From positions 1,152,001 to 1,216,000 of the forward strand of contig OZ220089.1 in NCBI GenBank assembly GCA_964291625.2: a DNA stretch of 64,000 nucleotides, read 5' to 3'. This DNA comes from Candidatus Latescibacterota bacterium. GTDB lineage: Bacteria > Latescibacterota > UBA2968 > UBA8231. Each line of letters begins with the position of its first letter. Position 1 is the stretch's first letter. The notes beneath the pieces are model-generated. The model ran no database searches, was not told the DNA's origin, and saw nothing but the letters and a program-made list of their open reading frames with translations. The translations under genes were made by a program, and so were the position numbers. This document shows positions 1-64,000 of the stretch, piece by piece.

Positions 1-1
1 G

Positions 2-1789
2 GGTGAGGGAGACATCGTCGCCGCCAGCCTGACGATCACGCCCGAGCGGCAGGAGAAGGCCGCCTTCTCCCTGCCCTATCTCCACGTGGACGAGTACCTG
101 GTGACGAAGGCGGGGGGCGACCTGCCGGCAGCGGTCGAAGACCTGGCGGGCCTGGAGATCGGGGTCCGGCGCTCCAGCTCCCACTACCGGACCCTGCTGG
201 AGATCCAGCGGCAGGTGCCGTCCCTGCGCATCCACGAGGCGCCGGAGCAGCTGGGTATGGATCTGCTCGTGGAAGGCGTCGTCCGCGGCGACTACGGGGC
301 CACCGTTTCCGACGAGCACATCTGGCGCGGCGTGGCGAACCACTACCCCGACCTGGCCACGCCCCTGGTGCTCGCCGAGAACCGCCCCATCGCCCTGATG
401 CTGCGGCCCACCGACACGCAACTGAAGACGAGGGTCGACGACTACCTGCTCGCCCGGCGGTTCAGCCGCCACTCCCAGAAGCCCTTCACCGACGACCTGC
501 CCGGACTGAAGGAGCGCGGCCGGCTGCGCATGATCACCCGCAACAACCCGATGACCTATTTCATACACCGGGGCCGCCAGGTGGGGTTCGAATACGAGCT
601 GATGAGGAAGTTCGCCGAGCAGCACGGCCTGCGCCTCGACATCGTCATCCCCGACAGCCACGCCGATGTGCTGACCTACCTGAGAGAGGGCAAGGGAGAC
701 GTGGTGGCCGCGGCCATGACGATCACCCCGGAGCGCGGGGCCCTGGCGGCTTTCTCGCGTCCCTACAACGAGGTGGACGAGCTGGTGGTGGTGCGCGCCG
801 GCGTCGACTCCATCGGCAGTCTCGGGGACCTCGCCGGACAGACGGTCCACGTGCGCCGGAGCGCTTCCTTCTATACCACCTTGAAAGCCCTCCAGGACTC
901 CATCGACCTGGAGATCGCCCTGGTCTCCGACGCCATGGAGACGGAGGAGATCCTCGCCGGCGTCGAAGAGGGCCTCTACGACATCACCCTGTGCGATTCC
1001 AACCTGCTCGACGTGGAGCTGGCCTACGGACGCCGGCTCAAGGCGGCCTTCAGCATCAAGCCCACCCGCCTGGGATGGGCGGTGCGCAAGGAGAACCCGG
1101 CCCTGCTGGCGGCCCTCGACCAGTATGTGAGGGAGGAAAAGGGCGGCCTCTACTTCAACATGATGAAGAAGAGGTACTTCAAGAACCGCCGCACCATCGC
1201 CAGGGCCAAGGACTCCCTGCGCGTCGATCTCAGCGGGCGCCTGTCACCCTACGACGAGTTGGTGAAGAAGTACGCCCGCCAGTACGGGCAGGACTGGCGC
1301 TTGATCACGGCGCAGATGTTCCAGGAATCGAAGTTCGACCCCCAGGCCTCGAGCTGGGTCGGCGCCCTCGGGCTGATGCAGATCATGCCGGACACCGGCC
1401 TCGAGCTGGGATTCGACGACCTGCGCGACCCCGAGGCCAACATCCATGCCGGCATCAAGTACATGCACCAGCTCGTCAGCCGCTTCGATCCCGCCCTCCC
1501 CATGGAGGAACGGGTGCGGCTGGCGCTGGCCTCGTACAACGTCGGGTACGGACACGTCCTCGACGCGCGCCAGCTCGCCCGCGAGCAGGGATGGGATGCC
1601 GACCGGTGGTTCGGCCACGTGGAACGAGCGATGAAGCTCCTGGCCAGGCCGGCCTACTACAAGCGGGCGCGCTACGGCTTCTGCCGCGGCGGCCAGCCCG
1701 TGCACTACGTCCGCAACGTGCAGAGCATGTACGACGCCTACGTGGGGATGCTGAGCCTGGCCTGGCCGGAGGCGGAGACGCGGATCTGA
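2..1789 (+). CDS. mltF: MltF-like lytic murein transglycosylase with tandem substrate-binding domains (5' end outside window)
   Basis: Frame is open from base 2 (GEGDIVAASLTITPER). A second SBP domain follows (GFEYEL, GDVVAAAMTITPER), then an SLT domain with QESKF, GALGLMQIMP and ASYNVG motifs. Confidence 0.85.
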   Translation, partial: GEGDIVAASLTITPERQEKAAFSLPYLHVDEYLVTKAGGDLPAAVEDLAGLEIGVRRSSSHYRTLLEIQRQVPSLRIHEAPEQLGMDLLVEGVVRGDYGATVSDEHIWRGVANHYPDLATPLVLAENRPIALMLRPTDTQLKTRVDDYLLARRFSRHSQKPFTDDLPGLKERGRLRMITRNNPMTYFIHRGRQVGFEYELMRKFAEQHGLRLDIVIPDSHADVLTYLREGKGDVVAAAMTITPERGALAAFSRPYNEVDELVVVRAGVDSIGSLGDLAGQTVHVRRSASFYTTLKALQDSIDLEIALVSDAMETEEILAGVEEGLYDITLCDSNLLDVELAYGRRLKAAFSIKPTRLGWAVRKENPALLAALDQYVREEKGGLYFNMMKKRYFKNRRTIARAKDSLRVDLSGRLSPYDELVKKYARQYGQDWRLITAQMFQESKFDPQASSWVGALGLMQIMPDTGLELGFDDLRDPEANIHAGIKYMHQLVSRFDPALPMEERVRLALASYNVGYGHVLDARQLAREQGWDADRWFGHVERAMKLLARPAYYKRARYGFCRGGQPVHYVRNVQSMYDAYVGMLSLAWPEAETRI

Positions 1790-1811
1790 GGCGAGGAGCG
1801 GTGAGGGGCCC

Positions 1812-2183
1812 TCACTCCGCCGGCGGCGTCTCCGAGGCGGCTAGACCGACGATGTTGCCCTCGATGTCCCTGAACTGGGCGTAGGTGACGGCCCCCGGGA
1901 TGACGGTGGGGGGTTGGACGACCTCGCCTCCGAGCTCGACGGCCCGGTCCAGGGCGCCCTGGATGTCGTCGACCTGCACGTAGATGGTGAGCAGCGAGGC
2001 GCCGTCCATGCTCGCGCCGACGCCGCCGCCGATGCCGTCGCCGGTCTCCTCCGAACCGACGAGGCCGTAGGGCACGTCCGGGGCCATGGGGGTCAGACTC
2101 CAGCCGAAGAGGTCGCGGTAGTACTGCTGCAACGCCTCGGCGTCCTTGCCGGTGATCTCGAAGTGCACCACGGGGTTTGGCAT
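1812..2183 (-). CDS. VOC/glyoxalase family protein
   Basis: MPNPVVHFEI, YYRDLFGW, IYVQVDDI and FRDIEGNIVGL are typical VOC motifs. Confidence 0.9.
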   Translation of the reverse strand: MPNPVVHFEITGKDAEALQQYYRDLFGWSLTPMAPDVPYGLVGSEETGDGIGGGVGASMDGASLLTIYVQVDDIQGALDRAVELGGEVVQPPTVIPGAVTYAQFRDIEGNIVGLAASETPPAE

Positions 2184-2251
2184 GACCATCCTTCCTCGGT
2201 TTATTGGCAACCCTCGATGATGGAAGACGATAGAATAGGGAGGCCGCCGAC

Positions 2252-2857
2252 ATGACGCACCTGAACGAGATCGTGGACCCCTCCCTGGCCCGGGAGCTGG
2301 AGCAGGCCGGGACGGAGGGAAAGGTGGATGTCCTCTTCGCCTACATGGAGCGCCGGGGACAGACCTTCTACGACGAGGCCGTGACCCAGCTCGAGCACGC
2401 CCTGCAGTGCGCCAACGAAGCGCGGTTGTCGGGGGCCGACGACGTACGGGTGACGGGGGCCCTGCTCCACGACGTGGGCCACTTCCTGGTGGACGAGGAT
2501 GACCAGAAGGCCGACTTCCTCACCGAGGACCTGCTCCACGAAGAGGTGGGCGCCGAGTACCTGAAGCCCTTCTTCATCGAGGCCGTGACCGAGGCGGTGG
2601 GGCTCCACGTGCCGGCCAAGCGCTACATCTGCACCGTCGAGCGCGACTACTACGACACCCTGTCCCGGGCCTCCAGGCGCAGCTTCGAGCTGCAGGGCGG
2701 CTTCATGTCCGACGCCGAGAGGGCCGCCTTCGAGACGAACGTCTACTGGGAGACCGCCGTGCAGCTGAGAAAGTGGGACGACCTGGCCAAGGTGAAGGGC
2801 CTGGAGACCCCGGGACTGGAGAGCTACCGCGGGGCCGTGCAGGGATGTCTGAAGTGA
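2252..2857 (+). CDS. HD-domain diiron oxygenase, PhnZ/TmpB-like (phosphonate catabolism)
   Basis: YDEAVTQLEHALQCA, LLHDVGH, HEEVGA, LHVPAKRY, LSRASRRSFELQGG and LRKWDDLAK match PhnZ-family motifs. Confidence 0.8.
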   Translation: MTHLNEIVDPSLARELEQAGTEGKVDVLFAYMERRGQTFYDEAVTQLEHALQCANEARLSGADDVRVTGALLHDVGHFLVDEDDQKADFLTEDLLHEEVGAEYLKPFFIEAVTEAVGLHVPAKRYICTVERDYYDTLSRASRRSFELQGGFMSDAERAAFETNVYWETAVQLRKWDDLAKVKGLETPGLESYRGAVQGCLK

Positions 2858-2896
2858 ACGGGCGGGATGGAGGGCCGAGGCCGCCGGGTGCGGCGC

Positions 2897-3700
2897 TTAC
2901 ACCCGCCCAGGGTAGGAGCGGCCCCGCACCTGCCTGAAGGGCGGCTGCTTCGGCGCGTCGGTGACGGAGTCGTCCTGCCACGACGTGGCCCGCATGTAGT
3001 GCACGGCGTAGCCGCGCCGGCGGCGGCCGGAGGTGTTGGCGCCGCTGCGGTGGACGGTGAGGCTGTGGTGGAAGCTGACGCTGCCCGGCCTCAGCGGCAC
3101 CGCCACCGGCGTCCACGGCTCCCGGCCGAAGTCCTCGTGGAAGGTCCGCAGGCGCGGGCGCTGCATCATCCCCCAGCGGTGGGTCCCGGGCACGAACTCC
3201 AGGCAGCCGTTGGCGTGGTCGGCCTCGTCGATCGCCGTCCACGACGAGACCAGGTCCATGGGGAAGATGTCGCGCCACGAGGCCGAGTCCTGGTGCCAGG
3301 GCTGCTCGGCGCCGACCTCGGGGGGCTTCATGAAGAGCTGGTCGCCGTAGAGCTTGATGTCGTCGGTGCCGAGGAGGTCGGCGATGATGTCGACGACCTT
3401 CGGGTTGCTCGCGTGGTCCCACATGACGTCGTCCTGCACGGCGACCTGGTGGAGCTTGCGCACGGCCAGCACCCGGTCCCCGACCTCCGCCTCCCCTTCC
3501 CGGTAGATGCGCTCGAGCTGGACGCCCCCGGAGACGTGCTCCGCCTCCCCCGCGGCGATCTGGTCGGCGCGCGCCGACACGGCCTCCACCTCCGGCGGCG
3601 ACAGCAGATCCTCCACCACCAGGAAGCCGTTCACCACGAAACGGGTGACCTGGTCCTGCGTCAGCGCCCTGAGAGTCCTTCCTTCCGCCGTGATCGTCAT
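2897..3700 (-). CDS. Phytanoyl-CoA dioxygenase (PhyH) family Fe(II)/2OG oxygenase
   Basis: WHQD, NGCLEFVPGTH and HRSGANTSGRRRRG motifs. Confidence 0.9.
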   Translation of the reverse strand: MTITAEGRTLRALTQDQVTRFVVNGFLVVEDLLSPPEVEAVSARADQIAAGEAEHVSGGVQLERIYREGEAEVGDRVLAVRKLHQVAVQDDVMWDHASNPKVVDIIADLLGTDDIKLYGDQLFMKPPEVGAEQPWHQDSASWRDIFPMDLVSSWTAIDEADHANGCLEFVPGTHRWGMMQRPRLRTFHEDFGREPWTPVAVPLRPGSVSFHHSLTVHRSGANTSGRRRRGYAVHYMRATSWQDDSVTDAPKQPPFRQVRGRSYPGRV

Positions 3701-3843
3701 GTCGTCTCCATGGTGGCGGCCTGGCGGCCGTCTTCGGGTTGCCGGCGCACTAAGAAGGGCCGGTACGGAGTCGCGTCAAATGGGCGGCCTGGTCCGGGAA
3801 TCCGTCGGTCCCCGACTTCGGGGACCATCTGAGGATCGCGCCC

Positions 3844-4260
3844 GTGGCGAGATCTGACCTCGAGTACTGGACCCGGCGCTCCAGCGCCGGCACGGTCGCC
3901 GCCAACCTTCGTTGGGCCTGGAGCCTCGCCTGGGCCCATGGGAGAGCCGCGGTCCTCACCCTGATCGGCATCCAGCTCCTGCTCGGCCTCCAGCCGGCGC
4001 TGCTCATCCACGTGACGCGGAACCTCGTCGACACGGTGGTCGACGCCGCGGGCGGCGGCCCGGCTGACTTCGGGGATGCCCTCCCCTGGCTGGCCGCCTT
4101 CGGCCTGCTCCCCCGGCTGGGCTCGGCGCGCCTGTGCGACCGGATCCTGGTGCTGAAGGAGGGCCGCCTGGTCGAGGACGGCACCCACGAAGAGCTGGTC
4201 TCCCGGGGCGGGGAGTACGCGCGCATGTGGGATCTGCAGGCGGGGTGGTATGGTCCGTAG
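3844..4260 (+). pseudogene. Internally deleted ABC exporter (N-terminal TM segment fused in frame to extreme C-terminus)
   Basis: First about 90 aa resemble an ABC-B TMD start. They join directly to RLGSARLCDRILVLKEGRLVEDGTHEELV, the NBD tail after the H-loop. Walker A/B and signature motifs are absent. Confidence 0.8.
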
Positions 4261-5887
4261 ACGGAAGGCATCGGGCGAGAGACCGCACCGGGAGCCCGCG
4301 GCGCATACCCCCCGGGCACCGCTTTGGTCGGAGACTCCAAGGGCGCGCTACGGCATTCCACCCCTCGTGATGGCCGCTGCCCTCGCCTTGGGGGTCTGGA
4401 CCTTCGACTCCAAGCTCTCCCTCAGCGGCGACAACGCCGAGTTCATCGTCCTCGCCCGCAGCTTGGCCCAGGGAGAGGGCCTGTCCTACATCCACTCTCC
4501 GGAGCCGGGGCCCGCGACCAAGTACCCCTTCGGCTTCCCCCTGTTGCTGGCGCCCCTGGCATGGGCCTTCCCGGAGGACTGGGTGCCGATGAAGGCCCTC
4601 GTCCTGGCCTTGTTCGCACTGGGGATGGGCTTGCTCTACCAGCTGGCCAGGAGACGGGTGGGCCTCTGGCCCGCCCTCGCGGTGGTGGCCCTGAGCCTGA
4701 TGGCCGGCAGGAGCTACCTGACCCACGGGGAGGCGGGCGTGACCTTCGGCCCGATCCTTCTCCACTACGCACATCAGGTCATGTCCGAGATCCCCTACCT
4801 GACCTTCTCCCTCCTCGCCCTGTGGCTCGTCGACCGGGGCGTCGGGCACAAGAGCATCAGGCGCAACTGGTGGCTCCTCAGCGGCTTGGCCTGCACCATC
4901 TGGGCCTGCTTCATCCGCACGTCCGGGATCGCCCTGGCGGCTGCCGTGGCGGCCCATCTTCTCCTTCGGCGGGAGTTCCGGCTGTCTCTCCTCTTCGTAG
5001 GCACGGCACTCATCTGCTGGCTGCCATGGACACTGCGCAACCGCGCGGTCGGCGGCGGCAGCGTCTATCTCAAGCAACTCCTCATGGTCAACCCCTACCG
5101 GCCGGAGCAGGGCTGGCTCGACCTGCCCGGTCTCCTCGAGCGCTACATCGGACAGGTGGATCGCTATCTGAGGGGATGGCCCGAGATGCTGGTCCCTTCC
5201 CTGAGCGGCACGGATACCGTCCTCCACCCCGCGCCCCTGTTGCTGATCGTGCTGGCAACCGCCGCCACGGTGCTCTGCATCCGGCGGGGCGAGCACCTGC
5301 TCCTTCTCTACACGGCCTTCTACATGGGGATGTTGCTCCTGTGGGTCTGGCCGGGGGACCGGTTTCTGGTGCCTCTCCTTCCGGTGGTGGTTCTACTGGG
5401 GGTGTGGACGGTCCTGCAGGTCCTCGACAGACTGGCGGCGATGGGGGGTGCGGCCAAACATGGGGGCCGACTCGTGGTGTGGGGATGCCTGGCGGCGTGG
5501 TTCATCGCCCACGCCGGCGGCGTCAAGCACCTGTCCGACTACGCGGACGACGACTATCCGCCCAACTGGCAAGGCTACTACCAAGCCGGGAAGTGGCTCG
5601 AGGCCAACTCCCCGGAAGAGGCCGTCGTTCTGTGCCGGAAGGGCTTCTGGATGCACATCGTCTCCGGCCGGCGAACGATCGGATTCCCCTTCGCCGAGCC
5701 GGCCGCCATGCTCGCCCATATCGAACGCGAGGGGGCGGACTACGTCGTATTGGAGAGCCTGGGCTCGAGGCGGACCCGCGCCTACCTTGTCCCAACGGTC
5801 CGGGAGTACGAGGACCGCTTCCAGGTACTGTGGTACGACCAGGCGATTCGGACCGTGGTGTTGCGTGTCCTCCCACCCACCCCATGA
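4250..5887 (+). CDS. GT-C fold (ArnT/PMT-like) membrane glycosyltransferase, copy 1
   Basis: Polytopic protein with SGDNAEFIVLARSLAQG, YPFGFPLLLA, SEIPY, IRTSG and DRFLVP, plus a periplasmic C-terminal domain. Start uncertain. Confidence 0.75.
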   Translation: MVRRRKASGERPHREPAAHTPRAPLWSETPRARYGIPPLVMAAALALGVWTFDSKLSLSGDNAEFIVLARSLAQGEGLSYIHSPEPGPATKYPFGFPLLLAPLAWAFPEDWVPMKALVLALFALGMGLLYQLARRRVGLWPALAVVALSLMAGRSYLTHGEAGVTFGPILLHYAHQVMSEIPYLTFSLLALWLVDRGVGHKSIRRNWWLLSGLACTIWACFIRTSGIALAAAVAAHLLLRREFRLSLLFVGTALICWLPWTLRNRAVGGGSVYLKQLLMVNPYRPEQGWLDLPGLLERYIGQVDRYLRGWPEMLVPSLSGTDTVLHPAPLLLIVLATAATVLCIRRGEHLLLLYTAFYMGMLLLWVWPGDRFLVPLLPVVVLLGVWTVLQVLDRLAAMGGAAKHGGRLVVWGCLAAWFIAHAGGVKHLSDYADDDYPPNWQGYYQAGKWLEANSPEEAVVLCRKGFWMHIVSGRRTIGFPFAEPAAMLAHIEREGADYVVLESLGSRRTRAYLVPTVREYEDRFQVLWYDQAIRTVVLRVLPPTP

Positions 5888-5999
5888 AGCACCCCATGCC
5901 GCCGAAGCAGCGAGTGCACCATCTCCTGCCCGCGGAGATCCGGAGCGCGGTGGCGGAAATCAGACAGCGAACCCGTCAACAGGGGAAGCCACCACGTCC

Positions 6000-7607
6000 C
6001 TGAAGCGGCAAGCGCGTCGTCTCCTGGCCGCGGCCGTCGGCGGCGATCCCCGAGGCCGCGCTGCTCGCCACGGCATCCCTCTTCTCGTGGTCGCGGCTAC
6101 CCTCGTCCTGGGGGTCTGGACCTTCGATGCCAAGCTCTCCCTCAGCGGCGACAACGCCGAGTTCATCGTCCTCGCCCGCAGCCTGGCCCAGGGAGAGGGC
6201 CTGTCCTACATCCACTCACCGGAGCCAGGGCCCGCGACCAAGTTCCCCTTCGGCTTTCCCCTGTTGCTGGCGCCCCTGGCATGGGCCTTCCCCGACGACT
6301 GGGTGCCCATGAAGTATCTGGTGCTGGGCCTGTTCTCAGTGGGGATGGGGGTGCTCTACCAGCTGGCCAGGGAGTGGGTGGGCGTCTGGCCCGGCCTCGC
6401 GGTGGTGGCCCTGAGCCTGGTGGCCGGCAAGAGCTACCTGACCCACGACGCGGCCGGCGCGACGTTCGGCCCGATGTTGCTCCGGTGCGCGCACCAGGTC
6501 ACGTCCGAGGTCCCCTACCTGACCTTCTCCCTCCTCGCCCTCTGGCTTGTCGACCGGGGAGTCCGGCGCGAGGGCCTCCGGGGAAACGGGTGGCTCCTCG
6601 GCGGCTTGGCCTGCACCATCTGGGCCTTCTTCATCCGCACGGCCGGGATCGCCCTGGCCGCGGCCGTGGCGTCCCACCTGCTCCTCCGGCGCGACTTCCG
6701 GCGCTGTCTTCTCTTCGTGGGCGCGGCTCTCCTCTGCTGGTTGCCGTGGACGTTGCGCAACCACGCGGCGGGAGGCGGCGGCGTCTATCTCAAGCAGCTG
6801 TTCATGGTCAACCCCTACCATCCGGAGCAGGGCTGGCTCGACCTGTCCGGCTTCCTGGATCGCCTCACGGGAAACGTCGACCGGTATCTGAGGGGATGGC
6901 CCGAGGTCCTGGTGCCCTCCTTCGGCGGCACGGACACGATCTTCCACCCCGCGCCGCTGTTGCTGATCGTGCTGGCCGTCGCCGCCACGGCGCTCTGCAT
7001 CCGGCGGGGCGAGCACCTGCTCCTGCTCTACGTGGCCTTCTCCATGGGAATGGTGCTGCTGTGGTTCTGGCCGGGGGACCGCTTCCTGGTGCCCGTCCTT
7101 CCGGTGGTGATTCTGCTAGGGGTCTGGACGGTCCTGCAGGTCCGCGACAGACTGGCGGCGATGGGCAGGGCGGCCCACCATGCGGGCCGGCTCGCGGCAT
7201 GGGGATGTCTGGCGGCGTGGTTCATCGCCCACGCGGGCGGCGTCAAACGCCTGGCAGACTACGCTGACGACGAATATCCGCCCAACTGGCAGCGCTACTA
7301 CGAAGCCGGAGAGTGGATCGAGGCCAACACCCCGGAGGAAGCGATCGTCGCGTGCCGGAAGGGCTTCTGGATGCACGTCGTCTCCGGCCGGCGAACCACC
7401 GGGTTCCCCTTCGGCGAGCCGGCGGCGGTGCTCGCCCACGTTGAGCGCGAGGGGGTGGACTACGTCGTGGTGGAAAGCCTGGGCTACCGACAGACCCAGG
7501 AGTACCTTGTTCCGGCCATCCACGAGTACGAGGACCGCTTCCAGATGCTGTGGTACGACCAGGACGTTCCGACCTGCGTCATGCGTGTCCTCCCTCCCGC
7601 CCCGTGA
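6000..7607 (+). CDS. GT-C glycosyltransferase, copy 2 (start uncertain: CTG 6000 or GTG 6087)
   Basis: Colinear paralog of copy 1 with the same motifs. The extended 5448 start in the ORF track overlaps copy 1 and is spurious. Confidence 0.75.
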   Translation: MKRQARRLLAAAVGGDPRGRAARHGIPLLVVAATLVLGVWTFDAKLSLSGDNAEFIVLARSLAQGEGLSYIHSPEPGPATKFPFGFPLLLAPLAWAFPDDWVPMKYLVLGLFSVGMGVLYQLAREWVGVWPGLAVVALSLVAGKSYLTHDAAGATFGPMLLRCAHQVTSEVPYLTFSLLALWLVDRGVRREGLRGNGWLLGGLACTIWAFFIRTAGIALAAAVASHLLLRRDFRRCLLFVGAALLCWLPWTLRNHAAGGGGVYLKQLFMVNPYHPEQGWLDLSGFLDRLTGNVDRYLRGWPEVLVPSFGGTDTIFHPAPLLLIVLAVAATALCIRRGEHLLLLYVAFSMGMVLLWFWPGDRFLVPVLPVVILLGVWTVLQVRDRLAAMGRAAHHAGRLAAWGCLAAWFIAHAGGVKRLADYADDEYPPNWQRYYEAGEWIEANTPEEAIVACRKGFWMHVVSGRRTTGFPFGEPAAVLAHVEREGVDYVVVESLGYRQTQEYLVPAIHEYEDRFQMLWYDQDVPTCVMRVLPPAP

Positions 7608-7614
7608 GGCCCCG

Positions 7615-9227
7615 ATGAAGAGACCGCACCCGGAGCCCAGGGCCGATACCCCCCGTGCGCCGCGTTGGTGGGAGACGTCAACGGCGCGCTACGCCATCCC
7701 CCTCTTCGTGATCGCGGCTTCCCTCGCGGTGGGGGTCTGGACCTTCGATTCCAAGCTCTCCCTCAGCGGCGACAACGCCGAGTACATCATCCTCGCCCGC
7801 AGCCTCGCCCAGGGAGAGGGCTTTACCCACACCCACTCCCCGGAGCCAGGGCCCGCGACCAAGTTTCCCTTCGGCTTTCCCCTGTTGCTGGCGCCCCTGG
7901 CATGGGTCTTCCCGGACGACTGGGTGCCCATGAAGGCCCTCGTGCTGGCCTTGTTCGCACTGGGGATGGGCGTGCTCTACCAGTTGGCCAGGGAGCGGGT
8001 GGGCGTCTGGCCCGGCCTCGCGGTGGTGGCCCTGAGCCTGATGGCCGGCAAGAGCTACCTGACCGAAGGGGCGGCCGGCGACACCCACGGCCCGCTGCTG
8101 CCCCACTACGCGCACCAGGTCATGTCCGAGGTCCCCTACCTGACCTTCTCTCTCCTGGCCCTCTGGCTTGTCGACCGGGGGGTCCGGCGCCAGGGCCTCA
8201 GGGGGAACTGGCGGTTCCTGGGCGGCGTGGCCTGCGCCATCTGGGCCTGCTGCATCCGCTCGTCCGGGATCGCCCTGGTGGCGGCCGTGGCGGGCCATCT
8301 GCTCCTCCGGCGGGACTTCCGGCGTTGTCTCTTCTTCGTGGGCGCGACCTTCCTCTGCCTGTTGCCCTGGACACTGCGCAACCAGGCGGTAGGCGGCGGA
8401 GGCGTCTATCTCAAGCAGCTCTTCATGGTCAACCCCTACTATCCGGAGCAGGGCTGGCTCGACCTGCCCGGTTTTCTCGAGCGCTTCATCGGGCATGCCG
8501 ATCGCTATCTGAGGGGATGGCCGGAGATCCTTGTGCCCTCCTTCAGCGGTACGGATACCTTGCTCCCCCCGCGCCACTGGCGGCGGTCGTGCTGGCCGCC
8601 GCCGCCACGGTGCTCTGCATCCGCCGCGGCGAACACCTGCTCCTTCTCTACGCGGCCTTCTCCACGGGCATGCTGCTGCTTTGGTTCTGGCCCAGTGATC
8701 GCTTCCTGGTGCCCTTGTTTCCGGTAGTTGTTTTGCTGGGGGTCTGGACGATCCTGCAGGTGCGCGACCGACTGGCGGCGTACGGCAGGGCCGAGCAGTA
8801 TGCGGGCCGACTCGTCGTATGGGGATGTCTGGCGGCGTGGTTCATCGCCCACGCGGGCGGCCTCCAACGCCTGGCCGACTACGCGGACGACGACTATCCG
8901 CCCAACTGGCAGAGCTACTACCAGGCCGGCGAATGGCTCGAGGCCAACGCCCCGGAGGAAGCGATCGTCCTGTGCCGGAAAGGCCTGTGGATGCATCTCG
9001 TCTCCGGCCGGCGAACCACCGGGTTCCCCTTCGACGAGCCGGCTGCGGTACTCGCCCACATGGAGCGAACGGGGGTGGACTACGTCGTCGTGGAGAGCCT
9101 GGGCTTCCGGCAGACCGGGGACTACCTTGGTCCGGCCATCGGCGAGTACACGGACCGCTTCAGGGTGTCGTGGTACGACCATGCCCAGGCGACCTATGTG
9201 CTCCAGTTCGTCCCACCCGCCCCATGA
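7615..9227 (+). pseudogene. GT-C glycosyltransferase, copy 3, with a 1-nt deletion frameshift at about 8565-8570
   Basis: Paralog split over two frames: reads ctc cccccgcg, where copy 1 reads ctc cac ccc gcg and copy 2 ttc cac ccc gcg. May be a sequencing error. Confidence 0.75.
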
Positions 9228-10027
9228 GGCACCCCATGCCCCTGAAGCAACGAGTGCACCATCTCCTGGCCGTATCGACCGACGGCGACTTCCACAGCCG
9301 GGCCGTGGACCTCGGCATCCTGGGGTTGATCTTCCTCAACGTCGTGGCCCTGACCCTGGAGACGGTGGCGCCGATCCATGCCATGCACCCGGCCGCCTTC
9401 GCCTGGTTCGAGCGCATCTCGCTGGTCATCTTCACCATCGAGTACGGACTCCGCCTGTGGTCGTGCACGGCGGATGCCAGGTACCGGGGTCCCGTGCTGG
9501 GCCGGCTGCGGTTCGTCTTCACGCCCCTGGCGATCATCGATCTGCTGGCCATCCTGCCCCTCTTCCTGCCCCTCTTCGGGCTGGACCTGCGCTTCATGCG
9601 CATCGTACGCCTCCTGCGCTTCTTCCGGCTGGCCAAGCTCTTCCGCTACTCGCGGGCGCTGAGGCTGCTCGGACGCGTCGTGCTGGGGAAGCGGGAGGAG
9701 CTGGCCAGCATCTTCATCGTGCTGATCACCCTGCTGGTGATCGCGGCGTCGCTCATGTATTTCGTCGAGCACGACGACCAGCCGGAGAAGTTCTCCAGCA
9801 TCCCCCAGACCATGTGGTGGGGGGTGATCACCCTGACCACCGTCGGCTACGGGGACTACTACCCGGTCACCGGGGCGGGCAAGTTCATCGCCGCCTGCAT
9901 CGCCGTGCTGGGCATCGGCATGTTCGCCCTGCCCGCGGGCCTGCTGGGGGCCGGCTTCGTCGACGAGCTGCAGGAGCACGGCGGCCAGCGGCACTGCCCG
10001 CACTGCGGAGAGCGGCTGGAGGACTAG
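9224..10027 (+). CDS. Voltage-gated type potassium channel (Ion_trans)
   Basis: S4-like RFMRIVRLLRFFRLAKLFR, pore TLTTVGYGD, C-terminal CPHC. Confidence 0.92.
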   Translation: MRHPMPLKQRVHHLLAVSTDGDFHSRAVDLGILGLIFLNVVALTLETVAPIHAMHPAAFAWFERISLVIFTIEYGLRLWSCTADARYRGPVLGRLRFVFTPLAIIDLLAILPLFLPLFGLDLRFMRIVRLLRFFRLAKLFRYSRALRLLGRVVLGKREELASIFIVLITLLVIAASLMYFVEHDDQPEKFSSIPQTMWWGVITLTTVGYGDYYPVTGAGKFIAACIAVLGIGMFALPAGLLGAGFVDELQEHGGQRHCPHCGERLED

Positions 10028-10085
10028 GACCAGGAAGGCACTTCCACTGCAGGAACGGCTGTAGCGGGACTCACTCGGGATCCGT

Positions 10086-11141
10086 ATGGGTAACAACCTC
10101 CGACTCCCCGCGGCCCTGGCGCTATGGGCCGCCGCTTGCGGCGAGATGCCCACCGAGCCGGCGGCTCCCGCCCCGGCGCCGTCGGCGCCCGCGGCCTTCA
10201 CCGCCCTGCGCGTCGAGGAGAACCGCATCGTCGACGCCGCGGGCGCCGACGTGATTCTGCGGGGGGTGGCCGTCGTCGACCCCCTGGTGGGCCGGGGCCA
10301 CCGCTACTCGACGCGGCTTGGCGAGCACGATCTGGAGACCCTGGCGCGCGAGTGGGGGGCGGGCATCGTGCGGGTGCCGATGCACCCCGACCTGATGGCC
10401 CACCACCCGGCCTACCTGCGGGAGTTCGTCGACCCCCTGGTCGACTGGGCCGGCGAGCACCGGCTCTACCTGCTGCTGGGCTACCACGCCCACGGCAACC
10501 CGCTCACCGGCGCGGTGGAGGACACGCCCTGGGGCTTCGATCCCCCCTGGCGGGGGAACCCCTACAACCCCGACCTCGAGCTGGCGCTGGCCTCCCTGCG
10601 CGAGATCGCCGCCCGCTACCGCGACAGGCCGTGGGTGCTCTACAGCGTCTTCAACGAGCCCGCCTTCATCTCCTGGAGCCAGTGGCGGCCGCTGGCGGAG
10701 CGGCTGGTCGACGCGGTGCGGGACCAGCACCCGGGCGCGCTGGTCCTGGTCTCGGGGGTCCACTGGGCCAGCGAGCTGGCCGGCGCCCTCGCCGACCCGG
10801 TGCGCCGGGAGGGCATCGTCTACGAGATCCACCCCTATCCCTGGGTGGGCGAGTCCTGGAAGAGGGTGGTCACCGAGCTGTCCAGGAAGCACCCCGTCTT
10901 TCTGGGGGAGTGGGGGTTCGGCGACGAGCACCCGGCGAGCGAGCGCAACTACGGCGAGGCCCTGGTGGGCTACTGCGAGGAGATGGGCCTGGGTTGGACC
11001 GCCTGGATCTGGGACCACTCCTGGACGCCGAGCATGTTCACCTCGCGCAGCCGCACGGGGCTGACGCCCTTCGGGGCCTTGGTGAAGCGCTCCCTGGCGC
11101 CCGCCAGGCGGCTGTCAGTCCGCGTCCCCGGGGGCGGGTAG
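10086..11141 (+). CDS. Glycoside hydrolase family 5 lipoprotein
   Basis: Lipobox-like AAAC, VRVP, FNEP (acid/base), HPY, GEWG (nucleophile) and WTAW. Confidence 0.85.
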   Translation: MGNNLRLPAALALWAAACGEMPTEPAAPAPAPSAPAAFTALRVEENRIVDAAGADVILRGVAVVDPLVGRGHRYSTRLGEHDLETLAREWGAGIVRVPMHPDLMAHHPAYLREFVDPLVDWAGEHRLYLLLGYHAHGNPLTGAVEDTPWGFDPPWRGNPYNPDLELALASLREIAARYRDRPWVLYSVFNEPAFISWSQWRPLAERLVDAVRDQHPGALVLVSGVHWASELAGALADPVRREGIVYEIHPYPWVGESWKRVVTELSRKHPVFLGEWGFGDEHPASERNYGEALVGYCEEMGLGWTAWIWDHSWTPSMFTSRSRTGLTPFGALVKRSLAPARRLSVRVPGGG

Positions 11142-11672
11142 CCTTCTCAGGACGAAGGCGGTGCCCTCGAACAGGTCGGCGGCGGGCATCGACGCCAGGA
11201 ACGACGCCAGGCTGTCGGAGGGGCTGGCCACCACCACCTCCGTGTTGTCCCCCTCCTTCCTGACCTCGCCGCGCAGCTGACCCGCCTCGACGGCGCGCGC
11301 GAAGGCGCCGGTCGGCTCGTTGCGGACGACGAGATCCCCGCTCTCGGCGAACTCGTAGGCGAGCAGGTCGTAGTGGTCCTCCCCCTCCTCGCAGCGGAGG
11401 CTCACGTAGCGCCCGTCGCCGGCGTGGGCGACGACGAACTCGCAGCGCCGGACGCGGAACTCGCCGTCGTGCCAGTCCAGGGCGGCCACCCTCCCCACGT
11501 CATCGCCGCCGAATCTCAGGTGGACGATCTCGTCCTCGACGAGCCACACCCCCTCCAGCCGAGACCTGTCCAGAGCCTCGGGATGGGCGCTCACCGGGTG
11601 CTCCGTCTGCACCGAGGAGCACCCGGCGGCGAGGACCGCCAGGACCGCCAGCCACCGCATGTGCGTGGTCAT
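11115..11672 (-). CDS. Hypothetical lipoprotein
   Basis: MTTHMRWLAVLAVLAAGC lipobox; GGAGG RBS upstream; high-GC codon usage. Confidence 0.7.
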   Translation of the reverse strand: MTTHMRWLAVLAVLAAGCSSVQTEHPVSAHPEALDRSRLEGVWLVEDEIVHLRFGGDDVGRVAALDWHDGEFRVRRCEFVVAHAGDGRYVSLRCEEGEDHYDLLAYEFAESGDLVVRNEPTGAFARAVEAGQLRGEVRKEGDNTEVVVASPSDSLASFLASMPAADLFEGTAFVLRRLPAPGDAD

Positions 11673-11750
11673 GTCACCACCTCCTGTTTTTCCCATATTC
11701 CCCTGCCTGTCCTGCCACTTTGAGACGCTTCAATCCCGCGGAGGGATTCC

Positions 11751-12536
11751 GTGAGCTGGAAGACCGAGACGACCGTCACCGACGAGCAGGTCCGCTTCTA
11801 CCGGGACAGGGGCTACCTGACCTTCGGCCGGATCTTCACCGAGGCGGAGCTGAGGGACCTGGGCGGCTACGTGGACGGCCTGATCGCCGCCCTGCCGCCG
11901 GAGCGGCGCCCCGAGTCCCTGGACGTGCCCCACTTTCAGCACCCCTTCCTCTTCCGCTACCTCTGCCACCCGCGGGTCCTCGACGTGATCGAGCGCTTCG
12001 TCGGCCCCGACATCGTCCTCTGGTCCAGCCACTTCATCAGCAAGCGCGAGGACGACGGCCTGGCCGTGCCCTGGCACCAGGACGGCGTCTACTGGGGGGA
12101 CCGGCTCGATCCGATGGAGGTGATCACCATGTGGCTGGCCGTGGACGAGTCCCGCGTCGACAACGGCTGCATGCGGGTCGTGTCCGGCAGCCACCGCCGC
12201 CGCGGGCTGCGCTACGAGGCGATCCAGAAGGAGGGCTATCTCTTCGGCAGCGAGGTGGAGGCCGGCGAGATCGACGAAGCCGACATCGTCGACCTGGAGC
12301 TGGCCGCCGGCGAGTGCCACTTCCACGACGCCTTCACCCTCCACGCCTCCAACGCCAACCGCTCGGCCCTCCGGCGGTGCGGGTACACGATGCGCTACTG
12401 CCCCGCCCACGTGCGCCACGCCGACAACGACGACCGCCCCGGGCGCCACCTGATCTACCTCGTGCGCGGCCAGGACCGCACCGGCGGCCACAACCTCTAC
12501 ACACCGGTACCCGCCATCGAACAGAGGACCGCATGA
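11751..12536 (+). CDS. PhyH family dioxygenase
   Basis: PWHQD, NGCMRVVSGSH and LHASNANRSALRRCG. Confidence 0.9.
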   Translation: MSWKTETTVTDEQVRFYRDRGYLTFGRIFTEAELRDLGGYVDGLIAALPPERRPESLDVPHFQHPFLFRYLCHPRVLDVIERFVGPDIVLWSSHFISKREDDGLAVPWHQDGVYWGDRLDPMEVITMWLAVDESRVDNGCMRVVSGSHRRRGLRYEAIQKEGYLFGSEVEAGEIDEADIVDLELAAGECHFHDAFTLHASNANRSALRRCGYTMRYCPAHVRHADNDDRPGRHLIYLVRGQDRTGGHNLYTPVPAIEQRTA

Positions 12537-13378
12537 GCGAGAGCCCCCTGCGCATTCTCGTCGTCGTCGCCCATCCCCACGACTTCACCCACTGCGCCGC
12601 CACCTGCGGCATCCACGCCGCCCGGGGCGACTCGGTCACGGTCGTCACCGTCACCAGCGGCGCGCGCACCCACAACGAGCGGCTCCACGACGAGCTGCTC
12701 AAACCCGAGGCCGAGCGCGATCCCGCCGTCCTGGCCCAGGGCCAGGAGGAGTACGCCCGCATCAAGGCCGAAGAGGTCCGGAACGTCTGCGGCCTCTTCG
12801 GGGTCACCGACGTGCGCATCCTGCAGTGGCCCCAGCCCTTCCGCCTGGAGAGCAGCCCCGGGGCCGTCGACGAGCTGAGGCAGGTCTTTTACGACGTGCG
12901 CCCCCACGTGCTGATAACCCAGAAGCCCTACTACGACGCCCGCCACGGCATGGCCAACATGACCCGCGACGACCACGGCGAGACGGCGATCGCCGTGCTG
13001 GAGGCCAAGGGGCTGGCGGCCCTGCCCGACCACGAGACCCGGGAGCGGCCCCACACGGTGGCGGCGACCTTCTACCTCGGTATCTACTTCACGCGCGAGG
13101 AGATCGACTTCTACGTGGACATCTCCGGGTGGCGCGACAAGCGGGTGCAGGCGGAGACCCTCTTCGCGAGCCAGGGCCAGTTCGAGGAGTTCGCCCGCAA
13201 GCGCGTGGAGATCGGCGCCGGCACGGCCGGCTGGTACGCCCAGGTCGCCTACGCCGAGGGCTTCGTCCGCGCCGAGGCCGAGACCCTGGGCGAGCTGCGC
13301 GTGCCCGAGCTGGCCCTGCGGCGGGCCGAGGAGCCGACCCGGGATCGGTTGCGGCGCAAGTCGGGGCTGCCGGCGTGA
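12533..13378 (+). CDS. PIG-L/LmbE family deacetylase
   Basis: ILVVVAHPHD, TSG, RPHVLIT, YVDIS, SQ and YAEGF; ATGA overlap with the upstream gene. Confidence 0.8.
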   Translation: MSESPLRILVVVAHPHDFTHCAATCGIHAARGDSVTVVTVTSGARTHNERLHDELLKPEAERDPAVLAQGQEEYARIKAEEVRNVCGLFGVTDVRILQWPQPFRLESSPGAVDELRQVFYDVRPHVLITQKPYYDARHGMANMTRDDHGETAIAVLEAKGLAALPDHETRERPHTVAATFYLGIYFTREEIDFYVDISGWRDKRVQAETLFASQGQFEEFARKRVEIGAGTAGWYAQVAYAEGFVRAEAETLGELRVPELALRRAEEPTRDRLRRKSGLPA

Positions 13379-13485
13379 GGCGGCCGGTGCGCCGGCCGGG
13401 CCGGAACCCCCAGGGCCTCCCGGGCGACTGAGATCGTACCCCGGCCCCCATCACGGCCCCGGGCGCAAACCCTCCGACTGGACGG

Positions 13486-14850
13486 ATGATGAGCGACCAC
13501 GACAAGCCCCATCCCGAGCTGGACCGGTTCATGGAGGGCCTGGCGGTGCGCAACCCCGGCGAGGAGGAGTTCCACCAGGCCGTGCGCGAGGTGGCCGAGA
13601 CGCTGCTGCCCTACATCGACCGCCACCTTGCCTACCGGGAGTACCGCATCCTCGAGCGCATGACCGAGCCGGACCGCATCGTCTCCTTCCGCGTCTCCTG
13701 GCGGGACGACGCCGGCGAGATCCGCGTCAACCGCGGCTACCGGGTGCAGATGAACAACGCCATCGGCCCCTACAAGGGGGGCCTGAGGTTCTCCCACACG
13801 GTGACGCCGAGCGTGCTCAAGTTCCTGGCCTTCGAGCAGACCTTCAAGAACAGCCTCACGGGCCTGCCCATGGGGGCCGGCAAGGGGGGCGCCAACTTCA
13901 ACCCCAAGGGCAAGTCGGACGACGAGGTGATGCGCTTCTGCCAGGCCTTCATGACCGAGCTCTACCGCCACGTGGGCGCCAACGTCGACGTGCCCGCCGG
14001 AGACATCGGCGTCGGGGCCCGGGAGATCGGCTTCATGTTCGGCCAGTACAAGCGCATCACCGGGAGCTTCGAGGGCGTGCTCACCGGCAAGGGGCTGGAG
14101 TTCGGGGGCAGCCTGATCCGCACCGAGGCCACCGGCTACGGCGCGGTCCTGTTCCTGAAGCACATGCTCGCCGAGGGCGGCCAGGGGGTCGAGGGCCTGC
14201 GGGTCAACGTCTCCGGCTCGGGGAACGTCTCCCTCCACGCCGCCGAGAAGCTGATCCAGCTCGGCGGCAAGGTGCAGACCCTCTCCGACTCGGGGGGCTT
14301 CGTCCACGACCCGGACGGCGTCGACGAGGAGAAGCTCGCCTTCCTCAAGGATCTCAAGGAGGTCCGCCGCGGGCGCATCTCCGAGTACGCCGACGAGTAT
14401 CCCGGCGCCGCCTTCCACGCCGGGGCCCGCCCCTGGGGGGTGCCCTGCGACGCGGCCCTGCCCTGCGCCACCCAGAACGAGCTGTCGGGGGACGACGCCG
14501 CGGCGCTCATCGGACACGGCGTGCGCGCCGTCTGCGAGGGCGCCAACATGCCGAGCGAGATCGGCGCCGTGGAGCGGTTCCGGGAGGCCGGCGTGCTCTT
14601 CGGGCCGGCGAAGGCGGCCAACGCCGGCGGGGTGGCCGTCTCCGGCCTGGAGATGAGCCAGAACTCGGCCCGCCTGTCGTGGACCCTCGAGGACATGGAG
14701 TGCCAGCTCGAGCAGATCATGGCCGACATCCACGGCCGCTGCGTCGAGCACGGCCGCGGCGAGGACGGCCGCATCGACTACCTGGCGGGCGCCAACATCG
14801 CCGGCTTCCGCAAGGTCGCCGACGCCATGCTCGCCTTCGGCGTCGTCTGA
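13486..14850 (+). CDS. gdhA: NADP-specific glutamate dehydrogenase
   Basis: GPYKGGLRF, GKGG, DVPAGDIGVG, RTEATGYG, GSGNV, EGANMP, KAANAGGV and GANIAGF. Confidence 0.97.
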   Translation: MMSDHDKPHPELDRFMEGLAVRNPGEEEFHQAVREVAETLLPYIDRHLAYREYRILERMTEPDRIVSFRVSWRDDAGEIRVNRGYRVQMNNAIGPYKGGLRFSHTVTPSVLKFLAFEQTFKNSLTGLPMGAGKGGANFNPKGKSDDEVMRFCQAFMTELYRHVGANVDVPAGDIGVGAREIGFMFGQYKRITGSFEGVLTGKGLEFGGSLIRTEATGYGAVLFLKHMLAEGGQGVEGLRVNVSGSGNVSLHAAEKLIQLGGKVQTLSDSGGFVHDPDGVDEEKLAFLKDLKEVRRGRISEYADEYPGAAFHAGARPWGVPCDAALPCATQNELSGDDAAALIGHGVRAVCEGANMPSEIGAVERFREAGVLFGPAKAANAGGVAVSGLEMSQNSARLSWTLEDMECQLEQIMADIHGRCVEHGRGEDGRIDYLAGANIAGFRKVADAMLAFGVV

Positions 14851-14858
14851 GGAGGATC

Positions 14859-15887
14859 ATGGGTGACCACACTCTGAGGGCCGCCGTCATCGGCGGCGGC
14901 CTCGGCAGCTACCACGGCTACGCCTACGACCATTCCCCCCGGTACGAGCTGGCGGCCGTCTGCGACATCGACCCGGAGGTGATGCCGCGGTTCTTCGAGC
15001 GGTCCGGGGTCCCGGCGGGCCGCATCGGCGAGTACACCGACTACCGCCTCATGCTGGAGCGGGAGGACCTCGACGTGGTCAGCGTCGCCACCCCGGATCA
15101 CCTCCACGCCGACGCCGTCTGCGATGCCTCGGGGGCCGGCGTCCGGGGCATCCTCTGCGAGAAGCCCCTGGCCACCACCCTGCAAGACGCCGACCGCATG
15201 ATCGCCGCCGTGGAAGCCAACGGCACCTGCCTGTCCGTCGACCACACCCGCAGCTGGATCCCCCGCTACCAGCAGATGCGGCAGGCCGTGCGCGACGGCG
15301 CCGTCGGCCCCCTGACCCGCATCCTCGCCCACATGGGGGGCCGGCGGTCGATGCTGTTCCGCAACGGCACCCACCTCGTGGACGCGGTCTGCTACTTCGC
15401 CGAGGCCGATCCCGTCTGGGTCGTCGCCGCCCACGAGCAAGGCTTCGAGGAGTACGGGCTGGTCTACGACGGCAAGGGGGGCCGGGACCCGCAGTACGAC
15501 CCGGGCTCCACGATCATCATCGAGTTCGCCAACGGCGCCCGCGGCCTGATCAACAGCGCCAAGCTGACGCCCCAATTCTTCGAGTTCGACCTCCAGGGGC
15601 CGGAGGGGCGCATCGTCGTCAGCGACCAGCTCTGCCAGGTCTGGACCACCTCCGAGTCCCAGGGGGCCCTGGTCCCGGTCTCCTCGGAGACCGGCTCCGC
15701 CTACCCGGACCCCTTCGGGACCGCCCTGATCCCCGCGGTGGAGGAGCTGGCGGAGATGATCGACGGGAAGGCCGAGAGCAGCTCGCCGGCGCGGCGGGCC
15801 CGCCACACCCTGGAGATCATGCTCGCCGCCCTGCACTCCCAGGCCCGGGGCAACGCCAGGATCGACCTGCCACTTCCGAGGGAGTGA
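14859..15887 (+). CDS. Gfo/Idh/MocA family oxidoreductase
   Basis: AVIGGG, VSVATPDHLH, CEKPLA and GTHLVD; GGAGG RBS. Confidence 0.9.
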   Translation: MGDHTLRAAVIGGGLGSYHGYAYDHSPRYELAAVCDIDPEVMPRFFERSGVPAGRIGEYTDYRLMLEREDLDVVSVATPDHLHADAVCDASGAGVRGILCEKPLATTLQDADRMIAAVEANGTCLSVDHTRSWIPRYQQMRQAVRDGAVGPLTRILAHMGGRRSMLFRNGTHLVDAVCYFAEADPVWVVAAHEQGFEEYGLVYDGKGGRDPQYDPGSTIIIEFANGARGLINSAKLTPQFFEFDLQGPEGRIVVSDQLCQVWTTSESQGALVPVSSETGSAYPDPFGTALIPAVEELAEMIDGKAESSSPARRARHTLEIMLAALHSQARGNARIDLPLPRE

Positions 15888-15898
15888 CGGTCGCAACT

Positions 15899-15921
15899 CA
15901 TATAGATATATTGCATATATG
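15899..15921. promoter_or_regulatory. AT-rich inverted repeat, probable mazEF autoregulatory operator
   Basis: CATATA-N11-TATATG in an AT island directly upstream of mazE. Confidence 0.55.
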
Positions 15922-15942
15922 GATTTCAGTCAGGAGGACTCA

Positions 15943-16182
15943 ATGGGAACGAAGTCCCGAATTGCCAGATGGGGCACGAGCTTGGCGGTGCGCATCCCCA
16001 AGCCCATCGCCGAGCAGTGGGGGGTTCAAGAAGGCTCCGCCATCGAGATGATCTCGCAGGGTGAGAAGGTTCTGCTGAGCAAGGGCGTCTATGACCTGGA
16101 CGACCTGCTGGAACAGGTGACGCAGGACAACCTTCATCCCGAGGTGGACAGCGGCCCGGCCCAGGGCAACGAGGCATGGTAG
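15943..16182 (+). CDS. mazE: AbrB/MazE antitoxin
   Basis: RWGTSLAVRIPK, YDLDDLL, NLHPEVD and GNEAW; AGGAGG RBS. Confidence 0.92.
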   Translation: MGTKSRIARWGTSLAVRIPKPIAEQWGVQEGSAIEMISQGEKVLLSKGVYDLDDLLEQVTQDNLHPEVDSGPAQGNEAW

Positions 16183-16517
16183 AGCAGGCCTATGTCCCGA
16201 GCAGGGCAGACATCGTCTGGATCACCTTCACCCCCCAGGCCGGACGCGAACAAGCCGGGCGTCGGCCCGCCCTGGTTCTGAGTCCCCGGAGCTACAACGA
16301 CAAGACCGCCCTGGCGCTGTTCTGCCCCATCACTTCCAAGGTGAAGGGCTATCCCTTCGAGGTGGCCCTTCCAACGGCCAGTCCCGTCACCGGCGTCATT
16401 CTGGCCGACCAGGTCAAGAGCCTGGACTGGCGAGCACGACAAACCGAGTTCGTGTCCCGAGCCCCGGCGCGCGTGATGGGTGAAGTCCTGGAAAAGCTGA
16501 CGGTCCTTCTGACCTGA
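16176..16517 (+). CDS. mazF: MazF/PemK endoribonuclease toxin
   Basis: PQAGREQAGRRPALVLSP, CPITSKVKGYPFEV and DQVKSLDWRAR. Confidence 0.95.
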   Translation: MVEQAYVPSRADIVWITFTPQAGREQAGRRPALVLSPRSYNDKTALALFCPITSKVKGYPFEVALPTASPVTGVILADQVKSLDWRARQTEFVSRAPARVMGEVLEKLTVLLT

Positions 16518-17836
16518 TGAGAGCCATGCCCGCAGCCCTCGGCGGCCCCCCCGCCGTGACCATCGACAAGGCTCCGTACCTCCAGTGGCCGATCTACACC
16601 GAGGAGGAGGTCGAGGCGGTGGCGGACCTCATCCGCAACCATGCCCTGTCCAGCTCCCAGGGGGAGAAGGGGCCGATCACGGAGCTGGAGGAGAGGGTTG
16701 CCGCGACCTGGGGCGTGCGCCATGCCCTGGCCCACTCCAGCGGCACGGCGGCCCTGCGGTCGGCCCTCTTCGGCGTCGGGGTGGTCCCCGGCGACGAGGT
16801 GATCTGCCAGTCGGCGGTCCATCCCTTCGGCTGCCTGCCGATCATCGGCTGCGGCGCCGTGCCGGTCTTCGCCGACATCGACCCGCTGACCATGACCCTC
16901 GACCCCGTGGACCTGGAATCCCGGATCACCGACCGGACGCGGGCGGTCATGGTCGTCCACTGGAACGGCATCCCCGCCGACATGGACGCCATCATGGAGA
17001 TCGCCGGCCGCCGCGGGCTGAAGGTGGTGGAGGACTGCGCCGTCTCCCAGGGGACCACCCACCGGGGCCGCATGGGCGGGTCGATCGGGGACGCCTCGGC
17101 CCTCAGCTTCCAGCACGGCAAGCTGACCTCCGCCGGCGAGGGCGGGGTCTTCCTGACCGATTCCGAGGAGGTCTGGCAGCGCGCCGCCTCCCTCGGCCAC
17201 TACGAGCGGCTCCGGGACCTGCCGGACCCCCGGTGGCGGGCGGTGAGCGGCTTCAGCTTCGGCGAGAAGTACCGCATGGCGACGGTCACGGCGGCGATCG
17301 GCGTGGTGCAGATGAAGCACTGGCGCGGGCGGATCGACCGGCGCCACGAGAACGCCGACAAGCTGGGCCGCGCCGTGGCGGAGATCGACGGCTTCGCGGC
17401 GCCGGACTTCCCCGGCTACTTCCCCTCGCCGTACCACAGCGGGCGCATCACCTTCGAGCGGGACAAGCTCGGGGGCCTGACCCGCGAGCGGCTGATCGAG
17501 GTCCTGAACGCCGAGGGCGCGCAGGTTACGTCGCCGGCCCGGAAGGACTCGCGCATCCCCCACACCGACCTGTGGCGCATCCTCCACAAGCACCCGGTCT
17601 TCGCCGGCGACGAGCACGGGACGGAAGAGATCCTGTGGGAGGTCCTCGGCCCGGCGGCGAGACGGATCGACTACAAGAGTCTCACCCTCCCCGTCAGCGA
17701 GGACCCGGAGGTGCCGTACGACACGATCCAGCTGCCCGCCTTCACCCGCCCGGCGGACGAGCTGATCGCCCAGTACGCCCAGGCCTTCCGCAAGGTCGCC
17801 GCCCACGCCCCCCGGCTGGCGGAAGCCGGCGGGTGA
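16517..17836 (+). CDS. DegT/DnrJ/EryC1/StrS PLP aminotransferase
   Basis: SSGTAAL, PGDEVI, PVFADID, VVEDCA and SFQHGKLTSAGEGG (PLP lysine). Confidence 0.9.
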   Translation: MRAMPAALGGPPAVTIDKAPYLQWPIYTEEEVEAVADLIRNHALSSSQGEKGPITELEERVAATWGVRHALAHSSGTAALRSALFGVGVVPGDEVICQSAVHPFGCLPIIGCGAVPVFADIDPLTMTLDPVDLESRITDRTRAVMVVHWNGIPADMDAIMEIAGRRGLKVVEDCAVSQGTTHRGRMGGSIGDASALSFQHGKLTSAGEGGVFLTDSEEVWQRAASLGHYERLRDLPDPRWRAVSGFSFGEKYRMATVTAAIGVVQMKHWRGRIDRRHENADKLGRAVAEIDGFAAPDFPGYFPSPYHSGRITFERDKLGGLTRERLIEVLNAEGAQVTSPARKDSRIPHTDLWRILHKHPVFAGDEHGTEEILWEVLGPAARRIDYKSLTLPVSEDPEVPYDTIQLPAFTRPADELIAQYAQAFRKVAAHAPRLAEAGG

Positions 17837-18699
17837 TCGACTTCCACACCCACCTGGGCCACGGCGGGCGCACCCTCGACGACGTGCGCCGCCACGTCGA
17901 CATCCACGGCGGCGGACTCTCCGTGCTCCTGCCGATCGAGCCGGGACCGACCTCGGCCCTTGGGGACGACGACGGCTGGTCCACCCGCCGCGCCCTGGAG
18001 GCCCACGCGGCCTGCCCCGACGAGACGATCCCCTTCGCAAACGTCGACCCCCTGAGCCCGGACGCCCTGGAGCGCCTCCGGGCCCTGCACGAGACCGGCG
18101 TCGTGAAAGGGTTCGGCGAGCAGAAGAACCGCCTCCCCGTCGACCACCCCCGGTGCCTGGAGATCTACCGCCTGTGCGGCGAGGTCGGCTGGCCGGTGCT
18201 GATCCACATGGACTACACCGGCGTCTTCGGCTCCAACTTCCCCGCCCTGGAGGAGGTGGTCGGCTCGCTGCCGGAGACGACCTTCATCGGCCACGCCATG
18301 GCCTGGTGGACGAACATCAGCGCCGACGCCGTCACCGACCCGCGGGCCCCGGGCTTCGCCGACTATCCCGCGGGCCCGGTGAAGCCGGTGGGGCTCACGG
18401 ACCGGCTGCTGAGCGAGTATCCGAACCTCTACTGCGACCTCTCGGCGCGCTCCGGCTACCACGGCCTCCAGCGGGACCCGGGGTTCGCCCGCGGCTTCCT
18501 GAAGCGCCACCGCGCCCGGCTCCTGTGGGGCACCGACTGCCCCTGCGCCGACGGCCGCGGCAACCTCCGGGACGGCAGCTGCCGGCCCTGCCTGGCCGGA
18601 CTCATGCTGCCGCTGCTGCGCGACCTCTGCGAGTCGGACGACCACTTCGACGACATCACCCACGACAACGGGGCGAGGCTGCTCGGCCTCGCCACGTAG
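17833..18699 (+). CDS. Amidohydrolase family (Amidohydro_2) metal-dependent hydrolase
   Basis: IDFHTH, GFGEQK, PVLIH, FIGHA, DLSA and WGTD; GTGA overlap. Confidence 0.85.
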   Translation: MIDFHTHLGHGGRTLDDVRRHVDIHGGGLSVLLPIEPGPTSALGDDDGWSTRRALEAHAACPDETIPFANVDPLSPDALERLRALHETGVVKGFGEQKNRLPVDHPRCLEIYRLCGEVGWPVLIHMDYTGVFGSNFPALEEVVGSLPETTFIGHAMAWWTNISADAVTDPRAPGFADYPAGPVKPVGLTDRLLSEYPNLYCDLSARSGYHGLQRDPGFARGFLKRHRARLLWGTDCPCADGRGNLRDGSCRPCLAGLMLPLLRDLCESDDHFDDITHDNGARLLGLAT

Positions 18700-18713
18700 C
18701 AAGGAGATCCGCC

Positions 18714-19121
18714 ATGCCGCGATCCAGGGTTCCCCAGCCGGAAGGGGTCCACAGACCGCCCGGCAAGTACTCCCACGCCGCCAGGGTCGAGGGCTCCCTG
18801 ATCGTCGTGGCGGGACAGGTCGCCACCGACGTCGACGGCCAGCTCGTCGGCGCCAACGACGCCGCCGCCCAGACCCGACAGATCTTCCGCAACATGGAAG
18901 CCGTCCTCGCCGGCGCCGGCTCGTCCTTCGCCGACGTCGTCGAGTTCACCTACTACATCGTCGGCCGCGAGAGCTTGCCGGGCTTCATGGAGGCTCGCAC
19001 CGCCGTCTTCGACGAGGCCTACCCGGAGGGCGACTACCCGCCGGCGACGCTGCTGGTGGTGGGCGGCCTGGCGAACGAGGACTTCCTGGTGGAGGTCTCG
19101 GCCCTGGCGGCGCCCTCCTGA
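18714..19121 (+). CDS. RidA/YjgF family protein
   Basis: YSHA, AGQV, QTRQIFRN, PPATLLVV and LVEVSA; AAGGAG RBS. Confidence 0.88.
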   Translation: MPRSRVPQPEGVHRPPGKYSHAARVEGSLIVVAGQVATDVDGQLVGANDAAAQTRQIFRNMEAVLAGAGSSFADVVEFTYYIVGRESLPGFMEARTAVFDEAYPEGDYPPATLLVVGGLANEDFLVEVSALAAPS

Positions 19122-19167
19122 AGCGGCGGAACCTGATCCTGGTGCACGGAGGGCCGCGGGCCGGCAG

Positions 19168-20499
19168 ATGGTCCGCGACGAGGACTGGACCTTGGGAATG
19201 GTGCCTGGGCTGACGCGCTACTTCCGGCTGGAGGAGCGGGGCACGAGCGTGCGCACCGAGGTGCTGGCGGGGTGCACCACCTTCCTCACCGTCTCCTACA
19301 TCATCCTCGTGAACCCCCTGGTGCTGTCCGGCGCCGGCATGGACGCCGGGGCCGTGCTGGTGGCCACCTGCCTGGCCGCCGCCTTCGGGTGCGCGGTCAT
19401 GGGCCTCTACGCCAACTACCCCATCGCCCTGGCCCCGGGGATGGGGCTCAACGCCTACTTCGCGGCCGTCGCCGTGGGCACCCTGGGCCTGTCCTGGCAG
19501 GTGGGACTCGGGGCCGTGTTCTGCTCCGGCTTCCTGATGCTCGTCCTCTCCGTCCTTCCGGTGCGCGAGTGGGTCGTCAACAGCATCCCCCGCTCGCAGA
19601 AGATGGCCATCGCCGCCGGAATCGGGTACTTCCTCGCCATCATCGGCCTGCGCAACGCCGGAATCGTGGCGGCCAGCGACGCCACCCTCCTCACCCTGGG
19701 GGACCTGACTCAGTGGACGGTGGTGCTGGCGGCCCTCGGCTTCGCCGGCATCGCCGCCCTGGAGCACCGCAGGACTCCGGGCGCGGTGCTGATCTGCATC
19801 CTGGCCGTGGCCGCGGCGGGCTGGATCGGAGGGCTGTCGCCGGCGCCTTCGTCCCTGGTGGCGGCGCCGCCGTCGCTGGCGCCGACGGCCTTGCAGCTGG
19901 ATCTGGCCGGGGCCCTCGAGGTGGGCCTGGTGGCGATCGTCTTCGCCTTCCTCATGGTCGACCTCTTCGACACCAGCGGCACCCTGGTGGCGGTGCTCAA
20001 CGAGGCCGGCCTCACCGGCGCCGACGGGCGGGTGCCGCGCCTGCGCCGGGCCCTCGTGGCCGACAGCTCCGCCACCATGGCGGGAGCGCTGCTCGGCACC
20101 TCGACCACGACCTCCATCCTCGAGAGCGCCGCCGGGGTGCGGGCCGGCGGGCGGACGGGGCTCACGGCCCTGGTGGTGGCGGGGTTGTTCCTGGTGGCGA
20201 TCCTCTTCGCGCCGGTGGCGACGGCGATCCCGGCCTACGCCACGGCCCCGGCGATCCTCTTCGTGGGATGCGCCATGGCGCGCGCCCTGCGGCACGTGCC
20301 CTGGGACGATCTGACCGAGTGCATACCCGCCATCGTCACCGCCGTGGCCATGCCCTTCACCTACTCCATCGCCAACGGCATCGGCCTCGGCTTCATCACC
20401 TACGCGCTCATCAAGCTCCTGGCCGGCCGCCGCCGGGAGCTGCACCCGGCGGTGGTGACGGTGGCGGTCCTCTTCGCGATCCGGTTCGTGGTCCAGTAG
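19168..20499 (+). CDS. NCS2/AzgA family purine permease
   Basis: TEVLAGCTTFLT, PIALAPGMGLNAYF, FDTSGT, ESAAGVRAGGRTG and PFTYSIANG. Confidence 0.92.
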   Translation: MVRDEDWTLGMVPGLTRYFRLEERGTSVRTEVLAGCTTFLTVSYIILVNPLVLSGAGMDAGAVLVATCLAAAFGCAVMGLYANYPIALAPGMGLNAYFAAVAVGTLGLSWQVGLGAVFCSGFLMLVLSVLPVREWVVNSIPRSQKMAIAAGIGYFLAIIGLRNAGIVAASDATLLTLGDLTQWTVVLAALGFAGIAALEHRRTPGAVLICILAVAAAGWIGGLSPAPSSLVAAPPSLAPTALQLDLAGALEVGLVAIVFAFLMVDLFDTSGTLVAVLNEAGLTGADGRVPRLRRALVADSSATMAGALLGTSTTTSILESAAGVRAGGRTGLTALVVAGLFLVAILFAPVATAIPAYATAPAILFVGCAMARALRHVPWDDLTECIPAIVTAVAMPFTYSIANGIGLGFITYALIKLLAGRRRELHPAVVTVAVLFAIRFVVQ

Positions 20500-20503
20500 T
20501 CAC

Positions 20504-20971
20504 TCAATACTCGACGCGGTCCTCCTTCTCCCGCCACTCCCGGAAGACGGCCAGGGCGTCGTGGCGCAGCAACTGGCGGGAGGGAATCCGCCGATCGACC
20601 GGGGGCCGTTGCATTTCCTGGTGCATGATCTTGTCGTCGAAGCCGATCTCCCCGGCATCCTCCGCGGTGCACGCGAACCAGATCGTCTCGATCCTCGCCC
20701 AGTAGATGGCGCCCAGGCACATGGGGCAGGGCTCGCAGCTGGCGTAGATCTCGCATCCTTCGAGGTGGACGGATTCGAGCCGGGCGGCCGCCCTCCGGAT
20801 GGCCACCACTTCGGCGTGGGCCGTCGGGTCCTTGCTGGAGAGGACCTCGTTGTAGCCCTCGGCGACGATCTCCCCGCCCTTGACCACGACCGCGCCGAAG
20901 GGGCCGCCTTCGCCCGACCGCATGTGGACCCGCCCGAGGTCGATGGCCCTGGCCATGAACTCCCGCTCCAT
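20504..20971 (-). CDS. guaD: Guanine deaminase (cytidine-deaminase fold, GuaD type)
   Basis: GGPFGAV, DPTAHAE, CEPCPMC, AIYWARI, GFDD and C-terminal Y; adjacent to the purine permease. Confidence 0.85.
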   Translation of the reverse strand: MEREFMARAIDLGRVHMRSGEGGPFGAVVVKGGEIVAEGYNEVLSSKDPTAHAEVVAIRRAAARLESVHLEGCEIYASCEPCPMCLGAIYWARIETIWFACTAEDAGEIGFDDKIMHQEMQRPPVDRRIPSRQLLRHDALAVFREWREKEDRVEY

Positions 20972-20975
20972 CCCG

Positions 20976-21989
20976 CTACCCTCCCACCCTCCGCTCGAGG
21001 ATCTCGATCGCTGCCGTGGCCCCTCCGTGCTCCGCCCATCCCAGGGGCGTGCCCCCGTGGGCGGCATCGACCACCGTGGGGTCCGCGCCCCGGTCGAGGA
21101 GCAGGTTCAGGCAGCCGACGGCGCCGTGCTGCGCCGCCAGGTGCATGGCTACCGCCTGCACGCCGTGGCCCTCGCCTCCCCAGTCGTGGCGCAGGTCCGG
21201 GTCGGCGCCGTGGTCGAGCAGCCAGGCGGCGGCCTCCACCCGGTCGCTGTAGCACGCCCACAGCAGGGGCGTTCCGCGGCAGGGGTTGGCGTCGACGTCG
21301 GCCCCGAGGTCGACGAGGGCCTGCATCGATCCGCACTGGTCGTTGCGGGCGGCCCAGGTGAGGGCCTCGTCGAGGACCTCCTGCCGCGAGCGGGCCCGTT
21401 CCCAGGCCGGGAAGAAGACGGGCGCGTAGAAGCCCAGCCCCTCGATGGCCGCCGGCTCGAGCTCTCCCTCCCGGCCGAAGAACCGGTCCAGCTCGCGGCC
21501 CAGGGCGGCGGCCGTCCGCAGGTTGTCGGGATGGACAGGCGTCAACGCTTCCGCCATGTAGGCCTTGGCGTAGAACAGGGCGTACGAGAGGGGCGTTCCG
21601 CCCTCCCGGCCGTGGGCGTTCGCCCGGACCGAGGCCCCCGCCGCGACCAGGCGCCGCGCAAGGTCGATGTGACCCGCCATGGCCGCCGTGTGCAGGGGCG
21701 TCCAGCCGTCGTCATCGGCGGCCGAGGGGTCGGCGCCGGCGGCGAGGATGCGGTCGACGGCGGCATGCTGTTGCGGGGTGCCGGGCACCAGGGGGATGGC
21801 GATGTCGCCGGTGGCGGCCCGGCAGGCGAGGTCCAGCAGGGTGCGGCCGTGGCCGTCCCGAGCCGAGATCACGTCCGGCGACTTGGACAGGATTCGCTCG
21901 AGGCTGTCCAGATCGCCTGCGCGGGCGGCCGCTGCGGCGGCAGTCAGGACCGACTCCGCCACGCGGGATCTCCCGTTCTCCTGTCGCAT
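20976..21989 (-). CDS. Ankyrin repeat protein
   Basis: Repeated GWTPLHTAA, GTPLSYA, GTPLLWA and GTPLGWA with LLDxGAD units. Confidence 0.9.
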   Translation of the reverse strand: MRQENGRSRVAESVLTAAAAAARAGDLDSLERILSKSPDVISARDGHGRTLLDLACRAATGDIAIPLVPGTPQQHAAVDRILAAGADPSAADDDGWTPLHTAAMAGHIDLARRLVAAGASVRANAHGREGGTPLSYALFYAKAYMAEALTPVHPDNLRTAAALGRELDRFFGREGELEPAAIEGLGFYAPVFFPAWERARSRQEVLDEALTWAARNDQCGSMQALVDLGADVDANPCRGTPLLWACYSDRVEAAAWLLDHGADPDLRHDWGGEGHGVQAVAMHLAAQHGAVGCLNLLLDRGADPTVVDAAHGGTPLGWAEHGGATAAIEILERRVGG

Positions 21990-22002
21990 CCCGGTCTCCT
22001 CT

Positions 22003-25000
22003 TCAGGTCAGCGGTTCATCGCGGGGCGCCGATTCCGCATGACGCCCAATGGAATGAAGGAAGAGGGAGGCGGGGTTCCCGGGAAGGGGGCGTGCGGTGA
22101 GCAGCCTGGCGTCGGCGAGGTTGAGCGCCGCCCGGGGGCCGTGCTGATGAATGAGCTGGGCCGCGGCGCAGACGTCCCGGTATCCCGGATCGCCTGAAGC
22201 TGCCTGGAGGCCGGGTCTGCCTCGCGCCGCTGAGATCAGCGCGCTGGCCAGGGCCGGGAGCGGCAACGGTTCCAGCTCCAACCCCCGGCCGCCCAGGCCG
22301 TCCAGGATCTGCGCGGCGCCAAGGGGTTCCAGGGCGAGGTGGCGCACCGGCCTGTCGGGAGAAGGGCCGCTCTCCGCCAGGGAGACCAGCTCCCGGCAGA
22401 CGGCGTCCACGGGGGCGATCTGCGAGGACCAGTCCCCCTCGGGGAACACGCCGGCGGCGGCGAAGGCCCGGACCGCCGAGGTCAGGCGGTCGCGAGGGCC
22501 GCCGTCTCCCCCGCCGGAGTCACTGAGCAGGTGCGGGACCCGCACGACCGACACGGGCAGCCCGCGCTCGAAGGCCGACCACAGGAGCAGCTCGGCACCG
22601 AGCTTGGAGAGGGAGTAGCCGTCGGCGCCCGAGGTTTCCAGGTCGGCGCCCAGGGAGCGCATGGCCTGCAGGCCGAAGGTCTGCTCGGGCCACGAGGTGT
22701 CGAGAGGGAAGACGGCGCTCGAGGAGACGTGGTGGACGGGAGCGCCGTGGCGGAAGGCCAGCCGCAGCACCTCCCGGGTGCCGTCCACGTTGGCCGGCTC
22801 GAGGTCGCCGTAGGAGGCGAAGGCGTCGAGGTCGGCGGCCAGGTGGACGACGGCGTCGACCTTCCCGGCCAAGGCGTCGAAGGCATCGGGGGTGAGTCCC
22901 ATCAGGGGCTTGGACAGGTCTCCTGGAACTGCCTGCAGGCGCGGTCCCGGATCCCATGAGACCAGTTCGGGCGCCTCATTCCGCTCCAGCGCCCCTGCCA
23001 GGCGCCGGCGGGCGTGGTCCTCGTCGTCCGCCCGGACGAGAGCCGCCACCTCGACGGAGGTCGCCCGCAGCAGGGCGTCCACCAGGGCCGCCCCGAGAGA
23101 CCCGGTCGCCCCGGTGACCAGCACGGTCCGCGCCGGCGTCCGGGGCCCACCGCCAACCGCGGCGGAGGTGTCGAGCTCCAGCTCGGGCGGGGTCCACGGC
23201 GGAGGCGGCGGCCCACCCTGCTGCTCCCGCAGGTGGCGCGCGAGATCGAGCGGGGTCGGGTGCCGGTAGAGGTCGCCCACCGAGACGCGGCGGCCGGTGG
23301 CCTGGTGCAGGATCCCGCAGAGGCGGATCGCCCGGAGGGAGTGGCCGCCCCTGGTCTCGAAGTCGTCCCGCGGGCCGACGGCGGGATCGTCGAGGGCCTG
23401 GCGGAAGGCGGCGAGCACCTGCCGCTGCAGATCATCCGCCTCGGAGCGCGGGTCCGGGGATGCGCGGAAGGTCCGTGCCGTCCGGCGCAACCGCCGACGG
23501 TCGACCTTCCCCGAGGGCAGGAGCGGCAACTCGGCCACCGGGACGAAGCGGGCCGGCGCGCCCTGGGGCGGCAGCCGGGAAGCAGCCCAGGGGCGCAGCT
23601 CGCGCTCGAGGTTCGCGGCCTGCGCGTCCTCCGGCCCCGGGACGACATAGGCCACCAGCTCCGCCTCACCCCGCGGGTCGGTCTCGGCCGTGACGCAGGC
23701 CCGGCGGACCCGCGGGTGCGCCTCGACGACCGCCTCGACGCGGGCGGGGTCCACCCAGGAGCCGCGGATCTTGAGGCCGCTGTCGCAGCGCCCCAGGATC
23801 TCCAGCTCGCCCCCGGGATGGAAGCGGCCGAGGTCGCCCGTGTCGAAGACGCGGGTGCGGCGGCGGGTCCCGTCCGGCGACGGCAGGTCCACCTCGACGA
23901 AGCCTTCGCCCTCTTCCCCGTCGGCGCCGGGACAGGCGGGCGCCAGGCCGCCGCCGCCCACCAGGATCCTCCCCGGGCGGCCCACCTCCACGAGGCGGCC
24001 GGGGTCGTCCGGCTCGCAGAGGTGGACCTCCGCGAAGCCGGCCACCAGACCGCAGGTGATCTCCTTCCCCGGCCGCAGCTCTCCCCCGGCCACGTCGTGG
24101 CACTCCGCCGTCGAGTAGAGGTTGGCGATCCGCACCCCCGGCAGCTCTTCCCAGGCGCGCTCCATGAGCGCCCGCGCGACCGGCTCGCCGCAGAGGACGA
24201 GCAGACGCAGACGGCGCAGCGCCTCTACCCCCTCCACGCAGTCGAGACAGGCGCCCAGCAGGCCCGGGGTCATCATGATCCGCGTGATCCCCAAGCGGAC
24301 GACGGCCGAGGCCAGGGCGAAGGGGTCCCGCATGGTCTCGTCGCGGATCAGCACCACCGGGATTCCGCGGCACAGGGCCGGCACCACGTCCCAGATCCCG
24401 AAGATGTTGCAGCCCACCACGTCCCTCGCCGGGTCGAAGGGCCACAGCCGGCTGCGCCAGGCGTGGGAGAGCATGGACCCCGCGTGATCGGCGGCGACCA
24501 TCCGAGGGACGCCCGTGCGGGTGCCGGAGGTGAAGGCGAGATGCGCCGTACGCCGCGGGTCGGGCTCCGGGAAGGCGGGGTCGGCGCTGTCGGAGGGAGG
24601 CTCCGCCTCGTCCTCGATCCAGAGTCGTGGTACCCCTTCCCAGAGTGAGCAGGGCAGCTCCTCGGCGATGCGGCGTGAGCTGACCAGCGCGCCGAGCTGC
24701 GCCGGCGCCGGCGTCTGCGCCAGCTCCATGAGCGCCCGCGGGTCCGGCTGCAGCGGCACGTAGGGCAGCCCCGCCTTCAGGCAGGCGAAATAGGTGATCA
24801 CCCTCTCGGCGTCGTTCTCCAGCAGGACGCCGACGCCCGCCTGCTCCCGGCGCCCCGGCCAGCGCTTCAGCAGGGCGGCGGCCCGGGCTTCGATGGCGGG
24901 GCGCAGCTCCGCGCAGGTCAGGTACCCGTTCTCCTCCACGAGGATCGCCCTGGCCGGGGTCCGGGCGGCCTGCCGCTCGAAGGCGGAGTGGATGCAGTCA

Positions 25001-25077
25001 GGGTGGGGGGGACCTGCCGACTGTGACGGGCGGATGCCCTGGTACCAGGGAAGGGCGGTGCTGGAGTGGGGACTCAC
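22003..25077 (-). CDS. NRPS-like A-T-R reductase (adenylation, PCP, thioester reductase)
   Basis: A domain FTSGT, DTGD, KIRG, PSGKVDR; PCP DDFETRGGHSL; R domain VTGATGSLG, NVDGT, HVSS, GYSLSK. Confidence 0.88.
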   Translation of the reverse strand: MSPHSSTALPWYQGIRPSQSAGPPHPDCIHSAFERQAARTPARAILVEENGYLTCAELRPAIEARAAALLKRWPGRREQAGVGVLLENDAERVITYFACLKAGLPYVPLQPDPRALMELAQTPAPAQLGALVSSRRIAEELPCSLWEGVPRLWIEDEAEPPSDSADPAFPEPDPRRTAHLAFTSGTRTGVPRMVAADHAGSMLSHAWRSRLWPFDPARDVVGCNIFGIWDVVPALCRGIPVVLIRDETMRDPFALASAVVRLGITRIMMTPGLLGACLDCVEGVEALRRLRLLVLCGEPVARALMERAWEELPGVRIANLYSTAECHDVAGGELRPGKEITCGLVAGFAEVHLCEPDDPGRLVEVGRPGRILVGGGGLAPACPGADGEEGEGFVEVDLPSPDGTRRRTRVFDTGDLGRFHPGGELEILGRCDSGLKIRGSWVDPARVEAVVEAHPRVRRACVTAETDPRGEAELVAYVVPGPEDAQAANLERELRPWAASRLPPQGAPARFVPVAELPLLPSGKVDRRRLRRTARTFRASPDPRSEADDLQRQVLAAFRQALDDPAVGPRDDFETRGGHSLRAIRLCGILHQATGRRVSVGDLYRHPTPLDLARHLREQQGGPPPPPWTPPELELDTSAAVGGGPRTPARTVLVTGATGSLGAALVDALLRATSVEVAALVRADDEDHARRRLAGALERNEAPELVSWDPGPRLQAVPGDLSKPLMGLTPDAFDALAGKVDAVVHLAADLDAFASYGDLEPANVDGTREVLRLAFRHGAPVHHVSSSAVFPLDTSWPEQTFGLQAMRSLGADLETSGADGYSLSKLGAELLLWSAFERGLPVSVVRVPHLLSDSGGGDGGPRDRLTSAVRAFAAAGVFPEGDWSSQIAPVDAVCRELVSLAESGPSPDRPVRHLALEPLGAAQILDGLGGRGLELEPLPLPALASALISAARGRPGLQAASGDPGYRDVCAAAQLIHQHGPRAALNLADARLLTARPLPGNPASLFLHSIGRHAESAPRDEPLT

Positions 25078-25235
25078 CGAGCCTGTCGGCGCTCCCGAAG
25101 GCGTGCGATCACCTCGGCCGCGGGTCTCGCCCGACCCTTCTCGATCTGGCGGTTACCCAGCTCGAGGATCTTGAGCAACGCCGAGATCTCCTGCATTCGC
25201 CCACAGCTGCCGTCCTGCATGACCACTCTCCCTTC
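25074..25235 (-). pseudogene. C-terminal remnant of a Phd/YefM-family antitoxin
   Basis: VVMQD..MQEISALLKILELGNRQIEKGRARPAAEVIARLR resembles Phd/YefM C-termini. No N-terminal DNA-binding part and no toxin are present. Confidence 0.55.
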
Positions 25236-25294
25236 TCCAATCTGGGGATGAGATGAAAGAGCACTTGCCCGAACGCCACCAGGTCCGTATCGTA

Positions 25295-25322
25295 TCACTG
25301 TACTAGTTCATTGATACAGTGA
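25295..25322. promoter_or_regulatory. YtrA/GntR operator palindrome
   Basis: TCACTGTA-N12-TACAGTGA perfect inverted repeat (core TGTACTA..TGATACA) upstream of a YtrA-type regulator. Confidence 0.75.
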
Positions 25323-25404
25323 CGCCGAGGGCCACAGGGAGGCCGCGCCGCCGGCGCCACCCATCCGGGTCCCGCGCCGCAACGGTCACCCCGGGAGCGT
25401 CCCC

Positions 25405-25809
25405 ATCCTGCACCTGCACATCGACCCGTCCAGCGGGGTCCCCATCTACCTGCAGATCATCGAGCAGGTCACCTACCAGATCGCCACGCGGGTGCTCCGG
25501 CCGCACGACGAGCTTCCCTCGGTGCGCGCGCTGGCCGGGCAGTACCTGATCAACCCGAACACCGTGGCCCGGGCCTATCTCGAGCTGGAGCACGGCGGGC
25601 TGATCTACAAGAAGCGGGGCACCGGCACCTACGTGGCCGAGAGGAAGGTGACCATGGGCCGGAAGGAACGGCTCGAGATCGTGCGCAAGTCGCTCGACAA
25701 GGCCCTGGTCCAGGCCGTCGAGCTGGGGTTGAGCCCCGCGGAGATGCGCCAGCTCTTCCGGGAGCGTCTTGCCCGGTTCAAAGAGAGCGGAAGGAGGAGC
25801 GATGACTGA
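25405..25809 (+). CDS. GntR family (YtrA subfamily) regulator; apparent non-canonical start (ATC 25405 or CTG 25408)
   Basis: In-frame IDPSSGVPIYLQIIEQ lies upstream of the called GTG. Then LPSVRALA, INPNTVARAY and RGTGTYV. Confidence 0.85.
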   Translation: MLHLHIDPSSGVPIYLQIIEQVTYQIATRVLRPHDELPSVRALAGQYLINPNTVARAYLELEHGGLIYKKRGTGTYVAERKVTMGRKERLEIVRKSLDKALVQAVELGLSPAEMRQLFRERLARFKESGRRSDD

Positions 25810-26701
25810 CACCGCCATCGCATTGGAAGGCCTGACCCATCGCTTCGGCAAGCGCCCCGCCCTGGAGGACCTCCACCTCGAGGTCCCCACCGGTGCGGTC
25901 TGCGGCTTCCTGGGGCGAAACGGGGCCGGAAAGACCACGGCCATAAGAATCCTGATGAACGAGCTCCGCCCCTCGGCCGGACGGGTGGAGGTGCTCGGAC
26001 TGGACCCGGCGCGGGGCTCCCTGGCGCTGCGGCGCCAGGTGGGGTACGTCCCGGAGAGTCCGGTCATGTACGGGTGGATGAAGGTGCGCCAGCTGGCCTG
26101 GTTCGCCGGCCAGTTCTACGACACCTGGGACGCGGCACGGGTCGCGGGGATGATCGACCGCTTCGGCCTCGACCCGGAGCAGAAGGTCAAGCACCTCTCC
26201 CGCGGCATGAACGCCCAGCTCGCCCTCGCCCTCGCCCTGGGCCACGAGCCTCGCCTGCTGATTCTCGACGAACCCGCCTCCGGCCTGGACGTGGTGGTCC
26301 GCCGCGACTTCCTGGAGAGCATCATCGGCCTCATCCAGGAGGAGGGGCGGACCGTCTTCATGTCGTCCCACCTGGTGCATGAAGTGGAACGCGTGGCCGA
26401 CCGGGTAGCCATCATCGAGCAGGGCCGCCTGGTCGCCGAAGGGCCGGTGGACGAGGTGAAGGGCTCGGTCAAGCGGGTGTCGGTCCGCATGCCGGAGGAC
26501 GCGGGGCCATTGACCGGGATCCCCGGCCTGGGGGAGGTGCAGGGTACGGGGGCGCATCAGCTGTTGACGGTGGTGGGGTACGGTGAGGAACAGGCGGAGC
26601 GCATCCAGGCCCAGAGTGGACGCATCGTCGAGGTGGAGGACCTGGGGCTCGAGGAGGCCTTCGTGGCGTACGCAAGAGCTGCCAGAGGACAAGGGCCATG
26701 A
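25802..26701 (+). CDS. ABC transporter ATP-binding protein (YtrB-like)
   Basis: GRNGAGKTT, LSRGM, LILDEP and SSH. Confidence 0.93.
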   Translation: MTDTAIALEGLTHRFGKRPALEDLHLEVPTGAVCGFLGRNGAGKTTAIRILMNELRPSAGRVEVLGLDPARGSLALRRQVGYVPESPVMYGWMKVRQLAWFAGQFYDTWDAARVAGMIDRFGLDPEQKVKHLSRGMNAQLALALALGHEPRLLILDEPASGLDVVVRRDFLESIIGLIQEEGRTVFMSSHLVHEVERVADRVAIIEQGRLVAEGPVDEVKGSVKRVSVRMPEDAGPLTGIPGLGEVQGTGAHQLLTVVGYGEEQAERIQAQSGRIVEVEDLGLEEAFVAYARAARGQGP

Positions 26702-28767
26702 ATCCGCTGCGTGCTCTGTTGTGGAAGGAAGTGCGGACGGCGGCCTACAGGATCGCCGCATGCGCCTGCCTCGCTCTGCTCGCCGGGCTGGCCCACATCG
26801 ACTGGTCCTTTCCCTTGCCCGGCTGGGGCATATTTGCCTGGCTGACTGGTGACCCCTTCTCCAGCCCAGGGCTAACCCTCCAGGCAGTGTGCCATCTGGT
26901 CGGCATTCTCGGCGCCATACTGATGGCCATGGACCTGGTGGCCGGTGAACGTAGCCGGGGGACGCTGCCCTTCCAATCCAACCTGCCGGTTAGGACGGCC
27001 TGGCTGCTTGGAGCGAAGTACGCAGTCGGGGCCGCGGGGCTTCTTGCAGTGCTGGCCGCGTACTGGGCAGGCGTCTTCCTCGGAATTCCACACTGGGGGA
27101 GCGTCTCTTGGAGCACCTCCTGGCATTCGTACGAACAACCCTTGCTCATGGAAACCCTGAAGGATGTCGGGTACGGCCGGATCCTGCTGCTCTGGTTCCT
27201 GTTCTACCTGATCTTCTACTCAGGTGCGTTCCTCTCGTCCACCTTGAGCAACCGCGCCTTCCAGGCCGCATGGACCAGCCTGCTGATGGTTGGTGTCTGG
27301 ATCTTCTTGCCTCTAGGCCTCCGCCAGATGCCTGATCCTGTTTCCCTCTCTCTGCGGCAGGTCCTTGAGAATGGACTCCACGCTGGCCTGATCCTGCGAC
27401 CAGCCTTCGACCCGACGCTGCTGCTTGCCAGGGCGGCCGTAGCCTTCCTGCTGGCTGGTTGCGTGCTGGCATGGTGCTGCCGGGCCTTTCGAGCGCAAGG
27501 GGGGCGTCGATTCCAGTGGGTCATGATCGCCCTCTTCCTGACATGTCTGGTTGTCTGGTATGGGCCAAGACCGGAGTCCAGCTCGAAGACCGTGGAATAC
27601 TGGGTCCAGCCGGTGGGCCGGCTTCCCTATGAAGCAGAAGTCGTAGATCTGGCGGTGAGAGACGGAACTGCGGTCGTGCTGCTGACATCCGGACTGAGCA
27701 TCGTCGACGTGGCGGACTGGCAGTCACCAAGGGAAGTCGGCCGGGTGGAGGTGGACGGCTGGCAACTGCGCACGCTGGCCGTTTCAGACTCGGCGGCCTA
27801 TGTCTGGGGATGGACTAAGGAGCAGGACAGTGCAGGGGTGGCCGTATTCGATCTGCGCCTGCCCGAACGCCCCCGGCTGCAGACTCGGCGGCTTCTCTAT
27901 CCCATCGAGGCGGGCCCCACCCCCTGGCTCGACCATACTCCCCGCCTGACGGCCTGGACCGTCAGGGACGGACACCTCTACGCCGGCCTGCTCGGCAGCG
28001 AGTTCCTCGAGCTGCACAGCTTCGACGTGCGAAGTGGTGGCGCCCCTCAGCCGATCCAGGGGCTGCGGGTCGAAGAGACGGCCAGGCATGTCTGGAACAA
28101 CGACTGGGAGATGCACCTGGCCGGCGACAAGGCCTTCCTCACCCTGGGACACGACCTCGTCGTCCTTGACCTGGCCGACCCAGCGGCAATGCACGAGCTG
28201 AGCCGGACCTCCCTTCGCCGGTTCGGACACTCCTCCAGGCGGTATGAAGAGTTGATGGAGTCATTCCATCTCCAGCTGTCTCAACTGCCAGACGAAATCG
28301 CCTCGGAGATGGAAGCCCACAGACGGGGACTGGTACACCGAAACAAGGAAGGGGAGCCCATCGGCAACCGGCGCTACTTCTGGATCTCCTTCCCGCCGGC
28401 GCTGGGGCCGGTCGCCCTGGCCGGCAACAAGGCCTACGTCCCACGCTTCTGGCCCCGGGAGCTGGCCGTACTCGACATCAGCGATCCTCGGCGCCCGGTG
28501 GAGGTTGGTTACCTGCGTGGGAAGTCACCCTCCCAACTGGTCAAGAGAGGAAGACTCGTCCACTCCCTGACGCCGTGGGGTGGCATCCGAGCCTATTCCG
28601 TGGACCAGGACGGCACCTTGCTGACTCCGACTAGGTTCCGGAGGCTGCAACTTGGGGACGGCCCCAACAGAAGGCCGCGAGCCAAGGGCTTGGTACCAGT
28701 GGACGATCACCTCTGCGCAATCGCGGACAGCAGCCTTGCCATCTTCAGAATCCCCCACCCTGACTGA
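26698..28767 (+). CDS. ABC-2 type permease fused to an LVIVD-repeat extracytoplasmic domain
   Basis: LLWKE and ERSRGTL..LPV..AK permease motifs with about 7 TM segments; C-terminal GLSIVDVAD, LVVLDLADP and LAVLDISDPRRPVEVG repeats. Confidence 0.7.
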   Translation: MNPLRALLWKEVRTAAYRIAACACLALLAGLAHIDWSFPLPGWGIFAWLTGDPFSSPGLTLQAVCHLVGILGAILMAMDLVAGERSRGTLPFQSNLPVRTAWLLGAKYAVGAAGLLAVLAAYWAGVFLGIPHWGSVSWSTSWHSYEQPLLMETLKDVGYGRILLLWFLFYLIFYSGAFLSSTLSNRAFQAAWTSLLMVGVWIFLPLGLRQMPDPVSLSLRQVLENGLHAGLILRPAFDPTLLLARAAVAFLLAGCVLAWCCRAFRAQGGRRFQWVMIALFLTCLVVWYGPRPESSSKTVEYWVQPVGRLPYEAEVVDLAVRDGTAVVLLTSGLSIVDVADWQSPREVGRVEVDGWQLRTLAVSDSAAYVWGWTKEQDSAGVAVFDLRLPERPRLQTRRLLYPIEAGPTPWLDHTPRLTAWTVRDGHLYAGLLGSEFLELHSFDVRSGGAPQPIQGLRVEETARHVWNNDWEMHLAGDKAFLTLGHDLVVLDLADPAAMHELSRTSLRRFGHSSRRYEELMESFHLQLSQLPDEIASEMEAHRRGLVHRNKEGEPIGNRRYFWISFPPALGPVALAGNKAYVPRFWPRELAVLDISDPRRPVEVGYLRGKSPSQLVKRGRLVHSLTPWGGIRAYSVDQDGTLLTPTRFRRLQLGDGPNRRPRAKGLVPVDDHLCAIADSSLAIFRIPHPD

Positions 28768-28782
28768 GGGATTCCTTGCGTC

Positions 28783-29532
28783 TCAGGGCGTTGGCAACTC
28801 CACGGGCGCCGAACTCGTGAACACCGACTCCGGCAACTCATCGAAGACAGCCACACCCGTGTGCCCGCGCTCCCCGCGGCCGTCGGAGAGCAGGATCGAT
28901 CCGTGGCGCTGCCAGTTGGTCCACGGGCCGATGAAGCGCGGCTCCGCGTCGGCGGCGTCGCGGTAGAAGGCCCACTGGGTCACCAGCCGTGACTCCTGGT
29001 CGATCCAGACGGCGTACTTGTTCTGCGGGGTGACCCCCACGTCCCTGAAGGTCAGCTCCACCACGTCGGCGGGCCGGCCGTCCGCGGTGGCGTCCGGTCC
29101 CCGGTGTCGCAGGGTGACGCCGGTGTCCTTCAGCTTGTAGGGCATGACCAGCCAGTACGAGTCGTTGATCCAGGCGCGGTAGCCCTGGTCGAGGCGGGCG
29201 GCCAGGGTGTCGGGGTCGCTGACCTCCACGCCGGCGGCGAAGGCGCGGCCCTCCTTTGTGTGGATGTTCATCAGCACCGTCAGGTCGTCCTGCTCGAAGC
29301 GGATGTCCCCGGTCCACCTGTCCCACACGTGGAGGCGGATGCCGAAGAAGCGCCAGGTGATGTAGCGGGTGGCGTCCCAGTTGGCGCGGCCGCCCATGGC
29401 GGCCATGACCTCGTCCGCCAGGGCGATCGCCTTCGGGTCGGAGCCGGCGGCGTCGAAGCCGGGAGCCGGCGGGTTGTCGGCGGCGTGGGCGGCGCCGATC
29501 AAGGAGAAGATGACCAGGAGTGAGCGCATCAT
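28783..29532 (-). CDS. Secreted conserved hypothetical protein
   Basis: Signal peptide ending AAHA; VMAAMGG..W, WINDSYWLVMPYKLKD; strong GC3 bias. Confidence 0.75.
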   Translation of the reverse strand: MMRSLLVIFSLIGAAHAADNPPAPGFDAAGSDPKAIALADEVMAAMGGRANWDATRYITWRFFGIRLHVWDRWTGDIRFEQDDLTVLMNIHTKEGRAFAAGVEVSDPDTLAARLDQGYRAWINDSYWLVMPYKLKDTGVTLRHRGPDATADGRPADVVELTFRDVGVTPQNKYAVWIDQESRLVTQWAFYRDAADAEPRFIGPWTNWQRHGSILLSDGRGERGHTGVAVFDELPESVFTSSAPVELPTP

Positions 29533-29586
29533 GAGGGGTTTCCCTTGGGCTGCGGGTGATCTGAGAACGTGTCTGGTCGCGCAGAG

Positions 29587-30345
29587 TCAGCCGCGGGTGG
29601 CGCTCTGCGCGGGCAGGAACAGCCCTTCCACCAGGCCGGGCACCCGCGGGCCGGTACCCTGCGCCTGAAGATGCTCCGCCCATGCCTCGAGATAGCCTTC
29701 GAACGTCTCGTTGGTGGTCACATCCCAGCCGTTCAGTTGGCCGCAGTCGCGCCATAGCGAAGGATCCTCGAGAAACCGGTCCAGCAGGGCGATGGCAATG
29801 GTGCCGTTGACTTCGCGGATGACCGGATCCTCCTCCAATCTGTCCAGATTGCCAGCCAGCCAGGCTCGGAGATCGCCATCGGCGGGTTGTTCATACCCTT
29901 GCTGGATCTCCTCGGCGTAGGTCCTGAAGTGCGGCGCGAACGCTTCTGCCTCGAGGACACACGGGGGCGGATTGTCTCTCCAACCATTCGCAAGCCGATG
30001 CAGGACGAAGAGCGACGCCAGCTCGCACAAGCTCTCTTCGAACCACTTGTGCTTGTGTTCCCTGTGCCGGTCGAAGTTGGTCATGAGATGGCACAGCTCG
30101 TGCGAGAATTGGTACACGTACTGGCACCAGTACGTATCCCGGGCGCTGATTCGGATCTGGTAGGGCCTGTGATCGTAGAAGGCTCTCGGCGATTGGCTCC
30201 ACCAGGCGACCTGGATGGGAGCAGCCGGATGCTTGTTGAAGGCTTGTATGAGCACTTCGTACGCGGAGTCCAGGACCCCGTGGACGGCAGAGAGGCTCAC
30301 ACCTCCCCAGTTGCTGTTCTCTATCGTTATTCGTCCCTGTTCCAT
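29587..30345 (-). CDS. Hypothetical zincin-like protein (HExxH)
   Basis: YQFSHELCH followed by WFEESLCE. Confidence 0.6.
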   Translation of the reverse strand: MEQGRITIENSNWGGVSLSAVHGVLDSAYEVLIQAFNKHPAAPIQVAWWSQSPRAFYDHRPYQIRISARDTYWCQYVYQFSHELCHLMTNFDRHREHKHKWFEESLCELASLFVLHRLANGWRDNPPPCVLEAEAFAPHFRTYAEEIQQGYEQPADGDLRAWLAGNLDRLEEDPVIREVNGTIAIALLDRFLEDPSLWRDCGQLNGWDVTTNETFEGYLEAWAEHLQAQGTGPRVPGLVEGLFLPAQSATRG

Positions 30346-30649
30346 CACTCCGCCCCACTGACCTTGGGCGACGCCGGGCGGGTGCCGTGAGGGCCGCATT
30401 CGCGCGGGCCGAGCATGCTCGGGCCCCCCGGATGGTTCCCAGAGAACCATCTTCGCTGGCGCGACCGGGCCAACAGGCTGCCCAGTTCGTCCGTGCGTCC
30501 GTAGAAAGTCCAGGAGGTGGCCACCGGGAGTAAGGTAGCTATTATTCCTCAGTCGTCACCCAAGGAGATGGCTCTTCCCGGACAGCCGGCCTGAAGTTCA
30601 GACGGCCCCCCTGACGACCTCCTATACTAATCCGGCTGGATCCGACCCC

Positions 30650-31711
30650 ATGCACTCTTTCCGCAACAACCGTCTGCGCGATCATGAAATGCCGCTGAGC
30701 ACGGTGTGGCTGCTCAACGACATCGCCGAGTCGAGGGGCCGACAGGAGCTGTTCACGCGCCAGTCGCCGCAGGCCCTCAAGGCGCTCCGCGACGCCGCGG
30801 TCATTCAGAGTACCGAGTCCTCCAACCGGATCGAGGGCGTGACGGTCGCTCCGGACCGCCTGCACCCGCTGGTGCTCGGCCAAGCCAAGCCCCGGGACCG
30901 CTCCGAGCAGGAAGTCCAGGACTACCGACGCGCCTTGAACGAGATTCACTCCGACTACGCCGCTCTCACCATCTCACCGGACACCTTGCTGCGCCTGCAT
31001 TCCCTTTGCCAATCCGCTGCCGGCGACGCGGGCCAGTTCAAACGAGTCGACAACGACATCGTGGAGTTCCTGCCCGGGCAGGCCCCTGTGGTCCGGTTCC
31101 GCTGCGTGAAGGCTGCGGAAACCCCCGCGGCTGTAGAAGAACTCTGCCAGCACTACCAGTACGCACTCGACCAGGAGAACATCCCGCCCCTTGTCGCCAT
31201 CGCCGCCCTCGCCCTGGACTTCCTCTGCATCCACCCTTTCCGGGACGGGAACGGCCGCGTGTCCCGGCTGCTCACCCTGTTGGCCCTCTACCAGCACGGC
31301 TACGAGGTCGGTCGCTACATCAGCCTGGAACGCCTCATCGAGGAGTCCCGGGAGTCCTGCTACGAGTGCCTCCGGCTCAGTTCCCACGACTGGCACGACG
31401 GAAGACACGAGCTGACGCCCTGGTTCAACTTCCTCTTTGCGATCCTCCGCCGAGCCCATGTCGAGCTGGAGGAACGCGCCGGCCAGATCGCGTCCCCACG
31501 GGGCGAGAAGTCCCGGCGCGTACTTGCCGCCATTCGCGCCCAACCGGACGAGTTCCGCCTGCGAGACCTGGAACGCGATTGCCCCGGGGTGGGCCGGGAA
31601 TGGATCCGCACCCTTCTCGCAGAACTGAAGAGGTCAGGCGATGTAACCTGCCGCGGCCGGGGTCCGGGGGCGCGCTGGCGTTTTCTCGGGAATGAGGGTA
31701 GCAGCCCTTGA
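30650..31711 (+). CDS. Fic family protein with C-terminal wHTH
   Basis: Canonical HPFRDGNGRVSR; N-terminal SNRIEG inhibitory-type motif. Confidence 0.93.
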   Translation: MHSFRNNRLRDHEMPLSTVWLLNDIAESRGRQELFTRQSPQALKALRDAAVIQSTESSNRIEGVTVAPDRLHPLVLGQAKPRDRSEQEVQDYRRALNEIHSDYAALTISPDTLLRLHSLCQSAAGDAGQFKRVDNDIVEFLPGQAPVVRFRCVKAAETPAAVEELCQHYQYALDQENIPPLVAIAALALDFLCIHPFRDGNGRVSRLLTLLALYQHGYEVGRYISLERLIEESRESCYECLRLSSHDWHDGRHELTPWFNFLFAILRRAHVELEERAGQIASPRGEKSRRVLAAIRAQPDEFRLRDLERDCPGVGREWIRTLLAELKRSGDVTCRGRGPGARWRFLGNEGSSP

Positions 31712-31741
31712 GTAAGGGTAGTGATAGGGGTATTTGCTGAG

Positions 31742-34087
31742 ATGGAGGGAGTCGAAAACCGCGGGGCCGAAGGCGCGCCCCCCTCCCTCCGCGCCGCGGT
31801 GCCGCCGCGGGTCCGGCGGGAGCTGGCCGGGGTCGTCGCCCCCGGCGAGGAGTTCCGCCTCGCGGTAACCACGGACATCCGCCTCGACGGCCGCTACGGC
31901 GAGGCCTGGCTGATGGCCACCGACGACCTGCTGGTGGCCTTCAGCCCCGACGGCGGCGGCCCCGCCGACCTGGTCTCCCTGCCCCTGGCCGAGATCCAGG
32001 GGGTCGAGGTGCGGGAGGACCTGGGGACCGCGGCCCTCAAGGTGCGCACCGGCGAGCGCGGCGCCACCATGGCCGTGTTCTCCAAGAGCCTGGTGCCGGC
32101 CCTCTCCGAGCTGCCCGGCCGGGTCGAGGGCCTGGTCCGCCAGGCCCGCTCGGGGGATTCCGACGGCGAGGTGCTCCACGGGCGGCTGGCCGGGGCGCGG
32201 GCCGGGCGCAAGCGCTGCGACCGCTGCGGCCAGGTCATCCCCCGCCGCTACGGGGTCTGCCCGGCCTGCCTGGAGAAGGGCAAGCTCCTCTTCCGGCTGC
32301 TCGGGTATGCCAGGCCCCACTGGCGGCTCATCAGCTTCAGCCTCTCCCTCATGGTGCTGGCCACGGTCATCGGCCTGAGCCCGCCTCTGCTGCAGAGGGT
32401 GCTCATCGACGATGTCCTGAATCTCGACGCCCCTGCCTCCACGACCGCCGAGGAACGCTTCGACCTGCTGGCTCTCCTGCCGGTCTCCGAGGGCGACCGG
32501 GTGGCGGCGCTGGCCTGGCTGGTGGGCCTTCTGATAGGGATCAACCTCACCGTCACCGTCCTGTCGGCCCTGCGCGGCTACATCATGGCCCGCATCGGGC
32601 AGCGCGTCACCTACGGCCTGCGCAACGAGGTGTACGCCCATCTCCACGCCCTGTCGCTCAGCTACTACACCAAGAACGAGACCGGGCGCATCATGGCCAG
32701 CGTCACCCACGACGTGGGGCGCCTGCAGGACTTCATCAGCGACGGCCTGCAGGAAGCGATCCGCGACGTGCTCACCCTGGTCGTCATCTGCGTCATCCTC
32801 TTCTGGCTCAATCCCGGGCTCGCGGCCCTGGTGCTCCTGCCGACGCCCCTGCTGGTGTGGGCGACTCTCCGCTTCGGCCGCAAGCTGCACGCCATCTACC
32901 GGCCCTTGTGGCGCCGCTGGGCGGGCTTGAGCGCCCTCCTCGCCGATACCATCCCCGGGGTGCGCGTGGTCAAGGCCTTCGCCCAGGAACGGCGGGAGGT
33001 GGGCAAGTTCAAGGGGCGCAGCCTCGACCTGCTGCGGGGGGAGCTGCGGGTGGCGTGGATGCGCAGCCTCTTCGGCCCGGTCATGTCCTTCGTGACCGCC
33101 ATCGGCATGATCATCATCTGGTGGGTCGGGGGCCGCGACATCCTGGCCGGCGAGCTGACCCTGGGTGACTTCGTCGCCTTCACCATGTACATGCACCGCT
33201 TCTACGGACCGGTGGAGAGTCTGTGCCGCCTCAACCACCGCTTCCAGCACGCCGCCACCTCGGCCGAGCGCGTCTTCGACGTCCTCGACACCCACCCGGA
33301 GATCCTCGACCCGGCCGGCGCCGCGACCATGCCGCCCATCGAGGGCCGGGTCGAGTTCCGCGGCGTCCACTTCGGCTACGAGGAGGAGAAGCCGGTCCTC
33401 GAGGACCTGAGCTTCACCGTCGAGCCGGGCGAGATGATCGGCCTGGCCGGCCACAGCGGCGCCGGCAAGAGCACCCTGATCAACCTCATCTGCCGCTTCT
33501 ACGAGCCCCAGGAAGGGGCGATCCTCATCGACGGCCACGACACCCGCGGGGTGAACCTGCGATCCCTGCGCGAGCAGGTCGGCGTGGTCCTGCAGGATCC
33601 CTTCCTCTTCAACGGCACGGTGGCCGAGAACGTCGCCTACGGCCATCCCGAGGCCTCCCTCGAGGAGATCGTGGCCGCGGCCAAGGCCGCCAACGCCCAC
33701 GACTTCGTCATGAACATGCCCGACGGCTACGACACCCTGGTCGGCGAGCGCGGCCTGCGCGTCTCCGGGGGCGAGCGCCAGCGGATCTCCATCGCCCGCG
33801 CCATCCTGCGGGACCCGCGCATCCTCATCCTTGACGAAGCGACCTCCAACGTCGACACCCAGACCGAGGCGCAGATCCAGGAGGCCCTGGAGCGGCTCGT
33901 CCGGGGACGGACCACCTTCGCCATCGCCCACCGCCTGTCGACCCTGAAGAACGCCCACCGCCTGCTCATCCTCGAGAAGGGGCGGCTCGCCGAGATCGGC
34001 ACCCACGACGAGCTGATCGCGCGGGACGGCATCTACGCGAACCTGTGCCGCCTGCAGACCGAGATGTCCCGACTGAGGGCCTGGTAG
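31742..34087 (+). CDS. ABC exporter (TMD+NBD) with N-terminal extension and Cys4 motif
   Basis: CDRC-x11-CPAC, TMD, GHSGAGKST, SGGERQR, ILDEATS and AHRLST. Start 31721 or 31742. Confidence 0.92.
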   Translation: MEGVENRGAEGAPPSLRAAVPPRVRRELAGVVAPGEEFRLAVTTDIRLDGRYGEAWLMATDDLLVAFSPDGGGPADLVSLPLAEIQGVEVREDLGTAALKVRTGERGATMAVFSKSLVPALSELPGRVEGLVRQARSGDSDGEVLHGRLAGARAGRKRCDRCGQVIPRRYGVCPACLEKGKLLFRLLGYARPHWRLISFSLSLMVLATVIGLSPPLLQRVLIDDVLNLDAPASTTAEERFDLLALLPVSEGDRVAALAWLVGLLIGINLTVTVLSALRGYIMARIGQRVTYGLRNEVYAHLHALSLSYYTKNETGRIMASVTHDVGRLQDFISDGLQEAIRDVLTLVVICVILFWLNPGLAALVLLPTPLLVWATLRFGRKLHAIYRPLWRRWAGLSALLADTIPGVRVVKAFAQERREVGKFKGRSLDLLRGELRVAWMRSLFGPVMSFVTAIGMIIIWWVGGRDILAGELTLGDFVAFTMYMHRFYGPVESLCRLNHRFQHAATSAERVFDVLDTHPEILDPAGAATMPPIEGRVEFRGVHFGYEEEKPVLEDLSFTVEPGEMIGLAGHSGAGKSTLINLICRFYEPQEGAILIDGHDTRGVNLRSLREQVGVVLQDPFLFNGTVAENVAYGHPEASLEEIVAAAKAANAHDFVMNMPDGYDTLVGERGLRVSGGERQRISIARAILRDPRILILDEATSNVDTQTEAQIQEALERLVRGRTTFAIAHRLSTLKNAHRLLILEKGRLAEIGTHDELIARDGIYANLCRLQTEMSRLRAW

Positions 34088-34089
34088 AG

Positions 34090-34602
34090 ATGCCGCAGCG
34101 CCACGACCTGGCCGCGGAGGTGACCTACCTCGACCCGGAGAAGGCGCGGTTCCACGTCGACGCCTTCGAGGACCTGAACCTCGAGCTGGCCGGGGACCGG
34201 ACCTGGTCGAGGGTCCGGGTCAGGCGGGCCTTCCCCCTGACGCGGGACGACTGCTTCATCGTCGTCCAGGACCGCGACGGCCAGGAGATCGGCTCGCTGG
34301 CCCGCCTCGACGCGCTGGACCCGGACAGCCGGCAGGCCGTGGAGGAGGAGCTGGAGCGGGCCTACTTCACGCCGCGGATCGAGCGCATCGCCAAGGTGAC
34401 GACCGCCTACCGTGTGCCGCGCTGGGAGGTGGAGACCGACCGCGGACCCCGCGCCTTCGAGATCTACTCGAGCCGCCGCGACGTCCGGGTGCTCGACGGC
34501 GGCCGGGTGCTGGTGCAGGACGCCGACGGCAACCGCTACGAGATCCCCGACTACCGTCGCCTGGACCCGGCCAGCCGAGCCTTGGTCGAGGAGATGCTGT
34601 GA
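34090..34602 (+). CDS. DUF1854 domain protein
   Basis: RRAFPL, EEELERAYFTPRI, WEVETDRG and DADGNRYEIPD..LD; typical partner of the upstream ABC type. Confidence 0.8.
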   Translation: MPQRHDLAAEVTYLDPEKARFHVDAFEDLNLELAGDRTWSRVRVRRAFPLTRDDCFIVVQDRDGQEIGSLARLDALDPDSRQAVEEELERAYFTPRIERIAKVTTAYRVPRWEVETDRGPRAFEIYSSRRDVRVLDGGRVLVQDADGNRYEIPDYRRLDPASRALVEEML

Positions 34603-36737
34603 GCGACCCCAGGGGTGTTGCGATGGGGACGGTCGGATTGCCGGGCGCCTGGTGCCTGGCCGGAGTGATAGGTCTGCTGATGTTGGCGGGGCCAGAACCC
34701 TCAACCGCAACGGATGTACCCACAGTGTTCTTTGCCGGCGTCGACAGCACCGGCCGGGCACAGGCGCAGAGCAATGCGGACGGCTACGTGCTGATCGAGT
34801 CGCCGGAGTACCCGCGCGGCCTTTGGCTGCGGTTGCTCGATTCCGCCGGTCGGCCCCTCGCTGGCCTCCAGGTCGAATACCAGGGCCGGCCCGACAGCCT
34901 GGTGGCCCTGCACTGCGTCGATCCGGCAGGGAAGGTGCAGGAAACGCTCGTCTGGACCCGGCCACAGGGGGACCCTCTTCCCCTGACCCTGAAGGCGCGG
35001 AAACCTGCCGGGGAACTGCCGGCAGGATTGATCCCCTTCGATTTGCAGATTGACCCGACCGCTCCATTGAAGTTGGAGCTATCGCTCGAGACCCAACTCA
35101 CTGGTTGGGAGGAGGTGGAGTCTTTCCTGCGAGCCCGTTGGAGAGGGCGAACTGGACGGGTGGCCTTCCGGTTCGACTACAACGAGAGCATCTTTTTGAG
35201 GATCTCACTCGATCGGCCCCATGCCATAGACCAGCTCCTGGCCTATCTCCAACAGTTGCGTTCATGGGGGATTGCCCACGAAAGGCCCTTCGGTCTCGAA
35301 GTGCATGATATCGATGACCTCACCGGCTTCCAGGAGACAGTGGTTCTCTATACCTCTCCGATCCTGGACCCGAACCTGGACCGTGTGGTCCAGAGGGCCA
35401 TGGGCCATCGTTCGCCAATCCTCCTCAGAAAGGAGAGCCTCCATCACCTGACCCGGCTCTTCGCCTGGGATGACAGCATCCGTACTCTGCAAGGCCTTGA
35501 GCATGCGATCAACCTGGGGGAGATCTCGCTGATCAGAAACCAGATCTCTGACCTGACTCCCCTCGCTGCCTTGAACAATCTGACAACTCTGTCGCTGGGC
35601 GAGAATCATATCGACGACCTGACAGCCCTGGCCAATTTGAGGAACCTCACAGCCCTGTCGCTGAGTAACAACCAGATCGGAGACCTGACACCGCTAGCCG
35701 ATCTGGAGAACCTGACAACCCTGGCTCTGAGGAAAAACCAGGTTGAGGACCTGTCGCCGCTGGCCAACTTGAACAGTCTGACATCGCTGTCCCTTGGAGG
35801 AAACCAGATCGAAGACCTGGCACCGCTGGCGAGCTTGAACAACCTTGCTGAGCTATCGCTCTCGCAGAATCGTATCTACGATCTTGGGCCACTTGCCAAT
35901 CTGAACAACCTGACATCGTTGTCGGTGCGGCAGAATCCGATAAGCGACCTGACACCGTTGGCGAATCTGAGCAGTTTGATATCCCTGGGGCTGGGAAATA
36001 ACGAGTTTCTCGAGGATCTGACGCCTTTGGCCAACTTGGAATACTTGACATCTCTGGAGCTGAACAACACCCGTGGCATTGACCTGTCCCCCTTGGCCAG
36101 TCTGGACAACCTGACCGAATTACACCTGTTCGGCAGCCGCATGACAGATATTGGTTCGCTAAGGAAGTTGAGGAATCTGAGAGAACTGAGCCTGGGATAC
36201 AACTTGCAGAGCGATATCGAACCCTTGACAGTTCTAACCAATCTTGAAGTGCTGGACCTGAGGGACAACCAGATAACGGATCTGTTGCCGCTGGCCAGTC
36301 TGACCAACCTGACATCGATAAGGTTGGGGGGCAACTGGATCCAGGATCTGACCCCGTTGGCCGATCTGAAAGGGCTGACAGAACTCACACTATGGGGAAA
36401 CCAGATCCAGGACCTGACTCCGTTGGCGGGCCTGGCCAACCTGCGGCTACTATTGCTGGACAGGAATAAAGTAGCTGATGTGGCGCCGCTGGCCGCCTTG
36501 AACAGCCTGCGGGAGCTGAGCCTGAAGGATAACCGGATCATCGATCTCGAGCCGTTGGGAGACATGGACAACCTGACAGGGGTGAACCTGCAGAAGAACC
36601 AGATCGTCGATGTGAGCCCGCTGACCAGAATGGATGGCCTGCGGTGGGTCTACTTGGGGAACAACCCACTCGGCCCCCAGGCTCTGGACGTGCACATCCC
36701 CGCCCTTCGAGAAAGGGGGATTTTTGTCACGTACTGA
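34599..36737 (+). CDS. Secreted internalin-like leucine-rich repeat protein
   Basis: Signal-like N-terminus; about 18 repeats of 22 aa, LxxLxLxxNQIxDLxPLAxL. Confidence 0.92.
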   Translation: MSDPRGVAMGTVGLPGAWCLAGVIGLLMLAGPEPSTATDVPTVFFAGVDSTGRAQAQSNADGYVLIESPEYPRGLWLRLLDSAGRPLAGLQVEYQGRPDSLVALHCVDPAGKVQETLVWTRPQGDPLPLTLKARKPAGELPAGLIPFDLQIDPTAPLKLELSLETQLTGWEEVESFLRARWRGRTGRVAFRFDYNESIFLRISLDRPHAIDQLLAYLQQLRSWGIAHERPFGLEVHDIDDLTGFQETVVLYTSPILDPNLDRVVQRAMGHRSPILLRKESLHHLTRLFAWDDSIRTLQGLEHAINLGEISLIRNQISDLTPLAALNNLTTLSLGENHIDDLTALANLRNLTALSLSNNQIGDLTPLADLENLTTLALRKNQVEDLSPLANLNSLTSLSLGGNQIEDLAPLASLNNLAELSLSQNRIYDLGPLANLNNLTSLSVRQNPISDLTPLANLSSLISLGLGNNEFLEDLTPLANLEYLTSLELNNTRGIDLSPLASLDNLTELHLFGSRMTDIGSLRKLRNLRELSLGYNLQSDIEPLTVLTNLEVLDLRDNQITDLLPLASLTNLTSIRLGGNWIQDLTPLADLKGLTELTLWGNQIQDLTPLAGLANLRLLLLDRNKVADVAPLAALNSLRELSLKDNRIIDLEPLGDMDNLTGVNLQKNQIVDVSPLTRMDGLRWVYLGNNPLGPQALDVHIPALRERGIFVTY

Positions 36738-36744
36738 CCGAATA

Positions 36745-37971
36745 GTGAAGTCAGGCCTGTTCCTCGGGTCCGCCGTTCTCTCCCTGGCGGTGGCCGGCTG
36801 CGGGGACGATCCCACCGGACCGGAGCCGGGGGCGGAGCCCATCACCCTGGCGGCGGCCCTGGCCGAGACCGGGCGGCATGCCGGCGCGGGCAACGATCTC
36901 GCGTGGGGGTACCGGCTCGCCGTCGACCTGCTGAACGCGAGAGGCGGCATCGCCGGCCGTCCGGTGCAGCTGATGATCCGCGACGATGAGAGCGACCCGG
37001 AGACGAGCGCCCGCCTCTACTCCGGGTTCGCCGCCTCCGACTCGATCGACGCCCTCCTCGGTCCGTACAGCAGCGTGATCACCGAGGCCGTGATCCCCGT
37101 CGCCGAAGCCGCGGGCATTCCCCTCGTCGCCCCGCTTGCGGCGGCACCCGAGCTCTGGGCGGGGCAGCAGCGGCAGTGGAGCGTCCAGATGCTGAGCCCG
37201 GCTCCCACCTATGCACAGGGCTCGGTGGAGGTGGCCGCGGTGGGCGGCGCCGAGACCGTGGCCCTGATCTACGAGGACACCGCCTTTCCCCGCTCCCTGG
37301 CCAACGGCGTGCGCGAGGCCGCCGAAAAGCACGGGCTCGAACTGGTGCTGGACCAGGCCTACGCCGCCGGAGAAGCGGACCACGAGGCCCTGGCCGCGGC
37401 GGCCCGGGACGCGGGCGGGGACCTCTTCGTCATCGCAGGATACGGCGAGGACCAGGTCGCCTTGCGAATCGCCGTGGACGAGGCCGGGTACGTGCCCGTG
37501 ATGTTGAGCGTCAACAGCCCCGCGTCCCCCCTGTTCGTCTCGGGAGTGGGGGAGCTGGCTCGATGCGTGGCCGGGGGCGCTCCCTGGGTGCCGGCGGTTC
37601 GCACCTCCGGTTTCATCGCGGACAGCCAGACCCTGGTCGGGAAGTACGAAGCCGCCGAGGGGACGAGCCCCGACCACCGCCCCGCGGGCGGGTTCGGAGC
37701 GGTGGAGGTCATGGCCGAGGCCATCGAGGCGGCACTGGCCGAGAGCGGAGAGCTCGATCCGGCCGCGATCCGCGACCAGCTCTTCGCCCTGGAGACCGAG
37801 ACGGTGCTGGGCCCCTTCAGCGTCTACCCCCTCGGCGATTCCCGGGCCGGCGCCCAGCGCGGCCTCGAGGGGGTGCAGGTCCAGTGGCAGGACGGCGAGG
37901 AGGGGGGGCTCGCCCTGCGCATCATCCACCCGGAAGCGCTCGCCGAGGCGTCTCCCTGCTTCCTGCGCTGA
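36745..37971 (+). CDS. Branched-chain amino acid-type ABC substrate-binding lipoprotein
   Basis: Lipobox VAGC; NARGGIAGRPVQL..DDESDP, LLGPYSS and ETVLGP. No cognate permease nearby. Confidence 0.85.
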   Translation: MKSGLFLGSAVLSLAVAGCGDDPTGPEPGAEPITLAAALAETGRHAGAGNDLAWGYRLAVDLLNARGGIAGRPVQLMIRDDESDPETSARLYSGFAASDSIDALLGPYSSVITEAVIPVAEAAGIPLVAPLAAAPELWAGQQRQWSVQMLSPAPTYAQGSVEVAAVGGAETVALIYEDTAFPRSLANGVREAAEKHGLELVLDQAYAAGEADHEALAAAARDAGGDLFVIAGYGEDQVALRIAVDEAGYVPVMLSVNSPASPLFVSGVGELARCVAGGAPWVPAVRTSGFIADSQTLVGKYEAAEGTSPDHRPAGGFGAVEVMAEAIEAALAESGELDPAAIRDQLFALETETVLGPFSVYPLGDSRAGAQRGLEGVQVQWQDGEEGGLALRIIHPEALAEASPCFLR

Positions 37972-37989
37972 TCGGCCGGGGGCCGGAAC

Positions 37990-38538
37990 TCACTCCACCG
38001 GTTCGTAGGGGAACGAGGAGTGATGGAGGTTGATCCGCAGCTTCCCCTCCCCGTCCCGGAAGTAGCCGAAGGTGTACTCCACCTTCGCTTCGGTTCCGGT
38101 ATTCGCGTCGGTGAAGTAGTAGTTGCCCATGGCGATCGCCGAGTCGCCATCGATGGCGAACCCCGCGTTCTCGAAGCGGACCGCGCTCCAGGGCTGGATG
38201 GCGAACCCGTGGTCCTCGGGAAGGGCGCCGGTCACGAAGTAGGAGACCGCCTCCTCCCTCGTTGAACGGAACTGCTTCTCCGACGCCTTCGTCGGCTTGA
38301 ACAGCACCGGCCCTTCGGCATACCCGTACAGAGCATCGACGGTCCGTTCCGCCACGGCCCGGTAGTCCTCTCCTTCCGAGTACGCGGCCCCGATCGCGAC
38401 GATCGCAGCGCCCCAGTCTTCCTGGGCCTCCAGGATCTCGCTCTCGGTAATCCTCCCCTTCGCGGCACTACCCTCTGCATATGCCATCGTCAATACCGTC
38501 CCTGCCAGCGCTGCGGAAATGACCAAGGTGACATTCAC
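37990..38538 (-). CDS. Secreted NTF2/SnoaL-fold protein, putative iota-class (COG4337-type) carbonic anhydrase
   Basis: VLFKPT, SYFV, EDHGFA..PW..VRFEN, MGNYYF, KVEYTFGY and C-terminal HHSS. Confidence 0.7.
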   Translation of the reverse strand: MNVTLVISAALAGTVLTMAYAEGSAAKGRITESEILEAQEDWGAAIVAIGAAYSEGEDYRAVAERTVDALYGYAEGPVLFKPTKASEKQFRSTREEAVSYFVTGALPEDHGFAIQPWSAVRFENAGFAIDGDSAIAMGNYYFTDANTGTEAKVEYTFGYFRDGEGKLRINLHHSSFPYEPVE

Positions 38539-38557
38539 TCTGTTCCCTCCCCCTCAG

Positions 38558-39349
38558 CTAGATGGAAGTGGCCCGCATCTCGTCGGACCAGTCGCGCCAC
38601 ATATCCTCCTGCGGCGGCTCCTGTTGGGTCTCCTCGATGTCCTTCTTCACGAAGTCGTAGAGCACGGCCTGGCGCAGCTGGCGCGAGGTGTTGGGGCTGG
38701 CCATGTGGCCAAGGCGGTGGTGCCAGAAGACGATGTCGCCGGCCTGGCCGTGGGTGTCGACGGGGGCGCGCTGGTTGAAGGCGGTCCTCACCTTCTCGTA
38801 GGCGGCCTCGTCGTTGTCGCGGCAGTACTGGGAGGTGAAAGTGGGGTAGAAGGCGCGGTGACTCTCGGGCCAGACCATGAAGCTGCCGCCGCCGGGGGGC
38901 ACGTCGTCGATGTAGCCGACCACGCCGAGGTGGAAGGGGTGGCCGTCGGTGTGACAGCCCAGGGCCTGGGCCGGGTGGTCGCCGTAGGGCAGGGTGCAGT
39001 AGATTCCGCGGATGCGCTGCGGCTGCACGAGCTGCCCCTCGCCGAGCATCTGCTCGGCCATGGCCCACACCCGGGGCTCGGTGGCCAGGAGGCGCACCAT
39101 CCACGGCTCGCCGCCGGGGTCGCGCAGGTTCCAGCGGAAGCCGCGCCGGTGGTTGCCGCTGTCGGGGTTCTCCTCGTCCTCGCGCCAGGGGCCGACCCAG
39201 GTGTCGGGGTCGTCCCGCCGGCGGCCCGAAGGCGCGCCCTCCCACAGCCGGGCGCGGGCCCGCTCCATGAGGCCGGGGTCGAGCACCCCCCGCTTGATGA
39301 GGTAGCCGTTGCGCTTGAAGAAGCCCATCTCGCCGGTCGTCAGCCGCAT
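38558..39349 (-). CDS. PhyH family dioxygenase
   Basis: FKRNGYL, CHTD, GGGSFMVWPESH and AGDIVFWHHRLGH..N..R. Confidence 0.85.
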   Translation of the reverse strand: MRLTTGEMGFFKRNGYLIKRGVLDPGLMERARARLWEGAPSGRRRDDPDTWVGPWREDEENPDSGNHRRGFRWNLRDPGGEPWMVRLLATEPRVWAMAEQMLGEGQLVQPQRIRGIYCTLPYGDHPAQALGCHTDGHPFHLGVVGYIDDVPPGGGSFMVWPESHRAFYPTFTSQYCRDNDEAAYEKVRTAFNQRAPVDTHGQAGDIVFWHHRLGHMASPNTSRQLRQAVLYDFVKKDIEETQQEPPQEDMWRDWSDEMRATSI

Positions 39350-39426
39350 AGTCCGTTCCTTTCGGCCGAGAGTATAGACCCGAGGGCCCCCGCCGCGGGA
39401 GTGCCCCAACCGGAGATCCGCGAAGA

Positions 39427-40176
39427 ATGGAAGCGCTGTTCCACCCCTATGCCTTCGGCGACGACGAGCGGGCCGTCCTCGACCGCGACGGACACTTCGC
39501 GCTGCCCGGCATCCTCACCGACTCGGCCCGCACGCACCTGACCGCGGCCCTGGCCCGCATCCAGTCGATGCCGCGCGAAGACGAGGAGCATCCTCCCCAG
39601 CGGTTCTCCGCCGAGTTCGACGCCTGTCTCGAGAGCCTGATCGGCCATCCCCAGCTGCTGGACCTCGTGCGCCGGGTGCTGGGGCCGGAGATCCGCTACG
39701 ACCACTGCGTGGCCCTCAACCGCGAGGGCGGCAACCAGGGGAGCCGGTGGCACAGCCACGAGTACGCCGACGACGACCCGGCCCTGGGCTTCGTGCGCGT
39801 GTTCTTCTACGTCAATGGCTTCGAGGCCGACGACGGCGGGCTGAAGGTGGTCCCCGGCAGCCACCTGTACCGGGACCCCGCCATCCACGCGGACTCCGAT
39901 GCCGCGCTGGCCCAGGGATGGATGGCGGGGAAGGTGCATCCGGTCAGCGGCGAGCCACTCCGCATCGAGGAGCTCTCGGTGCCGGCGGGGACGGTGGTGC
40001 TGATGTGGACCCATGCTGCCCACGGGGTCAACCCGCGCAAGGAACGGAGCGACACCCGCTGGTGCGTGGTCTATGCGTACCGCAACCCGGGGCGGGAGTC
40101 GCGGGCGCGGTGGCTCACCCCGGCCTTCGAGAGGAAACCGATCCCGGGCGCCGAAGGGTTGATGAGCCTCTACTGA
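39427..40176 (+). CDS. PhyH family dioxygenase with atypical HxH motif
   Basis: DGHFALPG, WHSHEY, GGLKVVPGSH and AGTVVLMWTHAAHG..R. Confidence 0.8.
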   Translation: MEALFHPYAFGDDERAVLDRDGHFALPGILTDSARTHLTAALARIQSMPREDEEHPPQRFSAEFDACLESLIGHPQLLDLVRRVLGPEIRYDHCVALNREGGNQGSRWHSHEYADDDPALGFVRVFFYVNGFEADDGGLKVVPGSHLYRDPAIHADSDAALAQGWMAGKVHPVSGEPLRIEELSVPAGTVVLMWTHAAHGVNPRKERSDTRWCVVYAYRNPGRESRARWLTPAFERKPIPGAEGLMSLY

Positions 40177-40819
40177 TCAACTCGCTGCCCACGATCTTCG
40201 CCGAGTCCGGTGAGATCGACTGGGACGGCACGCGTGCCGTGATCGACAAGTCCCTCGAAGGGGACTGCGCCCGGCCGACTGGGCCAAGGGCACGCCCGAG
40301 ACCCTGGCCGACTTCTACAAGGCCTGCGGCCGCGAGGCGCCGGTGATGTTCGTGGGTGCCGTGCCGATCGGCACCCTCGAACTGGTGGCCGACGACCCGA
40401 ACATGTGGGCCTTCAAGGAGGACCTGACGCTCAACTACGCCCACGAGGTCCTCATGCGCTGGGGCGACCGCTGGACCATGACCGGCGGCGGCGGCATCAA
40501 GCGCCACTACGTGCTGTGGCCCCACGGCTGCAACGCCTGGCTCGATGTCCTCATCTACTGCAACCTCCCCCCGCCGAAGCTCTACTGGGAAGCCCTCAAG
40601 CGGAACGACGCGGCCGAGGCCTGGCGCCTCGCCCTGCACCACGAACAGCCGTTCTGGGACCTGTGGCCGGTCTTCCCGGCCGGCGGCGACGGGCTGATCC
40701 ACGCCATGATCGAGGTCTGCGGCGTCGCCCCCCGCTGGCGCCGGTCCCCCGCTCCCAACGCCACCGGGGAGGAGATGGAGCAGGTCCGCGATCTCCTGCG
40801 GGGGCTGGAGCTGCTGTAG
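40173..40819 (+). pseudogene. Degraded dihydrodipicolinate-synthase (DapA-like aldolase) family gene
   Basis: SLPTIFAESGEIDWDG (N-terminal motif) is followed by a frame change at about 40263 to PADWAKGTPETLADFY..AFKED. No start codon; central part missing. Confidence 0.65.
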
Positions 40820-40917
40820 CCGCGAACCGCTGGCGGCCTCCGCCGGATGCGGCAACCCGACGGCCCTGGCAGCACTTCAGCCCGGGAGAGTGCTCCTGGG
40901 TTCAATTGCCCACCCTC

Positions 40918-43353
40918 TCAACGGATCAACAGGATTCGTCGGGAGTCCGCTCCATGGGTCCAGGAGAGACGCACCAGGAACACCCCCGAGCCCAGGGATC
41001 TCCCGTCCAGAGAAACGTTATAGGTCCCGGGTTCCTGGAATTCGTCTACCAGTGTTGCCACTCGTTGACCCACTAGGTTGTATACCGACAAGGTTACTGG
41101 TCCGACTGCCCCCAGCCGATAGGATATCTGTGTTTGGGTGTTAAACGGGTTGGGGTAGTTCGGCAAGAGAACAGTTCGATCTGTCAATCCCGGCCCCGTC
41201 AACTCAACAGCCGTAGAGGTAGATAGAAAGGGCGACATATCCCACACGATTGTCTCCGCTCCATAGATACTGGAGGAGGAAACCAAGACACTCCCATCGC
41301 GTGAGAGTCTCAGGTCACTTATCCTCTCCAAATGGCTCCCAACCGAATCTACCGCGGTTCCGGAGCTTGTATCCCACACCATGATGTTCTTGGAGAACAG
41401 ACTCCTCGTGCCAATCATCAGCGATTGGTCAGGGGTAAAAGCAACCGGAATGTGCCAGTTGCACTCCTGGATAGTGGACAATGGCTCGAGGGTGTAAGCA
41501 TCCCACAGTCTTAGGACGTCCCCAAAGGCAACGCTGATCAATATGTCTCCATTGGGGGACAACTTTACGCAATGGACCTGTTCGGAATGCTCCCAAACAG
41601 CAATCCGGCTATTGTCCTGCGGATCCCAGACTTGGGTTGTGTTTTCAACCGCACAGGCCAGGAGACCGGTAGGCAGATACGTCAGACTCCGCGAATGCGT
41701 TTCTACCGGCCCCACACTCCCTGATTTGGTTCCGGTGGGGACATCCCACAAGACAATGGAACGGTCTTTGTTGGTAGTAGTCGCAAGGGTCTCCCCATCG
41801 GGAGAAAAATCCAGAGAGTAGACTGTCCCGTTAAGAGTCATGGATGATCTTGGTTGGGTGGCCCACACATCCCACAGAACCGCTCTTCTGCTGTTGTGAG
41901 AAACGGTCGCCAGGGTCTCTCCATCGGGAGAAAACACCAGTCTCCTGATCGCCGTGTTGTCTCCACCGGTCAGTTTTGCCTTCATGGTGCCGTCGGGACT
42001 CAGAAGTCCCACACTCCCTGCGGGAGAGGCACCAACATACACCGTAGTTCCGTCAGAAGACCAGTGAATGGGAGGATGGTATTTTATGTTAGGGTCTGCG
42101 GTAGTCAGCAACTCTCCCGTCTCCACATCCCAAAACTCAAGAACCGATCCCCCGTCAATAGTGGTCACCGTCCCTCCGTCCGGCGAGATTCCGAGCCCGT
42201 ACAAGTTGCGCGAGTAACCGCCCAAACCAACCTGCCTTTCATAGGTTTGGGCGTCCAGGATATGTACTGCTTTGCCGTCTGTAGACCCAACGGCCAGCTG
42301 ATTCTCGTAGGAGTCGAAAAACACATCTCCGAGAATGGAATCTTCAACGGGGACGGTAGCCCGAAGATCCCCAGTAGACACATCCCATACCCTCATAACA
42401 TTCCGACTCCCGGCCGCCAGCAGTCCGCCTGGAAGAAACTCCAGATCCGTAGTCCAAGGTTCGTTGTTGAGGATGAATCTTGGAGTTGAGGAAAGGGACA
42501 CCATATCCCATACGAAAACTTGATCTCCCCATACCCCCCCGCTGACAAGGACTGTTCCGTCGGGGGAAAACACCACAGTCCTGATCTCTCGGCTGTGTCC
42601 ACTAAGAGCAACTAACTGATTCTCCGTCTCTACGTCCCATATACGGATAACCGGACGGGCGTCGTCCCAATCGTGGGTTGCCAAGAGGGTTCCATCGGGG
42701 GAAAGGGCGACATTAGCAGCGTATCCGCTGCTGGGCTCGAAAGTGCGCAGTTCTTTCCCAGTGGATGCGTCCCACAAGCGCGCCTGAGCAGAACCGGTAA
42801 CCAGTGTTAGTCCATCCCGGGAAAACTCAATGTCCGAAACCGAGGTTCGGAGGACCAGCAACTCCTCTCCAGTCAGTGGATTCCACACCCGAGCGGTGGA
42901 TCCCCTGCCTCCGGTAGCCAGGAGCTTTCCGTCGGGGGAAAAGGCTATAGGACCATGCCCACTCAGGATCAACTTTCTCTCACCATTGGTTGCGTCCCAT
43001 AGGCTGATGGTTCCCTCTCCCGCGCTTGTTGCCAGGAGTCTCTTCCCGGGAGCAAAAACCATCCGAGGGCCATAAAAGGGGGAGTGGGTCTTCAGCAAGG
43101 CTGATGCTTCATAGGTTTCTGTGTCGTATAGCCAAATCCCCGCTCCGGTTGAAACCGCCAGTCGGGAACCATCATGGGAATAGGATGCGTTGTACAGGCT
43201 TCCTTGGCCCAGGTAATTGATCGCTCCGTTGGGCAATCCGAAGTCCTGGGCAAAGCAAGCAGATGCGCCCAAGAACACAAGGAACACCAATGCCCGTCGC
43301 CTTGGTTCAACCGCACCCGGCAATCGCGGTAGTGTTCTTTCCATTTTCCCCAT
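40918..43353 (-). CDS. Secreted WD40-repeat protein with C-terminal T9SS-CTD/FlgD-like domain
   Basis: Many FSPDG..LAT..LWD repeats; tail TAVE..NYPNPFN..YNLVGQRVATLV..SGVFLVRL; visibly lower GC than flanks. Confidence 0.9.
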   Translation of the reverse strand: MGKMERTLPRLPGAVEPRRRALVFLVFLGASACFAQDFGLPNGAINYLGQGSLYNASYSHDGSRLAVSTGAGIWLYDTETYEASALLKTHSPFYGPRMVFAPGKRLLATSAGEGTISLWDATNGERKLILSGHGPIAFSPDGKLLATGGRGSTARVWNPLTGEELLVLRTSVSDIEFSRDGLTLVTGSAQARLWDASTGKELRTFEPSSGYAANVALSPDGTLLATHDWDDARPVIRIWDVETENQLVALSGHSREIRTVVFSPDGTVLVSGGVWGDQVFVWDMVSLSSTPRFILNNEPWTTDLEFLPGGLLAAGSRNVMRVWDVSTGDLRATVPVEDSILGDVFFDSYENQLAVGSTDGKAVHILDAQTYERQVGLGGYSRNLYGLGISPDGGTVTTIDGGSVLEFWDVETGELLTTADPNIKYHPPIHWSSDGTTVYVGASPAGSVGLLSPDGTMKAKLTGGDNTAIRRLVFSPDGETLATVSHNSRRAVLWDVWATQPRSSMTLNGTVYSLDFSPDGETLATTTNKDRSIVLWDVPTGTKSGSVGPVETHSRSLTYLPTGLLACAVENTTQVWDPQDNSRIAVWEHSEQVHCVKLSPNGDILISVAFGDVLRLWDAYTLEPLSTIQECNWHIPVAFTPDQSLMIGTRSLFSKNIMVWDTSSGTAVDSVGSHLERISDLRLSRDGSVLVSSSSIYGAETIVWDMSPFLSTSTAVELTGPGLTDRTVLLPNYPNPFNTQTQISYRLGAVGPVTLSVYNLVGQRVATLVDEFQEPGTYNVSLDGRSLGSGVFLVRLSWTHGADSRRILLIR

Positions 43354-43502
43354 TGGAACCCGATCGGGTCAGCGGAGCAGGGTGGGGCTTCCGCGTCCGA
43401 ATGGGTCTTGGTTGTAGCCAGTTGGGACAGACAAACCCCGCTCGCCAGGGGCGGCCCCGGCAAGAGACAGGGCGGGCTCCGTGAACCCCGCGCGGAACCG
43501 GC

Positions 43503-44960
43503 TCAGGCGGCGCCGGCGAGCGCCTCCCGCCCGAACCGCTCGACCGCCTCCAGGGTCTCGCGCACGTCGTCCCAGGTGGTGGTGTGGTTGAGGATGCACA
43601 GCCGCAGGGCGAAGGTCCCGTGAAGAAGGGTCGATGAGAAGAAGGCGCGGTCTTCCCAGAAGGCGCGGGCGAGCACCGTCTTGTTGATCTCCTCGAGCGC
43701 TCCTTCGCCGAGGTCGGTCTCGGCGGGCCGGATGCGGAAGCAGACGATCCCCAGGGACGCGGGATTGACGATCTCCAGGTCCGGACTCGCCCGGACGTAG
43801 CTCTCGGCCCGGGAGGCAAGCTCCATCCCCCGGGAGACGGCGCTGCGGAAGGCGGCCATCCCGAAGGTCTGGATCGACACCCAGACCTTCAGGGCTCGGA
43901 CCGAGCGGCTCAGTTGCAGGCCGCGGTCCGAGAAGTTCGGGTGATTGGCGCCCCATATGGTGTCCTGCAGGACATCGTGCTTGACCGCGAAAGCCCGCTC
44001 CAGGGCGCGCAGGTCTTTCACCATCAGGAGGCCCGCCTCGTAGGGCTGGAAGAACCACTTGTGGGCGTCCAGCCCGATCGAATCGGCGCGCTCGATCCCG
44101 CGCAGCAGCCCCCGGCCCTCCTCCGTGACGATCGCGAAGCCCCCGTACGCGGCGTCCACGTGCAGCCAGATCCCTTCGGCCTCGCAGAAGTCGGCCATCT
44201 CTTCGAGGGGGTCGATCGACCCGGTGCTGGCCGCCCCGGCGTTGGCGCATGCGGCGATGGGGTTGAATCCGGCCGCGCGGTCGTCGGCGACGGCCCGCGC
44301 GAGGGCCGCCACGTCCAGGCGGAATCGCCGGTCGGTGGGAACCATGCGGATGCACTCCGGGCGGACGCCGACGATCCTCGCCGCGCGGACGTGGGCGCTG
44401 TGGCTCTGGTCGCTCATGTACACGGTCGCGCGCTCGGGGTGGCCGGCCTCTTCCCGGGCCGCGACGAAGGCGTCGAGGCTGGCCGCCGAGCCCCCGCTCG
44501 TGAACAGCCCGCCCGCGGTCTCCGGGTAGCCGAGCCAGCCCCGGACCCAGTCGAGGACGACCAGCTCGAGCTGACTCGGACCGCTCGAGGTCAGCCAGGT
44601 GCACTGGTTGACCTGGTACCCGGCGACCATGAAGTCGGCCAGCACTCCCGGCCAGGTGGTCGACGAGGGGATGAACCCGAAGAACCGGGGGTGATCGATC
44701 CGCGCCGCCACCGGCAGGATCTGTCGGGCGGCGCGCTCCAGGACCTCGGCCGCGGGACGGCCGTTCTCCGGCGGGTCCTCCGCCAGTTGGGCCTCCAGCT
44801 CCTGCCGGAAGTCCCCCTCCCAGGCGCTCTCCCGGGGCAGGCTCTCGATCCGCTCCACGATGAGCCGGGCCGTCTTTTCCGCCAGTTCGAGCATCTCCTC
44901 GGGAGGCATGCTCAGACCGTCGCGCGGGATGCTCTCGTCTTGTTTTGAGTCGTCTGGCAA
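43503..44960 (-). CDS. Group II PLP-dependent (aromatic-L-amino-acid-type) decarboxylase
   Basis: HPRFFGFIP, TSGGS, SDQSHS, WLHVDAAYGG, DAHKW and LGIVCFR. Confidence 0.9.
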   Translation of the reverse strand: MPDDSKQDESIPRDGLSMPPEEMLELAEKTARLIVERIESLPRESAWEGDFRQELEAQLAEDPPENGRPAAEVLERAARQILPVAARIDHPRFFGFIPSSTTWPGVLADFMVAGYQVNQCTWLTSSGPSQLELVVLDWVRGWLGYPETAGGLFTSGGSAASLDAFVAAREEAGHPERATVYMSDQSHSAHVRAARIVGVRPECIRMVPTDRRFRLDVAALARAVADDRAAGFNPIAACANAGAASTGSIDPLEEMADFCEAEGIWLHVDAAYGGFAIVTEEGRGLLRGIERADSIGLDAHKWFFQPYEAGLLMVKDLRALERAFAVKHDVLQDTIWGANHPNFSDRGLQLSRSVRALKVWVSIQTFGMAAFRSAVSRGMELASRAESYVRASPDLEIVNPASLGIVCFRIRPAETDLGEGALEEINKTVLARAFWEDRAFFSSTLLHGTFALRLCILNHTTTWDDVRETLEAVERFGREALAGAA

Positions 44961-45056
44961 CTGGTGCTCCTTGTTGGTCCGCCGCGCAATGGCGGAGTGA
45001 ACGGAAACAAGGTAGAGAATCCGGGGACATGGAGGCGACAGCGCGGGGCCCCGGGG

Positions 45057-45084
45057 TTGACAGGCCCCCGGCCTCCTCTATACT
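45057..45084 (+). promoter_or_regulatory. Sigma70-type promoter of padR-arsM
   Basis: TTGACA (45057-45062), 16-nt spacer, TATACT (45079-45084). Confidence 0.75.
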
Positions 45085-45101
45085 AAACGCCGTTTAGTAT
45101 A
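45079..45101. promoter_or_regulatory. Perfect palindromic operator overlapping the -10 box
   Basis: TATACTAAACG-C-CGTTTAGTATA (11-1-11). Confidence 0.85.
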
Positions 45102-45126
45102 CGCCATTGGACCTTGAGGAGAGAGC

Positions 45127-45501
45127 ATGTCCGAGATGAACGGCGAGCGGTACTGGGAGAGCCTGGTGAAGAAGGGCCTCTGCCGGTTCCAGCTCCTCGC
45201 CCAACTGGCCAAGGGTCCGCTCCACGGCTATGCCGTCAACCAGGCCATCAAGGAAGCGTGCCAGGGGTGCTGCGAACCGACGGAGGCGATGGTGTACTCG
45301 ACCCTGAGGGAGCTCCGGGACCACGGCTACGTGGAGAGCCGCACGGAGAAACACCAGGGAAGACGCCGGAGCATCTGCTGGCTGACGCCGGCAGGGGAAG
45401 AGGCGTTCCAGTCGGCCGCCAGGGTCTGGAAGCGGATGTTGCCGACAGTGCAGGACTGCGTTGCCCAGGCAGGTGCAAAGGAGGCCGGATATGGCTGCTG
45501 A
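45127..45501 (+). CDS. PadR family transcriptional regulator, Cys-rich
   Basis: PLHGYAV, VYSTLREL..GYV and RR..WLTPAG; contains CQGCC. Confidence 0.88.
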   Translation: MSEMNGERYWESLVKKGLCRFQLLAQLAKGPLHGYAVNQAIKEACQGCCEPTEAMVYSTLRELRDHGYVESRTEKHQGRRRSICWLTPAGEEAFQSAARVWKRMLPTVQDCVAQAGAKEAGYGC

Positions 45502-46306
45502 GCAGGACCACATCAAGGAACAGGTCAGGGCGCGGTACGGGGCCCACGCCCGGCGGGTCGTGGCGAAGGACGACACGGGCGGCTGCTGCGAGCCGGCCCC
45601 CGCCGGCTGCGACTCGGCCGCCTCATCCTGCTGTGAGCCCGGGGATCTGGCCCACGCCATGCGGCTCTACACCGAGGGCGAGATGGAGGGCCTGCCCACC
45701 GAAGCGCTGGCCGCCTCGGCCGGATGCGGCAACCCGACGGCCCTGGCGGGACTTCGCGCCGGGGAGAGGGTGCTCGACCTCGGTTCCGGCGGCGGTCTCG
45801 ACTGCTTCCTGGCGGCGCGGCAGGTCGGCGAGACCGGGCGGGTCACGGGGCTGGACATGACCCCGGAGATGCTGGAGCTGGCCCGCAAGAACCAGACCGC
45901 CCACGGCTTCACCAACGTCGAGTTCGTCCAGGGTCAGATGGAGTCGATGCCCCTGCCCGGCGATTCCTTCGACGTCATCATCTCCAACTGCGTGGTCTGC
46001 CTGTCGCCCGACAAGGACGCCGTCTTCAGCGAGAGCTTCCGGGTCCTGGCCCCCGGCGGACGCATCCACCTGTCCGACGTGCTCGCCCTCACGCCCGGAC
46101 GCCCGTCATCCGGCGCCGACGCCGAGGACTGGGTGGCCTGCGCCGCGGGAGCCGAGCACCACGAGGTCTACGTCGACCGCCTGCGCCGCGCCGGTTTCGA
46201 GGAGATCGCCATCACCGGCGAAGGAATCGAGTTCCGGGACGAGTCGGAGAAGGACGCGTACCCCGGTACGGCCAGCTTCAAAGTGACGGCGCGCAAGCCG
46301 GCTTGA
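45491..46306 (+). CDS. arsM: Arsenite S-adenosylmethionine methyltransferase
   Basis: VRARYG, N-terminal CC pairs, [28 protein letters not shown] and WVACAAGA. Confidence 0.88.
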
Positions 46307-46309
46307 GGT

Positions 46310-46876
46310 CTACGTCCCACCCTTGACCTGCCCCCAGGACTCGATCGTGACCTTCGTGGAAACGGATCCCGGATAGAAGCCGGAGGCCAGGATGACATCC
46401 CCATGGGGCGTGGACCAGGGGATGGCGTAGCTCACCTTGGGCGAGCCGGTCTCCTCGTCCCCCTCTACCGCCGGATCGTCGAAGAGATACTCGACGAACC
46501 CACCCCCCTCGGCCGCCGCCTCGATCAGCTCCCGGGTGAACCTGACACCGTTGGAATCCTCGAGGTCGATCAGGTTCCGGTCCTCGAGGTCCGGGTTCCC
46601 TCCGTGAAGGATGACGGTGCCATCCTCAGCCAGGACGAAGAGGTAGATCGATCCCTGCTTCCAGGCTTCATCGGCCCGGAATCCCTCCATGACGGCCAGG
46701 CACTCTGCAGCGCTGGTGGATTTGCCCCCGTACGCCGCCGCCGACAGCACGAACTCCTTCAAGCTCTCCCGGTCCACCACGTCACCGGCCTTGATCTCCG
46801 TGTGATGCGCCAGCGCGGGCTGCGCGGCCGGCATCAGAGCGGTCAGCGTCAACAGGATCCCTCCAAGACGCTTCAT
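46310..46876 (-). CDS. Secreted stand-alone single Cache domain protein, copy 1
   Basis: Signal peptide; WKQGSIYLFV, GTVILHG, DSNGV, GGGFVEY and KVSY; tail ESWGQVK. Confidence 0.8.
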   Translation of the reverse strand: MKRLGGILLTLTALMPAAQPALAHHTEIKAGDVVDRESLKEFVLSAAAYGGKSTSAAECLAVMEGFRADEAWKQGSIYLFVLAEDGTVILHGGNPDLEDRNLIDLEDSNGVRFTRELIEAAAEGGGFVEYLFDDPAVEGDEETGSPKVSYAIPWSTPHGDVILASGFYPGSVSTKVTIESWGQVKGGT

Positions 46877-46942
46877 GACGTTTCTCCTTCTGCAAGCGGA
46901 TACGTCCGATCCTGCCGTCTCTCGGCAGATGGCCGTTCTCTC

Positions 46943-46957
46943 GCAGAATCCGTGCCA
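46943..46957 (-). promoter_or_regulatory. Putative sigma54 (-24/-12) promoter
   Basis: Minus strand reads TGGCACGGATTCTGC (GG-N10-GC), about 66 nt upstream of the Cache gene start. Confidence 0.65.
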
Positions 46958-46988
46958 ACTCCTTGCGGTAATGGGCCAATACCCTGCG

Positions 46989-47112
46989 TATCAAGGAGTT
47001 GCGGTAGAATGACGAACTTCGAAAGGGCTCCTGAAGGTATGGCGAAGTGTGACAGTCAACCGCCCGGGAGACCCGTTCTCCTGTCCGTCAAAGAGGCCGC
47101 AACTCGTTGATT
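46989..47112. promoter_or_regulatory. Two IHF-consensus sites
   Basis: TATCAAGGAGTTG (46989-47001, +) and AATCAACGAGTTG (47100-47112, -) both match WATCAANNNNTTR. Confidence 0.5.
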
Positions 47113-47471
47113 TCCAGGCAGTTGGAGGAAGAGGCCGAGACCGCCGCAGTGATTTGTATCAGCTTGCACCACGTGAACATCCCTCCGCTCGCAACCGGGA
47201 CCGACAGCCGCGGGGACGCGGGTTGGGTGGCGCTCCGCCCGTGGAGAGGCCGGCCATCCCCTGCTTCTCGCGGCGCCGCTCCCGGTTGTGCAGCCCGGGG
47301 TCCATGATCTCGTGACCGACCGAGCCCCGGGGCTGGCGCATCCTCTCACCCCTTGACGCGGTCTCGTCCTCGTGCAGGACGAGGCGCTTGCCGCAGACCT
47401 CCCTGCATTCGTCCTTAGGGCGCGTCCGCAGGATGACCTCCCCCTTCTTCATGCCGAGAGCGAGTTGCTCG

Positions 47472-48077
47472 ATGGACAGGACCGCCCGCACCGCCCGCCC
47501 CATCCACCCCCTGCTGAGCCAGCGCTGGAGCCCCCGCGCCTTTGCCGACCGCCCCGTGGAGCCGGCCAAGCTCGTCGCTCTCCTCGAAGCGGCCCGCTGG
47601 GCACCTTCCTCCTACAACGAACAGCCCTGGCACTTCATCGTCGCTCCCAAAGCCGAGACCGAGTCGTTCGACCGACTCCTGGGCTGCCTCTCGCGCGGCA
47701 ATGCCAGCTGGGCCGGCAAGGCCCCGGTGCTCATGCTGGCGGTGGCCCAGCTGCTTGACGAAGATGGCGATCCCAACCGCCACGCCTTCTACGACGTGGG
47801 CCAGGCCGTGGCGCAAATGGCCCTCCAGGCTCTCGATCTTGGATTGTACATGCACCAGATGGCCGGCTTCGACGTGGAGAAGGCACAGCAGGTCTTTGCG
47901 GTCCCGGCGCAGTTCGAGCCCGCCGCGGCGATCGCCCTGGGCTACCTCGGTGACCCGGCCGGTCTGCCCGAACGCTACCGGGAGGGAGAGGCCCGGCCCC
48001 GCAGCCGCAAGCCCTTGGCCGAGTTCGTCTTCGCCGGCCAGTGGGGGCAGGCCTCACCGCTCGCGGTCGAGGAGTGA
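47472..48077 (+). CDS. Nitroreductase family protein
   Basis: RWSPRAF, WAPSSYNEQPW, YDVGQA, HQMAGFD and RSRKPL. Confidence 0.92.
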   Translation: MDRTARTARPIHPLLSQRWSPRAFADRPVEPAKLVALLEAARWAPSSYNEQPWHFIVAPKAETESFDRLLGCLSRGNASWAGKAPVLMLAVAQLLDEDGDPNRHAFYDVGQAVAQMALQALDLGLYMHQMAGFDVEKAQQVFAVPAQFEPAAAIALGYLGDPAGLPERYREGEARPRSRKPLAEFVFAGQWGQASPLAVEE

Positions 48078-48158
48078 TGTAGTTCGGGGGGCGTCCGCGG
48101 GCTGTCGCGAGCCCTGTCGGATGCCCCCCGGCACTTCACCCGCCAGGAGTGACCGCGT

Positions 48159-48728
48159 CTACAGTCGGCCCTTCAACTGTCCCCAGGACTCTCCCGTCAC
48201 CGCCGTGGCCGGGGCTTCCGGATAGAAGCCGGCGCCCACGGTGACATCCTGGCCGAAGGCGGAGAAGGGGACGACGTAGCTCACCTTGGGCGAGCCGGTC
48301 TCCTCGTCCCCCTCGATCGCGGGATTGTCGAACAGATACTCGACGAAGCCGCCCCCGTCGGCCGCCGCGGCGAGGAGCTCCTGGGTGTACTTGACGCCAT
48401 TGGAGTCCTCCGAGTCATAGATGTTCCGGCCCTCGAGATCCTGGTTCGCACCGTGAAAGAAGAGGGTGCCATCCGGAAGCAGGACGAAGACGTAGATCGC
48501 CCCCTGCCTCCAGCGCCCCTCGACCCGGAACTCCTGCAGGACACCCTGGTACTCGGCCAGGGTCGCGGCCTGCTCGACGTAGGCAACCGCCGCGTGGACG
48601 AAGTCCCTCAGGGTTTCCCGGTCCACCACGTCGGCCGCCGTGATCTCCGAGTCCTGGGCGGAGGCGGGATGGGCGGCAGTACAGAGGGCGGTCAGGGCTA
48701 TGATGGTTGCTGATGTCAGACGTTTCAT
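48159..48728 (-). CDS. Secreted stand-alone single Cache domain protein, copy 2
   Basis: MKRLTS signal peptide; paralog of 46310-46876 sharing a 40-bp identical block (46426-46465 = 48275-48314); tail ESWGQLK. Confidence 0.8.
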   Translation of the reverse strand: MKRLTSATIIALTALCTAAHPASAQDSEITAADVVDRETLRDFVHAAVAYVEQAATLAEYQGVLQEFRVEGRWRQGAIYVFVLLPDGTLFFHGANQDLEGRNIYDSEDSNGVKYTQELLAAAADGGGFVEYLFDNPAIEGDEETGSPKVSYVVPFSAFGQDVTVGAGFYPEAPATAVTGESWGQLKGRL

Positions 48729-48840
48729 GGTCTTCTCCCCTCTTGCCTGAGATGCTCTGAGAATGAGAGCGGCCGGGGGATTTCTGGCAAGGCCGGAGGG
48801 CTGCCGGCATCCCATCCAGCCCCGAGGCCACAACATGGCC

Positions 48841-48869
48841 TTGACGGCATATGCTTCCGAGGACATATT
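48841..48869 (+). promoter_or_regulatory. Putative sigma70 promoter of the XRE/defence operon
   Basis: TTGACG, 17-nt spacer, CATATT; palindrome GCATATGC in the spacer. Confidence 0.5.
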
Positions 48870-48899
48870 CGCCCGGCCGCCAACCGAGGGAGGTGCGCG

Positions 48900-49250
48900 A
48901 TGCCAGTGAAGGTGGAAGAGAAGATCGCGCGGCTCGATCCCGCCCGTCGCCGCAAGGTCGACGATCGAGCGGCCGAGCTGCTTGCCGAGGAGATGAGCCT
49001 GCGTGAGCTGCGCAAGGCCCGGCGGCTCACCCAGGCTCACCTCGCGAGCGAGCTGGGTATCTCGCAGGACGGCATCTCCCGGCTCGAGCAGCGAAGCGAC
49101 CTGCTGCTCTCGACGTTGCGCAAGACGGTGGAGGCCATGGGCGGCAGCCTGTCGCTCATCGCCAGGTTTCCCGACCGTCCGCCGGTCGAGTTGTTCAGCC
49201 CCAACGGACGCCCTCCGTCGGGGACCTCCAGGGCCAAGCCCGATGCCTGA
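48900..49250 (+). CDS. XRE family HTH protein (HigA-like antitoxin type), no toxin adjacent
   Basis: LRELRKARRLTQ..LGISQDGISRLEQRSDLLLSTLR..AMGGSL..ARFPD. Confidence 0.88.
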   Translation: MPVKVEEKIARLDPARRRKVDDRAAELLAEEMSLRELRKARRLTQAHLASELGISQDGISRLEQRSDLLLSTLRKTVEAMGGSLSLIARFPDRPPVELFSPNGRPPSGTSRAKPDA

Positions 49251-49274
49251 GGACCGGGAACTGAGCGCAAGAGC

Positions 49275-50345
49275 GTGAAGACAGTCGCATTCTTCAACAG
49301 CAGAGGAGGAGTGGGCACCACTTCCCTCGTCTACCATCTGGCGTGGATGTTCGCCGAGCAGGGCCGCAGGATCATCGCGGCCGACCTGGACCCCCAGGCC
49401 AGCCTGAGCGGGATGTTCCTGACCGAAGAGGTGATGGAGAAGATGTCGGGCGATCCCGCCAGGAAGACGATCAACGACGAGATCGAGCCGCTCTTCGACG
49501 GCAGCGGAGACATCGCCTCCGAGCCCCATGTCGAAGAGATCGACGAGAAGGTCGGGCTGCTCATCGGCGACCTCGGCCTGTCCAGGCAAGAGGACGATCT
49601 ATGGAATCAATGGTCCCTCTGCCTAGACGGCGATTCACGAGCCCTCCGGGTTACCACGGCGTTCGCCCGACTCATCGACCGCGCCGGTACAGGGTTCGAG
49701 GCCGACCTCGCTCTTGTGGACGTGGGGCCCAGCCTTGGCGCCCTGAACCGGGCTTCCCTGGTGGCGTGCGACCACGTGATCATCCCGCTGGCGCCCGATC
49801 TGTTCTCCCTGCAGGGACTGCGTAACGTCGGCCTGGCCATAGCGAAGTGGCGGGAAGCCTGGTCCGAGCGGCGCGCTGATGAGGCGGAAGACTTGGAATT
49901 GGGTCTGCCACAAGGATCGATGCAGCCGGCGGGGTACATCATCATGGGGCAATCGGTCCGGCTCAATCGGCCGAGGCTATTCGGGCGCTGGACCGAAGAG
50001 ATCCCCGGCGAGTATCGGCGATCCGTCATGCAGGCGGAAGACTGCAGCTCTGACTCCGACTCAGCCGACCCCCACCTCCTCGCCCACCTGAAGGAATACC
50101 ACGCGCTGATGCCGCTCGCCGAGGAGGCGAGCAAGCCCATTTTCAAGCTGAAGCCGGCCGACGGAGCCCTCGGCGGACACCAGAGGGCGGTGCAAGAGTG
50201 CTACCGTGACCTCAGGGACTTGGCTCGGAAGATCGAGGAGCGAATCGGTCTGGGCGGGGACACCGGTGCCCCCCCGCCGTCCTTCGGGGGAATGAGCCGC
50301 CCGCCACACACAGTGACCTGCCTACGCAACACGCCATCTGTCTGA
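49275..50345 (+). CDS. ParA/MinD-like ATPase with degenerate Walker A
   Basis: FFNSRGGVGTTS (canonical KGGVGKT), DLDPQAS, DVGPSLG and PLAPDLFSLQGL. Confidence 0.85.
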   Translation: MKTVAFFNSRGGVGTTSLVYHLAWMFAEQGRRIIAADLDPQASLSGMFLTEEVMEKMSGDPARKTINDEIEPLFDGSGDIASEPHVEEIDEKVGLLIGDLGLSRQEDDLWNQWSLCLDGDSRALRVTTAFARLIDRAGTGFEADLALVDVGPSLGALNRASLVACDHVIIPLAPDLFSLQGLRNVGLAIAKWREAWSERRADEAEDLELGLPQGSMQPAGYIIMGQSVRLNRPRLFGRWTEEIPGEYRRSVMQAEDCSSDSDSADPHLLAHLKEYHALMPLAEEASKPIFKLKPADGALGGHQRAVQECYRDLRDLARKIEERIGLGGDTGAPPPSFGGMSRPPHTVTCLRNTPSV

Positions 50346-50370
50346 TTGACCATTCCAGGAGGAAGGCCCC

Positions 50371-52587
50371 TTGGCTCGATTGAAGACCGCCGCAACTATC
50401 CTCGAGGCCGCGGAACGGTGGAAGCAACAGTGCCTGCTAGAGGGTGGCTCGCTGTTCGGTGAGGAACCTCTCTGGACGAGGGAACTATTCGCTGAACTAC
50501 ATACTCACTTTGTAGAGCGCCCCGTTGCGGGGAGCGGGTCGTTCGAAGGGAAACTGCGCCGGCAACTCGACCCTGCACCCCCGGAGTCTCGGCGCCTATG
50601 GGCGGAAATGACCTGGCTCTACTACCTGATTGTGAAGTCGGTGACACGCCTGACGAAGCTGGACAGGATCAGGACAGTGTGGGAGTGGTCCGGCACGGCG
50701 TTGCCCGAGGGTCATTGGGCGTTGGGGCACTCTCTGGACGGAGGGATGGTCAATCCGGGCATGGCCTATCTGACCCACCAGTGGCGTGAGTTCAGCTTCA
50801 TCATCACCGTGATGTTCGACTGGGCCTCCCGTTCCGCAAAGGAGCGCCAGTCGCTGCTGAACAGTCCTTGGGACTTCGCGGAATGGGTTGACGGACAGGA
50901 GGATGCCCGCCGACGTCAATTCCGCCATGCCCTGTTGTTCCTGCTGTTCCCCGACGACTTCGAACCAATCGTGTCCTTGAACCACAAGAAGGACATCGTC
51001 ACGGCCTTCCCTGACGAAACCGGCGCCACTCCTGATGTCGACAGCATGGACCTCATAGATCTCGATCGGGCATTGATAGCGGTAAGGAGACGCCTTGAGG
51101 ACGAGCACTCTGGACAAGAACTGACTCTCTACGAGCCATTCTTGAGGAAGGTTTGGCAAGGGGATTCTCCGACCCAAGTGGATGAGATCCTCGAAGACGA
51201 GGGTGGGGACGAGACATGGTACCGGCACCGCTTCGGTGAGGCGGATGTTTGGGTTATCGGAGCTGGCGAGGGCGCTCGCTTGTGGAGAGACTTCCACGAA
51301 CATGGCATCGCGGCCATCGGGTGGGACGACCTCGGGGACCTTGGCCAATATGACTCCAGGGAGTCAATCCACATTGCGCTGATCCAGATCGATGCAGGAC
51401 AGAATCCAATCATGCAGTCGCTGGCCGCGTGGGAGTTCGTGCACGAGATGAAGATCGGGGACGTCCTCATCGTCAAGAGAGGACGCAGCGTCATCCTCGC
51501 CTGGGGGGAAGTCACCGGAGACTATGTCTACGACTCTGAGCGGCCGGAGTACCAAAACCTGAGAAGAGTCGAGTGGCATCCCTGCCGTACGCCTATCAAC
51601 CTCCAAGGCCCCCTTACCACCAAGACGCTGACTCGATTCACCCCCGACAAAAAATGGTTGCGGGGTCTCTTCGCATTGATCGATGCTGAAGGAGGGGAAG
51701 TTGGGACCAATGGCCAAGAGAGCGCACCCTACGACATCACCGCCGCACTCGCTGACCTGTTCTTGGAGGAGACACAGTTCCGCCGCATTCTCGACTCCAT
51801 CGCGCTTCGCAAGAACCTGATCCTTCAGGGGCCACCGGGCGTCGGCAAGACCTTCATCGCGCGGCGGATCGCTTGGTGCCTGATTGGACGTAAGGACTCG
51901 CGCTCCATTGAGATGGTGCAGTTCCATCAGTCTTATGCCTACGAAGATTTCGTGCAGGGCTGGCGGCCCACAGAGACGGGTGGTTTCACGCTGCGCAACG
52001 GCGTGTTCTTCGAGTTCTGCAAGCGGGCGCAGCAAGAGCCCGAAACACGCTTTGTCTTCATCATCGACGAGATCAACCGGGGCAACCTGTCGAGGATCTT
52101 TGGTGAGCTGCTGATGCTCATCGAAGCGGACAAGCGGGGTCTCGACCACGCTATCCCGCTGACCTACGGAGCGCTCGGAGAACGCTTCAGCGTCCCTGAC
52201 AACGTGCATCTTCTGGGACTCATGAATACGGCAGACCGCTCCCTGGCGATAGTCGACTATGCGCTGCGCCGTCGCTTTGCATTCGAGTCGCTCGAGCCGG
52301 GTTACGGCACCAGACAGTTCCGCGAATTCCTATTGGAAGCGGACGTCGATAGGGACCTCGTGGACCGAATCGTCCGCAACCTGTCGGAACTCAACGAGCG
52401 CATCCGTGAAGACAAGGACCTGGGGCCTGGCTTCCAGATCGGACATAGTTACTTCGTACCCGAAGAGGCAGCGGACGAGCAGTGGTACCTGGGCATCGTC
52501 GATACCCAGATCGCACCCTTACTGCGGGAGTACTGGTTCGACCGTCCCGATCAGGTGGATGGACTGGTCAAGGACCTGCGCCAATGA
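50371..52587 (+). CDS. mcrB: McrB family AAA+ GTPase restriction subunit
   Basis: GPPGVGKT, VQFHQSYAYEDF, IDEINRG, MNTAD, ALRRRF and IGHSYF; TTG start with AGGAGG RBS. Confidence 0.95.
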   Translation: MARLKTAATILEAAERWKQQCLLEGGSLFGEEPLWTRELFAELHTHFVERPVAGSGSFEGKLRRQLDPAPPESRRLWAEMTWLYYLIVKSVTRLTKLDRIRTVWEWSGTALPEGHWALGHSLDGGMVNPGMAYLTHQWREFSFIITVMFDWASRSAKERQSLLNSPWDFAEWVDGQEDARRRQFRHALLFLLFPDDFEPIVSLNHKKDIVTAFPDETGATPDVDSMDLIDLDRALIAVRRRLEDEHSGQELTLYEPFLRKVWQGDSPTQVDEILEDEGGDETWYRHRFGEADVWVIGAGEGARLWRDFHEHGIAAIGWDDLGDLGQYDSRESIHIALIQIDAGQNPIMQSLAAWEFVHEMKIGDVLIVKRGRSVILAWGEVTGDYVYDSERPEYQNLRRVEWHPCRTPINLQGPLTTKTLTRFTPDKKWLRGLFALIDAEGGEVGTNGQESAPYDITAALADLFLEETQFRRILDSIALRKNLILQGPPGVGKTFIARRIAWCLIGRKDSRSIEMVQFHQSYAYEDFVQGWRPTETGGFTLRNGVFFEFCKRAQQEPETRFVFIIDEINRGNLSRIFGELLMLIEADKRGLDHAIPLTYGALGERFSVPDNVHLLGLMNTADRSLAIVDYALRRRFAFESLEPGYGTRQFREFLLEADVDRDLVDRIVRNLSELNERIREDKDLGPGFQIGHSYFVPEEAADEQWYLGIVDTQIAPLLREYWFDRPDQVDGLVKDLRQ

Positions 52588-53624
52588 CGAGCAGGAAGGT
52601 CCCCATCGCCAACATCTACTACCTCCTGTGCTACGCCTGGGACCATGTCGAGGAGCGTGATGTAGTTCGGCTGGAGGAGTTGGGAGAACTGGAGAGAGTG
52701 CAGGATCTCTTCGGCAAGGTGCTGGCCGAGGGTACCTTCCGGTTGATCCGCAGAGGCCTGGACCGGGGGTACCGAGAGGTGCGCGAGGACCTCGCAGGCA
52801 TCCGCGGGAAGATAGCCCTGGGCGAGACAGCGACACGAGCTTTGCGGGCCCGCGGACAGGTGGCTTGCGATTTCGAGGAGCTGTCCCACGACGTATTGCA
52901 CAACCGCATCCTTCGATCCACGCTCAAGTCCCTTCTGCGACTTCCGGACTTGCATCCCGACGTGCAGGCCGAAGTCCGCAACGCCTACACGAAGTTCGGC
53001 GGGGTGAGCGTGGTGCCTCTGAGCCGCCGGTTGTTCCAGCAGGTGCAGCTCGACCGCAACCGTCGGTACTACCGATTCCTGTTGTCCGTGTGCTGGCTGA
53101 TCCATGAGCAATTGCTGGTCGACGAACGGTCAGGAGAGGCACGGTTCACCGAGTTCAGCGAAGAGCGGATGGAGAGACTGTACGAGGACTTCATCATCGA
53201 GTTCTATCGCCGCGAGCAGGACCGATATCGGGTGAACCATCGCGGGCGCGTGATCGCCTGGCAGGACGAGGGCACCGCCGACCACCAGCGCTCCAAGCTG
53301 CCACAGATGGTAGCGGACGTCATCCTCGAAGCACCTGATCGGCGGATCATCCTGGATGCCAAGTACTACCGGGCGGCCTTGGGCGGCCGGTACGGCGGGA
53401 AACTGCACTCGCCCAATCTCTACCAACTCCTCGCCTACCTGAGGAATCGCGAAGCCACCGTAGCCTCAGGTCCGAAACACGAAGGGATCCTCCTCTATCC
53501 GACTGTTGACGAGCCGGTGGCCGTCGACATCCGCCTGGAAGGCTTCTCGATCCGAGCCTGTAGTATCGACCTCGCCGAGGACTGGCAGAACATCCACGAT
53601 AGCATGTTGGCCATGATCAGGTAG
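52584..53624 (+). CDS. mcrC: McrC family PD-(D/E)xK nuclease subunit
   Basis: IANIYYLLCYAW, LYEDFI, AD..ILDAKYY, YQLLAYL and GILLYP; ATGA overlap with mcrB. Confidence 0.93.
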   Translation: MTSRKVPIANIYYLLCYAWDHVEERDVVRLEELGELERVQDLFGKVLAEGTFRLIRRGLDRGYREVREDLAGIRGKIALGETATRALRARGQVACDFEELSHDVLHNRILRSTLKSLLRLPDLHPDVQAEVRNAYTKFGGVSVVPLSRRLFQQVQLDRNRRYYRFLLSVCWLIHEQLLVDERSGEARFTEFSEERMERLYEDFIIEFYRREQDRYRVNHRGRVIAWQDEGTADHQRSKLPQMVADVILEAPDRRIILDAKYYRAALGGRYGGKLHSPNLYQLLAYLRNREATVASGPKHEGILLYPTVDEPVAVDIRLEGFSIRACSIDLAEDWQNIHDSMLAMIR

Positions 53625-53644
53625 TCGATTCGGAGTCCTTTTCG

Positions 53645-55487
<1,843 letters not shown>

Positions 55488-55495
<8 letters not shown>

Positions 55496-56684
55496 GGCGT
55501 ACTGGAGAAGCGTCCGGCTTGCTGAAGTTGCGAACCAGCGAACCGAGAAAATCACCCCGTTCGCCGAGGATGAGCGTCCATACATTGCGCTTGAACACCT
55601 TGCGCAAGGACGTCCAGCAGTACTTGGATGGTCACGCGCTGGTACTGCCGCAAGCGCAAAGACAACCTTTCGCCAAGGCGACGTGCTTTTCGGAAAGCTA
55701 CGGCCGAACCTTCGGAAAGCAGCTCCCGCACCATTCGATGGGTTGTGTTCTACCGACATCCTTCCGCTCTTCGGTGAAGACGGCCTTGAAACCAGATATC
55801 TGGCCCAACTTGCACAATGGCACCCCTTGCAGCGGCATGCAGTTGCGACTTCATCTGGCACAAAGATGCCAAGAACATCCTGGAAGCAACTTGGGGAGTT
55901 CAGATTCTCCCTGCCGCCACTGCCCGAGCAGCGCAAGATTGCCGCGATCCTCTCCTCGGTGGACGAGGCCATCGCGAAGACCCGGGCGGTCATGGACCAA
56001 GTGCAGGTCGTCAAGCGCGGCCTGATGCAGGAGCTGCTCACCCGGAAGGAGAGGAACGGAATCGGTAGTCCAACCGAGTGGGCTGAGCAGAGTCTTGGCG
56101 ACCTCTTCACACTGCAGCTTGGAAAGATGTTGAACAAGAAAGCGAGAGAGACACTCCCGAAGTTTCCGTACCTTGGCAACAGAGATGTACAATGGGGACG
56201 CTTCGATGTCTCGGCACTGCGTGAGATGCACTTCACTGAGAGAGAGCGCGAAAAGTTTCGACTACTTCCTGATGATCTGCTTGTGTGTGAGGGGGGCGAG
56301 ATTGGCCGTACGGCACTCTGGAAGGGTGGGTTTGAGTGCTACTACCAAAAGGCAATTCACCGTCTGCGAGTACGAGACCAAGAGAAAATCGCACCCCGCT
56401 TCATTCTACACTTTATGCGGTTCGCCGCTGAGACGGGGTTGTTCACCGACTTGACGTCGCAATCCAGCATTGCTCACCTTACTAGGGAGAAGCTCGCACT
56501 TCTCAGAGTGCCTCTACCGTCACTTTCCGAGCAGCGAAGAATCGCAGCGATCCTGTCCTCGGTTGATGAATACACGACACAGATCGAGGCGCTGGTCCGT
56601 CAGGCACAGGCATTGAAGCATGGTCTGATGTCAGTTCTACTCACCGGCAAACTTCGAGTCACGCCAGCCCTTGAGCCCGAGTGA
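55488..56684 (+). CDS. hsdS: Type I RM specificity subunit
   Basis: Two TRDs, each followed by PxLxEQRxIAAILSSVDE..GLM..LLT. Confidence 0.95.
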
Positions 56685-56718
56685 GCCCGGACTTGACAGG
56701 GGAGAGCGAGGCAGGAAC

Positions 56719-59421
56719 ATGACCATAGAGGACGCCGCTGGCATGACGGCTCAGCCCCCCGGTGGGGCGCGTTTCTATCGGTGCGCACTGCAGGTGAATC
56801 CGCACCACTATGCCCAGACCTATCGGGGGCAGGCTACCCAAGGAGACGCGCTCTGCCATGCCCAGGGGATCGTTGACAAGGCCGTGCAGGTGGGTATCGA
56901 GGTGCTGGCCATTGCGGATCACAACAGCGTCGACGGCGTCGCGGCTTTTCGAGCCGCGTCGCGCAACCGTCCGATCCACATGTTCCCCGGGTTCGAGTTG
57001 TCCTCTTCCGAGGGCGTGCATCTATTGTGCCTGTACCCGCCGGATACAGACGGCGACCAACTCGGCCGGTACCTTGGAGAATTCGGCGTCCGCGAAACGA
57101 CCCCGTCCAGTGAGCCCGCCGCCAGGGCATTTGCGGAGATTCTGGCGGCCGTTGACAGCCAGGGCGGGGTTGCCATAGCGGCGCATGTCACCAACGATAG
57201 CGGGCTCTTCAAGGTCCTGTCGGGTCAGCCGAGGATCCGCGCATGGCGGGATGAGAACCTTCTCGCCGTCCAGATCCCCGGCGTCACCGACGACTTGCCG
57301 CCGAACATTCGCGAAATCCTTGAGAACCGGAACCCCGACTACCGCCGTAGTCAAACACCCGAAGACGGCGTTGCAGTCGCTGTCGTCAACGCAAAGGACA
57401 TCGTGGAGCCCGGCGACCTCGAGGCGCCCTCGGCGACCTGCTGGATCAAGATGCAGGAGGTTTCCATAGACGGGCTGCGCCAAGCCTTCCTGGACCCGGG
57501 CTCGCGCATTCGCCTGAATACCAAGGAAGGCGAGTTTGTGCCCGACGAGCACATGGAGATCGTCACGGTCGGGTGGGAAGGCGGTTTCCTCGACGGGGTG
57601 ACCGTGCGCCTCAATCCCAATCTCAATGTTCTCGTCGGGGGCCGCGGCGCCGGCAAGTCGACCGTTGTCGAGAGTATCCGCAGCGCGCTCGGACTTGAGC
57701 CGATCGGCGACGAGGCGCGCAAGGCGCATGATGGGATCGTGCGCCACGTGCTGCGCAACGGAACCAAGATCTCCCTGCTCGTCCGCGTGCGCCGCCCCGG
57801 GCTTCACGAGTATCGCATCGAGCGGACCATTCCCAATCCTCCGCTGGCCCGCGGCGAGAACGGCGAGGTATTGCATCTCGCGCCAACGGAGATTCTCCCG
57901 AGAATCGAAGCCTACGGCCAACACGAGATCTCGGAGCTTGCGAGAAGTCCCGACAAACTCACCCGGTTGCTCGAACGCTTCGTCGCACGCGATGAGTCCC
58001 TCTCTGGCCGCAAGGCGTCGCTGAGCCGGGACTTGGCCCGGAACCGCAGTGCCTTGTGCGAAGCGCGAGCCGAGATCGCGTCGGTTGAAGAGCGTCTGGC
58101 CGCCCTTCCCGGATTGGAGCAGACGCTCGAGCGATTCCAGGAAGTAGGCCTCGAGGAACGCCTGCGCGAGCAGAGCCTGCTCGTCCGCGAGGAACGGGTG
58201 CTCGATTCGGTTCCCGAGCGGCTGGCGCCATTTCGCGAGGCTCTGGAGATGCTGCGAAGAGAGCTGCCGATCGACCTTGCCTTCCTGTCGGAACGGGCCC
58301 TCGAGGACTTGCCTGGGCGCGACATCCTCTCCCAGGCGACTGGAACCCTCTCTGAATTGGAGCGGGCCACCCGGGGCATTGCGGAGAGTCTGGACCAGGC
58401 GTTGACGCGGGCAGATCACGACGTCGACCGGTTGCGGACCTCCTGGGACGTACGACGGCAACAGGTTCAGGCCGAGTACGAGAAGATTCTGCGTGAACTG
58501 CAGAAGTCACGCGTGGACGGGGAGGAGTTCATCCGCCTTCGCCGCCAGATCGAGGAATTGCGCCCACTTCAGGAGCGCCTTGTGCTCGTGCGCCGGCTGG
58601 AGAACGAGCATGCCGATCGGCGTCGTACGCTGCTGGCCGAATGGGAAGACGTCAAGGCCGCCGAGTTCCGCAACCTGGATGAGGCGGCAAGGAAGGTGAG
58701 CCAGGAGCTTCGCGGTCGCGTACAGGTGGAGGTGACGGGCGCCGGAGATCGGGAGCCGCTCTTCAAGCTGCTGCGGGACGAGATCGGCGGGCGCATGTCG
58801 GAGTGCATCGATAGTCTGCGAACCGCCTCCGAACTGTCCCTGACGCAATTCGTCGAAACGTGCCGCACGGGCGCCGAGGCGCTTCGCGGGACGTACGGCA
58901 TCCCCCCCGGTCAGGCGGAACGGCTCGCGGGTGCCGAGGCCGAGGTGCTCATGCGGATCGAAGAACTGGAGCTCGCCCCCACGACGGCGATCCGCCTCAA
59001 CACCGCATCAGCGGGGGAACCTCCGGCTTGGCAACTTCTGGAAGAGCTCTCGACGGGACAGAAGGCGACGGCGGTACTCCTGCTTCTGCTCCTCGAATCA
59101 GGCGCCCCCCTGATCGTGGACCAGCCCGAGGACGACCTCGACAACCGCTTCATCACCGAAGGCATCGTGCCGCGGATGCGCGAGGAGAAGCAGCGCAGGC
59201 AGTTCATCTTCTCGACCCACAACGCGAACATTCCCGTGCTCGGTGACGCTGAGCTGATCGTCGGACTGTCAGCCGCCGGGGAGGCGGACCACGGGCAAGC
59301 GCGCGTCGCGCCCGAGCACACCGGCTCGATCGATTCCCCTTCGGTGCGCGAACTCGTTGAAGAGATTCTCGAAGGAGGCCGCGAGGCGTTCGAGAGGCGT
59401 CGGCGGAAGTACGGGTTCTGA
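56719..59421 (+). CDS. PHP domain-ABC/SMC-like ATPase fusion (Ppl/TrlF-like)
   Basis: N-terminal PHP-like IADHN, GFE..GVHLL, AAHV; Walker A GGRGAGKST; long coiled coil; LSTGQK, IVDQPEDDLD and STHN. Confidence 0.85.
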   Translation: MTIEDAAGMTAQPPGGARFYRCALQVNPHHYAQTYRGQATQGDALCHAQGIVDKAVQVGIEVLAIADHNSVDGVAAFRAASRNRPIHMFPGFELSSSEGVHLLCLYPPDTDGDQLGRYLGEFGVRETTPSSEPAARAFAEILAAVDSQGGVAIAAHVTNDSGLFKVLSGQPRIRAWRDENLLAVQIPGVTDDLPPNIREILENRNPDYRRSQTPEDGVAVAVVNAKDIVEPGDLEAPSATCWIKMQEVSIDGLRQAFLDPGSRIRLNTKEGEFVPDEHMEIVTVGWEGGFLDGVTVRLNPNLNVLVGGRGAGKSTVVESIRSALGLEPIGDEARKAHDGIVRHVLRNGTKISLLVRVRRPGLHEYRIERTIPNPPLARGENGEVLHLAPTEILPRIEAYGQHEISELARSPDKLTRLLERFVARDESLSGRKASLSRDLARNRSALCEARAEIASVEERLAALPGLEQTLERFQEVGLEERLREQSLLVREERVLDSVPERLAPFREALEMLRRELPIDLAFLSERALEDLPGRDILSQATGTLSELERATRGIAESLDQALTRADHDVDRLRTSWDVRRQQVQAEYEKILRELQKSRVDGEEFIRLRRQIEELRPLQERLVLVRRLENEHADRRRTLLAEWEDVKAAEFRNLDEAARKVSQELRGRVQVEVTGAGDREPLFKLLRDEIGGRMSECIDSLRTASELSLTQFVETCRTGAEALRGTYGIPPGQAERLAGAEAEVLMRIEELELAPTTAIRLNTASAGEPPAWQLLEELSTGQKATAVLLLLLLESGAPLIVDQPEDDLDNRFITEGIVPRMREEKQRRQFIFSTHNANIPVLGDAELIVGLSAAGEADHGQARVAPEHTGSIDSPSVRELVEEILEGGREAFERRRRKYGF

Positions 59422-59424
59422 GTG

Positions 59425-60660
59425 ATGAACCGAACGGAACTGCTCGAACTTATCGCCAACCGGGAGAACTCGCGCGTCGAGTTCAAGCGAGACGATGTCC
59501 ATCCCGATTCCCTGGCGAGGGAGATGTCCGCCCTGCTGAACCTGGAGGGCGGCGCCATTCTGCTCGGCGTGGAGAAGGATGGGCGGATTACCGGACTGAC
59601 CCGGAGCCGCGAGGAGGCCGAGGAGTGGGTGATGAACATCGCCCAGAACAACCTTCAACCTGCGGTCCTTCCCGTATGGAGCACCGTCGCCATGCCGGAC
59701 GGAGCCGAGGTAGGAGCGGTGGAACTCCCCGCAGACAGTTCTGGCAAGCCGCACAAGGCAAGGCGGGGAGGAGCGTGGGTTACGGTCACTCGCGTCGGAA
59801 GCACTTCACGCGAGGCCACAAGGGAGGAAGAAGCCAGGCTCTACCAGGCGGCCCAGCTGGTCCGATACGAGATCAAGGCGGTGCCGGACACGGGGCTCGA
59901 AGCTCTCGACATGGATCGAGTCGAGAACTATTTCCGCGATGTCCTGAAGCGCTCTGTCCCGGCTCGGTCCGACTCCGATCACTGGCGGCGGCTCCTGCTC
60001 AACTCCGACCTGCTTGTAGCGGTCGGAGGGGATGTTGGCGCATCGGTGTCCGGACTCCTGCTGTTCGGCGAACACCCGAAGCGCCGTTTACCCCAGGCGG
60101 GCGTGACCGCGGTGGCGTTTCCCGGCTCCGAGAAGGAGTACAACACGGTCGATGAAGAGCGAGTTCGGGGCCCATTGACGTCTCGCGTCTCGAGGCGCGG
60201 CGCCGCGGTGGAGGCGGGAGTGATCCACCGCACGGTGGACTTCGTGAAGCGCAACATGGGAAGCGTTGCCTGGCTTGAAGGAGGCCGGCGGCGCCGCAAG
60301 CGGGCTTTCCCGCTCGAGGCGGTTCGAGAGGCGATAGTGAACGCGGTCGCCCATCGCGACTACGCTCGTGAAGGCACCGACATCGAGGTGTCCCTTTATG
60401 ACGACCGGCTGGAGGTCATTTCGCCGGGTCGGCTTCCGAACGGCGTCACCGTGGAGAAGATGAGGGAGGGCGTTGTCCGCGCGGCCCGCAACGAGTTGCT
60501 CAAGGAAATACTCCGCGACTACGGCTACATCGAGCACTACGGAATGGGAGTCCGCAACCGGATCATCGAGTCCATGCGGCGACACAACGGGACGGAGCCG
60601 GACCTGATCGAGGAAGACGACCGCTTCATCGTCCGGCTATGGAAGAAGCCGCCGAGCTAA
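59425..60660 (+). CDS. Schlafen/AlbA_2 domain plus HATPase_c_4 protein
   Basis: ENSRVEFK, ALLNLEGGAILLGV, REAIVNAVAHRDY, DRLEVISPG, RN and GMGV. Confidence 0.88.
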   Translation: MNRTELLELIANRENSRVEFKRDDVHPDSLAREMSALLNLEGGAILLGVEKDGRITGLTRSREEAEEWVMNIAQNNLQPAVLPVWSTVAMPDGAEVGAVELPADSSGKPHKARRGGAWVTVTRVGSTSREATREEEARLYQAAQLVRYEIKAVPDTGLEALDMDRVENYFRDVLKRSVPARSDSDHWRRLLLNSDLLVAVGGDVGASVSGLLLFGEHPKRRLPQAGVTAVAFPGSEKEYNTVDEERVRGPLTSRVSRRGAAVEAGVIHRTVDFVKRNMGSVAWLEGGRRRRKRAFPLEAVREAIVNAVAHRDYAREGTDIEVSLYDDRLEVISPGRLPNGVTVEKMREGVVRAARNELLKEILRDYGYIEHYGMGVRNRIIESMRRHNGTEPDLIEEDDRFIVRLWKKPPS

Positions 60661-60708
60661 GAGAATCGCCCGGTCTGGACGATTGAGTACACCGAGACTG
60701 CCACCCCC

Positions 60709-63722
<3,014 letters not shown>

Positions 63723-63726
<4 letters not shown>

Positions 63727-64000
63727 CCGGCACTCTGGAGACCTCCGCCATCACCTGGGGGACACGCGCCTGACCTACGCCATCCGCCGCAGCGCCCGCC
63801 GGAAGAAGACGGTAGCGGTGACGGTGGATCCCGGCGGCGGGGTGCTGCTGCTGGCACCGGAGGACTTCCCCACCAGCCGGCTGGACGAGGTTGCGCGGCG
63901 GAAGGCAGCGTGGATTGTGCGGCGCCTGCGGGGGGTGGGGTCAAACGGGGTGCCGCCCTCGGCGCGGGAGTTCGTCAGCGGGGAGAGCGTGATGTACCTG
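63723..64000 (+). CDS. YgjP/DUF45 (M48-like) metallopeptidase, truncated by window end; apparent frameshift in G-run 63757-63761
   Basis: ATGA overlap with hsdR. Adding one G gives MTGTLETSAITWGDTRLTYAIRRSARRKKTVAVTVDP..KAAWI..FVSGESVMYL, a typical YgjP N-terminus. Confidence 0.75.

Follow-up and report, generated by a model that had tools for sequence, protein, structure and literature searches.

A putative arsenic-responsive PadR repressor coupled to arsM in a Latescibacterota genome and in environmental relatives

The padR and arsM genes in the 64-kb stretch of Latescibacterota DNA analysed here (the window) are best explained as a self-contained, autoregulated cassette of two genes for arsenic methylation, whose repressor would be released when trivalent arsenicals bind to thiols in a loop of the protein; we give this reading a probability of about 0.7. 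PadR would probably turn arsM on when arsenic appears. Judged by sequence comparison, the same pair is found in more than 100 environmental bacteria. Our argument draws on the anatomy of the locus and the fold of the regulator, on the strict linkage of the two genes, on the conservation of a cysteine triad and of an operator, and on the uniqueness of that operator in the genome; from these we infer that a dimer binds the operator, that arsenicals bind the triad and that derepression follows.

Anatomy of the padR-arsM locus

Table 1. Features of the padR-arsM locus, with positions in the window
Feature	Position	Strand	Remarks
-35 hexamer TTGACA	45057..45062	+	promoter search; TTGAC lies at most 30 nt upstream of the operator in 42/48 family loci
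-10 hexamer TATACT	45079..45084	+	doubles as the outer end of the left operator arm; NATACT starts the left arm in 41/48 loci
Operator, perfect palindrome TATACTAAACG-C-CGTTTAGTATA	45079..45101	.	predicted; family core ATACTAAAC-N3-GTTTAGTAT
Shine-Dalgarno-like GAGGAGAG	45116..45123	+	ends 3 nt ahead of the padR start codon, its GGAG core 5 nt ahead; read from sequence
padR	45127..45501	+	LmrR-like PadR; predicted to repress its own promoter and to sense arsenicals
CQGCC codons (C45-Q-G-C48-C49)	45259..45273	+	in the loop that joins helix 2 to the recognition helix; putative thiolate site
arsM ribosome-binding site GGAGG	45480..45484	+	within the end of padR; read from sequence
arsM	45491..46306	+	271-aa As(III) S-adenosylmethionine methyltransferase; ATG at 45491; overlaps padR by 11 nt

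The TTGACA and TATACT hexamers are separated by a 16-nt spacer, match 11 of 12 consensus positions and form the sole promoter-like site between 44500 and 46900, against a mean of 0.2 in shuffled sequence. As the original prediction stated, the -10 box lies inside a perfect palindrome of 23 bp (Table 1), the 11-nt arms of which (45079-45089 and 45091-45101) are 100% complementary across a 1-nt gap. Among perfect inverted repeats whose arms reach 11 nt or more and whose gap does not exceed 3 nt, it is the only one in the 64-kb window, and 40 first-order Markov simulations produced a mean of 0.05 such repeats and a maximum of one. With up to three mismatches allowed, the 21-bp operator core occurs once in the 5.9-Mb genome, and a reversed control pattern gave 0 matches.

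The padR reading frame encodes a single-domain PadR of 124 aa, which matches the Pfam PadR family (PF03551) over residues 23-95 at 59.8 bits (cut-off 27; E 2.6e-16). The ArsR-type domain HTH_5 (PF01022) was absent from the protein at E<=0.01 in the Pfam search, where the other matches were to HTH_34 and, weakly and under cut-off, to Replic_Relax (E 0.0019). Single-domain PadR proteins form a subfamily of about 110-130 aa, with a winged helix-turn-helix, one long C-terminal helix and no second domain, and both its model and its best PDB matches place the 124-aa protein in this LmrR-like group. The seven cysteines previously read from the sequence, CQGCC beside the helix-turn-helix among them, are present in the translation at positions 19, 45, 48, 49, 84, 111 and 124. 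One protein of this PadR type was found in the genome.

The overlap of padR with arsM is likewise as first described. ArsM narrowly passes the NCBIfam arsenite methyltransferase model NF008823 (270.5 bits, cut-off 263) and is the only one of 12 matches in the genome to exceed that cut-off. Its best solved relative is the arsenite methyltransferase 5evj (E 6.2e-37), with the cysteines of which C79 (GCGNP), C167 (ISNCV) and C217 (ACAAGA) align, so the enzyme does keep its conserved cysteines. Acr3 (TIGR00832) and ArsB (PF02040) have no match in the genome, which is 95% complete, so there is no wider ars context.

An AlphaFold2 model of PadR (mean pLDDT 84, pTM 0.71) consists of helices at residues 7-28 and 34-44, a loop at 45-52, the recognition helix at 53-65, the two strands of the wing at 69-76 and 79-86, and a long helix at 88-121. 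The triad C45, C48 and C49 falls in the loop between helix 34-44 and the recognition helix; this is the least confident structured part of the model, with mean pLDDT values of 69 and 81 for residues 41-50 and 51-60. The closest solved structures are LmrR (PDB 3f8b, 3f8c), Rv3488 (5zhc) and the Listeria protein 6abt, single-domain PadR proteins being matched at profile E-values of 1e-11 to 1e-10 and in Foldseek with probability 1.00 and TM scores of 0.6-0.7. From the alignment with LmrR and the model, the triad would thus lie at the entry to the recognition helix. LmrR of Lactococcus lactis has the same order of helices and wing, and in the profile alignment W101 coincides with the conserved tryptophan of its helix 4, but it has SNGEMEL where the window's family has CQGCCEP. 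LmrR senses drugs and regulates an ABC exporter, and the tryptophan in question is presumably its drug-stacking Trp96.

Contigs nearly identical to the locus are present in sponge and marine metagenome runs. One 953-nt contig from a sponge metatranscriptome library covers positions 45010-45962 with 17 differences, and so runs from the promoter through the whole padR gene and across the junction, 470 nt into arsM; it is compatible with co-transcription of the two genes, although the library may contain DNA and its contigs do not show transcript ends. Gaps in contig cover over other parts of the stretch in the RNA run carry no weight as evidence. Elsewhere in the window, two similar secreted Cache-domain proteins (46310-46876 and 48159-49589, both on the minus strand) flank a nitroreductase gene (47388-48077), and a WD40 beta-propeller protein of 811 aa whose N-terminus resembles a signal (40918-43353, minus strand) is unrelated to padR-arsM.

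Linkage, conservation and spread of the pair

A protein search returned 197 relatives of the window's PadR, the best 120 of which are 63-99% identical to it, and a scan of one genome per species gave 54 loci, 47 at 62-84% identity and seven at 27-34%. arsM stands directly downstream of padR, on the same strand, in all 47 close loci and in none of the seven at 27-34% identity. The close loci come from records titled Dehalococcoidia, Chloroflexota/Chloroflexi or SAR202 (46/47), with one from Gemmatimonadaceae. Other genes beside the pair at these loci (mandelate racemase-like, PIG-L, GNAT, NIPSNAP and alcohol dehydrogenase genes) are unrelated to arsenic, and the unit therefore comprises two genes.

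At greater distance, HMMER run against 1.84 billion representatives brought up 888 proteins with E<=1e-3, of which 73 had E<=1e-10. Relatives at 30-45% identity have an N-terminal YW helix in common, most retain a vicinal CC pair in the loop between helices 2 and 3 (consensus GCCxPT), and many have a further CC in the C-terminal tail. A metagenome scan with 12 distant relatives recovered 80 loci at 36-49% identity, and arsM follows padR immediately in 72 of them; six of the remaining eight have less than 400 nt downstream, and two end just past an intervening PadR-like ORF. The original prediction proposed a search for CxxCC-type PadR genes beside ars genes, and such linkage is borne out by both sets of loci and, in remoter relatives, by ArsP-type permease genes. 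In five loci (L021, L025, L042, L043 and L122) the two genes are fused in frame into one ORF of 373-410 aa, and the differing linkers suggest several independent losses of the padR stop codon. The padR match begins at 4001 in L021, L025, L042 and L043.

Some loci carry additional genes or altered copies. A HicA toxin/HicB antitoxin pair (Pfam HicA_toxin, E 6e-07; HicB_lk_antitox, E 4e-07 to 4e-05) lies between padR and arsM at about 4420-4830 in L003 and L016, and L015, L017 and L018 have the same padR-arsM gap of about 490 nt. In one distant subfamily a truncated PadR paralogue of 72 aa, at 4405-4623 of L113, stands between the two genes; it has the recognition helix, the wing and the start of helix 4, is without the N-terminal helices and the CC loop, and may be an anti-repressor or a heterodimer partner. 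Similar second PadR-like matches occur in L071, L106, L108, L109, L111, L112, L114-L118, L120, L121 and L148. L113 also has a 54-aa ORF with cysteines (CxxC ... CP) at 3835-3999, which ends 1 nt before the padR start codon and has no Pfam match. A second SAM methyltransferase, 31-35% identical to residues 86-197 or 86-214 of ArsM, is encoded 0.3-2 kb downstream of arsM in L076, L077, L083, L084, L085, L090, L091 and L098, which are of a distant subfamily. The arsM match of L026 (4371-5122) is in two pieces, residues 1-102 and 121-270, and may reflect a deletion or frameshift.

Residue counts separate the family-wide cysteines from the rest. In an alignment of 31 close relatives, C19, C45, G47, C48, C49, P51, C84 and W101 are invariant. 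Across 117 distinct arsM-linked PadR proteins, 48 close and 69 distant, C45 is found in all 48 close sequences and in 65 of the 69 distant ones (it is missing from four), and C48 and C49 are each found in 48/48 and 68/69; W101 is retained in at least 95% of the 117. The remaining positions differ between close and distant sequences: C19 (100% and 12%), C84 (100% and 81%), C71 (44% and 100%) and C111 (88% and 0%). What marks the family is therefore C-x-G-C-C, a triad conserved in 100% of close and 94-99% of distant homologues, and not the full set of seven cysteines that was emphasised at the outset; C19, C84 and C111 each belong to particular subfamilies, and C124 shows no conservation.

The operator is conserved along with the triad, as was anticipated. 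Every one of the 47 close loci has a match to at least 14 of 20 palindrome positions upstream of padR and none elsewhere in its roughly 8 kb, and no match was present in the seven distant loci (27-34% identity) of the species scan. The family consensus reads TTGAC, then after about 17-20 nt tATACTaAAc-N3-gTTTAGTAT, and in 34 of 48 loci a third half-site in direct orientation (ttgAGTAt) follows about 5 nt downstream of the palindrome; in the window this third half-site has decayed and the palindrome is perfect. Distant subfamilies have other palindromes of the same 9-3-9 geometry, for example ATATCTAGC-N3-GCTAGGTAT, ATATATCGA-N3-TCGATATAT and ATACCTTGA-N3-aCAAGGTAT.

Among 61 related genomes this PadR is confined to two, that of the window and another from its genus. 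Rarity among these relatives, set beside its frequency in Dehalococcoidia records, makes horizontal acquisition the simplest reading; the cassette therefore appears to have been acquired laterally, and the donors were probably of Dehalococcoidia/SAR202 type. In the congeneric carrier (L001) the cassette adjoins the same decarboxylase gene as in the window, and in a comparison over 44000-47500 the DNA identity is 88% for padR-arsM and 94.6% for the decarboxylase gene. The order there is arsM, nitroreductase, Cache.

Mechanism and inducer

The mechanism we propose would begin, with arsenic absent, with a PadR dimer seated on the 21-23-bp palindrome; as the palindrome spans the -10 box and the likely transcription start, such a dimer would block RNA polymerase. 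Trivalent arsenicals, As(III) being the likeliest and MAs(III) or Sb(III) possible, would bind the thiols of C45, C48 and C49. Binding in the loop would reshape the helix-turn-helix, and the repressor would leave the DNA. A bicistronic mRNA would then be made, and ArsM, translationally coupled to PadR, would methylate As(III). Points that count against this mechanism are the narrow margin of the ArsM score, the lack of a wider ars context, the four distant arsM-linked proteins missing C45, the lower confidence of the loop in the model and an operator unlike the one published for PadRars (below).

An assessment blind to gene context came from evenly drawn genomes, searched with a profile of distant relatives at E<=1e-22. 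Matches occurred in 6 of 401 genomes from Chloroflexota, 3 of 401 from Desulfobacterota and 5 of 168 from the window's phylum. Eleven of them have the CC loop, and each of these is followed directly by arsM (five: G000, G002, G061, G404 and G308) or by an ArsP_1 permease gene (six: L072-L074 and L156-L158; Pfam ArsP_1, E 1e-52 to 1e-61); the three matches without the loop adjoin neither gene. L161-L163 (82-85 bits, from the window's phylum) were considered as family members and rejected, being generic PadR proteins without the CC loop beside unrelated membrane proteins. The ArsP-linked PadR gene of L072 has as neighbours a VKOR-family gene (1921-2367) and an ArsR-family gene (3071-3340), whose product matches HTH_5 at E 1e-09 and contains an ECVCHL motif.

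None of the six ArsP-linked PadR proteins of the genome samples has C45. A seventh is known from an annotated record of a Cupriavidus basilensis plasmid, where padR is again followed by an ArsP_1 permease gene, and in four of these seven the whole protein has just two cysteines. A Roseomonas mucosa plasmid also encodes a relative, 41% identical to the window's PadR over 93 residues; downstream of its gene come one for a protein resembling flavin monooxygenases and one for an MFS transporter.

The identity of the inducer is where the closest alternative arises. The repressor could sense the product of the pathway, methylarsenite or another trivalent organoarsenical, and arsM would then serve to convert MAs(III) further, into methylated species of lower toxicity. 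There is a precedent in the ArarsRMC operon, for which As(III) and MAs(III) both act as inducers, and ArsM is able to detoxify MAs(III) as well (PMC11868830). The relatives that have the CC pair alone stand upstream of ArsP-type genes, and the available part of PMC6205960 describes ArsP of Campylobacter jejuni as an exporter of methylarsenite and trivalent roxarsone, not of arsenite. W101 may in addition line a pocket for an organic group; its conservation and its alignment with the LmrR tryptophan make an organic ligand pocket possible, which counts against the mechanism proposed above. However, three loop thiols are present in 94-100% of arsM-linked PadR proteins, the number associated with As(III), and two suffice for MAs(III): the As(III)-responsive ArsR proteins use three cysteines (C32, C34 and C37, in the DNA-binding domain, in R773 ArsR), and the MAs(III)-selective SpArsR uses two (PMC11868830). 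We therefore regard a methylated inducer as unlikely.

Two further explanations take the cysteines away from arsenicals altogether. They might form a disulfide switch for redox or electrophile sensing, the methyltransferase being induced by oxidative or thiol stress; vicinal and CxxC cysteines form disulfides easily, and peroxide is the signal for certain winged-helix regulators whose cysteines are clustered, for instance RexT of the ArsR-SmtB family. We consider this improbable in view of the 11 context-blind CC-loop matches, every one of which is linked to arsM or an ArsP-type permease gene, and of the neighbours, among which no thioredoxin or peroxidase partner recurs. It is equally hard to credit that the cysteines are ligands of Zn, Cd or an Fe-S cluster in a structural or regulatory role, with another effector or none in a constitutive autoregulator: Rv3488, a PadR of the same fold class that is reportedly linked to cadmium tolerance, is among the best structural matches, and the subfamily-specific cysteines C19, C71 and C84 could complete a four-ligand site, but gene linkage points to arsenic, and four of the seven ArsP-linked proteins, with two cysteines in all, could not build a Zn or Fe-S site from a single subunit.

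Relation to known metalloid sensors

Release of the PadR by trivalent arsenicals, which remains our preferred reading, has a published counterpart. PadRars of Azospirillum halopraeferens Au 4 is a PadR-family repressor responsive to As(III) and Sb(III), according to the available part of its record (Zhang, Wu, Tang, Chen, Rosen and Zhao 2022, Environ Microbiol 24:5139, doi 10.1111/1462-2920.16147). Repressors of the PadR family that respond to metalloids are thus already in print, and the claim of a new repressor type does not stand; the comparative tests of cysteines, linkage and palindrome favour the proposal of a trithiol arsenic sensor on a PadR scaffold, which is thereby supported in part, and what it loses to PadRars is the novelty of the idea. 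The PadRars study reportedly implicated paired cysteines. So far as its available account goes, PadRars is of the same kind as the window's protein, a PadR-family repressor with an inverted repeat that controls a resistance operon for trivalent metalloids, and by comparison the linkage of the window's padR to arsM (47/47 and 72/80) and the operator over its -10 box place it with that kind. The two differ in that the window's padR would regulate arsM alone, and in their operators, that of PadRars being given in a citing sentence as CCTTGA-N11-TCAAGG and that of the window's family being the core listed in Table 1.

Half-sites of the ArsP-linked relative on the Cupriavidus plasmid (ATACCTTGA/CAAGGTAT) contain the PadRars hexamers as quoted in that sentence, a hint from sequence of a possible link between this relative and PadRars. 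In the Roseomonas locus the PadRars operator pattern has just two matches with two mismatches, neither of them upstream of padR (0.34 expected by chance), a result that carries no weight, and no Azospirillum name appears among the best 120 of 700 relatives of the Roseomonas PadR.

The ArsR/SmtB repressors (R773 ArsR, AfArsR, CgArsR, ArArsR and SpArsR) offer the functional parallel. Like them, the window's protein is probably a homodimeric winged-helix autorepressor that heads an ars operon and is released through As(III) and three thiolates, and its triad is placed comparably to the R773 ArsR site, in the DNA-binding domain. It is not a member of that group, however, since it is a PadR, of another family and fold with an LmrR-like long C-terminal helix. 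Operons of two genes, arsR and arsM, are known, as recorded in the available part of PMC6205960.

The literature that we searched did not contain the arsM-coupled CxGCC subfamily, its operator, its spread through Dehalococcoidia/SAR202 and sediments, the fusions, or the split in thiol number between arsM-linked and ArsP-linked forms, and PadR goes unmentioned in 300,000 characters of a 2024 review of bacterial metal sensors. The window's padR-arsM is best filed as a widespread new arsM-coupled form of a sensor type published for one characterised protein.

It is a tentative suggestion, which we think has the odds against it, that the CC-loop PadR proteins as a whole constitute a large class of arsenical sensors alongside ArsR, for the most part overlooked, with the ligand perhaps determined by how many thiols the loop contains. 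If true, partner gene and ligand would go together: arsM and As(III) for the CxGCC form with its three thiols, the MAs(III) exporter ArsP and methylarsenite for the GCC-only form. The natural PadR-ArsM fusions would then be enzyme-repressors in one polypeptide. The ArsP-linked PadR of the Cupriavidus plasmid has a third loop cysteine, which argues against such a thiol-number rule.

Methylation by marine and sediment bacteria shapes the speciation of arsenic, and SAR202 is an abundant marine group. To our knowledge, the control of arsenic methylation has been described almost entirely through ArsR. At the loci examined here, arsM of SAR202 and Dehalococcoidia metagenome-assembled genomes would instead, on sequence grounds, be under a PadR-type switch with a three-cysteine loop. 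Such regulators are at present annotated simply as 'PadR family transcriptional regulator', and the signature YW...G-CC-xPT allows them to be annotated easily. They would provide a second, structurally distinct scaffold for arsenic biosensors, and the three-thiol, two-thiol and fused forms would make up a natural series bearing on thiol number and selectivity between As(III) and MAs(III).
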